From assembly GCA_963812135.1 (NCBI GenBank), contig CAWETU010000001.1, positions 2,306,121-2,370,120 of the forward strand: 64,000 nt of DNA, given 5' to 3'. Origin of the DNA: Vulcanimicrobiota bacterium (GTDB taxonomy: Bacteria > Vulcanimicrobiota > Vulcanimicrobiia > Eremiobacterales > Eremiobacteraceae). The position numbers were made by a program, and so were the translations under genes. Every line of letters begins with the position of its first letter. Position 1 is the stretch's first letter. The notes under the pieces were generated by a model. That model was not told the DNA's origin. It saw nothing but the letters and a program-made list of their open reading frames with translations, and ran no database searches. This document shows positions 1-64,000 of the stretch, one piece after another.

Positions 1-1172
1 GCTTTCCAGCCCTCTTCTAATAGTACGCTGGCGATGGTGCGGACTCGTTTGGCGCGACCGTGGCCCCGCTCCCACATGATTTCGTCTAGCGCGTTGCTCG
101 CGCGGCCCGGGCCGAAGAGCGGAATCATCTCGTAGGGATTGGTTTGCATCGTGAGCGCCCTGACCAGATCGGCGACCGTCCAGAGCGCGACTTTATGCGT
201 TTGGAGTTCCGCGTCTAGGGTGCCCAGCTGTCCGAACTTTGGGCCGACGACGATGCAGTAGTCGGCTTTGTATTCATCTTTATGCTTGACCGCTTCGGTG
301 ACGAATTCGGTGCCGGGCACGAGTCCCTTCACCGAGGTCTTGCACTCGACGATCGAGCGGTAGGCTTTGGGGCCGAGCGGCGCGACGATGACGCCATCGG
401 GATTCATCTCGCCGCCGATGTGCTTGGCGATATAGCCGAGCTGTTCGAACGCCTCGCAGACCGCCAACTCGAAGTCGGTTGGATTGGTGCCGGTCGAGGT
501 CGCGGTGAGTTTGTCGATGACTTGTTTGACTTGCGCGCTTGGTTCTGGCGGTTCTGCGATGGGGATGTCGGGCCAGTCGTCGGGCGGCTGGTTGATGGTG
601 AACGTCCGGTCGGTGGGGTTTTGGATGATGAGCGGTTTGCGGCCGTGGGCTTTGGTGCGTTCGATGTATTGGATGAGGTGGCCGTAGAGGTTCTTCCTCA
701 AGGTCGTCTTGGGGAGCAGCCCCTTGGCGATGGCGATCTCGAGGATCTCTTCTGCCGTTCGCGGTTTGCCGTCGGCGAGGATCTGTTGGACGATCGGGAT
801 GAGGTACGGCCGGCCGCGAGCCATGAGCTCGTATTGAGGCAACTCCTCGTCGTCGCTTGACCTCTCGTACTCGCCGAGCAGCCCTTCGTGGTCGGCTGCG
901 AGCAGCAGGAAATCTTCCGGATCGTCCTCGTCGATGGTCCAGACGTTGAGAACCGCGATCTGCTCATCAGGGTCTTCAGTATGCGCGAGCAAGCAGCTTT
1001 CGATGTTCTCTTCGGGAATCTCGCGGCGCTTTAGCACATTCGCGAACGGCGTCTTCATTTCGTCCGGAAGCTTCGACCAGGCTTTTTGTTTGACGTGAAG
1101 CTCGCGGCCGGAGGCAGCATCGAGAAGCAGGTATAGCCACTGGATCGCTTCGTCGCTCGTATCGGACGGCAT
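1..1172 (-). CDS. HTH (HARE-HTH-like) + Mrr-like PD-(D/E)XK restriction endonuclease domain protein, 3' end outside window
   Basis: Hand translation from ATG at 1172 (not in ORF track): ...ILADGKPRTAEEILEIAIAKGLL...DFELAVCEAFEQLGYIAKHIGGEMNPDGVIVAP...VECKT; frame open to window edge. Confidence 0.7.
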   Translation of the reverse strand, partial: MPSDTSDEAIQWLYLLLDAASGRELHVKQKAWSKLPDEMKTPFANVLKRREIPEENIESCLLAHTEDPDEQIAVLNVWTIDEDDPEDFLLLAADHEGLLGEYERSSDDEELPQYELMARGRPYLIPIVQQILADGKPRTAEEILEIAIAKGLLPKTTLRKNLYGHLIQYIERTKAHGRKPLIIQNPTDRTFTINQPPDDWPDIPIAEPPEPSAQVKQVIDKLTATSTGTNPTDFELAVCEAFEQLGYIAKHIGGEMNPDGVIVAPLGPKAYRSIVECKTSVKGLVPGTEFVTEAVKHKDEYKADYCIVVGPKFGQLGTLDAELQTHKVALWTVADLVRALTMQTNPYEMIPLFGPGRASNALDEIMWERGHGRAKRVRTIASVLLEEGWK

Positions 1173-1344
1173 GGTGCCCTCACTTTCAACGATTCGTTCA
1201 CGACTTGGCAACGCGCTGTCTAGCGGCGGATTTCGATAGCGCCGCACCAATCGGCTGCGCATACCTGTTCGAGGGATGATGTTTTACCGCCGCGCTGGCG
1301 CGCCGAGCGCAGGGCTTTTTTGACCTCTGCGAGCAATCCAGCTT

Positions 1345-1953
1345 ATGCGACGCGTGCTTCTGCTTATCGCAATCGTGTGCTGTCTTCCAACCGCAGCGTA
1401 CGCGCAGTGCGACAAGCACGGCTCGGCTCGCTGGCCGGTCAAGACCTCTGCTATATCGACCGCGAGCAACGCTGCGACCATCCTAACGGCTGACGCGTTT
1501 GTCAACGCCCCGGATCTCGACATCCCTGCCTCCGCTGTCCCTGACGATCGCTTCATCGCGCAAGATGCGACGATCGGTGACAAAGTTGTGCGCGAGGGCC
1601 AACTCGTTGAGATCACCGGATTCGTCAGCGATGTGCGTTGCGAGGAAAATGACGGCGACTACCATGGCGATTTTCGAGCTGATGGCAGCGGTGCGGGTCC
1701 GTGCGCTGAAGTCGAAGTGCCGTTCCCTGGCAACGTGGCTGGCCCGGCGACCAATGCGAGGGTCGCGGAAGCGCGGCAAGCTTTTGATCAATGGGTCGGC
1801 CAGAAGACCACTGTTCATGTGACATTGATCGGCCAGTTGTTCTATGACTCGACGCATCATTCCAGTACCGATCCCGGTGGCGGCCGTGGAGCGGGTCACT
1901 GCGCCGCCACGCTATGGGAGATTCACCCGGTCTTGAAAGTCTTCGTGAGGTAG
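1345..1953 (+). CDS. Secreted protein, probable OB-fold (RWPVKT...ENDGDYH...LFYD..H...WEIHPV)
   Basis: Signal peptide (LLLIAIVCCLPTAAYA); alternating beta-strand motifs; ends 2 nt before patatin start. Confidence 0.65.
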   Translation: MRRVLLLIAIVCCLPTAAYAQCDKHGSARWPVKTSAISTASNAATILTADAFVNAPDLDIPASAVPDDRFIAQDATIGDKVVREGQLVEITGFVSDVRCEENDGDYHGDFRADGSGAGPCAEVEVPFPGNVAGPATNARVAEARQAFDQWVGQKTTVHVTLIGQLFYDSTHHSSTDPGGGRGAGHCAATLWEIHPVLKVFVR

Positions 1954-1955
1954 AT

Positions 1956-3935
1956 ATGGATGCCAATGTTCAATCCCTGTCACCCTGTGACGTCGTCATG
2001 AAGGGCGGGATCACGAGCGGTGTTGTGTATCCAGCCTTGGTGGTGAAATTGGCCGAGAACTATCAGTTCAAGAGTATCGGGGGGACGTCGGCCGGCGCGA
2101 TTGCTGCCGCCTGCGCTGCCGCCGCCGAGCACGGCCGCCAACACAACAACGCGAACGCCATCTCGGATCTCGATCAGCTTTCCAGCGACCTTGGAGCACC
2201 GGGATTCATCCTCGGTCTTTTCAAGCCGACCAACCAGACTCGACCGCTCTTCAATGTCGCAATCGCCGCGATCGGAAACGCCTGGCTCGGATTGAAGATC
2301 CTAAAAGCGATATGGGCCGCGATGCTCGGGTTCTGGCCCCTGACGTTGATCGGGCTAGCGCTCGATGCTCTCATCGGGTGGTGGTTGTGGAGTTCGGGCG
2401 TGCACGATCCGGTGGTGTGGGCGCTCGCAGTCGTCTCATGGCTGGTGGCGCTTGGGGTAGCTTGGGCCCTTGGCGTTTGGTGGTCTATCTCTCGGGCCGT
2501 TCCGAAAAACTACCTTGGGCTTTGCAACGGATCTGAGGCAAGCCCAACAAAGAATCCGCCGTTAACCGACTGGCTCGCGGCGAAGATCGACCATATCGCC
2601 GGCACAAACGATCCGCTCACCTTTGGCGATTTGTGGGGCAGGCCGCCGGCTCAAGCGCAAACCCCGACGAAATATTCTGATCTGCAGCCATACTTCGATG
2701 AGCCAACTCAGTCACTCGACGAGATCCGGGGCGACGCCGAGGTCGACCTCCAGATGATGACGACCTGTGTGTCACTGGGGCGACCGTACCGGCTCCCATT
2801 TGCGCAGCGCGACTTCTATCTGGATCCCGCTGATGCGCGCGTGCTATTTCCAGAACCGGTCTACAAGTGGCTGCTCAAGTACGCGGCGCAGCCAAGGAGC
2901 AAGTACGAGGCCATTCTGTATCGCGCGCTCTTGCCCAAGGTCCCGTTGCCGCTGGCCGCCTGTTTCCCGGTTGTTGTTGCGGCGCGTATGAGCCTGTCCT
3001 TTCCCGTGCTTCTCAGCGCCGTTCGGCTCTACCATATAGATTTTGGTCTCCAGGACAACAAAGACGCGACGGCCGCTATTAAGGCGCTTGTCGGAGACAA
3101 GACATTCGATCTCGACGCCGGTGATCCGGCGAATCAGTTGGTGGCTGTCAAGGAGAAGCTCTTAGCCAGGCCGTGCTGGTTTTCCGATGGAGGTCTCACG
3201 CATAACTTTCCCGTTCATTTCTTCGATCGTCCGCTTCCGAGTTGGCCCACGTTCGCGGTCGATCTTGAGGCCCTTCCCGAAGGACGGACGGAGCACGAAA
3301 ACGACAATCAATCCACGTACGTCTGGCTTCCGAAAGGTAATCTGCAAGGCATCCAGCCGTTTTGGAACCGGATTGAAGACCGCAACGGTCGCGCATCGTT
3401 CTACAATTTTTTTACGTCAATCATCGACACGATGATGAATTGGACCGACTCCACCCAAGCGGTGATGCCGGGTTATCGCGACCGCATCGCCCACGTGGAG
3501 CTAGCCCAAAACGAGGGCGGTTTGAATCTCAACATGCAGCCCAAGGTGGTACAGAAGCTCATTGCTCGAGGCCGCGCGGCCGGCGTGCTCTTGCATGACG
3601 AGTTCGGCGCCGCGAGCGGTTCGCAACCTCACTGGCTCAATCATCGATGGGTACGTTACCGCAGCTTCATGGACATGTCCGAGCGCTTGCTGACGGCGTT
3701 TCATGCGGGGTACCCCGAGACGAGCACGCAGCCGACGTACCCAGCACTCATCGCGCGCGCGCAAGGCGCAGACCCGACGGGCTATCCCTGGGTGTACCCG
3801 GCACAATCCGAGTTTGCGATAACGACGACGAAGAATATCGATGATCTCGCAGGCGAGATCGCGTCGGCGGAAACCTCGTACATGACAGGCGCGCCCCGTC
3901 CCCAAGGGGAGCTTGCAATGCGGCCAGTCCTATGA
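1956..3935 (+). CDS. Patatin-like phospholipase with inserted transmembrane helices
   Basis: KGGITSG glycine loop, GGTSAG nucleophile, DGG motif; hydrophobic segment after the first ~100 aa; GAGG RBS before ATG 1956. Confidence 0.85.
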   Translation: MDANVQSLSPCDVVMKGGITSGVVYPALVVKLAENYQFKSIGGTSAGAIAAACAAAAEHGRQHNNANAISDLDQLSSDLGAPGFILGLFKPTNQTRPLFNVAIAAIGNAWLGLKILKAIWAAMLGFWPLTLIGLALDALIGWWLWSSGVHDPVVWALAVVSWLVALGVAWALGVWWSISRAVPKNYLGLCNGSEASPTKNPPLTDWLAAKIDHIAGTNDPLTFGDLWGRPPAQAQTPTKYSDLQPYFDEPTQSLDEIRGDAEVDLQMMTTCVSLGRPYRLPFAQRDFYLDPADARVLFPEPVYKWLLKYAAQPRSKYEAILYRALLPKVPLPLAACFPVVVAARMSLSFPVLLSAVRLYHIDFGLQDNKDATAAIKALVGDKTFDLDAGDPANQLVAVKEKLLARPCWFSDGGLTHNFPVHFFDRPLPSWPTFAVDLEALPEGRTEHENDNQSTYVWLPKGNLQGIQPFWNRIEDRNGRASFYNFFTSIIDTMMNWTDSTQAVMPGYRDRIAHVELAQNEGGLNLNMQPKVVQKLIARGRAAGVLLHDEFGAASGSQPHWLNHRWVRYRSFMDMSERLLTAFHAGYPETSTQPTYPALIARAQGADPTGYPWVYPAQSEFAITTTKNIDDLAGEIASAETSYMTGAPRPQGELAMRPVL

Positions 3936-4138
3936 TAGATCGAGTTCGACTTGGTGTGAGACGCGGACATTCACGGCGACGCAGACGTTCACGCACGTGG
4001 CGCTGCCGAGCTTCGCGGTTCAGGTTGCTTCCATATTCGAAAAGACCAAGCCGAAGCACGCCTAAGATACTTACGGCGCCCGGCGGGACCCTCACGACCA
4101 ACGACCGAACACTGCTTGCGGCACGAAGGAGAATACGC

Positions 4139-4726
4139 ATGAGAACGATCGTTTCGATGCTCGCGGTTTTCGCATTTGTGACAGTTTTCATAGCGGCAAT
4201 CGCGCAAGCCGCGGATGTCGTTTATCTTTCTGACCTACCTTTTAAGTCGTCCGGGTTAAAGGGTAACCCCAAGGGCGGTTATTACGACGGGGTTCGCGTG
4301 AACAGCCACGAGACGATTATCACCAACTCAGGGACCCAAGCCAACCAGTGGGATCGGCCGACCCAGATCAACGGGCAAGAATATGACAAGAGCGTGCTCT
4401 TCCACGTGGTCAAGGATGAAACCGTCACCGCGACGTGGTCGCTCAATCACAAGTTCACAAAGTTGACTGCGATGATCGGCCTGGACGATACGCAAGACAT
4501 ACCGGGTATCTACCCGCTGATCACGGTCAATTTCACCGGTGACGGCAAGGCGCTTGGCAGCGCCTCGATCCAATCGGTGTTTGGGAAACCGAATCCGACG
4601 CCGGCGGTCGACATCGATGTAACGGGTGTCAACTCACTGACGATTGCCATAACCTTCAAAGGCACCGGTGGCGGCACCAACGTCGACATCGTCAATCCGG
4701 AATTGCAACCGGTCAGCGGGCAATAG
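4139..4726 (+). CDS. Secreted NPCBM/NEW2 carbohydrate-binding domain protein
   Basis: AAGGAG RBS, signal peptide, VYLSDL...INGQEYDK...FTKLTAMIGLDD...DIDVTGVNSL...NPEL. Confidence 0.7.
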   Translation: MRTIVSMLAVFAFVTVFIAAIAQAADVVYLSDLPFKSSGLKGNPKGGYYDGVRVNSHETIITNSGTQANQWDRPTQINGQEYDKSVLFHVVKDETVTATWSLNHKFTKLTAMIGLDDTQDIPGIYPLITVNFTGDGKALGSASIQSVFGKPNPTPAVDIDVTGVNSLTIAITFKGTGGGTNVDIVNPELQPVSGQ

Positions 4727-4763
4727 CACTCAGTGATAGCAACCATCAGAAAGGAGGCTTGAA

Positions 4764-5150
4764 ATGCGGCGCCTACTCGTGGTCGTAATCGTCGCTGTTG
4801 CGGGAATCACGGTCTTGGGAGATCCACGACCAGCCGACGCGAACGTTAGCGCGACGGTCTCTGCGAATCCGCATGGCGTGTACCAGGCGCATTGTCCCTG
4901 GACGTTCACATTTCACGCTACCATCTCAGTCTCACAGGCTGGTCCGATTTCGTACCGTTGGATCCGAAGCGACGGTGCCCGAGGACCGATCATTAATAAA
5001 AACCCGTCGACAGCGGGCCACTTTGGTCAGATCGATACGTGGACGCTCGGCGGCCCTAAGGAGATTTTCAACGGTTGGGAGCAGGTCGAGTTCCTCTCCC
5101 CGTACCATGCCTATTCCAACCGGCAAGGTATCCATCTGAGCTGCCTGTAG
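4764..5150 (+). CDS. Secreted Ig-like hypothetical protein
   Basis: AAGGAGG RBS, signal peptide, CP.TFTF.ATI.V...GPISYRW.RSDG, terminal Cys. Confidence 0.7.
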   Translation: MRRLLVVVIVAVAGITVLGDPRPADANVSATVSANPHGVYQAHCPWTFTFHATISVSQAGPISYRWIRSDGARGPIINKNPSTAGHFGQIDTWTLGGPKEIFNGWEQVEFLSPYHAYSNRQGIHLSCL

Positions 5151-5170
5151 ATCATATCGAGGAGGTTGCC

Positions 5171-5860
5171 ATGAATCGAAGAGGCTGGATAGTGCTTTGT
5201 GGCCTCTCTTGCGCACTTGTCGTCATGTCCGCACAAAGTCTTGCCGCGACGAATCTCAACCCGGTTCCACTGGTAAAGCCGCCGCCCGTGGCTTCCCCGG
5301 CGTTGCTCGCGGCCTGGTCACATGTGAAATCCTACACCGGTAGCTTTTCGGCTGACATCGAAACGTCAGCAGCCGGCGGATGGCATGAGCATTTCGCGGG
5401 AAGCTTGGTGCTCGCGCCTACGTGTCCGATGTGCGACACTCAGTTGTCGATCCCGGTGTGGACAGGAAGTGCCATGACCACTCAGTCGGCCAGCGGGACC
5501 TGTGGAAGCGCGAATACGAGCGAGCGTACGGAAGTCGTGCTCTCGGTGAACCTCCCTGCCCAGACATACCAGCTTTCCTTCATTCCAAACCCTGGTAGCG
5601 TAGACTTAAGAGGCGGTAGCCCGAAGAAGTGCACCCAGCCCTTCCAATCGGTGTTCCCCGTAGCGTCATTTAGCATAAGAAACGCACCGCTCCCAGCGAC
5701 CACCGCCGGCATCTGCGGTACGAAGTATATTTATCGGTCTGGAGCCGGGTATAATGAATCCGACACATTGCATTGGATTTTTGCGCCGAAGATGGACCCG
5801 CACGGGACGGTCAAAATGTACTGCCCAAGCACTGTAGACGGCGTGGCACCACTGAAATAA
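5171..5860 (+). CDS. Secreted Cys-containing hypothetical protein
   Basis: GGAGG RBS, signal peptide MNRRGWIVLCGLSCALVVMSAQSLA. Confidence 0.65.
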   Translation: MNRRGWIVLCGLSCALVVMSAQSLAATNLNPVPLVKPPPVASPALLAAWSHVKSYTGSFSADIETSAAGGWHEHFAGSLVLAPTCPMCDTQLSIPVWTGSAMTTQSASGTCGSANTSERTEVVLSVNLPAQTYQLSFIPNPGSVDLRGGSPKKCTQPFQSVFPVASFSIRNAPLPATTAGICGTKYIYRSGAGYNESDTLHWIFAPKMDPHGTVKMYCPSTVDGVAPLK

Positions 5861-5875
5861 GAGCGGGCTTCGCCC

Positions 5876-6098
5876 CTAACAGCCAAGCGTGGTCAGGTCG
5901 CCGGTGATGCGCGCGATTGGTGAAACATCCCCGGCCGGGTTTGCCCCAAACGTGAGGATCGAGGCGCGCCGATCCACGCAGTTGAGCACGTACAGATGGT
6001 TGGCCGCATCGGTCGCCAGTTGTTCGACGGTCTGCGGCCGGTGTGCGGCCCGCCGAGATGGCATGCAGCGCGCCGCTCCCTTGATGATCGCGACACGC
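5876..6098 (-). pseudogene. 3' fragment of NHL/beta-propeller repeat protein, upstream part lost in poly-C tract
   Basis: LATDAANHLYVLNC...ILTFGANPAGDVSPIARITG matches the repeat unit of 13704..14705. Confidence 0.5.
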
Positions 6099-6345
6099 CC
6101 CCCCACAAACAGGCCCCCCCTTCCCTCCAGCCAAGGCCCCGGCTGCCCTTCCACCCCCCCCCCTCTAAAAGGCGGTTCCCCGGCCGAGAGCCCCCCCCCT
6201 TAGGGCGCCCTTAACCCCCCCCCCCCCCCCCCTCCCCCCCCCCCTTCCCCCGTAACCCCCCCCTCCCCCCCCCCCCCCCCAAAAACCTCTCTCTCCCCCT
6301 TCCCTCCCCCTTTTTACCTCTCCAGGCCCCCCCCCCCCCCCCCCT
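6099..6345. repeat. Poly-C low-complexity tract, probably a sequencing/assembly artefact
   Basis: About 250 nt of irregular C runs with no repeat unit; flanking coding sequence degrades gradually into it. Confidence 0.75.
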
Positions 6346-6395
6346 CCGGACTGCTTGCATTCGGCGGCCGGGCACCGGTCCGCGGTTATTCCGGC

Positions 6396-6914
6396 CTAGG
6401 GCGCCGACCAGTCATCCGAAAACGCCGACTTGCTGAGTTTATTCTCGATATCGATCTTTTGGAACGTGAACTTGATTCGTTCTTGCTCGTACGTATCGGA
6501 CTGCGAGAGATGCTTGTACCCGAGCTGCCAACCTTGCTTCTCGCCGCCAAAGCCGACATAAAGATCGAACGGTGTCTTTATCGGTCCGGTGAAGGCAAAC
6601 GAGCAGTTCCCGAGCGTTCCGGCCGGCTGCATTTGCACCTCCCGGACGCTTCCGTCCCCCATCTTCACCTTGGCGAAATACGAGTGACAGTCCGCGATGT
6701 TGTAGGGGTCTCCGCCCGCTTTGCGCATGTAATCCGGATTGTTTCCGCCGCCCGCTTTGCGCACGAACACCTCCGGACCGCCTAAGCCCTGGATAACGAT
6801 TGCACCTTGCGCTGTGCTATGCACACCACAAGGCGCTGTGCATACCTTGACGGTCGCGGGGTTGACGGGGTTGACTGCGAGAGCTACGAGTGCAGTAGCG
6901 ATAATTCCAAGCAT
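6396..6914 (-). CDS. Secreted protein with Hcp/TssD-like motifs
   Basis: Signal peptide; two RKAGG motifs; C-terminus ERIKFTFQKIDIENKLSKSAFSDDWSAP. Confidence 0.6.
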   Translation of the reverse strand: MLGIIATALVALAVNPVNPATVKVCTAPCGVHSTAQGAIVIQGLGGPEVFVRKAGGGNNPDYMRKAGGDPYNIADCHSYFAKVKMGDGSVREVQMQPAGTLGNCSFAFTGPIKTPFDLYVGFGGEKQGWQLGYKHLSQSDTYEQERIKFTFQKIDIENKLSKSAFSDDWSAP

Positions 6915-6943
6915 GTCAAAACACCTGGCCCTTCACCCTGCGT

Positions 6944-6969
6944 AACGCTTCGCAGGCCTGTATAGTTCC
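6944..6969 (-). promoter_or_regulatory. Putative ECF sigma promoter (GGAAC-N17-CGTT)
   Basis: Minus strand GGAAC TATACAGGCCTGCGAAG CGTT about 30 nt upstream of ATG 6914. Confidence 0.4.
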
Positions 6970-7058
6970 GCATTCGATGGGCAAAATGGAGGAAGTGGAG
7001 GGTGGCGAGAGGCGCAGAGACTAGCGGAACTGGCTCCCAGCGCGATTAAGACCCTGGC

Positions 7059-8813
7059 ATGAGACGCGTTGCATGGCGACCCGTGCTTCTTGCCATTTGT
7101 GCGTTCGCTGCGCTCCTCCAGGCAGCATCGGTGTTTGATGTCACCGGAATGGGCGGCGCTCCACCGTGGTGGGGCCGGTTAGGAGCCACGACCGACGCCT
7201 CCTCGAAACCATATACTCTTGTGGTCCGCGCCGTCGATCCCGATGGACCAGCTGGCCGTGCCGGCCTTCGTTCTGGCGATCTCATCGACTTACGCTCGCT
7301 GAGTCTTGTCGAGCGTTTTTCGCTTTTGGGTTTCGGGCCTTCGCTGCTCAATGGGCGCCCTCTCATCCTCTCGGTGCCTCGGGGGGCACAACAAAAGGAG
7401 CTCACGGTCATACCGCGACCGCTGCCCGCTCAGCGAGCGTGGCTAATCTGGCTCAGTGCATTGGCGAGTTTCTGGCTTTTGCTGTTTGCAGCCGTCATCG
7501 CGTGGCGCCGCGCCGATGTGCCCCAGATGCGGCTGCTCTCGCTATGGCTCGCGGTTTTTGTCGTGCTCGGCGCCGCGACCGGTTTCGCGGCGCCATGGCC
7601 ATGGGCGTACGTGCTCGTTAGCTTCGCCAGCTTGACTGGCCCGTTGTCATTGTTGATATGGGTGGCGCTTGCCGGTTCCTTCGCGCAGCCGCTCTCGCGG
7701 CCTCGTCGTATCGCGCAATGGCTTTTCTACACGTTCAACGCGATCCAAACCGCGCTGCTGGTGGCTGGGACTCTCGGAACGATCACATTGCAGTTCGACC
7801 CGCTCATCGCCTATATTGGGTTCGTCCCGTTTGAGGCGGCTGTCCTGATGGCAGTGGTCTGTAGCGCGCTCGCAATTGCCGCATCCCGCGGCATCGAGCG
7901 TCAGCGAGCGGTGTGGACGCTCGCACCTATTGCGGCCATTTTTTGCTCCATCGTGGCCGGCACCGCGAGCTCGTCTTCATCGTACGCCAACCACCTCGTC
8001 GGGACGATCGTCATCAATCTGGTGGTGTTCGCCGCACCGGTCGCGCTGACGTACGCCGCGCTGAGCCGTCGACTCCTCGACATCGGCTTTGTCTTGAACC
8101 GGGCGTTGATCTTCGCGATCGTTTCGACGATTGTGATCGGTGCTTTCGTTTTGGTCGAATGGGCTGCGAGCGCATGGCTCGTCAGCGCGAGTCATACTGC
8201 CAGCACCGTTATCGCCATGGGGGTGGCGCTGGGCCTCGGTTTGTCGATACGCTACATCCACAAGCACGTCGATCGGTTCGTCGATCGCGTGTTCTTCCGA
8301 AAGCGGTATGAGGACGAGGCGGCGCTGCGTCGTTTCGCTCACGAGTCTTCGTATATCACGGATCGCTCCATATTACTCGAACGGGCGGTCCGAGAAGTCA
8401 AGGAACATACGAATGCCGCTGAAGCGACGATCTTGGTGCAGGATGGAGCGGCGACGTACGCGTCTGCGGAACACGACAGCGCTCTCGCGGTCGGTGAGAA
8501 CGATCCTGCGATGGTGGCGTTGCGCGCGTGGCACAAGCCAATCGACCTCAAGTCATTTGAGGATTCGGCGCTGCATGGCGAGTTCGCGTATCCGATGGTT
8601 TCGCGCGGCGCGCTCGTGGCCGTACTTGTGTGTGGAACGAAACGCGATGGCGAAGTCTACGCGCCGGATGAATCGGAGGCGCTGTTCGCACTCGCGCACG
8701 GAGTAGGCACGGCACTCGACGTTCTTTCAGTGCAACACGACCATTCAAATGGACAAGTCCTGCGCGAACTCGCCGAGTTGCGTAAGGACGTCGAGCGATT
8801 GTCGCGTAGGTAA
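7059..8813 (+). CDS. Polytopic membrane sensor: PDZ-like + many TM helices + GAF-like domain, no output domain
   Basis: VDPDGPAGRAGLRSGDLI (PDZ); many hydrophobic helices; VDRFVDRVFFR; PMVSRGALVAVLVCG..RDGEVYAPDE (GAF-like). Confidence 0.75.
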   Translation: MRRVAWRPVLLAICAFAALLQAASVFDVTGMGGAPPWWGRLGATTDASSKPYTLVVRAVDPDGPAGRAGLRSGDLIDLRSLSLVERFSLLGFGPSLLNGRPLILSVPRGAQQKELTVIPRPLPAQRAWLIWLSALASFWLLLFAAVIAWRRADVPQMRLLSLWLAVFVVLGAATGFAAPWPWAYVLVSFASLTGPLSLLIWVALAGSFAQPLSRPRRIAQWLFYTFNAIQTALLVAGTLGTITLQFDPLIAYIGFVPFEAAVLMAVVCSALAIAASRGIERQRAVWTLAPIAAIFCSIVAGTASSSSSYANHLVGTIVINLVVFAAPVALTYAALSRRLLDIGFVLNRALIFAIVSTIVIGAFVLVEWAASAWLVSASHTASTVIAMGVALGLGLSIRYIHKHVDRFVDRVFFRKRYEDEAALRRFAHESSYITDRSILLERAVREVKEHTNAAEATILVQDGAATYASAEHDSALAVGENDPAMVALRAWHKPIDLKSFEDSALHGEFAYPMVSRGALVAVLVCGTKRDGEVYAPDESEALFALAHGVGTALDVLSVQHDHSNGQVLRELAELRKDVERLSRR

Positions 8814-8939
8814 GACGGACACGTTCTTGAGGTTCCTCGCGCTCGAATAGGTCACACATGGGGGTAAACGGAGGGTATTGTGTTCTTTTGGGCAAGAAGG
8901 TAGTCTCATCTGATTTTTAAGCCCGAAAGGTCACCTAAC

Positions 8940-9191
8940 ATGCCCACCGGCGAGCGACCGACAATTCTCCTCACGATCTGCGACACGCTTAACGAGGCGC
9001 CCAAGGTCAAGTTCTTGTCGGAAGAAGCACTTGGCAAAATCTATGACGACCAAGGCGAGCTTCCCGGCTGCGTCGGTTCGCTTATGACGGCCGCGGACGC
9101 GCGTGCACTTGCGGAGCAGTTGCTGGAGCTGGCTGAGGCCAAGAGCGAACCCGAACTCTCCGCGGGCACCACGACGACACCGCGGACTTAG
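8940..9191 (+). CDS. Small hypothetical protein
   Basis: 83-aa ORF with protein-like composition; no recognised motif. Confidence 0.4.
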   Translation: MPTGERPTILLTICDTLNEAPKVKFLSEEALGKIYDDQGELPGCVGSLMTAADARALAEQLLELAEAKSEPELSAGTTTTPRT

Positions 9192-9290
9192 GCTGGCAGC
9201 CAGTTCGTAACCCACGTGACGACGAGCCCCACTGTTTCGGGCGTTGATCAGGTCTAGTTAGCCCGCTATCCGGAACTCGATACGAAGAGC

Positions 9291-9363
9291 TTGACGAACA
9301 CTATCAAGCGCTTGATAGGTGGAGCGTAAGCTACTTGCGCCTTTAGACCGGATATGGTATAAG
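9291..9363 (+). promoter_or_regulatory. TA promoter region with perfect 18-bp palindrome
   Basis: CTATCAAGCGCTTGATAG (9301-9318); TTGCGC-N17-TATAAG (9335-9363) upstream of toxin. Confidence 0.5.
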
Positions 9364-9385
9364 ACCTTTGGGACTGCGCGAAGAG

Positions 9386-9766
9386 ATGTCGGCGGAGCGG
9401 CCCGATCGAGCGTTGGTCTTTGTCGGATCGTCCAGAGACGATCTCTCCTCGTTCCCAGCGGAAGTCAAACTGGTGACGGGCTACGCATTGCGTCAGATCC
9501 AATTCGGCAGGGAACACCGCGATGCCAAACTGATGAGGGGCGACTTGCGGGAAGTTCTTGAGGTCGCTGTTCACGACAATTCAGGCGAGCGGACATACCG
9601 AACTGCGTGTATTCGCAAAAGCGAAATCGTCTATGTGCTACACGCCTTCCAAAAGAAATCGACATCAGGTATCAGCACCCCGACGCGGGACCTGAAACTG
9701 ATCAAGCGTCGCCTCAGGACGGCGCGAAACCACTGGGAGGATCGCTATGCTAAAAGGCACCCGTAA
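9386..9766 (+). CDS. RelE/ParE-family (HigB2/Gp49-like) toxin
   Basis: FVGSSRDDL..FP.EV....GYAL..IQ.G...EIVYVLHAFQKKS.SGISTP. Confidence 0.85.
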   Translation: MSAERPDRALVFVGSSRDDLSSFPAEVKLVTGYALRQIQFGREHRDAKLMRGDLREVLEVAVHDNSGERTYRTACIRKSEIVYVLHAFQKKSTSGISTPTRDLKLIKRRLRTARNHWEDRYAKRHP

Positions 9767-10079
9767 TGCCGTCACGCGTGGCAGCGGCAATGTCTTCGCA
9801 GATATCGGGTTGGATCATCCGGAAGAGACTCTCGCGAAGGCGCGAATCGTTGAGGCCATTGCGCGGCTGATCGCGCGTCAGAAAACGAGCCAGCAAGAGG
9901 CCGCGAGACAGGTTCGCCTGACGCAGCCTCAGGTTTCCCGCTTAATGCGGGGAGATACACGGGAGTTCTCCTACGAGCGTCTCCTGAGGGTGCTTACCGC
10001 GTTGGGTCAGGATGTCGAGATCACCATTCGCCGGACGCGCGACCCGAAAAGGCGGGGCCGTGTATTGATTCACTCATAG
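9747..10079 (+). CDS. XRE-family HTH antitoxin (HigA2-like)
   Basis: GSGNVFADIG...SQQEAA....TQPQVSRLMRG...FSYERL; overlaps toxin. Confidence 0.85.
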   Translation: MLKGTRNAVTRGSGNVFADIGLDHPEETLAKARIVEAIARLIARQKTSQQEAARQVRLTQPQVSRLMRGDTREFSYERLLRVLTALGQDVEITIRRTRDPKRRGRVLIHS

Positions 10080-10126
10080 ACGGCGCTCCGCCGTGTCGTG
10101 ATATACTCACGCGTGAGAGGTCTACA

Positions 10127-10711
10127 ATGTCAACCGTTCGCGAAATCACCGTGCCAGACACAACGCCAGCAACCGAATGGGTCAATGGGCGCGCGCTTCA
10201 GAAGATGAGCCCGGGGTACCCACACGGACTCGCTCAAGGACGGCTTTGTGCCACCCTGCTCGCGTGGGCCGACGAGACCGGAGCGGGATGGGTCGCCTCC
10301 GAGTGGGAGTTCAGAGTCACGCCGCCCGGAGATGTGACTCGTCCGCTCGTGCCCGACGTCGCATTCTTGTCGTACGGCAGACTAGGATACGATCAGGACG
10401 AGGCCGCCGAGATCCCGCGCATGGCGCCCGATGTCGCCGTCGAGATCATCTCACCCGGCGACCGTTGGGCGGATCTCGACGAAAAAGCGCGCGTCTATCT
10501 CGCGGCTGGTGCCAAGCTCGTTCTAATCGCCGATCCTCAGGACCAGACCCTCATCGCGCGAGATCCGAGCCGCGAACGGGCATATACCGCAGACGATATC
10601 TTCGAGCACGCGTCGATGCCAGGCTTCGTCTTGCGCGTCGGTTCGATCTTCGAAAGAGTCAGGCCGAAGACTAAATCGGATGCGAGGGGACCGGAAACGG
10701 ACGCGGGCTGA
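10127..10711 (+). CDS. Uma2-family endonuclease
   Basis: VPDVAF...APDVAVEIISP...K..YL.AG..LV...DP. Confidence 0.85.
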   Translation: MSTVREITVPDTTPATEWVNGRALQKMSPGYPHGLAQGRLCATLLAWADETGAGWVASEWEFRVTPPGDVTRPLVPDVAFLSYGRLGYDQDEAAEIPRMAPDVAVEIISPGDRWADLDEKARVYLAAGAKLVLIADPQDQTLIARDPSRERAYTADDIFEHASMPGFVLRVGSIFERVRPKTKSDARGPETDAG

Positions 10712-12128
10712 ACGAGGGGCGCGGCATCGGTGTCGGCCGCGAGATGGTCGACGCAAGCGTCGATTGCATGACGACGACTTCGTACGGATTCCACGTCGAC
10801 ACTACCCAATAGATCGTAGCGGTGCGCGTTGGGCCGGCGACGTCTTCCGTATATCGATTCATCACGAACGGCGCATAGAATCCGCCCTCGACGTACGTGC
10901 CGTCCTTTTTCTTAGGCCAGGAGTTGGTTTGGCCGCCGCAGCCGCTCGCCTGCATGATCAGCGTGCAGTGCACGCCGGGTGTGGCCGCGCTGAGCAAGGT
11001 CGTCGGCGCGGACCACGGTCCCCACGGCGCGTCTGCGACACGAGCGAGAATCCCGCTGCCGCTACAATTATAGAGCATGAGCCACGAATGCAGCGGACGG
11101 TTCCAGGTGACCGAAAATTCTCCGATGCAACGATCCGCGTCTGAGGTCGGCGCGAGTATCTCTGCACTTGTAGGCGGCGCCCATGGGCCTTTGTGCGCTG
11201 CCCACTGCGTGGTCGAGACCCAGGTCGGCTTGCCCTTAGACGAAAGCCCGGTGAAGAACTTCCATGTCGACGGATCGGCGAACGAGTTAACCGGAGCGTA
11301 GGCGAGATACGGCGTGCTCGCCCGGTATCGGGGTACGCCGAAGATCAAGACGCCAAGTTTTTGATCGGATGGAAGGCCGCGGATCGCGGCGGCATCGACG
11401 CCGATGGTATAGACGAAGCCGATGGGCATCGAAACTATGTGCTTGCCCGACTTTGGTATGGTGAACGTCAGGCCGTCATCCGATGACTGGGCCAGCACGC
11501 TGTAACCGATGCTGCTGCGCGCGTCCGTTTCGGGGCATCCCGCGCTTGACGCGGGGCGCGCGAGCGGATCGCTCGCGGAGGGAAGCAGATTCGCGGGTTG
11601 GTCGCAGTGGCCGGTCCAAAAGAACGCATAGAGATCGCCGCCGGCGTTCACGCCGCCGGACGGCACGTTGAAGAATCCTTGATTGATGGTCTGCGGGCCG
11701 GTCACCGTCACTCGCGCGAACGTCTTCGGCTTGCTGGTGCGGACCTTCATGCCGACGCACTCGCTCGCGTCGGGTGTTTGCGTGCGAGTGGTGATGCCGA
11801 TGGCGTCGTCCGGCGGTATCTCACCTGCCGCGCCGCCGGGATGCATCGGCGGCCAGCTGTCGCCGAAGAAAAAGAGTAGCTTGCCTTTGTGCTCCACCGG
11901 GTAGCCGAGATCGCCGCCTTGCATGCCGGCGTTGGTGAGCGTTTGAGCAGCGGTGGGCTTGCCACTCGCCCAGTCCGTCTCACCGTCGAGTTGGCAGATC
12001 TTTGCGCTTTGGCCGACGAGCGAAACGGGCGCGGGAGCCACGGGTGTTAGGTAGCCACCGCTGTGACCGCTATTCAGCGCCGCGAAGACCGCGAACGCGA
12101 GCATCAAGAACGTAAGAACGATCCGCAT
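10671..12128 (-). CDS. Secreted DUF4185-like beta-propeller glycosidase
   Basis: Signal peptide; GGDLG...LLFFFGDS; GEFSVTWN...WLMLY; A.APWGPWS; YAPF; STWNPY.V. Confidence 0.7.
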   Translation of the reverse strand: MRIVLTFLMLAFAVFAALNSGHSGGYLTPVAPAPVSLVGQSAKICQLDGETDWASGKPTAAQTLTNAGMQGGDLGYPVEHKGKLLFFFGDSWPPMHPGGAAGEIPPDDAIGITTRTQTPDASECVGMKVRTSKPKTFARVTVTGPQTINQGFFNVPSGGVNAGGDLYAFFWTGHCDQPANLLPSASDPLARPASSAGCPETDARSSIGYSVLAQSSDDGLTFTIPKSGKHIVSMPIGFVYTIGVDAAAIRGLPSDQKLGVLIFGVPRYRASTPYLAYAPVNSFADPSTWKFFTGLSSKGKPTWVSTTQWAAHKGPWAPPTSAEILAPTSDADRCIGEFSVTWNRPLHSWLMLYNCSGSGILARVADAPWGPWSAPTTLLSAATPGVHCTLIMQASGCGGQTNSWPKKKDGTYVEGGFYAPFVMNRYTEDVAGPTRTATIYWVVSTWNPYEVVVMQSTLASTISRPTPMPRPSFSPRPFPVPSHPI

Positions 12129-12164
12129 CCGACCACTTTCAGTTTCGGCGGGTCATGACTCCTC

Positions 12165-12563
12165 TTATCGTATGAAGCGAATCGTTATGGGATACCGGAA
12201 GCGCTCGCCGCGATATGATCGCACGCAGGCGAACACGACGCACGTAAGATCGAAGACGGCCAATAAGAGCGCCAAGGGCAGCACAAAGAGAAACCACGGC
12301 TGATTTCCGTGCGACACAATCATTACGAAGATACCGGTGACCCAGCAGATGGCAAGCACAAACCCCAGGATGCTGATGGTGATCTGGAAGTTGAGCGATT
12401 CCTTGCCCTGATCGTCGATAAATGGATCTGCGTCTTTTTTGAGGAGCCAGACGGCCAGTGGGCCGATGATGTGGCCGATCGGGGCGCCGACGAGCGCGAG
12501 CGCCGCGAGGTGGCACACCATCGCCCAGGTGCGTGCATCGGCGCTCGGTTGCGTTTCGATCAT
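12165..12563 (-). CDS. DUF4870 membrane protein
   Basis: WAMVCHL...GPL.VWL.KKD..PFID.QGKESLNFQIT...RYP.TIRFI. Confidence 0.85.
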   Translation of the reverse strand: MIETQPSADARTWAMVCHLAALALVGAPIGHIIGPLAVWLLKKDADPFIDDQGKESLNFQITISILGFVLAICWVTGIFVMIVSHGNQPWFLFVLPLALLLAVFDLTCVVFACVRSYRGERFRYPITIRFIR

Positions 12564-12606
12564 GCGCGTTTGCGTTCGCGGTCGCGGGTGTAGTATGCTC
12601 TCAAGT

Positions 12607-13158
12607 ATGGCGCTCACCGAAAAAGATCTGCTTACCGTCCAGGCCGCCTATCCGGGCAACCGGGTCGAGCTGCGCGACGGCAAGATCATCATCATGAGCC
12701 CTTCGGGTCACGCGCCCGAAGTTATCGTGGCGCGCCTGACTGCGCGCCTCCAGAATTGGATCGAACCGTGCGGGCTCGGCTTCGTCGCGACGTCGAGCGC
12801 GGGCTTCCACTTACCCAATGGGGACGTGATCGCGCCCGACGTTTCGTACGTGTCAAAGAGAAAGATGCAAGTCTCTCCGCCCGGATTTGCGCACGTCGTT
12901 CCGGACCTCGTCGTCGAGGTGAAGTCCCCCTCCGATCGAATTGCCGAGCTCGAAGCAAAATTATCGCTTGTCCGCACGCTCGGTGCTGAGGTGACCTGGC
13001 TTATCGATCCCGAGAAGCGAACGGTTACAGTCGATGCTGACGGGCAGGCGCCATTCCTGGTCACCGACATAGACGTTCTCGAACTCCCCACGCTCTTGCC
13101 GGGCTGGTCAATGCGCGTCTCTGAGCTTTGGCCACCGCGGTTAGAGTATAGCAGCTAG
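12607..13158 (+). CDS. Uma2-family endonuclease
   Basis: ELRDG.IIIMSP...APDVSYV...VPDLVVEVKSPSD...LLPGW. Confidence 0.85.
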   Translation: MALTEKDLLTVQAAYPGNRVELRDGKIIIMSPSGHAPEVIVARLTARLQNWIEPCGLGFVATSSAGFHLPNGDVIAPDVSYVSKRKMQVSPPGFAHVVPDLVVEVKSPSDRIAELEAKLSLVRTLGAEVTWLIDPEKRTVTVDADGQAPFLVTDIDVLELPTLLPGWSMRVSELWPPRLEYSS

Positions 13159-13613
13159 GCCGGCGGCGCCTCCCATACGAGTTCGGCGACGGCGAACACC
13201 AGCTGCACCTGCGCTTGCTCCACCGGCTGGTCGGATTTCGGCACGCGCACTTCGCCCGAGATAACGCAGATCGCGTCGTTGAGATGCTTGTACTTCTCGT
13301 GGCTGGTCACGTGCCACGCCGCGCCCACCACCTGGCGCCGGCCCGGCGGATATGCACGTCCATATCCTTTATAGTCTGTCATTATGAGTGCGCCGTCGTC
13401 GGTCTCGATGAAGCCCTGCATGTTCATCGCGACGGTCCGGTCGGTACGCCGCCGCGGGTGATTGCCGGCGCGGAACCTCCCCGCGAGCGCGCCTTCGCAT
13501 CGCCCCTCTGCGAAGTAGTAATGATGCTCTTCGGTGCCGGCATCGCCAACGAGGTCGACTTGCCAGCCGTCAGGATAATGGAAGCGGACGGTGTAGAGCG
13601 GTCGCAGTTGCAT
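13155..13613 (-). CDS. DUF3237-like protein
   Basis: EGRCEG.LAGRF...IETDDGALI...Y.GY...KY..LN. Confidence 0.6.
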   Translation of the reverse strand: MQLRPLYTVRFHYPDGWQVDLVGDAGTEEHHYYFAEGRCEGALAGRFRAGNHPRRRTDRTVAMNMQGFIETDDGALIMTDYKGYGRAYPPGRRQVVGAAWHVTSHEKYKHLNDAICVISGEVRVPKSDQPVEQAQVQLVFAVAELVWEAPPA

Positions 13614-13703
13614 GGCCAGTACCCCCTAGTCAAGCTCTTTATAGCAATGGGGCCCGCCGACCGCTCGGTCGACAGACCCCATCGAGGTTCCTGACCTCCT
13701 TGG

Positions 13704-14705
13704 CTACTGGATCGCGAGGCCGATCGGCGTCACCAAGCCGGTGGCTGCGCCTGAAACCGTGAACATCGGCGCTTGATTGCCAGTGGCACCGGGCGCGTAG
13801 ACCGTGATGGTGTTCCCGCCTGCGTTCGCGACGTACATGTTCCCGGTCGTATCGAACGACACCGAGGTCGGATTCAAAAGACCCGTGGCCGCGCCGGAGA
13901 GCGTGCGCATCGGCGCGACGTTGCCGTTCGCTCCAGCTGCGAAGACGGCGATGGTGGAGTTGTTGTTGCTGCAGACGTAGATCAGGCCCGCTGCATCGGT
14001 GCGAACGCACTCCGGGTCCGCGAGGCCTGTGGCTGCGCCGACGATCGTCGCGGTCGGTGCGACGTTACCGCTGGCGCCTGAAGCGAACTTCAGCACGGCG
14101 TTGTTGCCGCTGTTGGTCACCAACAGATTGCCGCCTGCGTCGAATGTGAGCGAGGTCGGACCGTTGAGTGTGGTGGCCGCACCCGCGATCGAGTTGGTGG
14201 GCGCGATGTTGCCGTTCGCTCCTGCGGGGAAGATGAGGATCCCATCTGATCCGGTGGAGTTGAAACAGAGGCCGCAGTTCGTGGCGAACAGGTTGCCCGA
14301 GCCGTCGAGAGCCAGGCCGTCCACGCCCGTGAGACCAGTGGCCGCGCCGGTAATCGTGCGTATCGGAGCGACGTTGCCGGTCGCCGCCGGAGCGTACACT
14401 GTGATCGAATGCGCGACAGCGCCACCCGGTGCATTGGCGATGTAGATGTTCATGGTCGAGTCGAGGACGACGCGACGCGGGAAGCCGAGGCCGGTCGCTG
14501 CTCCGACGATGTTCTGCGTCGGGGCGACGTTGCCGTTGGCGGTGAGCGGATAGGCCGTCACCGCGTTTGAGTTTGCATCGGAAACGAAATAGAGCAGCGG
14601 CGGCGACGTGGGCGTGGTGCCCGGGCTGGTGGAGCTGGTGCTGCACGCCGCTGCGAAAACCGCAACCAGACATGCGCCGAGAGCCGCAAGGGGAAATCGT
14701 GGCAT
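13704..14705 (-). CDS. NHL/beta-propeller repeat lipoprotein
   Basis: Lipobox FAAAC; about six repeats A.GNVAP...I.GAATGL..P......D..GN.YV.N. Confidence 0.8.
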   Translation of the reverse strand: MPRFPLAALGACLVAVFAAACSTSSTSPGTTPTSPPLLYFVSDANSNAVTAYPLTANGNVAPTQNIVGAATGLGFPRRVVLDSTMNIYIANAPGGAVAHSITVYAPAATGNVAPIRTITGAATGLTGVDGLALDGSGNLFATNCGLCFNSTGSDGILIFPAGANGNIAPTNSIAGAATTLNGPTSLTFDAGGNLLVTNSGNNAVLKFASGASGNVAPTATIVGAATGLADPECVRTDAAGLIYVCSNNNSTIAVFAAGANGNVAPMRTLSGAATGLLNPTSVSFDTTGNMYVANAGGNTITVYAPGATGNQAPMFTVSGAATGLVTPIGLAIQ

Positions 14706-14977
14706 TAGTAACCTCCAAAGATGGGGGGAGTGCCGAATTGGCCGTGGTTTAGCAACTGCTGCTCTTCTGCTAGTGTGGAGATGGACCCGCACGGGAAACC
14801 GTGATTGTTCGCCGCAGCCGTGGAGGCTAGTGGTAAGTATTACGCCGATAAGCGACTACTGAGTGCAGACCACTTGCAGGATTTCATCGGCCGTACGGTC
14901 TGCTTCAACTGCCGCAACGCCCTCCGTTCACTGCCGAGCTGGGGAATCACGGTGATCCGGCTCGAATCCGAGCGGCA

Positions 14978-15424
14978 ATGTGGCAGCCGTTCGACGAGAA
15001 CGCCCGGCTCGTGGTCGTCGGCGCGCAACAGGAAGCGCAGCGATTGGGGCATGGCTTCATCGGCCCCGAACATCTGCTGCTCGCGATCCTGTCGAACAAG
15101 AACCCGACGTCCGAGCTGCTCGGCAAGCACGGAATCGACTACGACACGCTTCGCGGTCACGTCGAACGGCTGGCGGCGCCACGCAAATCGCCCGCGCCGC
15201 CCGAGATCGTGTTCACGCCCGAAGGCAAGCGCTGCTTCGAAAGGGCGTTCGAGGCTGCGCGCGCGCTCAAGTGCAGCCATATCAGCAGCGAGCACCTATT
15301 CATCGGCATCACGTTTCTCGGCGATGAGTCGGTGGCGATGCGCGCGCTGAGCCAGCTCGCTCCAGATGTCTCAACGCTGCGCGCCGAAGTCACGGCGCAG
15401 GTACAGGGGTCGCAGCCGCCCTGA
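14978..15424 (+). CDS. Stand-alone Clp protease N-terminal domain protein
   Basis: MWQPF.E.AR.VV..AQ.EA.RLGH..IG.EHLLL; second repeat FTP..K...E.A..A...I..EHL. Confidence 0.85.
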   Translation: MWQPFDENARLVVVGAQQEAQRLGHGFIGPEHLLLAILSNKNPTSELLGKHGIDYDTLRGHVERLAAPRKSPAPPEIVFTPEGKRCFERAFEAARALKCSHISSEHLFIGITFLGDESVAMRALSQLAPDVSTLRAEVTAQVQGSQPP

Positions 15425-15437
15425 GATCGCGCTCGAG

Positions 15438-16028
15438 CTATTTCGAACAGGTGAGATCGACGCGGAAGCTCGGATCGGCGATCGTGTAGTGGGGTGCGTC
15501 TTTCCAAGCCTTCGACTTGTCGATATCCCACAGCCATTTCACCGGTTTGGGAACGGTTGCGGGTTTCGGATTGAAATAGTAGTTGATGGTGTGCGTGAAG
15601 CCCGCGCTCGGCGGCAGATCTTTGAATAACTCGTTGTTCCACGCGACGATGTCGGCCGAGTCGGTCGAGTCGAGCGTGTTGCCGTCATCGAACACGAGAT
15701 GGCCGGCCGGCTTGAGCTCGACGCCCGTCTTCTCGAGTTGCGTCGTGACGTGCGAACCATTGCGCACGTCGATCGTGACCGCGTAGCCGGGCAGCAGTCC
15801 CATCGAATCCATCACCGGCGCGACGTTGGTCACGCGCAGGCGCCACAGGCCGTCGAACAACCATTGGTTCATGCAGCCTTCGCGGGCCGAGAGCTGATGC
15901 GAGCCGCCCTGCGCGGTCGGGTTGGGTGCGGGCGCCGTGTCGGCGGCTGCGGGCAACGTGGCGGCGAACACGCAAGCGGCGATGATCGCGGCGCATGCCG
16001 TCCAGTTGATAGTCGAGTGGGTGGACAT
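15438..16028 (-). CDS. Secreted protein (GCMNQW family), paralog of 25505..26081
   Basis: GGAGG RBS, signal peptide, GCMNQWLFDGLWRLRVT...FRVDLTCSK. Confidence 0.75.
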   Translation of the reverse strand: MSTHSTINWTACAAIIAACVFAATLPAAADTAPAPNPTAQGGSHQLSAREGCMNQWLFDGLWRLRVTNVAPVMDSMGLLPGYAVTIDVRNGSHVTTQLEKTGVELKPAGHLVFDDGNTLDSTDSADIVAWNNELFKDLPPSAGFTHTINYYFNPKPATVPKPVKWLWDIDKSKAWKDAPHYTIADPSFRVDLTCSK

Positions 16029-16068
16029 CGGTGTTGACCTCCGGTCGGTTGCTTAGTGGTCTTGGCTT

Positions 16069-16101
16069 AGCATAAACCGGCGGGCGTCCAGGAGGCATCC
16101 A
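16069..16101 (-). promoter_or_regulatory. SARP-type direct repeat plus -10 box
   Basis: Minus strand TGGATGCC-TCC-TGGACGCC-N8-TATGCT. Confidence 0.6.
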
Positions 16102-16154
16102 GGGTGCTTGCGGCCGGAGCGTGGAAGTGCCTCGACCCTTTAAGGCGCCGTTAT

Positions 16155-19100
16155 ATGACAGCACGATCGTCAGTCAGTTCCTTGGCTATCCGCTTGCTCG
16201 GGCAGGCCGGCTTCACGCTGGACGGCACGCCTTTCCGCTTTGCTGCGCCGCCCAAAACCCTGCCGCTGCTCGCCTATCTTCTGCTGCAACGCCGGACGCC
16301 GGTGGCTCGCGATACGATCGCGTTCTTGTTGTGGCCCGATGACCCTGAGGAAGAATCGCGCGCGAACTTGCGGCGCCATTTGTACCATTTGCAGCGCAAT
16401 CTTCCGCCGGCGCCTGCGGATCGGCCATGGGTTGTCATCGAGGGCGACACGCTGCAATGGAATCCCGCGGCCGAAGCGGATGTGGACGTCGAACGCTTCG
16501 AGCGTTTGCTCGAGATCGGAGACTTGGAGCAGGCGGTCGCGGCGTATGCCGGCGACTTGCTCGAAGAGTCGTATGACGATTGGATCGTGCCGCAGCGCGA
16601 GCGTTTGCGCGCGGCTTTTTTGGGCGCGCTCGAAGAGCTCGTGCGTGGTTGCCGCAGCCGGCGCGATTTCGGCGCGGCGGCGCGCTTTGCGGGTCGCCTG
16701 CTCGAAGCGGACCCGTGGCGCGAGGATGCGGTGCGCCAACTCATGGCGGTGCGCTACGAAGCCGGTGACCGAGCGGGCGCGCTGCAGATCTTCGATCGCT
16801 TCCGCAGCAGACTGCGCGAGGAGATGGACGTCGACCCGATGCCGGAGACGGCGGCGTTGCGCGAAGCGGTGCTCAAAGAGTTGCCGTTACCCGACGGTGG
16901 AGGCGCGCCGGCACGCGCAAGCGAGGCCCGCGCGTTCGCCGGTTTGCCCCTGGTCGGGCGCGATGTCGAACTTGATCAGCTCCATTCGCTGTGGAGCCGA
17001 GCCGCGCGCGGGCATGGCGGCGTGGTCTTTGTCGGCGGCGAGGCCGGCATCGGCAAAAGCCGGCTCGCGTCTGAGTTAGCTTTGGTTGTCGAGGCTGAGG
17101 GCGGCCGAGTCTTGTTCGGTGCGACGAGCTCGCCCGAGGGGTCGCCATACCAGGCGTTGGCCGAAGCGTTTCGCCAGGCTGTGCCCTTGCTCGGCGCGGC
17201 GCGTCTGGATCCGATCTGGCTCGCGGCAGTTGGTTCTATCGTGCCGGAGCTGCGCTTTCGCACGCCCGATCTGCCGGTGCTTGCCGGCACCGATCCCGCC
17301 CGCGAACGTTCGCGCTTGTTCGAAGGTCTCGCCGCATGCGCGCAGGCGCTTGCGTCCGTGCGTCCCCTGTTGATCGAGCTCGAGGATCTCCATTGGGCGG
17401 GCGAGGCGACGATCGCGGCGCTCGAGGCGCTCTCGCGACGCGCGGATCATGCGGCGATCTTGATCCTCGTGACGCATCGCGATGGCGAGCTCGATCACGC
17501 GCATCCGTTGCGGCGGCTACGGCGTGCGCTTGTCGATGAGAAACGCGCGACGATCGTCGCGCCGCGCCGGCTCGGACGCGATGCGGTCGCGGCGTTGCTT
17601 GCCTCGGTGCCCGAACTCGCGCCGCGGGCCGCCGAGTACGCGGCGGCGTTCGAGCGGAGCACTGACGGCGTGCCGCTGTTCGTGGCGCAAGCCGTGCGGC
17701 GCGCGCTCGACGCGGCGCGCGCGGGCGAGACGCTTTCAACCGACGCGTCGTTGCTGCCGGCGCAGGAAGGGCTGGAGCGATCCGTTCGGGAGACCGTCGC
17801 GCTGTTGTCGGCCGAGGCGCGCACGCTTGCCGAGATCGCCGCCGTCGCCGGGGACGGTTTTGACATCGATGTGGTGCGCGGCGTCGGCGGATGGAGCGAG
17901 GCCGAGCTGTTCGCGGCGCTTGACGAGTTGCTCGATCGAGGATTGGTGCGCGACGTCGCCGGTCGGGCGCGCTTCGCATATGCGTTCACGCACCATCTCG
18001 TGCGCGACGCGATCTATGCGGAGATCTCGCCGCCTTCGCGATTGCTTCGCCACCGTCGCATGGGCGACGCGCTCGAAACGCTGTACAGCGGCGCGGCGCA
18101 CGAGCACTCGGCAGATCTTGCGAGGCATTTCGATATCGGCGGCGAGGCCGTGCGCGCGGCGCGGCATTATCTCGCGGCCGCCGGTTACGCCCTTTCCGTG
18201 CATGCCGATGAAGAGGCGCTCGCGCTGAGCGCGCGCGGGCTCGAGCTTGCCGATGATACGCGCCTTGCGGCATCCTTGTGGCTGCTGCGGGAGCAGGCGT
18301 CGGGGCGGCGCGGTGCGCGTGACGATCAAGAGCGAGCGCTCGACGAGCTTGAGCGCGCGGCGCAAGCGCTCGACGATGAGGAATTGCGGCGCGAAGGGCT
18401 CGCGCGCCGAATCGCGCTGGCGCGAAAGTTGGGCGACCCCGATCGGGAGCATCAGCTGCTCGCTCGGCTGAACGAGCGCGTCGCCGCGGGCGCGGAGCTC
18501 GGTTGGAAAGCTCGTGCGGCGCTCGCCGAGGCGCTGTATGCCGCCGCGGTTGGCCGCGCGGACGCGCGCGAACGCGGAGTCGCCGCGCTGGAGTTGGCGG
18601 TGCGCGACGGCGAGGCCTCGGCGCAAGTCGAGTGCTTGTGTCTGATGGCGGGCTTGGAGACGCATGCGGGCGAGCTCGACGAAGCGCAACGAGTGCTCGA
18701 ACGTGCGCGCGGCGTGGCCGAGTCGAGCGGCGATCAGGCGCTCGTCGCCAAGGCGCTGTGGGCGGCGTCGGCGACGGCGATGATGCGTCAGCAGTTCGAG
18801 GAGTGCGCGCGCCTGTGCGAGGCATGCGTGAAGGTGTCGCGCGGCATCGGCGACCTTGAGGGCGAGGCGGATTCACTGGCGCGAGCGGGCAGTGCGCTGT
18901 CCAGGCTCAATCGATATGAAGAGGCGCAGCGCGCCACGGCTCGAGCCGCGCAGCTGTTCGAGATGCTCGGCAAACGCCAAGGCATCGCGATGGCGAACGT
19001 CAACATGGGTGTCGTGGCGACTCGCCTTGGCACGTTGGACGAAGCGGAGACGGCGTTCACGCGTGCGCAGACGATCTTCGAGCAGTTGCACGATGCGCGT

Positions 19101-19727
19101 GGCGAGATCGTGAGCGCGCTCAACCTCGGCTTCCTGCAGCTGTGCGCGGGAGATTGTGCAGCGTCCAAGACTCTTGGCTTGCGTGCGCTTGAACTCGCGC
19201 GCACCGCCAAGCATGCGGCGTTTGAAGCACAGGCGCTTGCCAATCTCGGGGCGGCAGAGCGCGATGCCGGCGAGCTTGACGCCGCGATCGAGCACATGGA
19301 GGCGGGCTTGGGGATCGCGCGCGAATTGAGCAGGCCATCCGATCTGTTGACGGATCTTGCCGATCTCGCGCTGGCCTACCTACGCAAAGGCGATCTCGCG
19401 AGCGCGCAGCGCGTCGTCGCGGAAATCGAGCCGATCGGTGAGGGCGTCGCCGAAGGAGCGCTGTGGCCGCAATACCACTATTGGGTGGCGGCGCGAGTGC
19501 ACCGCGTCGCGGGCGACGCCAAACGCGCAGCCGCGCTTTTGGAGCACGCGCGCAACGTCGTGCGCCGAACCGCTGCGACGATCACCGATGCGCGCGCGCG
19601 CGAACGCTTCTTGTCCTTACCGGTCAACCGCGCGATCGCGGACGCATCTGAGAAGGATCGCTGGCCCGAACAAGGCCCGGCTTCAAAGCGCGCGCGCACT
19701 AAGTCGACGCGGGGAGCTAGCTCTTAG
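16155..19727 (+). CDS. SARP/BTAD transcriptional regulator with STAND ATPase and TPR repeats (AfsR-like)
   Basis: OmpR-type wHTH (LLAYLLL...RD.IA.LLWP...ANLR..L), BTAD (DVERFE...DPWRE), Walker A GEAGIGKS, Walker B LEDLHWA, C-terminal TPRs. Confidence 0.9.
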   Translation: MTARSSVSSLAIRLLGQAGFTLDGTPFRFAAPPKTLPLLAYLLLQRRTPVARDTIAFLLWPDDPEEESRANLRRHLYHLQRNLPPAPADRPWVVIEGDTLQWNPAAEADVDVERFERLLEIGDLEQAVAAYAGDLLEESYDDWIVPQRERLRAAFLGALEELVRGCRSRRDFGAAARFAGRLLEADPWREDAVRQLMAVRYEAGDRAGALQIFDRFRSRLREEMDVDPMPETAALREAVLKELPLPDGGGAPARASEARAFAGLPLVGRDVELDQLHSLWSRAARGHGGVVFVGGEAGIGKSRLASELALVVEAEGGRVLFGATSSPEGSPYQALAEAFRQAVPLLGAARLDPIWLAAVGSIVPELRFRTPDLPVLAGTDPARERSRLFEGLAACAQALASVRPLLIELEDLHWAGEATIAALEALSRRADHAAILILVTHRDGELDHAHPLRRLRRALVDEKRATIVAPRRLGRDAVAALLASVPELAPRAAEYAAAFERSTDGVPLFVAQAVRRALDAARAGETLSTDASLLPAQEGLERSVRETVALLSAEARTLAEIAAVAGDGFDIDVVRGVGGWSEAELFAALDELLDRGLVRDVAGRARFAYAFTHHLVRDAIYAEISPPSRLLRHRRMGDALETLYSGAAHEHSADLARHFDIGGEAVRAARHYLAAAGYALSVHADEEALALSARGLELADDTRLAASLWLLREQASGRRGARDDQERALDELERAAQALDDEELRREGLARRIALARKLGDPDREHQLLARLNERVAAGAELGWKARAALAEALYAAAVGRADARERGVAALELAVRDGEASAQVECLCLMAGLETHAGELDEAQRVLERARGVAESSGDQALVAKALWAASATAMMRQQFEECARLCEACVKVSRGIGDLEGEADSLARAGSALSRLNRYEEAQRATARAAQLFEMLGKRQGIAMANVNMGVVATRLGTLDEAETAFTRAQTIFEQLHDARGEIVSALNLGFLQLCAGDCAASKTLGLRALELARTAKHAAFEAQALANLGAAERDAGELDAAIEHMEAGLGIARELSRPSDLLTDLADLALAYLRKGDLASAQRVVAEIEPIGEGVAEGALWPQYHYWVAARVHRVAGDAKRAAALLEHARNVVRRTAATITDARARERFLSLPVNRAIADASEKDRWPEQGPASKRARTKSTRGASS

Positions 19728-20106
19728 AGCGACCGATCTCTCCGAGGTGCGTGTCGGTGAACGCAGTCGGGTATTTCAGGCCATAGCCGAGCAGTCTATC
19801 GAAGCCGATGTGCGCGATCCAGATCAGCGCGGTCGCGATGCAGATCGGAACGTTGGCGAACAATCCGATGAGGGCGAGCAGCAAGGGGCCGACGTATGTG
19901 TGCACGGCGTTGTAGCAAAATGCGCCGATCCTGGGGTTGATAAGATATCCCAGCATTGAGACGTCGGGCACCAGGAAAAGAACGGCGAAAAGGATCCACG
20001 AGAAGCCCCCGCGCCAATAGAGCACGACGGCCAACGCTAACACGGCTAGCCCCTCCGCGCGAAGGAGATACTTCGGGCCACCGCTGACGGCTGCAACTGT
20101 TTGCAT
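19717..20106 (-). CDS. DUF4260 membrane protein
   Basis: LLRAEG...PD.SMLGYL...GA..YN.VH.Y...AHIGFDR.LGYGLKY...F.DTHLG. Confidence 0.85.
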   Translation of the reverse strand: MQTVAAVSGGPKYLLRAEGLAVLALAVVLYWRGGFSWILFAVLFLVPDVSMLGYLINPRIGAFCYNAVHTYVGPLLLALIGLFANVPICIATALIWIAHIGFDRLLGYGLKYPTAFTDTHLGEIGRSKS

Positions 20107-20159
20107 GTGCCGGAATTTCCTCAATCGGCTGCGGGAGCCTTGGACAGGCCGGCGCTGCT

Positions 20160-20191
20160 TGGACGCCTGCTGGATGCCTGCGGGCTAGGAT
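20160..20191 (+). promoter_or_regulatory. SARP-type direct repeat plus -10 box
   Basis: TGGACGCC-TGC-TGGATGCC-N7-TAGGAT. Confidence 0.6.
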
Positions 20192-20228
20192 GATACTGAC
20201 TCAGCATAGCCGGGCGTCGGAGGCGACA

Positions 20229-20414
20229 TTGTCGGAATCACCTCAGCGGAACGAAGAGCTCTTCATGGTTCGCCTATGGCGCGAGCAGCAAGCGCCGGCG
20301 GCAGCGTGGCGCGGATCGGTCGAACACGTCGGCTCGAAGCGCCGCTACTTCTTCACCAACTTGTCCGATCTCGTCGATTTCATCCGGCTGCGACTGACGG
20401 AGGGTGGTTCGTAA
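20229..20414 (+). CDS. Small protein (F.VRLW.E...WRGSVEHV.S...F..L.DL..FI)
   Basis: GGAGG RBS before TTG 20229; alternative ATG 20190 overlaps the proposed -10 box. Confidence 0.7.
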   Translation: MSESPQRNEELFMVRLWREQQAPAAAWRGSVEHVGSKRRYFFTNLSDLVDFIRLRLTEGGS

Positions 20415-20479
20415 GTAGCTGCTCTGCTCGGTTTTCCGGCTCGCCTTGACAAACCGGGTCTGACGAGGGATTAACTCCG

Positions 20480-20540
20480 GTATATTAATCCACAGGTTTC
20501 GTATATAGACATTTTTGTATATACATGATAGTATATATCA
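20480..20540 (+). promoter_or_regulatory. brnTA promoter/operator
   Basis: TAGACA-N17-TAGTAT (20506-20534); palindrome TGTATATACA in the spacer; four GTATAT boxes. Confidence 0.6.
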
Positions 20541-20546
20541 TCATCC

Positions 20547-20876
20547 GTGCAGTTTGAGTGGGACGCCAACAAGGCGGTCGCCAACCAACGCAAGCACGGC
20601 GTCAGTTTCGAAGCGGCAGCACGCGTCTTTGACGACCCCCGCGTGCTGTCAGTTTTAGATCGACGGTATAGCGAGGAACGCTGGTACAGCCTCGGGGCAG
20701 TCGGAGAAACAATCATATATGTCGCGCACACCATCGAAAACCAAGGGCAAACGAGCGAGACGATCCGGATCATCTCGGCCCGGCAAGCTAGTGCGCGTGA
20801 ACGCCAAGAATATCAAACTAACGCCTCGTATGCTTTCGGAGTTGGCGATGGCAAGCCGCCCGGACAGCGAGATTGA
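20547..20876 (+). CDS. brnT: BrnT-family toxin
   Basis: FEWD.NK...N.RKHGVSFE.A..VF.DP...EER...G...IRIISAR.A..RER..Y. Confidence 0.9.
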   Translation: MQFEWDANKAVANQRKHGVSFEAAARVFDDPRVLSVLDRRYSEERWYSLGAVGETIIYVAHTIENQGQTSETIRIISARQASARERQEYQTNASYAFGVGDGKPPGQRD

Positions 20877-21072
20877 TTTTTCCGATGCGCCTGAAATCAA
20901 GGACTTTAGCGCAGCTGTGCGAGGCCGCTTTTATCGCCCTTTGAAGAAGGCCATCAGTATTCGCCTTGACGCGGACGTGCTGACCTGGATCCAATCAAAG
21001 GGCGGCCCTTATCAGACCCGCATCAACGCCATTCTTCGCGAAATCATGGAGCGAAGCATCAGTAAACGATAG
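20797..21072 (+). CDS. brnA: BrnA-family antitoxin (start uncertain)
   Basis: IDFSD.PE...RP.KK.ISIRLDADVL.W...G..YQTRIN.ILR. Confidence 0.85.
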   Translation: MNAKNIKLTPRMLSELAMASRPDSEIDFSDAPEIKDFSAAVRGRFYRPLKKAISIRLDADVLTWIQSKGGPYQTRINAILREIMERSISKR

Positions 21073-21176
21073 CCTGTCGTCCCGGGAACGCACCGTCGTT
21101 CCCTTTTTCGCTCCAAGGGCAGCGCCCGATAAAGCACCAACGTTCTTCCCGCTCAGGCTTGCGTAAGGGAGTCGCC

Positions 21177-22937
21177 ATGCGACAGTTGCGCTTTGTCAGT
21201 GTCTGTGCTGTTATTTGCGTCGCGTTGACCGTCGGCTCATGGCGCGCGGCCGCGCCGGCGAGCGATTACGATCCGCTGCTCAACGGCGCCAAAGTCGTCT
21301 GGGATTCTCTGTTGCTCCAGTCGGATTCGCCGTGCTGGACCGATGCGCGCGAAGCGGTGGATTACGCGCTCGACAACTTCGACTCATGGGGCAAGGACGT
21401 CGAGTTCGACGAGACCTACGAACACTGGGATTCGCATATACCCTTCACGGCGAGCAAGGCCCTCGCCGCGCTCAAGAAAACGGACCTCTCGAAGAAGCAC
21501 GAGTCCACGCTCGGCTATGACGTTTATCCGGAGGGCGGCGACGAAGAGATCGGCGTCGAGCTGATCGATCGAATCGAGTCCACGAAAAAGGGCGCCGACA
21601 AGACGACCACGCTGTATTTCGTGTTCGCGGTCGTGCACGGCTTGAGCGAATGCGGCGCCAGAGAGGGGAAGGAAGAGGACGACCCCTTCTTCGCCCATTT
21701 CAGCATGTGGTTCCAGGGCTACTATCAGTCGACCAAGCCCAGCCCGACTCCGAAGGATCCGCATCCGCGCGAAACGGCTGCGGCTCCCGATGCGTCGTGG
21801 AGCAAAGAGCTAAAGAAAGAATTGCCGTCAGAGGGCGGCATCGACTACATCGGCTGCTGCAAACTGCCGAAGCCGAAGACCGTGCCCGGCACGCAGAACG
21901 AGCAGCCGAAGACGACGCAAACGCCCCACGCCGGCGCCGAAACCCGGCACGGGCACAGTCGAAAAACCAAGCGGCGTCAGAACCGGTCCGAAACCGACGC
22001 CGACGCCCACGCCGACGCCGGAGCCGAAGAAACCGCCGACACCGGCGCCGCTCGATAAAGATACCAAGCGCACTTCGTTGACGCCGCAGCCGGGCAAGGG
22101 ACGGGTACGGACCAAGGCGCGTACTTGCCGCCGATCGCCGGGCCATCTTCATTCGTCGTCGGATGGGTGAGCGACCAAAATACTTCCGGGCCCACATCGT
22201 ATGTCGTGGGCACGGTCGAGCCGAACGGCAAGAAGAGTTTTTGGAGCGGGCTCACCGATGACAGCGGCCACGTGCGCTTCAAACTGCCGGCGATCGCGCT
22301 CACCGCGGTGACGCTCTTCCGCTTCTTCGATTCGCACGGCAACCCGGATGATGGCGCGCAGTGTAAGATAGGCGCGAACCCGCATCTCGAGGGCACCGAC
22401 CCGATACCGAACGTGCCGGTGGCGCAGCAGCCCGCGATCGTCGAGGGCGGCTCAGCGTATCAGCACGGCTTGTTCTACCTCCACACGCGCGGCACCGACG
22501 CGTTGAACACGCGCGTACTACTCGATGGAGGCGAGAACGGGATCCGGACGGTTGGGACGTCGGACGAGAGCACCGCGGCGTTGATCGACGACAATGTCTC
22601 TTTGGGCGAACATTGGATCAGCGTGGTTTCGGACGGCAAGGTGAGCAATAAATTCCCGGCTGATGTTTTGTCGGTCACGGGCGAGCCGCTTCCGAATTCG
22701 GTGCCCGGGGAGATCTCGACGGTTCGCGTGCATGTCGAAGGTCTGCCCGCCGGCCACACCGCGCGCATGGCGTTCCAGATCGGGGGCGTGGCGACGCTGG
22801 TGGATGGTTCAGCTGAGACGACCGTGCCGGTGGTGGATGGATTGGCGCAGGTCCAGATCCGCGGCGTCCATTCCGGCAAAGCGCTCGTGCGTTTTCGGCT
22901 GCTTGTGGCTATTCCGGGTTTCTGGCAGGCGCAATGA
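21177..22937 (+). CDS. Large secreted protein with Pro/Thr linker and C-terminal Ig-like domains; about two frameshifts near 21930-22100
   Basis: Signal peptide; PTPTPTPEPKK linker lies in a different frame; coding continues into 22125..22937. Confidence 0.55.
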
Positions 22938-23089
22938 ACGGCGGTCGGAGACGGCCGCTTCTGCTGTTGGTCTGCCTCGCGCTGCTTCTTCCGCCTGCGC
23001 TCTTGGCGATCGCTGCACCCAGCGTTGATCCGCCGCTCGGCATGGATCCGCATGCGACGTCGGTGCAACCGCATCCCGAGAACAAGTAG
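22934..23089 (+). CDS. Small secreted/membrane peptide (51 aa)
   Basis: ATGA overlap with upstream stop; MNGGRRRPLLLLVCLALLLPPALLAIAA...; not in ORF track. Confidence 0.4.
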   Translation: MNGGRRRPLLLLVCLALLLPPALLAIAAPSVDPPLGMDPHATSVQPHPENK

Positions 23090-23195
23090 CAGCGAAGCAG
23101 TAGCGGAGTTCTCGACGAAGCGCTGACCCGGGACTAGACGACCACCCCTTCCGCGTGATGTCTTCAACGCTGGCGGGAGGCAAGTGGTTAGCCCC

Positions 23196-23386
23196 ATGGT
23201 CACGAAAGTCCGGGATTAAAGCGGCTCCGCGACGATGGTTGGGTTCTCACTCGAGTTAGGGGAAGCCATCACATCTATCGACACCCGAAAAGATCGGGAA
23301 CCGTTACGGTAGCGTATCATCGGGAAGGCGAAGAAATCCCGCCCGGGACTATTAGGAGCATCAAGAAGCAGGCAGGTTGGCCATGA
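23196..23386 (+). pseudogene. hicA: HicA toxin with frameshift near 23217 (real or sequencing error)
   Basis: MVTKVRD / KRLRDDGWVLTRVRGSHHIYRHPKRSGTVTV...IPPGTIRSIKKQAGW; ATGA overlap with hicB; not in ORF track. Confidence 0.75.
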
Positions 23387-23604
23387 AGTATGTTGCGGTT
23401 CTCGAGCGCGGTGAAACAGGATGGGGTGCCTACGTACCCGACCTTCCGGGATGTGTGGCCGTCGCCCCAACGCGAGACATCATCGAAAAGATGATCCGCG
23501 AGGCCGTTTTGTTGCACGTCCAGTCGCTGCGCGACAACGGGGAGAGCGTACCAGTGCCGACGGCGCTCGTTCTGACGATCGACCTCGCGGAAGCATTTCC
23601 TTAG
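23383..23604 (+). CDS. hicB: HicB antitoxin (short form)
   Basis: Y.AVLE....GWGAYVPDLPGCVA...T......IREA..LH...L...GE.VP.P. Confidence 0.85.
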   Translation: MKYVAVLERGETGWGAYVPDLPGCVAVAPTRDIIEKMIREAVLLHVQSLRDNGESVPVPTALVLTIDLAEAFP

Positions 23605-23614
23605 AACCCGCCCT

Positions 23615-25099
23615 CTAGGGGGTCATGTGCTGTGCGCGCCAGCACGCGGGCGTTCCGTGGCACGACTTATTCGCCGCAAGGATGCGGTGCAGTCCCTCGC
23701 GGGTCGCCTGAGGCATGCTTGACGCGATGTTCGAGAGCTCCCACGGATCGCGCGTGATATCGTAGTAGCTGGTTTCGCCGTCTTCGTATTCCACATAAAG
23801 CGCGCCATCCAAGCGCAAAGCGTCATATGTCGTGGGATTGGCGGCGTTTGGTACCTGCATGTCGGGGTCGGTGATCGCAGGACCGGGTTTCTTGTGTTCG
23901 ATCAGCGCCATGTGGCGCCAATCCGCCGGCGCGCTTCCGTGGAACAACGGCACGAGGCTATGGCCGTCGGGTGACATCGCTCCAGAACCGCCGCCCAGCT
24001 CGGCAAACGTCGGCCCGAGGTCGACGTTCTCAGTGATCGCGTTGATCACCACGCCTTTCGCAACGCCAGGTCCAACGATGACGAGCGGCACGTGGATGTC
24101 GGTGTCAAAAGGCGTCTGTTTGCCCGGGCGAAGCGAGTACTCGCCCATGTGATAGCCGTTGTCGGAGCTGAACACGATATACGTGTTATTGTCTTCACCG
24201 AGCATCGCGATCGTCGCGCGCAGCTCGCCGATCATCTTATCGACCGCGAGCACCGATTGAGCGCGCATGCGATACGCTTGATCGATCCTCTGAATCTCCT
24301 TCGGCCGCAGTGCGGGAATCTCTCGCAGCCAGTGCGGGGCGTCGGCGCCGGCGCGCCAGCCGAACGCGGGGCCGCGCGGAGCGGTGAGGCCGGGGAACGC
24401 GTTCGCGTCGCGAGGCGCGGGGATCTGGGGAGCGTGCGGCGCGAAGGTAGCGATCTCGATGAAGAACGGCCCAGGCGCTGATTTGTGCACGAATTGGTCC
24501 GCGATGGAGGCGACCACATCGGTCAGGTAGTCCTTAGGATCGCTGCCGTATTGCACGACCCGGCCATTCTGATTGAGGGCGTAGTTGAATTCGGGATAGC
24601 CGTTGCCGGCGACATCCCATTCATTCCATCCCGGTGCGATGCCGTCGCGCGCGGGCTCGTAGCCGTTGAGGTATTTGCCGAGCATCGCGGTTCTGTAGCC
24701 GTCCCCTTGGAGCGCCACGGCGAACGTCTGCGACTGGTTGCCGTGCGAATTGAACGATTGATAGCCGCCGAGCGGCGGAACGTTGGTGAGCACGTGCGTG
24801 TCGTGCGGGAACTTCCCGGTGAAGATCGATGAACGCGATGGGCAGCACAGCGAGTCTGTGACGAAATAGTTCGCAAACGTCGTCCCGTCGTGTTGCATCG
24901 CCTGCACATTTGGCATGTATTGGACGAGATTCATCGCGAGATCGTCGGTGAGGATGAAGATGATGTTCGGCTTTCTCGGCTGCTGCGCGCCAGGCGAACT
25001 GTTCGTGTCCGCGACGGTCGCAGTCGTCATCAGCGCGGCGAGCGCGAGTGAAGACAGCAGCAGCGTGGCGACGGAACGAAAACGAGCGATGATCCTCAT
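23615..25099 (-). CDS. Secreted Cys-type sulfatase (N-acetylglucosamine-6-sulfatase-like)
   Basis: KPNIIFILTDD, CCPSRSSIFTG, GKYLNGY, SDNGYH.G. Confidence 0.9.
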   Translation of the reverse strand: MRIIARFRSVATLLLSSLALAALMTTATVADTNSSPGAQQPRKPNIIFILTDDLAMNLVQYMPNVQAMQHDGTTFANYFVTDSLCCPSRSSIFTGKFPHDTHVLTNVPPLGGYQSFNSHGNQSQTFAVALQGDGYRTAMLGKYLNGYEPARDGIAPGWNEWDVAGNGYPEFNYALNQNGRVVQYGSDPKDYLTDVVASIADQFVHKSAPGPFFIEIATFAPHAPQIPAPRDANAFPGLTAPRGPAFGWRAGADAPHWLREIPALRPKEIQRIDQAYRMRAQSVLAVDKMIGELRATIAMLGEDNNTYIVFSSDNGYHMGEYSLRPGKQTPFDTDIHVPLVIVGPGVAKGVVINAITENVDLGPTFAELGGGSGAMSPDGHSLVPLFHGSAPADWRHMALIEHKKPGPAITDPDMQVPNAANPTTYDALRLDGALYVEYEDGETSYYDITRDPWELSNIASSMPQATREGLHRILAANKSCHGTPACWRAQHMTP

Positions 25100-25112
25100 G
25101 AAACGCCCTTCC

Positions 25113-25500
25113 TTAGAACGCCCAGGTCGAGCCATCCGAGAACGTAGCGTGGATCGCGATGCACGCAGTCGGGTTTGCCGCCGAGAAACGGCTGGTTGAC
25201 GAACGTGTGGAATCGGTGCGAGATGGTCACATTCGGCTGGAACATGCCTGAGTCGGTGATGTACGCGTGCTGTCCGTGATAGCCGATCGAGAATTTCACC
25301 TTGGTCGCCGGCGCTTGGTACGTATTCTTATACGTGATGTGCACGTCTGCGACCGACCCTCCGTAGCCGCCGTTATTCTCGACGCGGCACGACACGACCA
25401 CGATCGGTGGTGTGGAGAGCGCAGCCGCTTGAGCGGACTGCGCGCCCAGCGCGAGCAGATATGCGGAAATCAGCGCCATCGGTACGATTGTATTTTTCAC
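25113..25500 (-). CDS. Secreted hypothetical protein, frameshift near C-terminus
   Basis: Signal peptide; PPIVVVSC...D.G.F.PNVTI.H.F...C / I.ATFSDGSTW in shifted frame. Confidence 0.6.
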
Positions 25501-25504
25501 GAGG

Positions 25505-26081
25505 TCATTTCGAGCAGGTCAGGTTGATGCGGTAGTTGTACGCCCGGCGTCTTCTGTTTCCAGTATTTGCCGCTGCCGTTCGGATTGGCCGCGTTGTATT
25601 TGGCGACGTCGAACGTGACCAACAGCTTCGCCGGCTTGTTGTTGGGGTCCAGCGCGTCGTTCGATCCGAACATCTGCGTGTACGTGAATTGGCCCGAGGC
25701 GGGGAAACTGTGGTAGTCGAGCTTCTGCTCGTTCAGCGTCGTCGTCGTCAGATCGCTGGCAGAGATCGTGTCGCCGTTTGCCAGGGCGAGCACCAGGTCT
25801 TGCTTATCGGTGTCGATCGGCATGAGGCCGGCAACCGTCGTGCCGTTGGCCCACTGCATGGTGACGAGCCATGCGTTGAAGTGATCGGCATCTTTGGGTT
25901 GCCAGGCGACACTCGTGACCCGCACGCGCCACATGCCGTCGAACATCCATTGATTCATGCAACCGTCTTGGGCTTTGACCTGGGTCGAACCGCCGGTCGT
26001 GGTGGTGGTCGTCGCGGCGCTGGCGCCGATCGGAGCGGCCAGCACGCAAAGCGCGCACAATGTGAAGACAAACGAGCGCAT
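25505..26081 (-). CDS. Secreted protein (GCMNQW family), paralog of 15438..16028; 1-nt frameshift near 25545
   Basis: GCMNQWMFDGMWRVRVT; corrected end AYNYRINLTCSK* matches paralog. Confidence 0.75.
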
Positions 26082-26248
26082 GGGAGCCTCCTTTAATGTC
26101 AGGACGCTGGTGGCTTCCACCCGTGACCTCTTCCATTCCTTGGGATGGTCACACCAGAGGCACCGATTACGTCGAAAAGGAATGGGCGACGGCCATGGTT
26201 CGTGTGATCCCGCTCTTTCCGCTTGCTTGCTAGCAGGCCTGGTCCTCG

Positions 26249-27908
26249 TTGGCGCGACAGAGGCACACCGACCGCTCCATCCTGACCTTGGTCGTGGCCA
26301 TCGCGCTGTCGCTCGCGGTCAACGGCTGCACGCGGATCTCAACGCAGACGGGCGGGGCGCCGCATTCGTATACCATTCCGGGTGTTCTCCGAGTCGGCTT
26401 TTACGAAAGTCTCGATAACCTCAACCCGTTACTGTCGCTGCAGACCTACGTCGGACAAGTCGAGACGCTCATCTTCTCCGGCCTGGTCCAGTACGACGAT
26501 CACTATCATCTGGTCCCCGATGCGGCCGCCGTGGTGCCGACGTTGGCCAATGGCGGTGTCAGCAAAGACGGGCTGACGATCACGTATCGCTTGCGCCATG
26601 ACGTGCGGTTCTCCGACGGCACGCCTTTGACGTCCGCTGACGTCGCGTACACGTGGCAGCAGGCGGAAAACCCGCTCAACAACACGCCGAATCGCGAGCC
26701 TGCGGATCGGGTCCAGTCGGTGACCACGCCCGATCCGTACACGGTGGTCGTGCGTCTGAAAGCGCCGTTCTCGCCGTTTGTCGGCAGCTTTTTCCGTAGC
26801 GGGTATACGCCTGGGGGCGGCATTTTGCCCAGCCATTTGCTGCGCGGGTTGCGCGATCTGAACCGTGCCCCTTATAATCTGCAGCCTGTCGGGAAGCGGG
26901 CCGTTCGTGGTGGAGCGCTGGCAGCCGGGGATCGAGCTGCGCTTGCAGGCGAACCCGCTGTATTTCCGCGGCGCGCCGAAGCTCAAGCAAATCGTCATCT
27001 CGATCATCCCAAACGAGAACTCGTTGCTGTCGGCAGTGCAGTCGCACGACATCGACTTCTACTATAATGTGCCGGAATCGCAGTACGCTCAGCTGCGCGG
27101 TCTCGCCGGCGTGCGGTTGTCGGTCGTGCCGTCCTTCTCTATCGAACACATCAAGTTCAATTGCGGGCGAGCGCCGTTGTCCGATGTACGAGTGCGCCAG
27201 GCAGTGGCATACGCCATCGACTGGCAGGGGCTGAGGCACCGGATCTATCTCGACCTGGGCGTGCCCGCCATGGCGGACGTCCGCCCGGATTCGTGGGCGT
27301 ACAATCCGCGCGCGGTTCCTTATCCATTCGATCCGGCGCAGGCCGTGCGATTGTTGCGCAGCGCCGGGTGGGCGCCCGACCCCAATGGGATCATGCGCAA
27401 AGATGGACGTGAGCTGAGTTTGGAGATGATCACGGTCGTGGGCTCGTCTGTCCGACTAAAGGCCGAGGAGCTGGTGCAACAGGACCTCAAGGCGGTGGGA
27501 GTCGACGTCAACATCCACAACTATCCGGCGAATATCGTCTTCGCGACTTGGGCGCAAAACGGCATCATGACGCGGGGCAACTACGATCTTTCGCTCGTGA
27601 CGATGGATCTCGACGCGGATCCGGACAACAGCATCAATCTGAGTCCCGATCAGCTGCCGCCGCGCGGGCAGAATCGCTCGTTCTTCGTCGACCCGGAAGT
27701 CGGGGCGTGGGAGGCGGCGGGCGAGCGCAGCTACGATCAGGTCGTGCGTCGCCGCTACTATGTGATGGTGCAGCAGCGGATCCACGATGCGTTGCCGTTC
27801 CACGGTATCGTGTGGCGTCCCACGATCAATGCGTACAACGAGGATCTGCACGGCTTTAGGCCGGGTGCGGAGTACGAGTTTTGGAATGCGTACGAGTGGT
27901 CGATTTGA
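26249..27908 (+). CDS. Peptide ABC transporter substrate-binding lipoprotein (SBP family 5); frameshift near 26893
   Basis: Lipobox VNGC; SKDGLTITY.LR..V.FSDG.PLTS.DV; PVG/SGPF; D.RVRQA..YAID. Confidence 0.85.
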
Positions 27909-27914
27909 AGAAAG

Positions 27915-27950
27915 AGAAGGCCCACGAGTCTTAGCCTCGCGGGCCTTCTT
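27915..27950. terminator. Bidirectional intrinsic terminator
   Basis: AGAAGGCCC.CGAG...CTCG.GGGCCTTCT hairpin between convergent genes. Confidence 0.7.
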
Positions 27951-27974
27951 GTTGAGTTTGGACTCGATTGTGGT

Positions 27975-29099
27975 TTAGTTGCCGTGGCTCATGTGATCCG
28001 AGTGCATCGCGTTGCCGCCGACCGGGTCGATGAAGGCGACCACGGGGCAATTCACCACGACGCCGATCGGCCCAAAGTGTTTGCCGTCCGGACTGGTGAT
28101 CGCGCCGCTAGCTGCCAATGCGTAGGCTTGCGCAAAGCTTGTGACCCGAACGTTTTGGCCTTTCGCGATGGCTTCCTTAGACCACGCGCCGACATTTGCC
28201 GCCCACAGGGGCGTGTAGCCGAACGCGGCGGGGCCAGCCGCAAAGGTCGCGAGGATGTTCAACGGTGAGCCGAATGCGGCGCTGTCTGAGATAACCGCTG
28301 CTCGAGAGAGTCGTCCGTCGAGCGCGAGAAACGCAAGGCCTTGCGCTTGCGGATTGTTTGCGCCGGTCTGACCGTTGGCTAGCGCGACGATCGGCTGTTG
28401 CGACGCAGGAGCGGATTCAGCAAGACGCTTTGTGTATGTCGCGCGCTCAATCGCAGCCACGCCGGCATCCGAGGCGTCGGTGCTGAGGTACACAACTCGC
28501 GCGCCATTGAAGAATCCGTGGGCGAGGAGGATCGTGACGGTCTTCTTGTTGGTGTCGATCGCGAGAACGCGATCGGCGGTGTTGCGATGCGTGGTGACGT
28601 CAAATGGTGCAGATCCTGTGGCCACGATCGGCGCGTCAAGCGTCGTGCCGTCGGGCAGCTTGACGAACGGTGAATAGTTGTCGTCGGCGGTCGAGCCGGG
28701 CTTCGCGTCTGCCGGCGGAAAGCCGGTGGCGCTCGGCTTGTAGACGCGGCCGGAACTAAAAACCGGCGCGCCTGCGAAGGTCAACGCTTGCGGTGTGCCG
28801 GAGCCGGACTGCGTGTATGTCTTGTCGATGCTCGGCGCGTAGTTGAGACCCAGCTCTTGCGCCTGTGCCTTGTTGGACGAGTCAGCGAGGATGTAGTAAA
28901 CGGTCTTGCCCGCCGCGGAGCCTTTGTAGAGCGGCAGAACGACCGTGTTCTGCTGCGGGTCGACGGCGATCGCGCTCTTGAGAACGATGTGGTCGCGGGG
29001 GAGCTCAGCCGCTTTGACGGGGGTGGCGGCGAGCGTTAGTAATGCTATTGCTGCGAGCGCGACGTTCGCGCCAATGATATGTCTGGATCCTTGATGCAC
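27975..29099 (-). CDS. Secreted protein with two internal repeats and His/Met-rich tail
   Basis: Signal peptide; G..VYYI..DSS / G.RV.Y.STDASD; YSPF / YTPLW; VVNCPV; MHSDHMSHGN. Confidence 0.7.
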   Translation of the reverse strand: MHQGSRHIIGANVALAAIALLTLAATPVKAAELPRDHIVLKSAIAVDPQQNTVVLPLYKGSAAGKTVYYILADSSNKAQAQELGLNYAPSIDKTYTQSGSGTPQALTFAGAPVFSSGRVYKPSATGFPPADAKPGSTADDNYSPFVKLPDGTTLDAPIVATGSAPFDVTTHRNTADRVLAIDTNKKTVTILLAHGFFNGARVVYLSTDASDAGVAAIERATYTKRLAESAPASQQPIVALANGQTGANNPQAQGLAFLALDGRLSRAAVISDSAAFGSPLNILATFAAGPAAFGYTPLWAANVGAWSKEAIAKGQNVRVTSFAQAYALAASGAITSPDGKHFGPIGVVVNCPVVAFIDPVGGNAMHSDHMSHGN

Positions 29100-29217
29100 T
29101 GCCTTCTCCTATTTCGAATTATTGCGGTGAGGTTGAGTGCCCTTACTACGCACGCCGGAGGCGAAAGGGATCAATCGAGGATATGGGTGGAAAGCTACAT
29201 TCGGCAGCTGGAAATAG

Positions 29218-30315
29218 TCAGTGGGCTGAGAGAATATAGCTCACGATGGCCGCAGACTGCTTTTGGATGCCGCTCCAGTCGCCCGCGCTCAAGCCACTGA
29301 GCCGCTGGCGCATCGCTGCGAGTTTGGGCATCGATGCGTCGAGTGCGGCGTCCTGTCCGATTTCGGAACGGAACACCGAGTCTATATCTTGTTGCTGCGA
29401 GGTCGAGGCGTTGAGACCCGCCTGCTCGGCATAGAGGCCGATCAGGAATGAACCGGTTTGATCTGACGAAAGGCGGTTCGCCAACGTTTGGATGGCTTGC
29501 CCGAACGCCTGGCTGTTCCTCACGCGGTCGAACGATGGGTTGACTACGAGCAGCGATCGCTGCTGATCGAGGAAATCTCTGTTGTCAGCGCTCGAGAGCA
29601 TCGCTCCGAAGTGGGCAAACCAGTCATCGATGTATTGCTGCGATGGAGCTTCGGCAAGGGACCGCTGGTCGTCCATGAGCTCGGTAATGCGCGCCGCCCC
29701 GACGCCGGCCTGCGCGAATCCGGGCAGACCAGGTGCATAATGGATCGCCTCGGTGAGTTTAGTTCCGTTGAGTCCCATGACTCCTTGGGGTTTTGCGCTT
29801 ATGGCATATGCGGATCGATCTTGCGCGAGCAGCGCGACGAGCGCGTGGCGATTCTGGTAGCGGTCGATCACGGTCGGGCCGAGCAGGCGATCGCGGCGCG
29901 CTGCGTCATCGTACATCGCTTTCCATTTGGGGCCGGCCATTCCGCCGTCGAACGCCGCCAGCAGCATGGCGGACATGATCTGCGCTGCGATCGCCGGATC
30001 GGCGGCCGTGAGATCGTCGAGCGCGCTTCGATAACGCTCGTTGAGCCAGATGTCGTACGCCAGTTGACCGGTCGGCAGCCGCTTTGATCCTTGATAGTGC
30101 GCGACGCGGTCATACGCTGGCATCTCGCCTTCACCGGCCATCTCGGTGAGCAGCGTGAAATTGTGGTCGGTGTACATGCGTTTGTAACCGTCGTTTGCTT
30201 GGCGAGCGTCTGCTGCGGTATAGGTGTATCCGTTCGACGTTTGAATCGTGCCGGAAGCATCGGAGATGACTGGCGTCAGCAATGCCAGTATCAACGCGAT
30301 CAAGAGCGTGTGCAC
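29218..30315 (-). CDS. Secreted hypothetical protein
   Basis: 365-aa ORF with signal peptide. Confidence 0.6.
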   Translation of the reverse strand: MHTLLIALILALLTPVISDASGTIQTSNGYTYTAADARQANDGYKRMYTDHNFTLLTEMAGEGEMPAYDRVAHYQGSKRLPTGQLAYDIWLNERYRSALDDLTAADPAIAAQIMSAMLLAAFDGGMAGPKWKAMYDDAARRDRLLGPTVIDRYQNRHALVALLAQDRSAYAISAKPQGVMGLNGTKLTEAIHYAPGLPGFAQAGVGAARITELMDDQRSLAEAPSQQYIDDWFAHFGAMLSSADNRDFLDQQRSLLVVNPSFDRVRNSQAFGQAIQTLANRLSSDQTGSFLIGLYAEQAGLNASTSQQQDIDSVFRSEIGQDAALDASMPKLAAMRQRLSGLSAGDWSGIQKQSAAIVSYILSAH

Positions 30316-30797
30316 CTGGTCTGATTCTTGGGAGGGTGATGGGACGCCTTGGCCTTATCGGAGTTGCCTAGGAATTGTGCTTCGACCATGGCCTCGATCA
30401 ATAAAACGTCATGAGCGTCTTCCTGCGGTCGAATAAATTCGACCGCTCCGCAGGTGCGGCGCTACGGAGCTGGCGCGGCGGATCGTACCTGACGACAACG
30501 CCGTTTCGGAAGTACACGGAAAATGCGGAGGGCGCGTGGGGTGGCATCCTTCGCCCACGCGCATTGAAGGGCAAACAAAAGAGTCAGCCACAGGCTACGA
30601 TGGCGATTGCGCGCGATCTGAGCAATATCGCCGTCCTGTAGGTCTTAGTCTGCGAAAGGCCGCGCTCACGGCGCAGCCGCGCGAAATTTGTGCCAAAGCT
30701 GCGGCGAGGATCGCTCATACGCGTAGTCTAGCCGTGTTGCGGATCGCCGGTCTTTAGACTGCGAGTCGCATTCGGAGAGTTGGGCGCCTGCGCGCGC

Positions 30798-31316
30798 CTA
30801 CAACACGCGGTGGTACCGATATTCTATGTGACCGTCGAGGAATTGCGATGGGGCACTGCCTACGCGCTGAAATTCGAGCACTTCGAGGAGCGCTATTGAT
30901 GCTACATTCTCGACGTCCACGGATGCCACGGCTGCGCGCACTCGATAGTGGACTTTCAAGCCATGAAGCATTGCGGCCACGGCCTCTCGCGCATAGCCCA
31001 TTTTCCAGAACGGCACGAACGTCATGTAGCCGATTAGGGGTTCGAGGTCAAAGAAAGTCGCTTGCACATGGCCGACGTACACCTGATCTTCGCGGCGGCG
31101 TACCGCCCAGTTGAGCTGCGGCAGGCCAGAGCGCGACAACCCTTTGGAATATTGGGCGAACCGCTCGCGCAACTCGTCAAGCGAGCGTGGGAGCCAGTGA
31201 GGTTCGTACCGATACAGGCGCTCGTCAGCGATCATCTCCAACACTAAAGCGGCGTGCGCTTCTGTGATCGGCTCGAGCACGAGGCGACCCGTGTTGAGCG
31301 TGGGAAAAATGCTCAT
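30798..31316 (-). CDS. GNAT acetyltransferase (RimJ/RimL-like)
   Basis: L.T.RL.LEP...IGY....FW..GYAREA...N.ASI.LLE.L.F. Confidence 0.8.
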   Translation of the reverse strand: MSIFPTLNTGRLVLEPITEAHAALVLEMIADERLYRYEPHWLPRSLDELRERFAQYSKGLSRSGLPQLNWAVRRREDQVYVGHVQATFFDLEPLIGYMTFVPFWKMGYAREAVAAMLHGLKVHYRVRAAVASVDVENVASIALLEVLEFQRVGSAPSQFLDGHIEYRYHRVL

Positions 31317-31344
31317 TGACGCGGAGCCCGATGGCTCTCCCATG

Positions 31345-31827
31345 CTACCTTGAGACCATCTCTTTGACGCGCGGGTGCTCGCCTTCCACGGTTTTGATCC
31401 ATTTCGCGAACGGCGGCACTTTCTCGCCGACGCGATAGAGAAAGTAATACGTGCTGATGTCGCCGACATATGAGAAGCGGCGCTTGATATCCGCCGTGAG
31501 ATCGTCGTACGACTTGAACGAGCGCAGGTATTTGGGAAGGCTGCCGAATTCTTTATCGAGCTCAAGTATCGTCTTGGCGTTTGCGATCGTCGCCTTGATC
31601 TTCCGCTCGCTGTGCACGATGCCCGGCGCGGCCATGATGCGTTTGGTGTCAGTCTCTTTGTAGCGGGCGACTTTGCGCGGATCGAAGCCGTCGAACGCCT
31701 TGTGGAGCCGGTCCCATTGTCCGTCGATTTGCGCCCAGCTGACACCGGCCTGGAACACCGCTCGGCTCATCACCGCGAGATAGTCGGCGTGCGCGGGTTT
31801 GTCGATCCGTTCGTGTCCCTTCTTCAT
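31345..31827 (-). CDS. DNA-3-methyladenine glycosylase I-like protein
   Basis: VFQAGVSW..I...W.....AF.GFDP.KVA.Y...PGIV....KI.ATI.NA. Confidence 0.8.
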   Translation of the reverse strand: MKKGHERIDKPAHADYLAVMSRAVFQAGVSWAQIDGQWDRLHKAFDGFDPRKVARYKETDTKRIMAAPGIVHSERKIKATIANAKTILELDKEFGSLPKYLRSFKSYDDLTADIKRRFSYVGDISTYYFLYRVGEKVPPFAKWIKTVEGEHPRVKEMVSR

Positions 31828-31897
31828 GCGACGCAGGGGTTGTTCTGCCAGCGAGCCAACCGACCCGCCTCTACGGGCAACCGCGAAAGGGTCAAAG

Positions 31898-32308
31898 ATG
31901 TTAAAAGTCGAGCCATACCTGTTCTTCTACGGCAAGTGCGAGGAAGCGCTTAACTTCTATAAAGGTATTTTCGGCGGTCAGGTCGTTTCGATCATGCGCA
32001 TGAAGGAAGCGCCGCCCGAAATGCCTGCGCCTCCGAACTGGGCCGACAAGATCATGCACGCCAGCTTCGAGGCCCCATCCGTAAAATTCTTGGCCTCCGA
32101 TGGCCAGCCCGATACCCCGAACGTCGACGGCAACGTCTCGCTGTGCATCCACTCCGACGACGACTCCGAGGGTGCCCGCGTGTTCAACAAGCTTTCCGAG
32201 GGCGGGAAAGTCGAAATGCCGCTCCAGGAGGCGTTCTGGGGAGCGAAGTTCGGCGTGCTCAAAGACAAGTTCGGCATCGAATGGTTCGTGGAGATCGCCA
32301 AGCCCTAA
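31898..32308 (+). CDS. VOC family protein (PhnB-like)
   Basis: PYLFF.G.CEEA..FY...IMHA...MPL...FWG.KFG.L.DKFGI.W. Confidence 0.9.
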   Translation: MLKVEPYLFFYGKCEEALNFYKGIFGGQVVSIMRMKEAPPEMPAPPNWADKIMHASFEAPSVKFLASDGQPDTPNVDGNVSLCIHSDDDSEGARVFNKLSEGGKVEMPLQEAFWGAKFGVLKDKFGIEWFVEIAKP

Positions 32309-32323
32309 TCAACGACTGGAGCG

Positions 32324-33262
32324 TTAATTCGTCAGCGCGAGCCCTCGTGCCAAGTCACCGCTCTGTGTGCTCACCAAGAGCAAGGCGCTCGTCGCTCCGG
32401 TGTAAGGCGGGGCGAAAACCCAGACATCCGAACCCGTCGTCGAGTCACCGGCGACGTACATGTTGCCCGCGGTGTCAAACTTGATGTCCCACATGTTTAC
32501 CGCAGTCGGCGGAGTGATCTTGTGATCGACGGAACTCGCATTGGAGAACGGCGCCTTGTAAACGTCGATCTCTCCGAAGCTCGAGCCGTTCGAGACGTAT
32601 AGGTTGCCATCGGGCCCGATGGCGCAGCCTGAAGCGGCAAACACGCTACCAAACGTGTGCAGCAGCGTGTTGCCCACCGCCAACGGCGCGTATTCGGTGA
32701 TCGGCGCGGTATTGCAGACAAATACGTCATTGTTGGCGTCTGTGGCGACGTCCCCAGGAGACGATACGCCCGAGGTGATGAAGGTCGTTGGCACACTTGA
32801 TGATGTCACGGGAGCCGGAATTACGGCGACCTTGTTGTTGGAAAGGGAAACGTAGAGGTTTCCGGAGCCGTCAAAGACGCAGCCAATCGAGAGGGCGCCA
32901 ACGCCGATAGCGAATGCTGGCGATGACCCGTTTGCGATCGGCTGCGCGAACGCGAGGACGTCGTTAGCGGCATTGGAGTTTTGGGTTACGAAAAGACGTC
33001 CGCTCCCGTCGACACACATGGAAAACGGATAGTTCGGAGTCGATAGAGTCCCGACGACAGGACTGGTCGGCGTTATCGGAAGCGCATAAAACGACGTCAT
33101 GCCGCCTGTGGTCAGCCCATTGGAGACATACAATCTGGTTGCTCCACCTGGTGGCGATGTCGGGCCGCCCGATGGTGATGTCGAGCCGTAGCTGGTGCAA
33201 CTGGCTAACAGCGGTAACGATGCGATGGCAAGCGAGAGAAGCACCTTACGAAGATGAACCAT
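32324..33262 (-). CDS. Beta-propeller repeat lipoprotein
   Basis: Lipobox LLASC; repeats D..G.LYV.....V..PP. Confidence 0.7.
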   Translation of the reverse strand: MVHLRKVLLSLAIASLPLLASCTSYGSTSPSGGPTSPPGGATRLYVSNGLTTGGMTSFYALPITPTSPVVGTLSTPNYPFSMCVDGSGRLFVTQNSNAANDVLAFAQPIANGSSPAFAIGVGALSIGCVFDGSGNLYVSLSNNKVAVIPAPVTSSSVPTTFITSGVSSPGDVATDANNDVFVCNTAPITEYAPLAVGNTLLHTFGSVFAASGCAIGPDGNLYVSNGSSFGEIDVYKAPFSNASSVDHKITPPTAVNMWDIKFDTAGNMYVAGDSTTGSDVWVFAPPYTGATSALLLVSTQSGDLARGLALTN

Positions 33263-33379
33263 ACGATTCTCCTTCAAGCGCCTTTTCGGAGGGAAGCCGG
33301 GCAATAGCCAAAGCGGCCCTTCACTGTTGGGACCTAGTTTATCGTACTACTGCTTTCTTGGGATTGCCTGAGCGCGTGG

Positions 33380-34654
33380 TCAGGAACGCTGGAGCGCTGG
33401 TCCGCGGTGCGGTTCGCATGCGGCGACGCGTTGCTCGAGGAATCGGCGTTCCATCGGGCTTCGAGCCAGTTTGAGGGCGGCTTGGAAATGCTGGCGCCCG
33501 GCCTGCTGGTTACCTTTGCGTAGCTCGAGATCGCCCAGCGCTGCGAAGTAGAACGGGTAACTGCTGAGGCGCTCGCCGTCGGCGATCGCGCGGATCTCTT
33601 CGAGTCCGCGGTCGGGACCTTCGTCTTGCGCGATCGCGATCGCGCGGTTGAGCGCAACGACCGGCGAGGGGCGGATCTTCATCAACGTGTCGTAGAGCCG
33701 AACGATCGCAGCCCAGTCGGTGTCCTCGGGCCGGCGCGCTCGCGTGTGCACTGCGGCGATCGCCGCTTCGACATGGTACTCGCTGAGCTCGGCGCCGGTG
33801 GCGGAACGTTCGAGGAGTTCTTCCCCCCGTGCTGCGAGCGCGCGATCCCAGCGCGAGCGGTCCTGCTCGACAAACGATGTCAGTCCGCCCTCGGCGTCCA
33901 TTCGAGAAGGCAGGCGCGCCGCGTGGAGGTTCATGAGCGCGCAGAGCGCGTACGTCGCCGGCGTCGCTGTGAGCGGGTTCTCTAGAAGCATCGCGCCGAG
34001 CCGCATCGCTTCGCGGCACAGCTCGGCGCGCACGGCCGACTCTGCCGACGCGCCGTGATAGCCTTCATTGAACAAGAGATAGAGCGCGCGCTGGACTGCT
34101 GAGAGGCGAGCGGCGAAATCGTCGTCGGCGAGGTCGAACAGGGTCTTTGAGGCGGCGAGGATCTTTTTCGATCGTGAGATGCGTTTCTCGATCCCGGCGC
34201 GGCCGCTCAGAAACGCGCTTGCGATCTCAGCAGCGGTGAAGCCGCAGGCCAGGTTGAGCACGAGCGCGATCTGGGCTTCTTCTGATAATTGCGGATGGCA
34301 GCACGAGAACATCATGCGCAGCTGATCGTCTTTGATCGCCTGCGCTGCGAACAGTTCTGTGACGGTGGGGACGAGCGTCCATTCGCTCTCGATGGCGCGC
34401 GCGAGGGCGGGTTCGAAGTTGCGCGCGGTGCGTTCGCGCCGCAGCACGTCGATGGCTCGGTTTTTCGCCGTGCGCATCAGCCATGCCGAGGGATTGTCGG
34501 GCATCCCGCGGATGCGCCAGACCTCCAACGCCCGGCAGAAGGCGTCTTGGACGACGTCTTCCGCCAGCGTGAGGTTGTGGAGTCCGAAGATCCGGGTGAG
34601 GGCGGCGACCATGCGCCCCGCCTCGCGGCGGAACAGATGCTCGCCGGGTTCCAT
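33380..34654 (-). CDS. ECF sigma factor, ECF42 type (C-terminal TPR/DUF6596 extension)
   Basis: AED.VQDAF..A...W...G.P.NP.AWL..TA.NRAID; DDQLRMMF.CCHP; YLLFNEGY; QDRSRWD; SPVV.LNRA. Confidence 0.9.
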   Translation of the reverse strand: MEPGEHLFRREAGRMVAALTRIFGLHNLTLAEDVVQDAFCRALEVWRIRGMPDNPSAWLMRTAKNRAIDVLRRERTARNFEPALARAIESEWTLVPTVTELFAAQAIKDDQLRMMFSCCHPQLSEEAQIALVLNLACGFTAAEIASAFLSGRAGIEKRISRSKKILAASKTLFDLADDDFAARLSAVQRALYLLFNEGYHGASAESAVRAELCREAMRLGAMLLENPLTATPATYALCALMNLHAARLPSRMDAEGGLTSFVEQDRSRWDRALAARGEELLERSATGAELSEYHVEAAIAAVHTRARRPEDTDWAAIVRLYDTLMKIRPSPVVALNRAIAIAQDEGPDRGLEEIRAIADGERLSSYPFYFAALGDLELRKGNQQAGRQHFQAALKLARSPMERRFLEQRVAACEPHRGPALQRS

Positions 34655-34986
34655 CACATCTCCATAATGGGGCGAACTTCCACGATGCCACCGGTCTCGA
34701 AGATCGGGCATCCTTTGGAAAATTCGGCCGCTTGCGAGAGATCCTTTGCGGTGACGAGCGTATAGCCGCCGATGACGTCCTTGGTTTCGGCATACGGGCC
34801 GTCAGTCACGGACTTGTCTTTGCGGACGACTTTGCCTTCCGCGTCGAGCGGTTGGCCGCGATCTTTGATGACGCCCTTTTTGCCGAGGTCTTCCATCCAG
34901 GCCATCCAGCGCTGCATCTGTTTCTCGCCCTCGGCGGGTGACGTCGCGCGCACCCCGCCCCTGTAGATGTAGAGAAAATCTGCCAT
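34654..34986 (-). CDS. YciI/DGPF family protein
   Basis: VTDGPYAETKDVIGGY...VEVRP; coupled to ECF42. Confidence 0.9.
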   Translation of the reverse strand: MADFLYIYRGGVRATSPAEGEKQMQRWMAWMEDLGKKGVIKDRGQPLDAEGKVVRKDKSVTDGPYAETKDVIGGYTLVTAKDLSQAAEFSKGCPIFETGGIVEVRPIMEM

Positions 34987-35032
34987 GTTCAATCCTCCTT
35001 GATTGGGCGCCGGTCCGGCACCTCGGATTTAC

Positions 35033-35059
35033 GACGTTTGAGGATGCCCGATCCGGACA
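35033..35059 (-). promoter_or_regulatory. Putative ECF42 promoter TGTCCG-N17-CGTC
   Basis: TGTCCG GATCGGGCATCCTCAAA CGTC upstream of yciI-ecf. Confidence 0.65.
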
Positions 35060-35062
35060 CCC

Positions 35063-35443
35063 TTATCTACCGGGCTTGAGCTGGTGCAGGACGAACTCGT
35101 TGCCCTCGGTGTCGTGCGCGAACGCGAGGAAGCAGCCGGGCGTCTCGTAGATCTTCGCGTCGTCTTCGAACGTGATGCCGCTCGCCTTACATGCTGCGAC
35201 CGCCGCCTTGGCGTCGTCGACAGCGAAGTGGATGCCGCCGCCCTTTTCCCACGTCGCGCCCGGAGGATTGACGATCGTGAAGGTCTCGCCGGTTGGGAAC
35301 GTCCATTCCGAACCTATGCCGAACGTCAGAGTCGGGGCGAACCCGAACAAGTCTGAGTAGAACTTCGTCGCGCGATCGACATCCTTGACGAGGTACGCGG
35401 TCGTGTCGATGCCCTTGATTCCGACCTTGCTTGCAGTTGCCAT
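35063..35443 (-). CDS. VOC family protein
   Basis: V.DV.RA..FY..LFG...I.FAVDD...DTEGN...LH. Confidence 0.85.
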   Translation of the reverse strand: MATASKVGIKGIDTTAYLVKDVDRATKFYSDLFGFAPTLTFGIGSEWTFPTGETFTIVNPPGATWEKGGGIHFAVDDAKAAVAACKASGITFEDDAKIYETPGCFLAFAHDTEGNEFVLHQLKPGR

Positions 35444-35490
35444 TACTTCTCCTACTTTGAGTTGGGCGCCGACTGGCGCCTCAGCAGTAT

Positions 35491-35517
35491 GACGTTTGGG
35501 AAGTCTCGCGACGGACA
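35491..35517 (-). promoter_or_regulatory. Putative ECF42 promoter TGTCCG-N17-CGTC
   Basis: TGTCCG TCGCGAGACTTCCCAAA CGTC upstream of VOC gene. Confidence 0.65.
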
Positions 35518-35536
35518 GCTTTGGCGCGGGACTACG

Positions 35537-36529
35537 TTAAGTTTTGACTTTGGCGCTGACGAAGGCGCGTTTGCAGCCGACCGAGCAGAAATAGTGCTTC
35601 GTCGTACCGACGCGCACGGTGTGGCGGGCGTTTTCTGTTGCGATCTGCATGCCGCAAATCGGGTCCGTCGCCGTCTTGGCGGTATCGCCGAGGAGAGTGA
35701 CTTTGCTCGTCCGGCGTTCGCGTATCATCTCGGCGACGATTGAAAGCGCCACCTCCGGTGCGGTCTTCGCGTTGATGTCGAGGCCCGCAGGATTATGGAT
35801 GACGGCGAGGTTTTCATCCGACCAGCCGCGCGACCGGAGCGCGTCGAGCACGGCAGCGGATCGCGGTCTGCTCGCGACGAGTGCGATGTAGCTTGCTTTG
35901 GCACGTAGCAGCGCGTCGAGGCCGATGTCGTCGTACTCGCCCATCGAGGCGCACACGCCGAACACGCGGCGGTTGCGGAATTTCATCGGGAGCGACTCGA
36001 GCGGACCGGCGAGCGCCTCGGGCGAGGGGCCGATTTTAGCGTCGGCGTTTTCTGTCTCGTCCGGGTCGCGCACGTGCAAGACCTCGAAGCCGGCGAATTT
36101 CGCGGCTTGCGCGGTCGCATCGGCGATCGGCATCGCGCCGATGACGATGAGCGCCGGCAGCGCGGCGTACGGCTCGACGTAGAGATCGAGCGCGCCTTGG
36201 CTGGCGCACGTCATGTTGACGCGAACGTAGTGATCGCCTGCGTCGGCGTCTGCGTCCGGATAGCCGGGCAAACCTGGGATGGCGTCGGGCGAGATGCGTA
36301 CCAGTCTCGGCTCGCCTGTCCGTAACGCTTCGAGCGATTGGGTGCGCAGGATCTCTTGCGAACAGCCGCCGCCGATATAGCCTTCGATCTTGCCGTCTTC
36401 GAAGACGATGGCGGCGTCACCAAGGTGCGATGAGACCGGCGCCTTACGCGCGACGACCGTCGCGAGCGCGAACGGAACTCCCTCGCGCTGCAGCGCGGCG
36501 ATGCGTTGGAGCAGGTCAGGTCGCGGCAT
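35537..36529 (-). CDS. XdhC/CoxI-CoxF family Moco maturation protein with C-terminal YHS domain
   Basis: ALATVV...G.IGGGC; MTCASQG...YVEP; PAGLDI.A.T.PEVALSI.AE; DPICGM...YFCS.GC. Confidence 0.85.
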   Translation of the reverse strand: MPRPDLLQRIAALQREGVPFALATVVARKAPVSSHLGDAAIVFEDGKIEGYIGGGCSQEILRTQSLEALRTGEPRLVRISPDAIPGLPGYPDADADAGDHYVRVNMTCASQGALDLYVEPYAALPALIVIGAMPIADATAQAAKFAGFEVLHVRDPDETENADAKIGPSPEALAGPLESLPMKFRNRRVFGVCASMGEYDDIGLDALLRAKASYIALVASRPRSAAVLDALRSRGWSDENLAVIHNPAGLDINAKTAPEVALSIVAEMIRERRTSKVTLLGDTAKTATDPICGMQIATENARHTVRVGTTKHYFCSVGCKRAFVSAKVKT

Positions 36530-36992
36530 TTGTGTTGGCGGTGGGAGCACCGGTCAGCTTTTCGCGCACCTGCGTGAACACGTACTCGATAATGCGTTTG
36601 GCTTGCGCGTCGAGAACCCGGCCGCCGACGGTGGCCACCGGCCCGCTGATCGTCGCGTCGCACGACCAATCCAGCGTGGTCGTGCTGTCGCCGTTATCCT
36701 TGAGCGTCGCAATCGCGACTTGGTCGACCACGCTGCCCAGACCCGAGCCGTGGATGTTGACCGACACCTGTTTCGCGCCGGCGTTGGGCTCGAGCGTCAC
36801 TTGGAACGTGAAGTTGCCGCGCACCATGCCGACGCCGACCTTCACCACGGTCGTGAAGTGCGTCGCGTCTTTGACGTCCGTCGACACGACGTCCGGCAAA
36901 CACGACGCCACCTTGTCCGGCGTGTTCATGAACTCCCAGACCTTGTCGTACGGCGCCGGGATCTTCTCGCTGCCCTCGTAGTGGACTTTCAT
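36516..36992 (-). CDS. coxG: CO dehydrogenase subunit G (SRPBCC)
   Basis: VW.F...P..VA.C.P...VKVGVG.VRG...G.VA.VG.R. Confidence 0.85.
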   Translation of the reverse strand: MKVHYEGSEKIPAPYDKVWEFMNTPDKVASCLPDVVSTDVKDATHFTTVVKVGVGMVRGNFTFQVTLEPNAGAKQVSVNIHGSGLGSVVDQVAIATLKDNGDSTTTLDWSCDATISGPVATVGGRVLDAQAKRIIEYVFTQVREKLTGAPTANTNAAT

Positions 36993-36998
36993 GCCGCT

Positions 36999-39348
<2,350 letters not shown>

Positions 39349-39374
39349 GGTGCTTCTTCTCCCTTTGGTGTCAG

Positions 39375-39891
39375 CTAGTCGCCTGCAGCGGCGCTTACGG
39401 CCGGCTCATGCGGCGCGGGTTTTTGACCTTGCATCTCTTTAGCCGCGGTCTGCACCGCTTTGACGATGTTCTGATAACCCGTGCAGCGGCACATGTTGCC
39501 TGAGAGGCCGTGGCGGATCTCTTCTTCGCTCGGATTCGGGTTGCGCTGCAGCAGCGCGTGCGACGCCATGATCATGCCGGGCGTGCAGTAGCCGCACTGC
39601 AGACCGTGTTCTTGGTGAAACGCGTCTTGGATCGGATGGAGCTTGCCGCCCTGCGCCATGCCCTCGATCGTGGTGACCTTCTTGCCGTCGGCTTGCACCG
39701 CGAACATCGTGCACGACTTGACGGCTACGCCGTCGACGATGACCGTGCACGCGCCGCAGCTGGTGGAGTCGCAGCCGATGTGGACGCCGGTGAAGCCGCT
39801 GTCTCTTAGAGTAGTAGGCGAGGACTTTGCGCGGCTCGACCTCGTCGGTCGTTTCGGTGCCGTTGACGGTGATCTTCACGGGATGTTTCAT
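39375..39891 (-). CDS. coxS: CO dehydrogenase small (2Fe-2S) subunit; 1-nt frameshift near 39810
   Basis: [12 protein letters not shown]...[23 protein letters not shown]. Confidence 0.9.
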
Positions 39892-40775
39892 GACGTCTTC
39901 CCCATTTTTTTCTCGAGCCGCTCACGCGTCTGCGTGAGGGCGCGCGTCACGAGCACGCGGATCAGATCGCGCTTGAACGCGACGCTGCCGCGCGTGTCTT
40001 CACCTGGATCGCATTCTTTGGCGGCGGCTTGGGCGGCGGCCGCGATGCGCTCGTCGGTGAGCGGGCCGCCGTCGATCGCCTTCTCGGCGTTCTTGGCGCG
40101 CAGCGCTTGCGGTCCGACCGCGCACAGGCCGATGCCTGTGTTCGTGCAGTTGCCGCGTGCGTCGAGCGTGGTCTTCACGCCGGCGGCCGCGGTGGCGTAG
40201 TCGCCGACCTTGCGCTCGATTTTGAGATAGGCGCCTGACGTGGTCGCGTCCGGGATCGGCCACACCGTCTCGGTCACGATCTCGCCGGGTTTGAGCGCGT
40301 TGGTGAAGCTGTCGACGAGGAAGTCGTCGATGGCGATCGTGCGGTTGCCCGTCGCGCTGGTCGCGATGACGTTGACTCTGGCGGCGAGGGCGCAGGCGGT
40401 CCAGTCGGCGGCCGGGTCGTTATGCGCGATCGCGCCGCACAGCGTGCCGCGGTTACGGACGATCGGATCGGCCACGACGTAGGCGACGTCGGCCATGAAT
40501 TTGTACTTTTCGTTGATGAGTTTTGAAAATTCGAGGTCGCTGTGCCGGGTCAGCGCGCCGATCTTGAGGACGCCGCCGTCTTCCTTTATATAGGAGAGGC
40601 CGTCGATCGGGTTGATGTCCACCAGCACCGCGGGTTGCGCGAGCCGGTAGCGCATCGCGGGGATCAGGCTTTGGCCGCCGGCCAGCACGCGGGCGTCGCT
40701 GCCGTGCTCTTGCAGAGCGGCGAGGGCTTCTTTGAGCGAATTCGCTCGGACGTACTCGAAAGCCGCAGGGAACAC
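39888..40775 (-). CDS. coxM: CO dehydrogenase medium (FAD) subunit
   Basis: P.AFEY.R; LAGGQSLIP.M.YRLA.P; ADP.VRNRGT..G..AH.DP.AD; K.ERKVGDYA. Confidence 0.9.
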   Translation of the reverse strand: MFPAAFEYVRANSLKEALAALQEHGSDARVLAGGQSLIPAMRYRLAQPAVLVDINPIDGLSYIKEDGGVLKIGALTRHSDLEFSKLINEKYKFMADVAYVVADPIVRNRGTLCGAIAHNDPAADWTACALAARVNVIATSATGNRTIAIDDFLVDSFTNALKPGEIVTETVWPIPDATTSGAYLKIERKVGDYATAAAGVKTTLDARGNCTNTGIGLCAVGPQALRAKNAEKAIDGGPLTDERIAAAAQAAAKECDPGEDTRGSVAFKRDLIRVLVTRALTQTRERLEKKMGKTS

Positions 40776-40853
40776 GTCGGTCTCCCTTCATGCTCGTGTT
40801 GTCGCGTGGGGATTGGATGAGTTGGAAGCGGTTACGCCTGGGGCCTGCTGTCC

Positions 40854-41417
40854 TTAAGGAGAGTTGCTTGGCTTACCAATCGTTTGGGCCGGTCCGCAGA
40901 CCTGCGTGTCGAGCGTGTGCCAGGTGCCGTCGTCTTGCTGCATCTGCTCGACCGTCTTTGTGAGTCCGCCGCTTAGCGGTGTGCTGATGGCTCGGAACGG
41001 CAGGCTGTTGCTGCGCATCGACACGAGCCCGTCAAACTCGAGCTGCCCCCCGCTCCAGCCGGGTGAGGTGGCCGAAAAGTCCAGACCGAGGAACGTGAAG
41101 ATCGAGGTCTTGATCCAGATCTTGCGCTGGGCGTCGTACCATTGATTTTGGAAGTAGACGTTGTCCGGGTCGTGCGTCACCGCGCGGCGGCCGTCTTGAG
41201 AGAGCTCGGTGACGCCTGTCAGATGGTAGGTCTTGTCTTTGATCGTGAACACGCACTTGAAGGGGCCGAAGTGCACGCGCAGGGCTTGGAAATCCGGATT
41301 GGCGGCGGGCATGGACGGCGCGTCGGCCTGTGCGGTGCTCGCGAAATTGAACATCGCGATCGTCGCGGCAACGGCGAGCGCGATAGGCGAGGCTACCGTC
41401 CGCGGCTCGCGGTTCAT
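40854..41417 (-). CDS. Secreted hypothetical protein
   Basis: Signal peptide; beta-rich; two Cys. Confidence 0.6.
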   Translation of the reverse strand: MNREPRTVASPIALAVAATIAMFNFASTAQADAPSMPAANPDFQALRVHFGPFKCVFTIKDKTYHLTGVTELSQDGRRAVTHDPDNVYFQNQWYDAQRKIWIKTSIFTFLGLDFSATSPGWSGGQLEFDGLVSMRSNSLPFRAISTPLSGGLTKTVEQMQQDDGTWHTLDTQVCGPAQTIGKPSNSP

Positions 41418-41830
41418 TGGTAGCCGCCTGCGATCCGGCTCTGGACGTCGACGAACAACGGCCGCACGTTGTCGTACAGACTCGTGTAGCCGCCTTGTTT
41501 TTTGAGCTGTTCGAGGCTGCGCAGACCCGCCGCGACCGCCTCTTCGGCATGCGGGTCGTCACCCAATTCGTGCAGTGAATATCCGGCGAAGTACAGCCCG
41601 TAGATCGTAGTAGGGTTCTGGACCTTAAAGTCGCTGTTGCAATTCCCGCTGTAGGCGAGCAACTGGTCGGCGATTGCGTGCACGTTCTGCCAGCGCCGAG
41701 CGTCGATCTGCGCGAATCCTTGGCGGATGAGGTTTTGTGAGTACGTAGCGTCGCACGTCGATTCGGCGCGAATGGTTGACGGCACAAGGGTGAGGCAAAG
41801 CGCGAGCGATGCGACCAATGCGATTCGCAT
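41414..41830 (-). CDS. Secreted helical hypothetical protein
   Basis: Signal peptide; ATGA overlap with next gene. Confidence 0.6.
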   Translation of the reverse strand: MRIALVASLALCLTLVPSTIRAESTCDATYSQNLIRQGFAQIDARRWQNVHAIADQLLAYSGNCNSDFKVQNPTTIYGLYFAGYSLHELGDDPHAEEAVAAGLRSLEQLKKQGGYTSLYDNVRPLFVDVQSRIAGGYQ

Positions 41831-41877
41831 TTGTCACATCACGTTAGGCTCGCGCTTGACTTACCCTTTGTGCGTGC

Positions 41878-42261
41878 TCAGTCTTGAAGGATCGACAAGA
41901 TATTTCCTGACGGGTCCTTGAACCAGGCGATATTCGGACCTCTCTTCAGCTCTTTGCCGCGGAGTATGCCTTTTTCATCGGTGGCAATGTCGCCGGTGTA
42001 TTTCTCGAACTTGACGCCTTTGCGCGCCAGCTCGTCGGCAGCCTCATCGATGTCGTCGACCGCGAAGTTCAAGATCGTGAACGAGGCGGGCTGATGGTCG
42101 GGCTTTGGATAGAAGAACACGCTGCCGCCGCCTGGTAGGCGTATCCGTGCGCCGAAGGCTTGGTCTTCCACTGTGAGATCGAGCATTTTGACGTAGAAGT
42201 CTTTGGCTTGCGCTTGGTCGCGCACCGAGAAACCGCTGAATGACGCTTTTGGTTTGAACAT
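41878..42261 (-). CDS. VOC family protein
   Basis: FSGFSV.D...AK.FY...YPKPDH.PASFTILNF.VDDID...GP.IAWFKDPSGNILS. Confidence 0.9.
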   Translation of the reverse strand: MFKPKASFSGFSVRDQAQAKDFYVKMLDLTVEDQAFGARIRLPGGGSVFFYPKPDHQPASFTILNFAVDDIDEAADELARKGVKFEKYTGDIATDEKGILRGKELKRGPNIAWFKDPSGNILSILQD

Positions 42262-42629
42262 CACACTTCCACCAGTCCGACCGTGTTGTCTTCGGGATCG
42301 GCGAAGAGCGCGATCGTGGGTCCGCCGGGAACGGGGTCTGGACCGAAGATGCGCCGGCCGCCGAGGTCTTCCACTTTTTTGAGCGCGGCTTTGATGTCTT
42401 TGACGCCGACGTAGAACGTGACGTGCCCCTCTGAGCCTTCGTAGCCGCCCATGTCGCCGATGCCGCCGTCGATGCCGATGCCCCCGTTGGGGCGGACCAT
42501 CGCGTAGTTCTGTGCGCCGGCGCCGGGTCCGGGGGCGTCGATCTGCCAATCGAATGCGTTCTTGTAGAATTTCTGCAGCGCCGCCGCGTCTTTGCCTACG
42601 ATCTCGAAGTGAACGACGGGGTTACCCAT
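42261..42629 (-). CDS. VOC family protein
   Basis: PVVHFEI.G.D...L..FY...F.W...F.DPE.N.VGL. Confidence 0.9.
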   Translation of the reverse strand: MGNPVVHFEIVGKDAAALQKFYKNAFDWQIDAPGPGAGAQNYAMVRPNGGIGIDGGIGDMGGYEGSEGHVTFYVGVKDIKAALKKVEDLGGRRIFGPDPVPGGPTIALFADPEDNTVGLVEV

Positions 42630-42667
42630 GGTTGTTGCTCCTTTTGCCGTGTGCGGCGGTCTTTGAG

Positions 42668-43012
42668 TCAGGCGGCCGCGCTTGCGGTCACGCCGGTCGG
42701 CGACAGACGGAACACGCGCGAGAGTCCGGTCAGCTCCATCACTCGGCGGATGTGCGGCTGCGATGCCTGCACCCGCACGTCGCCGCCGCGGTTGCGGGCG
42801 AGCCGCAAGGTGGCGATGAGGGCGGCAAGTCCGCTGGAGTTGAGCGTGCCGACGCCGTCGAGGTCGATCATCAGGTTCACTTTACCCGTTTGGACCGTGC
42901 GTGCGAGCTGGCGGCGGGCGAGTTTGCCGCCCGCGTCGTCCAGGTCGCCGACCAGCGCGATGCGCGCGTTGGTCCGGTCGTCGAGTTCGGTGACTTCTAT
43001 TTGCATCATCAT
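42668..43012 (-). CDS. STAS-domain anti-sigma factor antagonist
   Basis: L.GDLD...IDL.GV..LNSSGL..LI...R....GG.V...V.ELTGL. Confidence 0.8.
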   Translation of the reverse strand: MMMQIEVTELDDRTNARIALVGDLDDAGGKLARRQLARTVQTGKVNLMIDLDGVGTLNSSGLAALIATLRLARNRGGDVRVQASQPHIRRVMELTGLSRVFRLSPTGVTASAAA

Positions 43013-43041
43013 CTTCAATCCTTGGGTGGTTGGTTTGTCTT

Positions 43042-43473
43042 TCAGCTTCTTGAACGTTCGGGACGGAGAGTTCCGGACACGATCTCGTCAGGTTCGGCTC
43101 GTTGGACGAAGAGCGGCGCGAAGCTCGAGCGGTATCGCAGCGCGACGATGGTCCAAAGGGCCGTCACGAAGAGCGCTATTGGAAGGCCGGCGGGCATCAT
43201 CGTGATGTGGAAGACGAGGATGTTCGCGATGACAGCGCCGAGCAGCGTCAACGCGAGGGGGACGTACCGGTTGGCCAGCAGCAGCGCGCCTGCGATCAGC
43301 TCAACGCTGTCGACAAAGAGCACCCAGCCTGACTTGAAGAACACGGACTGGAAGGCGCCGGCGAGACCCGGCGGCATCGGCGGCGGGTTGGCGATCAGGA
43401 AAAACCCGCTGGTGCCGGCGGCGAGGAACACGAGGCCGAGGAGGACGCGGGAGATCGTGGAGGTGATTTTCAT
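43042..43473 (-). CDS. DoxX-family membrane protein
   Basis: RVLLGLVF..AG...E.IAG.LLL.NRYVPLAL.LL...I.NI..FH. Confidence 0.8.
   Translation of the reverse strand: MKITSTISRVLLGLVFLAAGTSGFFLIANPPPMPPGLAGAFQSVFFKSGWVLFVDSVELIAGALLLANRYVPLALTLLGAVIANILVFHITMMPAGLPIALFVTALWTIVALRYRSSFAPLFVQRAEPDEIVSGTLRPERSRS
43053..43079 (-). promoter_or_regulatory. Putative ECF42 promoter TGTCCG-N17-CGTT
   Basis: TGTCCG GAACTCTCCGTCCCGAA CGTT upstream of STAS-VOC-VOC. Confidence 0.55.
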
Positions 43474-43555
43474 GTGAGGCTTGCTCCTATTGATGATCCG
43501 CTTCACGGGACGTTGCCCCCAGCGGTTGCCTTGTGGGGTGGATAATAACATGTAC

Positions 43556-43572
43556 ACTTGCAAAAAGCAAGT
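43556..43572. promoter_or_regulatory. Palindromic operator ACTTGC-N5-GCAAGT
   Basis: Upstream of doxX; same motif at 45831 and 47814. Confidence 0.65.
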
Positions 43573-43700
43573 ACAATTTACAAGTACAAGGATTGTTAAG
43601 GACGGGTTATTTGCGGCCGCGGTTCGGGACCCGGAGCGTGGACTTCGTTAGCGCCCTTTATCCCGCGTCGGAGTTGAGACTCATCCTGGACGTGCCGGGG

Positions 43701-44645
43701 TCAACAGATGTGAAGCCCGCTTGGCTCAGCTAGGCGATCAGATGAATACGTCCAAGACGCACCATCGTCATCCGACACGTACAGGCGTCCCGACCAGTCG
43801 ATCACAGCGACGATGGAATCTCGAGTCGCGATGCAGTCGGTGTCGGCTTTGCCGTCGATCCACTTCGGCATGCCTCCGCCGAGCGGCTGCAGCGGATCGC
43901 TACTGTCGATCGGGCGTCGATACACTGCGCCTTGCGTCGCAAAAGGGCCAGCGGACGCTGACACGAAAATGTCATTTTTCCCGAATGCAACGGCAGAGCA
44001 GTGATGGGCGTGGAGTCCTCGCTGTTCGATAGTCCACGTGGTTCCAGCATCGCGACTGATGCAAAGACCCTTCGCCGCCGCTGCTATCACGATGTCGAGC
44101 CGGGCTGGATGGGCACAGACCTGATGCACATCGCTGTCGATATCGATCGTCGGTCGCCAGGTCAGACCGGAATCGGTTGATCTCGGAATTCCGCCAACAT
44201 GGACGTTGGCCAAAAGCACAGCACCATCGCATGTCGCCGCGATTGAACGAATCCCAAGCGGCGGCCCCATCAGCTTCCCGTCGACGATCGCTCCCCCTGC
44301 GTACCAGCTGTCGCGGCCCGCGACGGCGTCAAAACCCGTCAGGTGTTGTTGCGTGCCGTCAGGATCAATGCGCAGGATATGCGCGTCGTCGGTTCCAACG
44401 AAAACGACGTCCCCGATCGGTACGCAGCATGAAAGCTCGAATTCGCTTTTTACAATCTCAGTCCAATCGCCATCAGCGGATCGTCTACAAAGCGAATGCC
44501 GGCCAACAATTGCGAGCACTCTTCCATGTCCATCGGCCGCCAGACTGCGCACCGGTTGATCGGCGAGTTCTTGATGGACGACTTTTCCAGTGACGCTGAA
44601 GAGCCCGTTGCCCCACGTCGCTACCAGAATAGTGGGCATTGGCAT
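43701..44645 (-). CDS. BNR/WD40-like beta-propeller protein
   Basis: Asp-boxes RSTDSGLTW, SRDAGTTW, SDDDGASW; ANVHVGGI. Confidence 0.75.
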   Translation of the reverse strand: MPMPTILVATWGNGLFSVTGKVVHQELADQPVRSLAADGHGRVLAIVGRHSLCRRSADGDWTEIVKSEFELSCCVPIGDVVFVGTDDAHILRIDPDGTQQHLTGFDAVAGRDSWYAGGAIVDGKLMGPPLGIRSIAATCDGAVLLANVHVGGIPRSTDSGLTWRPTIDIDSDVHQVCAHPARLDIVIAAAAKGLCISRDAGTTWTIEQRGLHAHHCSAVAFGKNDIFVSASAGPFATQGAVYRRPIDSSDPLQPLGGGMPKWIDGKADTDCIATRDSIVAVIDWSGRLYVSDDDGASWTYSSDRLAEPSGLHIC

Positions 44646-44695
44646 CAAAGCGGATTCCCTTCGTGTAAAGACATCGCCTAGTCGGAGGAACGGCC

Positions 44696-45064
44696 GTGAA
44701 TCAGCCTTTTAAGATCACTGGAATGGATCTCAGCGGTTACATGTGCAAAGATGGGGCGCGCGCGATCGCGTTCTATCGCGACGTGCTCGGACTCGAACCG
44801 GTGAAGCTGTACCCAGAGAATCGGGGAGCGGAATACGAGCTTCCGGACGGCACGACGTTCGGGTTGTTCGGCGGCGGCGGCAAAGTGATGCCGTTCCAGC
44901 CGGGCAACGGGATCCTGTTCGCGGTCGACGATCTCGATGCTGCGGTCGCGGCGCTTAAGGCGCGCGGGATACCGGTGGTCATGGAGCTCGAGACCCCGGT
45001 GTGCAACATGGCGATGATCAATGACACCGAAGGCAATAGCGTGTTCTTGCACAAGCGTAAATAG
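44696..45064 (+). CDS. VOC family protein (paralog of 35063..35443)
   Basis: G.D..GY..KD..RA..FY...ILFAVDD...ETPVC...DTEGN...LH. Confidence 0.85.
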   Translation: MNQPFKITGMDLSGYMCKDGARAIAFYRDVLGLEPVKLYPENRGAEYELPDGTTFGLFGGGGKVMPFQPGNGILFAVDDLDAAVAALKARGIPVVMELETPVCNMAMINDTEGNSVFLHKRK

Positions 45065-45107
45065 CGGACTTGATAAGATCGCCAAGTGCCTGGGGCTCAG
45101 CTCCTTC

Positions 45108-45791
45108 TCAGGCTGTTTTGGATGCAGAGATCAATTGAGCAGGCATTGGGTCGATGCGGAACAGTTTGGCGAACTGGTCGAGCAGCGCGCTCTTGCCCTT
45201 GATCTTGACGGTTCCGTTGCGAATCGCGTCGGCGGGAGTCAGCTCGCCTGACAGGAGGCCCTTGATCTCAGGACCGGCTTCGATGACGAGGTCGGCATCC
45301 GCGAGCGCGCCTTCCGCGACGTCGAGCTTGGGGCCGTTGACGCGCGCGTGGATGACAATGGGGCCGAGGCGCAGTTCGTAGCCGACGTGGACTCCGCGCG
45401 CGTTCTCGCGGCGGAAGATCGTGCGCAGCGCGGTGACGAGTGAAGTGGCCGTGACCGTCTCGTCGGGTCGCGGCTCCCCGAGATTTTTCGCGCCCCACCG
45501 GCCGATCGCGATGACGACTTCTTCGAGCTCCTGGCCGTACGGGGTCAGCTCATAGACGACCGAGCTCGCGGGCCTTGGCAGCACGCGCCGGTGGACGACA
45601 CCGGCTTCTTCAAGCTCCTTCAGCCGCTCGGTGAGGACGTTGGTCGGAATGCCGGGCAGGCCGCGGTGGAGATCTGTGAAGCGCTTGGGGCTGACGAGCA
45701 GGTCGCGCACGATGAGCAGCGCCCAGCGTTCGCCGACGACTTCAAGCGCTCGGGCGAAGCCGCAGAATTGCCCGTAGGACCGGGTTGGCAT
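45108..45791 (-). CDS. HxlR-family winged-helix regulator with SCP2 domain
   Basis: RSYGQFC..ARALEVVGERWALLIVRDL...RF.DL..GLPGI.TN.L..RLKELE; C-terminal SCP2-like; TGnTAGAAT 6 nt before ATG suggests leaderless mRNA. Confidence 0.9.
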   Translation of the reverse strand: MPTRSYGQFCGFARALEVVGERWALLIVRDLLVSPKRFTDLHRGLPGIPTNVLTERLKELEEAGVVHRRVLPRPASSVVYELTPYGQELEEVVIAIGRWGAKNLGEPRPDETVTATSLVTALRTIFRRENARGVHVGYELRLGPIVIHARVNGPKLDVAEGALADADLVIEAGPEIKGLLSGELTPADAIRNGTVKIKGKSALLDQFAKLFRIDPMPAQLISASKTA

Positions 45792-45830
45792 GGGCCTATT
45801 CTAGCACAGAAACTCTCGTTTGTGAAGATT

Positions 45831-45847
45831 ACTTGCTTTTAGCAAGT
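45831..45847. promoter_or_regulatory. Palindromic operator ACTTGC-N5-GCAAGT
   Basis: Upstream of the HxlR gene. Confidence 0.65.
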
Positions 45848-45853
45848 GGGACG

Positions 45854-47041
45854 TTATGGCGCTGGTGGAATATGGTGTAGCGAGCCTGGTGAAGGCGGTG
45901 TTTTGCACGGCGCGCCCTGTGTCTCGAGCGTCGCCTGATTTGAGGTTCCAACTTTGGTCGTCAACTGGAGCTCGTACGTCTGATGTGCGCACTGGTCGAC
46001 TGCCCAAGTCGGCAGCTGCGCCCACACTTGCTGGTTGCCCGGTGTCAGCACGAGCCGGTTGATCTTCAACGGCTGGCCGCCGAACGTGGCCGTGACACCG
46101 TTGTCGATGTCCTTCGCTCTGATCATGAATTGCCAGCCTAGCAGCGCCGGCGCGAGGGCGGTCGTGTTCGTGGTCGTCGCGGCCGTTGTCGTATGCGATA
46201 CCGCGCTGGTAGAAGCCGTCGTTGAGGACGTTGTCTTCGTCGTGCTCGTTGTGGTAGTGCTCGATGTCGTCGAGCTCGGTGGGAGCGCAACGCTCGTCGT
46301 CCGCGCCGTCAGGGACGGCGATTGCGGCACGAAAGAAATGAGGGCCGGAGCGACACTGGTGATCACGGGCGGGCCGATGATGTCCAGGTTGAGCGCGTTC
46401 GACGTTCCATACTTGGTCTTCACGACAACGCTATCGATTCCGGGCGTGGATCGCAGTCCGGCCGGGACGTACACGTCGATCACGCCGTCCACCGGCGTTG
46501 CGAAGGCGAGAAATCCTGTCGAAACGCCGTTCACGTACACCATGGATGTGTCGTAATCGAATCCGCTGCCGAGTATTCTGAACATCCAGGTCGACGAGTT
46601 GATCGGAAAGCTCGAGGGACTGACGGATGTGATGGTCGGCGGGCCGCTCGGCGGGGGCACGATCGTCAGGGTCATGATGTTCGAGTACACGCCGAGGGTG
46701 GTGATCTGAAGCCTCAGGTTTCCGGGCGAGGGGCAGTACACCGGTGAGTTCAGGTTGAGATTGAATTTTGACGAGTTCCAACCTACGATCGGAGCGTTCG
46801 ACTGCTGCCACGCTCCGCCGTTGACGCTGAGGTAGAGCTTGACATCGTTTTGGAAGGTATAGCCATTCGTGGATGGCCCGACGATGTTGGTGCCGTCGAG
46901 CTCAAAGGGTTGGCTCTCACTCGTGCCGCTCATGCACTTGGACGGGCCTATCCAGCTCAGAACGGGAGCGCCAAGCGCGACGGTCGATATACTCGCGATC
47001 AATAACGTGACGGCGACAGCCGTGAAGACGGATCGTATCAT
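45854..47041 (-). CDS. Secreted IPT/TIG-domain protein with Thr-rich linker
   Basis: Signal peptide; PTITSVSP...GSGF...V.VNG...G.SN; poly-Thr. Confidence 0.75.
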   Translation of the reverse strand: MIRSVFTAVAVTLLIASISTVALGAPVLSWIGPSKCMSGTSESQPFELDGTNIVGPSTNGYTFQNDVKLYLSVNGGAWQQSNAPIVGWNSSKFNLNLNSPVYCPSPGNLRLQITTLGVYSNIMTLTIVPPPSGPPTITSVSPSSFPINSSTWMFRILGSGFDYDTSMVYVNGVSTGFLAFATPVDGVIDVYVPAGLRSTPGIDSVVVKTKYGTSNALNLDIIGPPVITSVAPALISFVPQSPSLTARTTSVALPPSSTTSSTTTTSTTKTTSSTTASTSAVSHTTTAATTTNTTALAPALLGWQFMIRAKDIDNGVTATFGGQPLKINRLVLTPGNQQVWAQLPTWAVDQCAHQTYELQLTTKVGTSNQATLETQGAPCKTPPSPGSLHHIPPAP

Positions 47042-47122
47042 AACCGTTCCTCGCCACTGGATATGCGGATAAAACGTTCGTGCGGGCGAGAACGTTACCT
47101 TGAAACGGTTGGCGACTCGCGC

Positions 47123-47263
47123 TTAAGGCCTGAGCGCGACACCGTAGGCTGCGGGACTGGGGCTCTTAGCGCCCAACGGGCTGTGCGTTGACACGAATGC
47201 GTACCCCAGTATGAGCGCGACGAGGATGGCGGCCGATGCGCGAGTGAATCTGGTGAGGAGCAT
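47123..47263 (-). CDS. Small single-TM peptide (46 aa)
   Basis: Hydrophobic helix AAILVALILGYAFV. Confidence 0.35.
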   Translation of the reverse strand: MLLTRFTRASAAILVALILGYAFVSTHSPLGAKSPSPAAYGVALRP

Positions 47264-47369
47264 TGCTTGAGGTCCCCCTGCTCTTACGAATGCTTCCACT
47301 ATCGTACGCGGACAAGCCGACACCATACGCTGATGGGCGTCACAACATAAGACTGCGCTTGCTTCTAGT

Positions 47370-47757
47370 TTAGCCGCTTGTCGCGCTGCCGGCGAGGCGC
47401 TCCTTCGCGAAGCCCGCCAAGCGTTCGTTGAGCGCGATGGCTGCCATGCCGACGAGCAGATGTGTCACTTGAACGACCCAATGGGAGGACCCGGGCAATA
47501 ACGTCATCTGCATCACCCCGATTGCGACGACGACCAGTCCCCATATCAGTCCCACGATGACGAGCCCAATGGGAGCGCGCGCGATCGCCGCGATGATCGA
47601 CGTCAACCACAGCGAGAGCACGAGTATGTATCCAACGCCCATGTGCAGCGGGATAAGCGTTAAGGCCGTGACCCGTCCAGAACATGATGCCCAAGACGAG
47701 CAGCACGACGAAACACAGCCGGACGAGCATCTGGAGAATCGTGACAACAGTCTTCAT
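47370..47757 (-). CDS. 4-TM membrane protein with His residues (LHM, HLL), frameshift near 47665
   Basis: MKTVV...LGIMFWTGH / LIPLHM.VG...HWVVQVTHLLVG. Confidence 0.65.
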
Positions 47758-47813
47758 GAAGTCTATTCTCCCCAAAACGCGGCCGAAAGGAAACTGTCCA
47801 ATTTGTGAAGATT

Positions 47814-47830
47814 ACTTGCTTTTAGCAAGC
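47814..47830. promoter_or_regulatory. Near-palindromic operator ACTTGC-N5-GCAAGC
   Basis: Lies in a 28-nt block identical to the HxlR upstream region. Confidence 0.65.
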
Positions 47831-47838
47831 AAGGACGG

Positions 47839-48798
47839 TCAAGGACCGAATGCGATGCCGTTCGCACCGGGGACGGTGAGGATCTTGACCGGCACGCTCG
47901 CCGCGCTAATGGGGGCGGTTATCTCCCAGACCGAGTTGCTCGGGTCAGTCGCCCACAGGTTGCCGGACGAGTCGAACGCGAGCCCTTGTAGGTATAGCGC
48001 GCTTGGGACTTTGATGCCGAACGCGCGAACGCTGCCGCTCGTGAACGGCGGCGCGAACACGTCGATCGTCCCTTGCGTCGTCGCGTCGGTGACGTAGAGG
48101 TTGTTGGCCGAATCAATCACGACGGCATGCATCAGCGCAGACGCGCCGACGGTCGCCGCCGCTTTGCTGGCGGATGTGATCGGGGTGTGCAGCTGTATGA
48201 CGGAAAAGTGGCCGCCCGATCCCGCGCTCGATGCGTAGAGATTGTTCGAAGAATCGACGGCGAGACCAGTGACGAAGCCGAGCCCTAGCGGGCTGACGCC
48301 GTTCGCAGTGACCTCCACGCTCGCCGTTGCAGCCCCAGCGACCGGGCCCGGGAAAAGGTCGACGCAGCAACTGACGTTTGCGAGGCCGGCGTAGACATTT
48401 CCCGCGCCGTCTTCGGTCACCACTGCGGGGTTTTGGCTGATGGTGGTCAGGAAGAATGCCGGAGTGCTGGCGCCGTTTAGCGGCGTGTTGTAGACCCAGA
48501 TCAGATTGCTGTTCAAGAATGGCACGAACAACCTGCCGCTCTTGTCGACGAACAGCATGTCAGGATTTGAGAGCGTCGTTGCGACCCCTTCGGGAATGCT
48601 TGTCGGCGTGACGGGGACTTTATAGATGTAGACGTTTCCGTTGCCCACGCCTATGGAGGACACGTACATATGCGCTCCGCCCGCCGGCGGGGAGCCGCCG
48701 TGAGGCCCACCGGGTGCCCCGGGATTCGATGAACCCGCGCATCCTAGTAGTGCGACTAACATGATAAGGGTCAGCGCGCTCATTGATCTAGACAACAT
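47839..48798 (-). CDS. Beta-propeller repeat lipoprotein (paralog of 32324..33262)
   Basis: Lipobox LLGC; P.TPTS...VD.SGRLFV; I.VF.PPFT..S; FDS.GNL. Confidence 0.7.
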   Translation of the reverse strand: MLSRSMSALTLIMLVALLGCAGSSNPGAPGGPHGGSPPAGGAHMYVSSIGVGNGNVYIYKVPVTPTSIPEGVATTLSNPDMLFVDKSGRLFVPFLNSNLIWVYNTPLNGASTPAFFLTTISQNPAVVTEDGAGNVYAGLANVSCCVDLFPGPVAGAATASVEVTANGVSPLGLGFVTGLAVDSSNNLYASSAGSGGHFSVIQLHTPITSASKAAATVGASALMHAVVIDSANNLYVTDATTQGTIDVFAPPFTSGSVRAFGIKVPSALYLQGLAFDSSGNLWATDPSNSVWEITAPISAASVPVKILTVPGANGIAFGP

Positions 48799-49059
48799 CG
48801 CTCGAAGTCCCCCTGCTAGCTATGAATGCCCGCTCACCATCATACGTAGACACGCGAATCAGCTTCGCTGACGCGCGTCACGCTTCGAGTGTTAGCGAAT
48901 GCGTCACACAAGTAGAGATCAAGAAGCCGATCGCGGCCGGATCGGCTTGATGATCAGCTGCCCTTAGGGGAGTAGCGTTAGCCTGTGCCTGGGCCGGCCG
49001 TCTCGAGTCTCTCGTGCGCGGATCTTGCGAGTGTCCGAACGAACAGGGAGGCGGTGTCG

Positions 49060-49137
49060 CCGGCCGCGCATGTCGAGCTTGAGTACGCGCCCGAAGAGTT
49101 CGGCCGGTGCGCGTCATCGCTGCTACGGCTCTACTGA
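49060..49137 (+). pseudogene. Remnant of an alpha-2-macroglobulin 3' end
   Basis: PAAHVELEYAPEEFGRCASSLLRLY* vs PGAHVELDYAPEEFGRCASSLLRI* at 60648-60722. Confidence 0.75.
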
Positions 49138-52100
49138 ACCTTAAACTTTGCCGTATCGCCGTCGCCGAACACGATGGTCGGCGCCCATGAGAACGGATGC
49201 GCGAAGCGCGCGTCGGAATCGTTGATGAGCGCGAGTTTCGCGCGTCTGAGACTTTCGGCGGGCGAATATCCGGCTTTGAGATTTGCGAAAAATGCCGGCG
49301 TGAGTTTGGGCGCGACTTGATCGTCGACTTCCCACAGCGTGACCGACATCGCAGGCGTGCCTGCGAAGAGAAATGCTCTCGTCAAACCGCTGATGCCCTC
49401 GCCCGCTGCGTGCGGTCCGGCGCCGGTGTTGCATGCGGATAACGTGACGAAGTCGGCGTTGAGCGTGAGTCCGAAGATGTCGGCCATCGTCAGGAATCCG
49501 TCGCCTGTCTCTGGGTGCGCCAACACGAGCGCGGGTTGGGTGAGGCCCTGGATCTGATCCGGCAACACCGCGTGGGTCGCGAACAAGAAATAGCGATAGT
49601 GCGTGAGCTGGCCGGCGGCGTTGAGCGCGAGCAGGTTCGAACGCGATGCGTTGTCGCCGCTGAGAATGCTGTCGGGCGGAGCGCCGAGCACGGCGCGCAC
49701 GTCGTCGGCTTCGATCTGGGCACCCGGCAGGTCCGGGAACGCTGCGGCCAGGTCTTGCGCGGAATCGCCGACGATCGCGCGCATCGCGCGCGTTTGCTCG
49801 GTCGCGTAAGGTGTCGGTATCGGTCGCCACCGCGACGACGGCGGTGCCGATGGCGGGGCGTGCTAAGGCGAGCAGCGGATCCGCCGCTTGATGTCGCCCG
49901 GCCATTCCGGCGCGCACGACGCCGAGCAGCGACGCCGATGGGATGTACGAGATCGCGTGCTGCTGGATCAGGTAGTGCGGTCGACCGTTGGCGTGCGCGG
50001 GATCTTGCGTGACCAAGGCTTCCCACGGCAAATCGTACAGCGGCCCAGACGGGATGACCACGAGGGTTTTGGCGTTTTGCACCAGCGGCTTGATCGCGTT
50101 CGGCACGAGCACGCCGTACAGCGCGTAGCTGTCTGTTGCGAATCCGGGCAAGTCTTGCGCTGCGTCGTCGGAGATCTGGCTCGGCAGCATTTGTTTGTCG
50201 ACGTCGGCTTGGATCTTCGCGGTGTGCGCGCGCAGCGCTGTGACGCGCTGCTGGATCTGCGCAGTTCCGGGAAGCGTGACGAGCTGGAATTGGTCATGGC
50301 CGACGACCCATAGGAGCGTGCGTGCGTCCGCGACGTCATAGATCAAGAGCAGCTCGCCCGGGTTGATGACGTGCTTCTGCAAGGTCGTCGAGTCAATGGG
50401 CGACGGGTGCTGGAGCGCGTAGTAGCGCGGATATTTCGTTTTGAGCTGCGCCTGCAGCGCGCTCCGCTTGGCGGTGAGATCGTGCAGCTGCTGGGTGGCG
50501 GCCGCCACCGTTGCCGGATCGGGTTTGGGCACGGCCTCCGCATACGTGAGGTTGGTACGCGCGTTGTCAACCGCCAGTTCGGCCTCGTTGTCGGCGCTGA
50601 CGACGGATTCGGGCACGCCGGCGAATCGCCGCGCGGCGCTGCGACCGATCTGCTCGAGCGCTTCACGCGCTTGCTTGCGTTCGAGAACCTGGAGCGCTCG
50701 ACGATCGTAGCCCTTGCCAGGAAAGCGGCCGTTGAGCTGCCACAAGTATTCGATGAACTCGTCGTACAGGCCTAACTTCGTGGAGAAGTACGTGGTGCGC
50801 TCGCTCGCGCCAAGGCCGGCGCGCGTGCTCTCTATCTGATCGAGCGCTCCGGTGAAGTCTGCGATGGCAGCCGTTCGCATGTCGAGCGCTGCCTCTGCTT
50901 TGGCCTGCGCGCGCAGGCTGCCCCACAGCCGTTCGCTGCTCTGGCCCTGACGCGCCATCGCGGTCGCCTGCCGCGCTGTTTGCAGCGCCGCTTGGTTTCG
51001 GCCGAGCGCGACATCGGCGGTGGCGATGTCGATGAGCGCCATCCCCTCGCCGTTCACATCCTGATTCGCGCGGAACAGCACGAGCGCCTGATGGTCGGAG
51101 TCGTACGCCTGTTGCGCATGTCCGGTATTGCCGTACGTGACGCCCAGCGCGTAGTAGATGCCCGCTGCTTTATCGGTGTCAGAGGCCGCTTTGGCGATTT
51201 CGAGCGCGGCGCGAAAACCGCGTATGGCGTCGTCGTAGCGGTGGAGATCCTCCTCGGAGATCGCCACGGTGAGCAGCGCGTCGGCCTCGCCCCGCTTGTC
51301 GCCGATCGTGTGCGAGATGGCCGCTGCGGCCGACGCGTCTTGCAACGCTTCTTCGGAGCGGCCGAGCGAGTTCAGCACCGACGCCAACACGACCAGCGCA
51401 CTCGCTTCGCCGTGGCGGTAGTGGACCGCGCGATAGAGCGCGAGCGCCTGTTGCGCATCGTCCAAGGAGGTGTCGTAGTGACGCAACTGGCGCTCGAGGT
51501 CAGCGAGCTGGCTTAGGGCGCCCGCTTCGCCGGTGCGCCAGCCGATCGCGTGCTGCAGCGTGGCCTGCTGCTTGAAATCGTCCAGCGCCGTGTCGAAGCG
51601 GTTCTGCAGATACGCGAGGTCGCCGAGGTTGCCGAGCGCGATCGCTTGGTTGCGGCGGTCGTCGATGCTGCGCGCGAGCTGCAGGGCTTGCTGCGAGCTG
51701 CGTTCTTCGTCGGCGCTGCGGCCAAGGTTGCGGTATGAAAACGCCATGTCGTTGAGGACGTGCGCTTGTTGGGAGCCGCTGCCGATGGCCTGGAATATCG
51801 GCAGCGCGAGGGCGTAGTCTTTGAGCGCGATGTCGTCGTGGCCAATCGTCTGGTTGACCGTTCCGATCAGTTCCAGCGACGACGCCACGCCGTATTGGTC
51901 GCCGCTCGCGCGGGCGCTGTCGAGGGATTGCTGGAGGTACGGAAGCGCGGCGGCGTAGTCGCCTCCGTTGGCGACGAGTATGGCGATTCCGCGCAAGACC
52001 TCGGCTTCTCCGCGTTTGTCTCCCGTCGCACGGTAGAGGTCGAGCGCTTGCTTGTCGGCGGTCATCGCATCGTCGGGCTTGCCAACGAGATCGTCGAGAT

Positions 52101-52581
52101 CGCCGATGGCCGACAGGACGTCGGCCTGGCCGGAGCCGTCGTTTTGCTCTTTGAAAATGGCAAGCGCTTGCTGGTAGCTTGTTGCGGCATCGTCGTTCTT
52201 GGCTTGTGCTTGTTGCAGGTTGCCGATCCACTCGAGGTCGGCGGCTTCTGCTGTGCGGTCGTGTAGGGCGCGGTGCGCCGCCAGCGCGGCGTTCAGGGAA
52301 GTGAGCGCGTCATCGTACTGCCGAAGTTTTTCTTGGGCTTTTCCGACGTCGAATTGGAATGCGGCGACGGCGGCGGGATTGTTTTGCTGATTCGCGGTTT
52401 GCAGACCGGTTTGCCATGCAGCGAGTGCGGTCTTGTAATCGTGATTATCGAATGAGCTTTGACCCTTTGATTGGATCTGCTGGAGATCGGGCGAAAGGGC
52501 TAGTGTGTCTGCGAGCGCGGGGCCTGCGAGTGATCCGAGACTGAGGAGCGCGGCGACGAGCGTTGTTATGGCCTTCGGCAA
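49131..52581 (-). CDS. Secreted TPR + CHAT (caspase-like) protease; 1-nt frameshift near 49810
   Basis: Signal peptide; many TPRs; LVVIPSGPL..LPWEAL; catalytic FATHA and LSACNT; GEGISGL.RAF..AG; TLW.V.D; HPF.WA. Confidence 0.9.
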
Positions 52582-52582
52582 C

Positions 52583-53500
52583 TCATTGGCCCCCGGCGAG
52601 TTCGAAGCTCAGCGTGCGCGCGAGGTCCGACGTCGGCGCGAAACCTGCGACTCCTTGATATGCTTGAAAGCGCCAATCCGGACTTTGTTGCACGAGCCAC
52701 GCGGCGTAGAGCGCGGCGCGCAGATCGAGCGGCTGTGATGGATCTTGCAATGCGGCCATCTCCTCGGCCGGAGGCTGGGGCAGTGCGGCGGGGGGAATCG
52801 CGTCGAAGCCCGCGGTGACGTGCTTGCCGCTGGCGTCCGATATCTGCAACTCGTACGCGCCGGGCGTCAACGTCACGTCGAATGTCGCCTTGCGCTCTTG
52901 CAGGGCGGTCTTGGCCGCGAACGGCGTCGTGCCGTCTTTCTTATATATGGCGGCGGCGTATGGCGCCTGGCCATCGATCCACGCGACCCAGAGCTCTGGT
53001 TGTCCGGCAGCGACGCGCGGGTGTTGTGCTTGCAAGAGATAGATGAGGACCGGTTCTTGGACGCCTCCGCGCGTCTGCGCGGTGGTGGTCTGCTCGGTGT
53101 AGTAGTCGTTCTGCGAACGCTGGAAGAGCCCGCCGAGCGATGCGAACATGCGCCCGATTGCGGCGACCGCTGCGTTCTGGCCTGCGGCAGATTGGGCGAC
53201 GCAGTATTTTGGGCTGGATGAGTCGACGCGCGTTTCCGTTCCGTCGATCATCAGAGTCATTCGGTTTGCGTTGTCGCTCGACTGAGCGTTGAGGGGTTGG
53301 TGGAGGACGACGCAATCGCCGACGTTGAGGGTCATCCCGAGATGGGGCGTGAGCTTTTGGGCGCCGCGATCGATCTCGTATGCGGTGGTCGGACCGGTGT
53401 ACGATTCGATGTAGCGGTAGTTCGCGCTGGTGTCGGCGATGGCGACGATCGGCAGTCCTTGTCCGACGATCAACGCTGCGACGGCGATGGTTCTGATCAC
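52583..53500 (-). CDS. Secreted protein with FecR-like N-terminus and Ig-like C-terminus
   Basis: GTGA overlap with CHASE2 gene; signal peptide; GMTL.VGD; TRGG. Confidence 0.6.
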   Translation of the reverse strand: MIRTIAVAALIVGQGLPIVAIADTSANYRYIESYTGPTTAYEIDRGAQKLTPHLGMTLNVGDCVVLHQPLNAQSSDNANRMTLMIDGTETRVDSSSPKYCVAQSAAGQNAAVAAIGRMFASLGGLFQRSQNDYYTEQTTTAQTRGGVQEPVLIYLLQAQHPRVAAGQPELWVAWIDGQAPYAAAIYKKDGTTPFAAKTALQERKATFDVTLTPGAYELQISDASGKHVTAGFDAIPPAALPQPPAEEMAALQDPSQPLDLRAALYAAWLVQQSPDWRFQAYQGVAGFAPTSDLARTLSFELAGGQ

Positions 53501-54960
53501 TTCAGCACTCCTGCACGGCGAAGCCATGATTCGATCCCGCCGATGAACTCGTGGACCTGGATGCCAAGGATCGGCAGGATCGGGTCGAAATAGAAACCGC
53601 GATTCAACAAGACGTATCCCCCAGTGACTGCCAACGCGACGATCAGCAACGATGCCGATATCATGGCGGTGCGATGCGCTAAATAGAAGTACATCATGCT
53701 GACGAGGATGATGAGACACGCGTCGATGCCGTACCGCAGATACCATGGCGCTTCGCGGATGTGGTCGTCGTGGAGCAAGGCGTTGATGGCGTTGAGCAAC
53801 ACGACGGTCCCCGGCATCTCACCGAGCGGCGTTTGATGCACGTCTGGGTTGTCCGCGTACGTTCCGCCGATCACGACGATCTTCCCCCGGAGCAAGGCTG
53901 GGTTGAAGCGTTGCGCCGGGTCGACGTCGGTGATCTCCCACGCGGGGACGACGACGGCGAGCCGCGATCCTTTTTGGCGCGTTGAACCTTCGGGCGTCCA
54001 GCCGAAGCGATAGAAAAATCTTCGTTCGAGGTCGCTGGTGGTCAGCTCGAGCGGGTAACCGACATCGACGGTGATGCTGGCGTGGGGCATCTGCGCGCGG
54101 AGCAGCGCGGTGGGCTGCGCGCCGACGGGTAGACAGCGAGGCGCCAGATCAACGTCCAGCGCTCGCTGCAGTTTTACGAGATCTTTGCCGTTGTAGGCCG
54201 CCACTGCGAGCATCTCCGCCGAGGGAAGCGCATGACCTTGCAGCCGTTCGCAGACCGGCTCCCACAAGCGCCAGCCGCGAACCATCGAGTCGGCGTCGAC
54301 GTGGAAGGTTGCGGTTCCGAACGCGACTGCGTTTGAGTCGCGTCCGATCGGGTCGAGGAACGATGGTTGCGGTTCGTGCGCAGGCGCGCCATTTGGATAG
54401 ATGTCCGTCCTTGATGTGCGCACGGCACGCGTGAGAATGATCGGGGGACAACCGCCTTGTGCTTCTGGGCAATTGGCGCCGTATTCGTATGCGAGCAGGT
54501 AGACGGCGAGAACTTCGTCTGCGTTTTTGGGTGGCTTGGCGAGCGCGCTCTGCTTGGTGGTCGAGTCGCAGGTTAGCGCGTTGCGCTGTGCCGGGCCTGG
54601 AACGCTGAGGTCGATGTCGACGACGATCGCGCGCGCTTGGGCGCGCGCCGAATAGTCGATGAGGCGGCAGAGCTTATCGCGCGGCGTGTAGTACGGCGAC
54701 CCCCACGAGTTGACGTGGGTGTGGTCGTCGATGTTTATGAATGCGAGGCTCGCGCCGATGTCGGTGCCGGCGAACTGGCTGATCTGCCAGGTGAGCATCG
54801 TGTCGCGAAGCGATGAGACCACGACGGTGGTCTCGATGGGAGTTAGCAGCAGCGAGATCACGGCGCCGATCAGGATGTTGAGCGCGAAGTCGCGCTGGCG
54901 ATCGGAAAGAGCCCGCCACCATTGAAGGATGCGGTGCCGCAGAAGCGGCCGGCTTGCCAT
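53497..54960 (-). CDS. CHASE2-domain membrane protein without cytoplasmic output domain
   Basis: FINIDD...W...PR..L..LI...A.AI.VDID; D.D..VR; L.GKIVVIG.T....D.H.TPLG.MPG....NAI; three C-terminal TM helices. Confidence 0.85.
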   Translation of the reverse strand: MASRPLLRHRILQWWRALSDRQRDFALNILIGAVISLLLTPIETTVVVSSLRDTMLTWQISQFAGTDIGASLAFINIDDHTHVNSWGSPYYTPRDKLCRLIDYSARAQARAIVVDIDLSVPGPAQRNALTCDSTTKQSALAKPPKNADEVLAVYLLAYEYGANCPEAQGGCPPIILTRAVRTSRTDIYPNGAPAHEPQPSFLDPIGRDSNAVAFGTATFHVDADSMVRGWRLWEPVCERLQGHALPSAEMLAVAAYNGKDLVKLQRALDVDLAPRCLPVGAQPTALLRAQMPHASITVDVGYPLELTTSDLERRFFYRFGWTPEGSTRQKGSRLAVVVPAWEITDVDPAQRFNPALLRGKIVVIGGTYADNPDVHQTPLGEMPGTVVLLNAINALLHDDHIREAPWYLRYGIDACLIILVSMMYFYLAHRTAMISASLLIVALAVTGGYVLLNRGFYFDPILPILGIQVHEFIGGIESWLRRAGVLK

Positions 54961-55104
54961 GACGCGGCCTACTGCCCTTTTGCGCCGATGTCCTGGAAAA
55001 GGTCGCGTTTAAGGACGCACGGCTATAATGAGAACTATGGGAGGGTTTGGTGTTTTGGGGCTGCGTGTTGGGGCGGCCGGCGCGTCGCGCGCAAGTGCAT
55101 GCGA

Positions 55105-58100
55105 TGAAGCATGTGGCCGCAGCTCCTCCTTGCTAGATCGTCGCCCCGTTGGTCGCTAATGCTCCCGGACTGGATCGGAACAGTCACGCTGACGGGGGAG
55201 TGGGCACACTCGCGCAGATCTGTGTGGATTTCAAGAATGCGTTGATCTCGGTCGAGAGAAGATAGTACGGATCAACAGCGCTTATTGAAGTATTTCACCG
55301 TGAAGACAGCGTTGGACGGCCACTCCGATTCGACGCTCCGCATGGTCGGGTACGAAGCCGACTGTGCACTCGGGAGCTACGCGGGTTAGGCACGCTGAGG
55401 GCGGGACTGTCGGATATATAGCGCAACCGTCTAGATCAAGACCTATCGTGGACTTTACAGACCGAGCGGATCAGCTAGAGCATCACAGATGGCGGTCAGA
55501 TGAATCTCAAGCCGAGGCTTTTCATCTCCTAGAACATCGAGCTCGATCTGACCTCGCTGCGCGAGCGCTAGGATGACTACAGAAGGTGGAGGAAAGATGC
55601 TGACGGTGCGCATCGATAAAGTGGACGTTTCCGACTGGTATTCCAGCGAGGACAGGCCTCAGGCACCTTCGATCCAAGTGAGACTATCGCGCAAATATAT
55701 AGAGAAAAACTTCTGGGTCGCTTGCAAAGACAGCCACTCTTCGCTCCAGCCCGGCGTGTTACCCGCTCACGGCAATCTGAGACTGACGGCGAAACGAACT
55801 CGAATCTCGGACGTACGCGCCGCTGCAATTCTAAGGGATTGCGGTACATGACAGATCCCGATACTGTCGGTAGGGCGTTTCACAAACGGCGATCGATATG
55901 TGACCTTCAACAACGACGTGGACGCCGATTCGGCGGCCAAGAACATCCGTGTGCCGGACCTGTCGGTACTGCGCACCCGATCACCACGTACGTCGAGCAG
56001 TCGCGCTTCGACACTATACTGAGGCGCTCGTGCCGCGGACCACCTACACGCTGCACATCACACCACAGTTGGAAGACGTGTACGCTCAGCTGCTCGGGCA
56101 GCCCGCGGAGGCGACTTTCCACACCGATGATTATTCACCGTCGCTTGCTGTGCTAGAAGGATTCAACATACTCCCACCAGATGCGCCGCGTGTTAGGGAT
56201 CCGGACCATCATCTACCAGACGAAGATATTACGCTGCCTATCAAGTCTATAGGCCGACGGAGCTCGAAGTCGCGATGAGCTAGCGGGTTCGTGGAACGAC
56301 TCTAGGGATAACTAGCTCGGCGTGCTGAGACGAGGAGATCCTATAGAGACCGCGGAACGCTCAACGAGACGGTCGATGTAGATTTGCTAGCGCAGAACAA
56401 CATCGGCGCTGTACGGCGTGTACGCATACGGCGTCGGCGCGAAGATCTTCGACTACGAGGATCGCTGCAGCACCTCCACGATCCGTACGCGCTATACGGA
56501 GCGCTCGAGCTGACGAACTAAGGGGATCTACGCGCAGAGGATGCCGGATGGCGGCTTTGTTTCGGTTCACCATTTGACGGATGGGTCGCCGGCAGCCAAT
56601 GCCTCGATCGAGATCTAACGCTGGGAAAGCCGACGCTGAGCACGACTGCTGTGACCGGCGTCGATGGCGTTGCTATGATGGGACTCGATCAGCTGGGCAG
56701 TTGCTTGATCAGAGCCGAACGTTCAAAACCGCGCCGAAGATGTTGATCATCGTGCGCGAAGGGCAAGATTGGGCGTTCGTGCGCATGGACGGGTCGGATT
56801 ATACGCACCCCGCTCAATTCGGATGGTGGGATGACACGCCGCGTTCGGCGCTCTACACGGATCGACAGCTCTACCAACCTGGCGAAACTGTGAATTTCAC
56901 CGGCGTGGTCTACTATCTCGAGGGCGGGGTGCTTTGCCGCCGCTGCCCGAGACTTCTAGTTAACGCTGACGGCGCCGGACCAAACGACGACGGATTTGGG
57001 CGTGTTTCATACCGATGTCTTGGTACGTCAGCTCGACGCTCCATTTGAATGCCGATCAAAGACTCGGACATTACGTGATACAAACGGCGATAGGAAGATC
57101 CGCGGTGAGTTCGACGTGCAAGAGTAAAAGATGAAGAACTACAGCGTAGATCTCAAAGACAACTATGCGATCGCATTGGCCGGTCAGCGCGTCGAAACGA
57201 CGATAGACCACGTCGTACTTGTTCGGCACACCGGTAGTCAATGCGACTGCGCGCTTCCTGGTGAACCGCGAGTTGACATATTTCGCGCCGCAGGTCGCGA
57301 TGAATACTGGTTCGGGCCCAGTTACATCGACACAGATACTACGCCGGCGCTTCCAGAGATAGCGCAACTGCCAGCTCAGACAACTGACATCGCCGGGCAT
57401 ACGAAGACGTCATTGTTGATCGAGTCGGAACTGCTGTACGCGGTGCGCTACTCTATCGATAGCGAGATCTCAGACGTATCGAACCAGAGCGTCGCTGGCT
57501 ATCAAACTATCGTGGCGCTGCAGAGCGGCTGGCTGATCGGGCTTGCCGCCGATCGGATCGTCGAGTCCGGGAAAAAGTTCGATGTCCGGGTCGTGGTGGT
57601 GGATCCGGAGGGCCATGCGCTGCAGGGCGTGCCAGTGCGCGAGGAGCTCCAAGCGGAGCGTTTCGATGAGGATGCGCGCGGTAAGGCGCGGGCGACCTAT
57701 GTGGCGGTGGATCACGTCGACATTCGAGCACGAGTATGGCGACGAAGATCGCGCTCACGCCGCCCAAGGGCGGTCCGTATCGCGTGTTGGCTACCGCGTT
57801 GGGTGCGGCTACGTCACTGGGCCGGTCTGATATCTACGCGTGGGCCGCGGGCAACGAGGTCGAGTCTAGGGCAACGGTGATCCGAGGGCAAGACGATCAG
57901 TTGCAGATCGTGCTCGACAAATCCACCTATCGCATCGGCAATACAGCGACTGCACTGATCAAGAGCGCGTAAGATCAGCGACGATGTACTTCGCGGTTTT
58001 GCGTCGCAAGATATTCACTAACAGTTCACGACAGTGGATGCGCGTGGCAAGACGATGCGCTTCACCGTGACCGCCGATATGCTGCCGAACGCGGTCGTCG

Positions 58101-60722
58101 AGGCCGTGCTCGTACAGCGCGGACCTCACACTGCTGGCGCTGATGCAGCCCACGCTCAACTCACGCGAGTCGGATTTGTGCCCTTCCACGTGAAGCTCGA
58201 TGATCGGTACTTGAAGGTCGCGGTCCTGCCTGCAAATGCGTAAACAGCGCCGGGCACCAGACAGTCGGTGGATCTGCGGTTGAGCGATTACGCCGGCAAG
58301 CCAGTCTCGGGGCAGTTCACGGTGATGGTGGTGAACGATGACATCCTGCAACTGACGGGTTATCGGCCGCCTGACCTTGTGCAAGCGATGTATGCGGACT
58401 TCCCGGTCCCTCTCGTCTATGGGAACAACCACACGCACGTCACGCCCCCGATGCCGGTCAAGACGTTGGGCACGGTGACCTTGCGCAGCGCCGCCGGTTT
58501 GGTCTGGCTGGGCCTCACTGAAGACAGGTATACAGTCACCAGCACCAGCGCGGCTGCAACGCCGCCGCCGGCGAATTCGAGCAGCCCGATCAGGCTGCGT
58601 CATGTCTTTTTGCCGATCGCCTTGTATCGCGGGGCGGTTTCGTCAGACGCTCGCGGGCATGCGCGCGTCCAGTTCACGTTGCCAGATGATCTCACCAGGT
58701 GGCGAGTGATGGCGGTGGCGATCGGGGAAAGCGAGAGCGCACTCCCTGCAGACGTGCGGTTCGGCAATGGCGAGGCTACGTTCGTCACGACGAAACCGCT
58801 GCTCGCGAATCCGCTTGTGCCGCAATTCGTCAGGCCGGGCGATCGCTTCAGTTCGGGAATCGCGGTGACTAACCAGGCTCGAGGGTCGGGTCCGCTCGAT
58901 ATCGACGACGTGCTGTTAGGACCTTTGTACTTCGCGTCGGGCGGCGGGCTGTCGCAGACGCATTCTTTGCGGACGGCGTTGGAGCCCAATACGTCGTAGT
59001 ATCGCTTCCCGATGGTGGCGCGGAGCGTCGGTACCGGCTCGTTGCGCTTCACCGCGCGAAAGGCACGCGAAGGCGATGCGTTTGAAATCCCGTTGAATTC
59101 CGAGCTGCTCGAGGTGACAGAGCAAGCGGTCGAAGTCGGCGTAACTTCAGGGCGCGTAACGATACCGGTTGACGTGGGCCATGGTGTCGTGGCGGACGCG
59201 GGCGGTCTTGACATCACGATGGCCAGCTCTGTGGTCGCCGACATCGTGCCGGCGGCGCAGGCATCGATCGAGACGTGGGATTACCCGTTCTTATAGCCGA
59301 TAGCGTCCAGGCTCGCGATCGCGTCCGATCTCCAAGTGTTGTCGCGGCGGTATGGGAACGTGAGCGGCATCGATCTCGCTGCGTTAGTGGCGTCAGATTT
59401 AGGGCGCGTCGAGCTGCTGCAGTTGTCGGATGGCGGCTTTGCCGGGTGGCCCGGCGGCCAGCGCTCGCAACCGTTCGAGTCAGCGTACCTCGCCGAGTGC
59501 TTCGGCCGCGTGGGCCGTGCGAGATTCAAGGTCGATCTGACTATGAAATCGCTGTTACGCGACTATCTCGGAAATATGCTGGAGCACCCCAATTGGTTCG
59601 ATGCCTACTCGATCAGTCTTGAGTTCGTCGCGTACTTTCGTTTTGCGATACTGCGAGGTCTTGACGGGCTGGGGGACAAGCGTGATAGCTACCTGGAGTC
59701 AATCTACGGCTATAGAGGGCGTTTCAGCTACGCGACCCGACGCGCTAAGCGAGATATCTATAAGGGAAAACGGCATGGCGGGCGCAAGGCGTAGCGCTGG
59801 CGGGTGAGCTGCGCAAGAGCAACTAAGACACGGGGCGGTATGCGGCTGTCAACGTACGAAGAGCGTAGGACGAGGTAAGACTACACAGCGGCGCTGCAAT
59901 CCGAGGCGCTAGAGCTGTACAACACCGCGGGTGATGATATGGAGACGCTAGACAGATAAGCGCAGAGAAAGCTGACGTAGCGACACAATGGCAACTGGCG
60001 AAACTCATATGACAACGCGGAGGCGCTCGGAGAGCTGGTAGACTACAGCGAACTCGAGGCGACGACGCCGAGTTAATCAGCCAGAGCGGATTAGAGGGGA
60101 CGACCATAGCCTCGAGCACGTACAATGGCTATGCGAATGCGGTGCGCAACATACATGTGGCTATGGCGCGCCTGCCGCACGGTCGCAATGACCTTCTCGT
60201 TGGGAAGACGGGTCAAGGCACACCTGCAAAATGTGATCGCGTAAAGGTATCGATAGAAGAAAAAACAGCCGGGACGGCTGGCTGGGCTGCGGATCACGCG
60301 TAAGGTGCATCTCGCGAAAAGGAAAGCGACGATTGCGGAGATCGGTCTTGCTGCGCCAGCCAGACGCTTTCGCTGGGTGCCGCGCAGACGTACGACATCG
60401 GCCTTCAGATCACCACTGATCACACGGTGGACCACGTGTTGATCCACCGATCCGCTGCCGGCCGGTTTCGAGGCGCTCAACGAGCTTCCGCACGGCCGAG
60501 TCTCTTCCGCTCGCAGCCCCGCACTTGGAGATCTACTACACCGATCTCCATCGCGATCGCGTGTTCGCATACGCCGACCATCTCGACACGGGGATCCATA
60601 CGTCGCACTATCTCGTGCGCGCGGTGACGCCGGGCATGTTCGTCTGCCCTGGAGCTCACGTCGAGCTCGACTATGCGCCCGAAGAATTCGGCCGCTGCGC
60701 TTCGTCGCTGTTACGGATCTAA
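55105..60722 (+). pseudogene. Alpha-2-macroglobulin family protein, many frameshifts and stops (pseudogene or low-quality sequence)
   Basis: LPDWI; LYTDRQLYQPGETV.F; LDK.TY.IG; V..DMLPNA.V; F.LPDDLT.WRVMAVA; PQF.RPGD.F; Q.SDGGF..W; DPLPAGFEA; YLVRAVTPG.F..P.A. Confidence 0.85.
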
Positions 60723-60736
60723 TGCGTAGAAATAAG

Positions 60737-60763
60737 AACGGCCGCACTAAATGCGGCCGTTTT
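60737..60763. terminator. Bidirectional intrinsic terminator
   Basis: AACGGCCGCA-CTAAA-TGCGGCCGTT between convergent genes. Confidence 0.75.
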
Positions 60764-60766
60764 GAC

Positions 60767-61006
60767 CTATCGCTCATAACTGCTTCGCCGGCTACCGTCG
60801 TATTTGCCAGAGCGCATGCAGCAGTTCTTGAAACCGCCGGCCGGAGCCACACGGGCAGAGATCGTTCCGTCCTAGCTTCTCTACTAGTTCCTTGTCAACA
60901 TGAACTAGCCTAAAAGCCGCGCTTGACGTGCGTCTCTGAAGGGAAGCCCTTGCGCCGCTTACTGCTGCGCTGGAAAGGAATCTTCAGGCTTATGTTTGGT
61001 GCTCAT
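60767..61006 (-). CDS. Small SEC-C motif protein, about three single-base frameshifts
   Basis: Hand translation: [15 protein letters not shown]...[33 protein letters not shown]; not in ORF track. Confidence 0.7.
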
Positions 61007-61016
61007 GAGTAAGTCC

Positions 61017-61056
61017 TCAAAGAGCCGGCCGCGTGTTACCGCGATCGGCTCTTTGA
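61017..61056 (-). terminator. rRNA operon terminator hairpin
   Basis: TCAAAGAGCCG.CGCG...CGCG..CGGCTCTTTGA directly after 5S. Confidence 0.65.
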
Positions 61057-61061
61057 AAGTA

Positions 61062-61180
61062 TTCCGGCGCCTACCTACTCTCCCACAGACCCTGCGGTCT
61101 GAGTACCATTGGCGTTAGTGGGCTTAACTGCCGTGTTCGGAATGGGAACGGGTGTTGCCCCACCACTATAAGCACCGGAA
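61062..61180 (-). rRNA. rrf: 5S rRNA
   Basis: Minus strand ACACCCGTTCCCATTCCGAACACGGCAGTTAAGC...GGGAGAGTAGGT; paired ends TTCCGG/CCGGAA. Confidence 0.95.
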
Positions 61181-61598
61181 ATTTTTAGGGGCGAGCGGCG
61201 AGCCCTGAGGCCCGCATGCCATTGCTCCCTGAAAACTGCATAACGATATACGTCACGAACGAAACTTACCAGCTTTGCCGCTTGATGATTCCAAAGAGCG
61301 AATAACTCTCCGACTTATTAGTACCGGTCAGCTGCGCGCATTACTGCGCTTCTACCTCCGGCCTATCACCTGGTGGACTACCAGGAGTCTTCACCTTGCG
61401 GATCCAGACCTTATCTTGGAGTCTGCTTCACGCTTAGATGCTTTCAGCGTTTATCAGATCCGGACGTGGCTACCCGGCTCTGCCACTGGCGTGACAACCG
61501 GTTCACTAGCGGTCCGTCCAACCCGGTCCTCTCGTACTAGGGTCAGCGCTCCTCAAGTCTGTAACGCCCACAGCGGATAGGGACCGAACTGTCTCACG

Positions 61599-61885
61599 CA
61601 TGTTCTTCCCACCATTCCTGGTGGCATAGACTATATCTTCATCCTGATTGATTTGATCAGGAGTCGGCGTGTGATGGCGGCCGTAGATTTATCGCATCGC
61701 TGCGACAGTGACCATCCATCTCAGAGCTCGCGCTCTTCAGTCGTTACGGGGTCAAGGCACGTTCTGTTCGTGCCCGACTTCCCTCGGTATTACCCCGTCA
61801 GCGTCGGTCGATGCTGACGTCGGGTTTCACCGATATAGCCGATGTACATCCTCCAATTGCTCGGAGGAGACGCAGTGTTTTCTCT
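61599..61885 (-). ncRNA. Group I intron at L2593 (IA3-like), 287 nt, no ORF
   Basis: Splits GAACGU|CGUGAGAC; P1 ACGUAG/CUGCGU with U-G; R CCGUAACGACU, S AAGAUAUAGUC; P7.1/P7.2; terminal G. Confidence 0.92.
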
Positions 61886-61969
61886 ACGTTCTGAACCCAG
61901 ATCGCGTACCGCTTTAATTGGCGAACAGCCAAACCCTTGGGACCTACTACAGCCCCAGGATGCGACGAT

Positions 61970-62004
<35 letters not shown>

Positions 62005-62005
62005 G

Positions 62006-62297
62006 CAATCTACAATCACTTGTAGCTTAGACTATACCTTCATCTCTTTCGAGATGGTGACGTGTTATGGAAGTGATAGATTTGCGTCTTGCGACGCAGC
62101 GCTTCCATCTCTCGCGCGCTGGCGAGAAGTCGTTACAGGGACCGCGCAATCCATCGTCTCGGTCGAATAAATCCGACCGCTACATTAGGATCAATGATGC
62201 GCTGGTCTTCCCTCGGTATTGCCCTTGCCGTGCAAGGGTTCCACCGATATGAGTCACTGATCGCCCACTCGATCGCTCGAGTGGCGAGCCCAAATTG
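62006..62297 (-). ncRNA. Group I intron at L2473 (IA3-like), 292 nt, no ORF
   Basis: Splits CCCAAGAGU|CCACAUCGAC; P1 GAGUC/GGCUC with U-G; AUCGGUGGAA, AAUACCGAGG, CUGUAACGACU, GGUAUAGUC; terminal G. Confidence 0.9.
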
Positions 62298-62346
<49 letters not shown>

Positions 62347-62507
62347 AAGCGATGGCTCTTCCATTCAAAACCACCGGATCACTTAGCCCGACTTTCGTCC
62401 CTGCTCGACATGTACGTCTCGCAGTTAAGCCGACTTCTGCCTATGCACTCTTACGGTTGATTTCCGACCAACCTGAGTCGACCTTTGGGCGCCTCCGTTA
62501 CTCTTTG

Positions 62508-62542
<35 letters not shown>

Positions 62543-62820
62543 CATGTCCTCCAGCCGGATCACGGCTGCTAGTTAGATTCCCGAAACCGACAGAGTGGTA
62601 TCTCAAGGTCGGCTCCATCGCACCCGAAGATGCGACTTCAGCGTCTCCCACCTATCCTGCGCAGTCAATTTCAAAAATCAAGATCAGGGTACAGTAAAGC
62701 TCCACGGGGTCTTTCCGTCCTGCTGCGGGTAACGGGCATCTTCACCCGTATTGCAACTTCGCCGAGCCCCCCATTGAGACAGTGCCCAAGTCGTTACGCC
62801 ATTCGTGCAGGTCGGAACTT

Positions 62821-63162
<342 letters not shown>

Positions 63163-63680
63163 TACCGTTATAGTTACGGCAGCCGTTTACTGGGGCTTCG
63201 ATTCAAAGCCTCGCCTTGCGGCTAACCTCTCCTCTTAACCTTCCAGCACCGGGCAGGCGTCAGCCCCTATACGTCCGCTTTCGCGTTCGCAGAGACCTGT
63301 GTTTTTGTTAAACAGTCGCTCGGGCCATTTCACTGCGACCCTTTCGCGCCGCTACAGCAAGTGCGCGTACGCTACTAGGGCACCCCTTTTCCCGAAGTTA
63401 CGGGGCTAATTTGCCGAGTTCCTTAACAGGGGTTCTCTCGTCGCCTTGGCATGCTCTGCCAGTCTACCAGTGTCGGTTTGCGGTACGGGTATCGATGACC
63501 CTTGCTAGACGCTTTTCTTGGCAGTTGAGTATCGTCCACTTCGCCGCCTTGCGTTGGCTCGTATTCACACCTCGGGCTTCGGTCTGAACCGGATCGCGGA
63601 TTTCCCTACGATCCACCCTATATGCTTGAACACCCATCCGATAGGGTGCTGGACTAACTTCCTGCGTCACGCCTTCGCTT

Positions 63681-63740
63681 CTCGATCTCGCCCCTTAGCG
63701 ATACGTCGTTTGCACGGCGTAGCGATTAAGAGGAAGATCA
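63681..63740 (-). other. About 60-nt hairpin insertion in 23S helix 54 (H54a-like)
   Basis: GAUCUU.CCUCUUA..CGCUACGCCGU-GCAA-ACGACGUA.CGC.UAAGGGG..AGAUC just before GCGAAGGCGUGACGCAGG. Confidence 0.65.
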
Positions 63741-64000
63741 AACGGGGTCGCTAGTAGCCGAGTATTAACGGCTTATCCATCGCCTACGCTTCTCAGCCTC
63801 GGCTTAGGTCCCGACTAACCCTGAGATGATAAACAGCGCCCAGGAAACCTTAGACTTACGGCGGTGGGGTTTCTCACCCCACTTAACGCTACTAATTCCG
63901 GCATTCGCACTTCTGGTTCGTCCAGGTGTCCTCGCGGTCACCCTTCAGCCTACAACAGAACGCTCCCTTACCAAATGAGATCTTGCGATCTCAAGTCCGT

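Follow-up and report, generated by a model that had tools for sequence, protein, structure and literature searches.

A 292-nt ORF-less group I intron after U2473 of a Vulcanimicrobiota 23S rRNA gene, from a widespread and likely homing family

The window, by which we mean the whole 64,000-nt stretch of DNA analysed, ends in the 3' part of a 23S rRNA gene (61297..64000, minus strand) that is interrupted in helix 89 by 292 nt, raising the questions of what this insert is, whether introns have been recorded at its site, and how it coexists with introns nearby. The upstream exon most resembles an Eremiobacterota record. The 5' part of the gene lies on contig C5, 5S follows, and two further introns occupy known sites, after U1951 (62821..63135, minus strand, 315 nt) and after U2593 (61599..61885, minus strand, 287 nt). 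One 16S copy was found in the genome, which is 98% complete, and the rRNA operon in the window therefore appears to be its only one. Genes for tRNA-Ile(GAT) and tRNA-Ala(TGC) stand on opposite strands far from this operon (G000:C1:1629078-1632209).

The insert spans 62297-62006 on the minus strand. Numbered against the 2904-nt E. coli 23S rRNA (L001), in which GATAACAGG begins at 2447 and CCCAAGAGT at 2465, the last base of the 5' exon is 2473 (62298), and the 3' exon covers 2474-2593 (62005-61886). The original prediction had placed the junction after U2473 by counting exon bases, and the alignment agrees with it exactly; the intron-free exons keep the junction at 2473, with no shift to a known site. 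A misnumbered 2449 or 2500 intron was ruled out by this alignment and by homolog loci. Two of 71 introns aligned at 2474, through a one-base slide.

We laid out P1-P9 by hand on the window copy and counted pairs in an alignment of 43 ORF-less homologs. Of the cells in this alignment 96.8% are paired, and both sides have changed in 40 of the 67 pairs, a level matched by none of 500 shuffles, and slid controls pair at 35-44%, controls that flatter the result to the extent that the structure was drawn from the window copy, itself a row of the alignment, and that the rows are kin. The P3-P4-P6-P7-P8 core with its P3/P7 pseudoknot is present, with 91-100% of its pairs kept. Covariation was found in P2, P3, P6a, P7.1, P7.2, P8 and P9; P1 and P7 are nearly invariant.

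P1 (62286..62301, minus strand) joins exon GAGU and the first intron C to a GGCUC guide (62290-62286) and sets a U2473.G wobble at the 5' splice site. Four of its five pairs are invariant over the 43 introns, all of which have the U.G pair at the splice site, and a GCTC guide lies near the 5' end in 157 of 159 complete homologs. Two L2473 introns (L041 and L073) have an apparently extended L1 and no guide of the usual kind close to the 5' end. At the other splice site, 3' exon CCA (2474-2476; 62003..62005, minus strand) is predicted to form a 3-bp P10 with UGG at 62292-62290. The P10 bases track exon base 2474, with NGG in 91 of 100 introns that have C2474 and in 13 of 57 that have U2474, a relationship confounded by kinship. 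Both pairings named in the original prediction, GAGUC/GGCUC and UGG/CCA, are present in the window sequence, and its proposal of a group I intron with a site-matched guide is borne out by the alignment, by the P1 and P10 sequences and by covariation across the 43 relatives.

The remaining helices all lie on the minus strand. A P2 hairpin with a GNRA-type loop (62265..62284) has changes on both sides in seven of eight pairs. The 5' strand of P3, P4 and a short P5 (62213..62257), placed by the hand layout and the 43-homolog alignment, are followed by P6/P6a and loop L6 (62137..62212), which is the position of a LAGLIDADG_2 gene in long homologs and is free of such an ORF in the window copy. The P7 region (62029..62133) encloses P7.1, P7.2, the 3' strand of P3, P8 and J8/7; both sides have changed in all six P7.1 pairs and in five of seven P7.2 pairs. 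P7 itself (62133-62128 with 62033-62029) has a bulged C beside a G-C pair, the arrangement of a guanosine-binding site, invariant in the 43 introns. The intron closes with a P9 hairpin and a terminal G (62006..62028, the G at 62006); P9.0 is poorly supported (65% paired), and the terminal G of the homologs, being a selection criterion, is no independent test.

Introns of subtype IA3 are distinguished by P7.1 and P7.2 between P7 and P3 and by a short P5. We call the L2473 intron IA3-like because its P7.1/P7.2 extension and short P5 match the layout given for cyanobacterial L2593 introns in PMC1995217, a call made from layout and not from a GISSD subtype-model score. As described in Table 1 of PMC6125680 and, for cyanobacterial L2593, in PMC1995217, IA3-type LSU 2593/2500 introns share with L2473 the short P5, the P7.1/P7.2 extension, an endonuclease gene in P6 and a location in domain V of 23S. 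The L2473 introns differ from them in their own guide, their helix 89 site and their cores, which are alignable with those of L2593, L2500 and L1951 introns and group apart in the core tree with moderate support (88). An origin of L2473 by transposition from L2500, hinted at by 78% similarity in one genome (G028), found no support in the protein and core trees and was rejected.

The insert folds more stably than expected (z-score -4.9, none of 100 shuffles equally stable), and its match to Rfam RF00028 is weak (22.7 bits, E 0.004; gathering score 50). That low score, together with the end of the window in a contig overlap with strain-like differences, would suit a non-spliced intervening sequence or an assembly artefact. 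We find such a reading barely credible, given that contigs C1 and C5, which overlap at the end of C1, have letter-for-letter identical copies of the insert, that the junctions recur in 70 named loci and, among the matches listed, 88 metagenome loci, and that group I core pairs are conserved or covarying. The overlap between the end of C1 and the start of C5 (G000:C5:1-2923) is 2.9 kb long and has 13 substitutions and six gaps, all of which fall within the L1951 intron and suggest that it exists as two strain alleles. The 292 nt after U2473 are a genuine group I intron.

From its structure and its place in a single operon, the window intron likely splices itself out, and with one rRNA operon found, splicing should be obligatory. 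By known group I chemistry the guide would base-pair to GAGU of the exon, and P7 would hold the free guanosine that attacks after the U2473.G pair; P10 would align the 3' exon, and ligation would restore helix 89. RNA contigs skip exactly 292 nt in all four soil metatranscriptome runs examined, of 22 listed. We rejected these skips as proof of splicing because other bacteria, with intron-less rRNA, produce an identical junction. Intron RNA had no cover in two of the runs and a depth below 12 in two, and no intron circle occurred among the RNA joints listed for the four. A genuine core might nonetheless need a host chaperone, or a maturase lost from the window copy, whose L6 has been rebuilt; a maturase role of a LAGLIDADG protein is described for a Thermotoga 23S intron in PMC3984707. 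We think such a dependence rather improbable, as 43 of the 71 complete introns (those of 70 named loci and the window's own) are ORF-less with the full core kept, and all three introns of the window gene are ORF-less by length. With high confidence, we take the insert to be a group I intron with a complete covarying core, likely self-splicing, and an endonuclease-less copy of a widespread, likely homing L2473 family.

The original suggestion that 2473 may be a new site was not refuted: no intron at 2473 was found in the literature searched, texts from PMC6125680, PMC11809585 and PMC11835236 among it, a scope outside which the CRW and GISSD site tables and the PMC11835236 database fall. The number 2473 is absent from the main, supplement and preprint texts of Tsurumaki 2024 (PMC11270868), a statement limited to text as distinct from figures, and our search found no literature on Eremiobacterota or Dormibacterota 23S introns. 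Site 2473 is probably an unrecorded but common 23S intron site. It may instead already be catalogued, in CRW, in GISSD or among the CPR sites 23IS9-11, with only the host range new. MHDB01000041, which carries an L2473 intron (L061), is among the supplementary tree labels of Tsurumaki 2024, and the positions of 23IS9-11 are not readable from its figure text (PMC11270868); those labels, however, concern frequent sites. The 2473 junction is found in none of 260 other CPR genomes, 164 of them with a 23S match, and 2473 is therefore unlikely to be a frequent numbered CPR site. Introns at 29 other CPR loci lie at 2262, 2500, 2504, 2511, ~2532, 2593, 2604 and 2656, and none at 2473, so that prior cataloguing seems to us unlikely. 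One CPR locus (L311) has a 750-nt insert near 23S position 2532, with an approximate junction; to our knowledge, a site at ~2532 is absent from intron lists.

A pattern search of GTDB for a G directly 5' of exon base 2474 matched 99 stretches. Seventy are complete introns, 22 are cut short, ending before the 5' exon, and were left out of the intron count, and seven were rejected as introns, being one-base deletions or a natural G. Because the pattern spans 2500, it misses genes with both introns. By record title, 45 of the 70 are Eremiobacterota/Vulcanimicrobiota, 12 are Dormibacterota and 13 are others, including Acidobacteriota, Omnitrophota, Bdellovibrionota, Chloroflexota and one CPR, some of which may be misbinned. 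The search of metagenomes for homologs that had been proposed with the original prediction matched at least 120 junction loci, with 88 complete introns among the matches listed. Within the host phylum, 138 of 261 genomes match the exon and 44 have the 2473 junction, all in the host's class (one of them, G250, is unpublished); the genome sets overlap, so the phylum and GTDB counts are not independent. In the phylum of G275 a break at 2473 occurs in three of 75 genomes with a match, too small a number for testing. L2473 is a widespread family and not a rarity. It resembles the CPR sites 23IS6-14 treated in Tsurumaki 2024 in its patchy mix of ORF-bearing, degenerate and ORF-less copies, there read as a homing cycle, and in its place among conserved sites of domains IV-V; it differs in being rare in CPR and common in Eremiobacterota, outside the coverage of that study (PMC11270868).

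Long L2473 introns are ~800 nt; their L6 is filled by an ORF whose end lies in the P6/P7 junction. Endonuclease-bearing homologs, which the original prediction had proposed to look for, do exist: 24 of the 70 complete GTDB introns are long and 18 of these have an intact LAGLIDADG_2 ORF, as do 29 of 37 long metagenome introns among the matches listed. All three L2473 proteins tested match PF03161 at 118-132 bits (cut-off 25). The best PDB match of an L2473 protein is I-SceI (E 3e-14, residues 29-207), and the acidic residues of both LAGLIDADG motifs align with those of I-SceI. This enzyme of yeast omega, of the same Pfam family (LAGLIDADG_2, PF03161), has its site at 2449 and an 18-bp target; the L2473 introns differ from it in their bacterial host and predicted target, and the window copy is without the ORF. 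Cyanobacterial L2593 genes, as described in PMC1995217, have one LAGLIDADG motif, whereas the L2473 family has two. In the protein tree, a branch with moderate support (78) sets the 44 distinct L2473 proteins on one side, and five L2500 proteins stand apart (99).

Judging from these sequences, long members encode a putative LAGLIDADG_2 homing endonuclease, and the family likely spreads by homing. The enzyme encoded in L6 would cleave 23S DNA that has no intron, close to 2473, and the intron would be copied in during repair. Its expression is uncertain because GTA stands at the likely start in 24 of 61 long introns (e.g., L047:1047-1100); the others have GTG (27), ATG (1) or ATA (1), and eight were not parsed. 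A GTA start may damp expression of a toxic enzyme. A phage collection gave nine distant matches, all below 30% identity, and shows no vector.

L6 of the window copy is 70 nt long, against 594 in long members. Several ORF-less members retain both ORF ends as P6 stems, which points to an origin of ORF-less members through deletion. The endonuclease gene would then have been deleted, and in the window lineage a host REP-like repeat may have settled in the tolerant loop. L6 contains a 25-nt GTAG-tagged palindrome (62160..62184, minus strand) with one difference from the genome-wide majority form. At up to three substitutions it has 142 matches in the genome (G000), two of which are the C1 and C5 copies of the L2473 intron; five shuffled queries gave no match. 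Crude ORFs, which cover 94% of the genome, contain 79 of the 142. A second copy in the window lies at 30426-30450. The repeat has the tag, palindrome and high copy number of GTAG REPs, and as in those described in PMC3733652 it runs GTAG then palindrome over 25 nt, with more than 100 dispersed copies; it differs from them in its place in an rRNA intron loop and in that no RAYT gene flanked by it was found, which is why we call it REP-like. PF01797 (RAYT) is absent from this genome, and a RAYT gene is present in one of five same-genus genomes, at a locus without such a repeat. One genome of the genus, G005, has a degenerate form at the equivalent L6 spot. The same REP-like repeat as in the window also occurs elsewhere in the 23S genes of same-genus genomes: that of G005 has it in an insertion within the exon 5' of domain IV (L102:187-210), and that of G006 inside the L1931 intron (L114:856-879).

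In favour of mobility, same-genus G001 and G006 are without the intron, and on a host tree from 1.85 kb of upstream 23S, covering 37 of 40 fetched genomes, carriers are unclustered (14 changes vs 12.7 when shuffled). Distances between introns are weakly correlated with those between hosts (Mantel test, rho 0.23, p 0.025), and some inheritance is therefore vertical.

In the host's class, the L2473 and L2500 introns, 27 nt apart, seldom occur together. Scoring 115 genomes of the class, we found 43 with L2473 only, 39 with L2500 only, 32 with neither and a single double carrier (G007), where ~15 were expected (Fisher p 8e-10); this count covers genomes among the matches listed, with 78 weaker matches outside. 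To score L2500 we used a break in the BLAST match at 2500, with direct checks limited to fetched loci. Cut or unclear genomes (G175, G177, G153, G217, G243), weaker partial matches, and G221 and G231, likely foreign at 93-94% identity, were left out, and G034, with two copies, was scored as L2500. In genus g13, counted minus G034, 22 genomes have L2473 only, 15 L2500 only, none both and four neither, with eight doubles expected. Six other genera also show the deficit (p 0.013); the genus of G007, with one scored genome, cannot enter this comparison. Carriers of the two introns are interleaved on the host tree, and in 10 independent pairs, a set that contains no double carrier, the second intron differs in the opposite direction 7.3 times and never in the same direction (median p 0.016). 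For the distant L1931 intron there is no bias of this kind (5/17, 3/11). Two observations speak against a strict exclusion and against co-conversion as its cause: 17 of the 120 metagenome loci listed have both L2473 and L2500, and L1917 and L1931, 14 nt apart, occur together in six of seven L1917 loci. L2500 introns at two CPR loci (L310 and L316) end in A, not G, which is unusual for group I introns. No literature on exclusion between adjacent introns was found in our search.

We lean slightly towards repair co-conversion as the cause of the deficit, with homing of each intron erasing its neighbour. Co-conversion is treated as a known feature of homing in PMC3984707. After a cut at one site, homology would extend for only 27 bp up to the neighbouring intron, and repair from a single-intron donor would probably remove that neighbour. 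Exon markers flanking the introns gave no signature of this, as none of 37 sites tracks intron state (lowest p 0.017). That missing marker evidence, the strong deficit within one genus (no doubles against eight expected) and the shared helix, which both introns interrupt or border, would also fit selection, in which a pair of ribozymes on either side of a 27-nt exon in helix 89 would be poor at folding or splicing and doubles would be purged. Yet double carriers do exist, in G007 and, among the matches listed, in 17 of 120 metagenome loci and nine of 51 with host-type exons, and the predicted L2473 P10 (2474-2477) and L2500 P1 (~2496-2500) occupy different bases; we therefore regard selection as possible and distinctly less probable. 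Causes other than co-conversion or splicing cost seem quite unlikely. Returning to co-conversion, we tentatively propose, as something just short of an even call, that an unreported L2473 family with its own I-SceI-like clade competes with L2500 in soil Eremiobacterota via mutual co-conversion, so that sister species flip between the two introns.

The kind of intron and its mechanism are ordinary; the exclusion pattern is the part of note. The locus adds a seemingly unrecorded 23S site, common among bacteria of a soil phylum: of the 138 sampled genomes that match 23S, 44 have it. It also yields 44 distinct I-SceI-like proteins whose new target is predictable. Near-exclusion makes it testable whether neighbouring mobile introns interfere via repair or via splicing cost, and both enzymes, single alleles and double alleles occur naturally. 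If the proposed competition is true, it would be a natural two-player gene drive contest in the peptidyl-transferase region of free-living soil bacteria.
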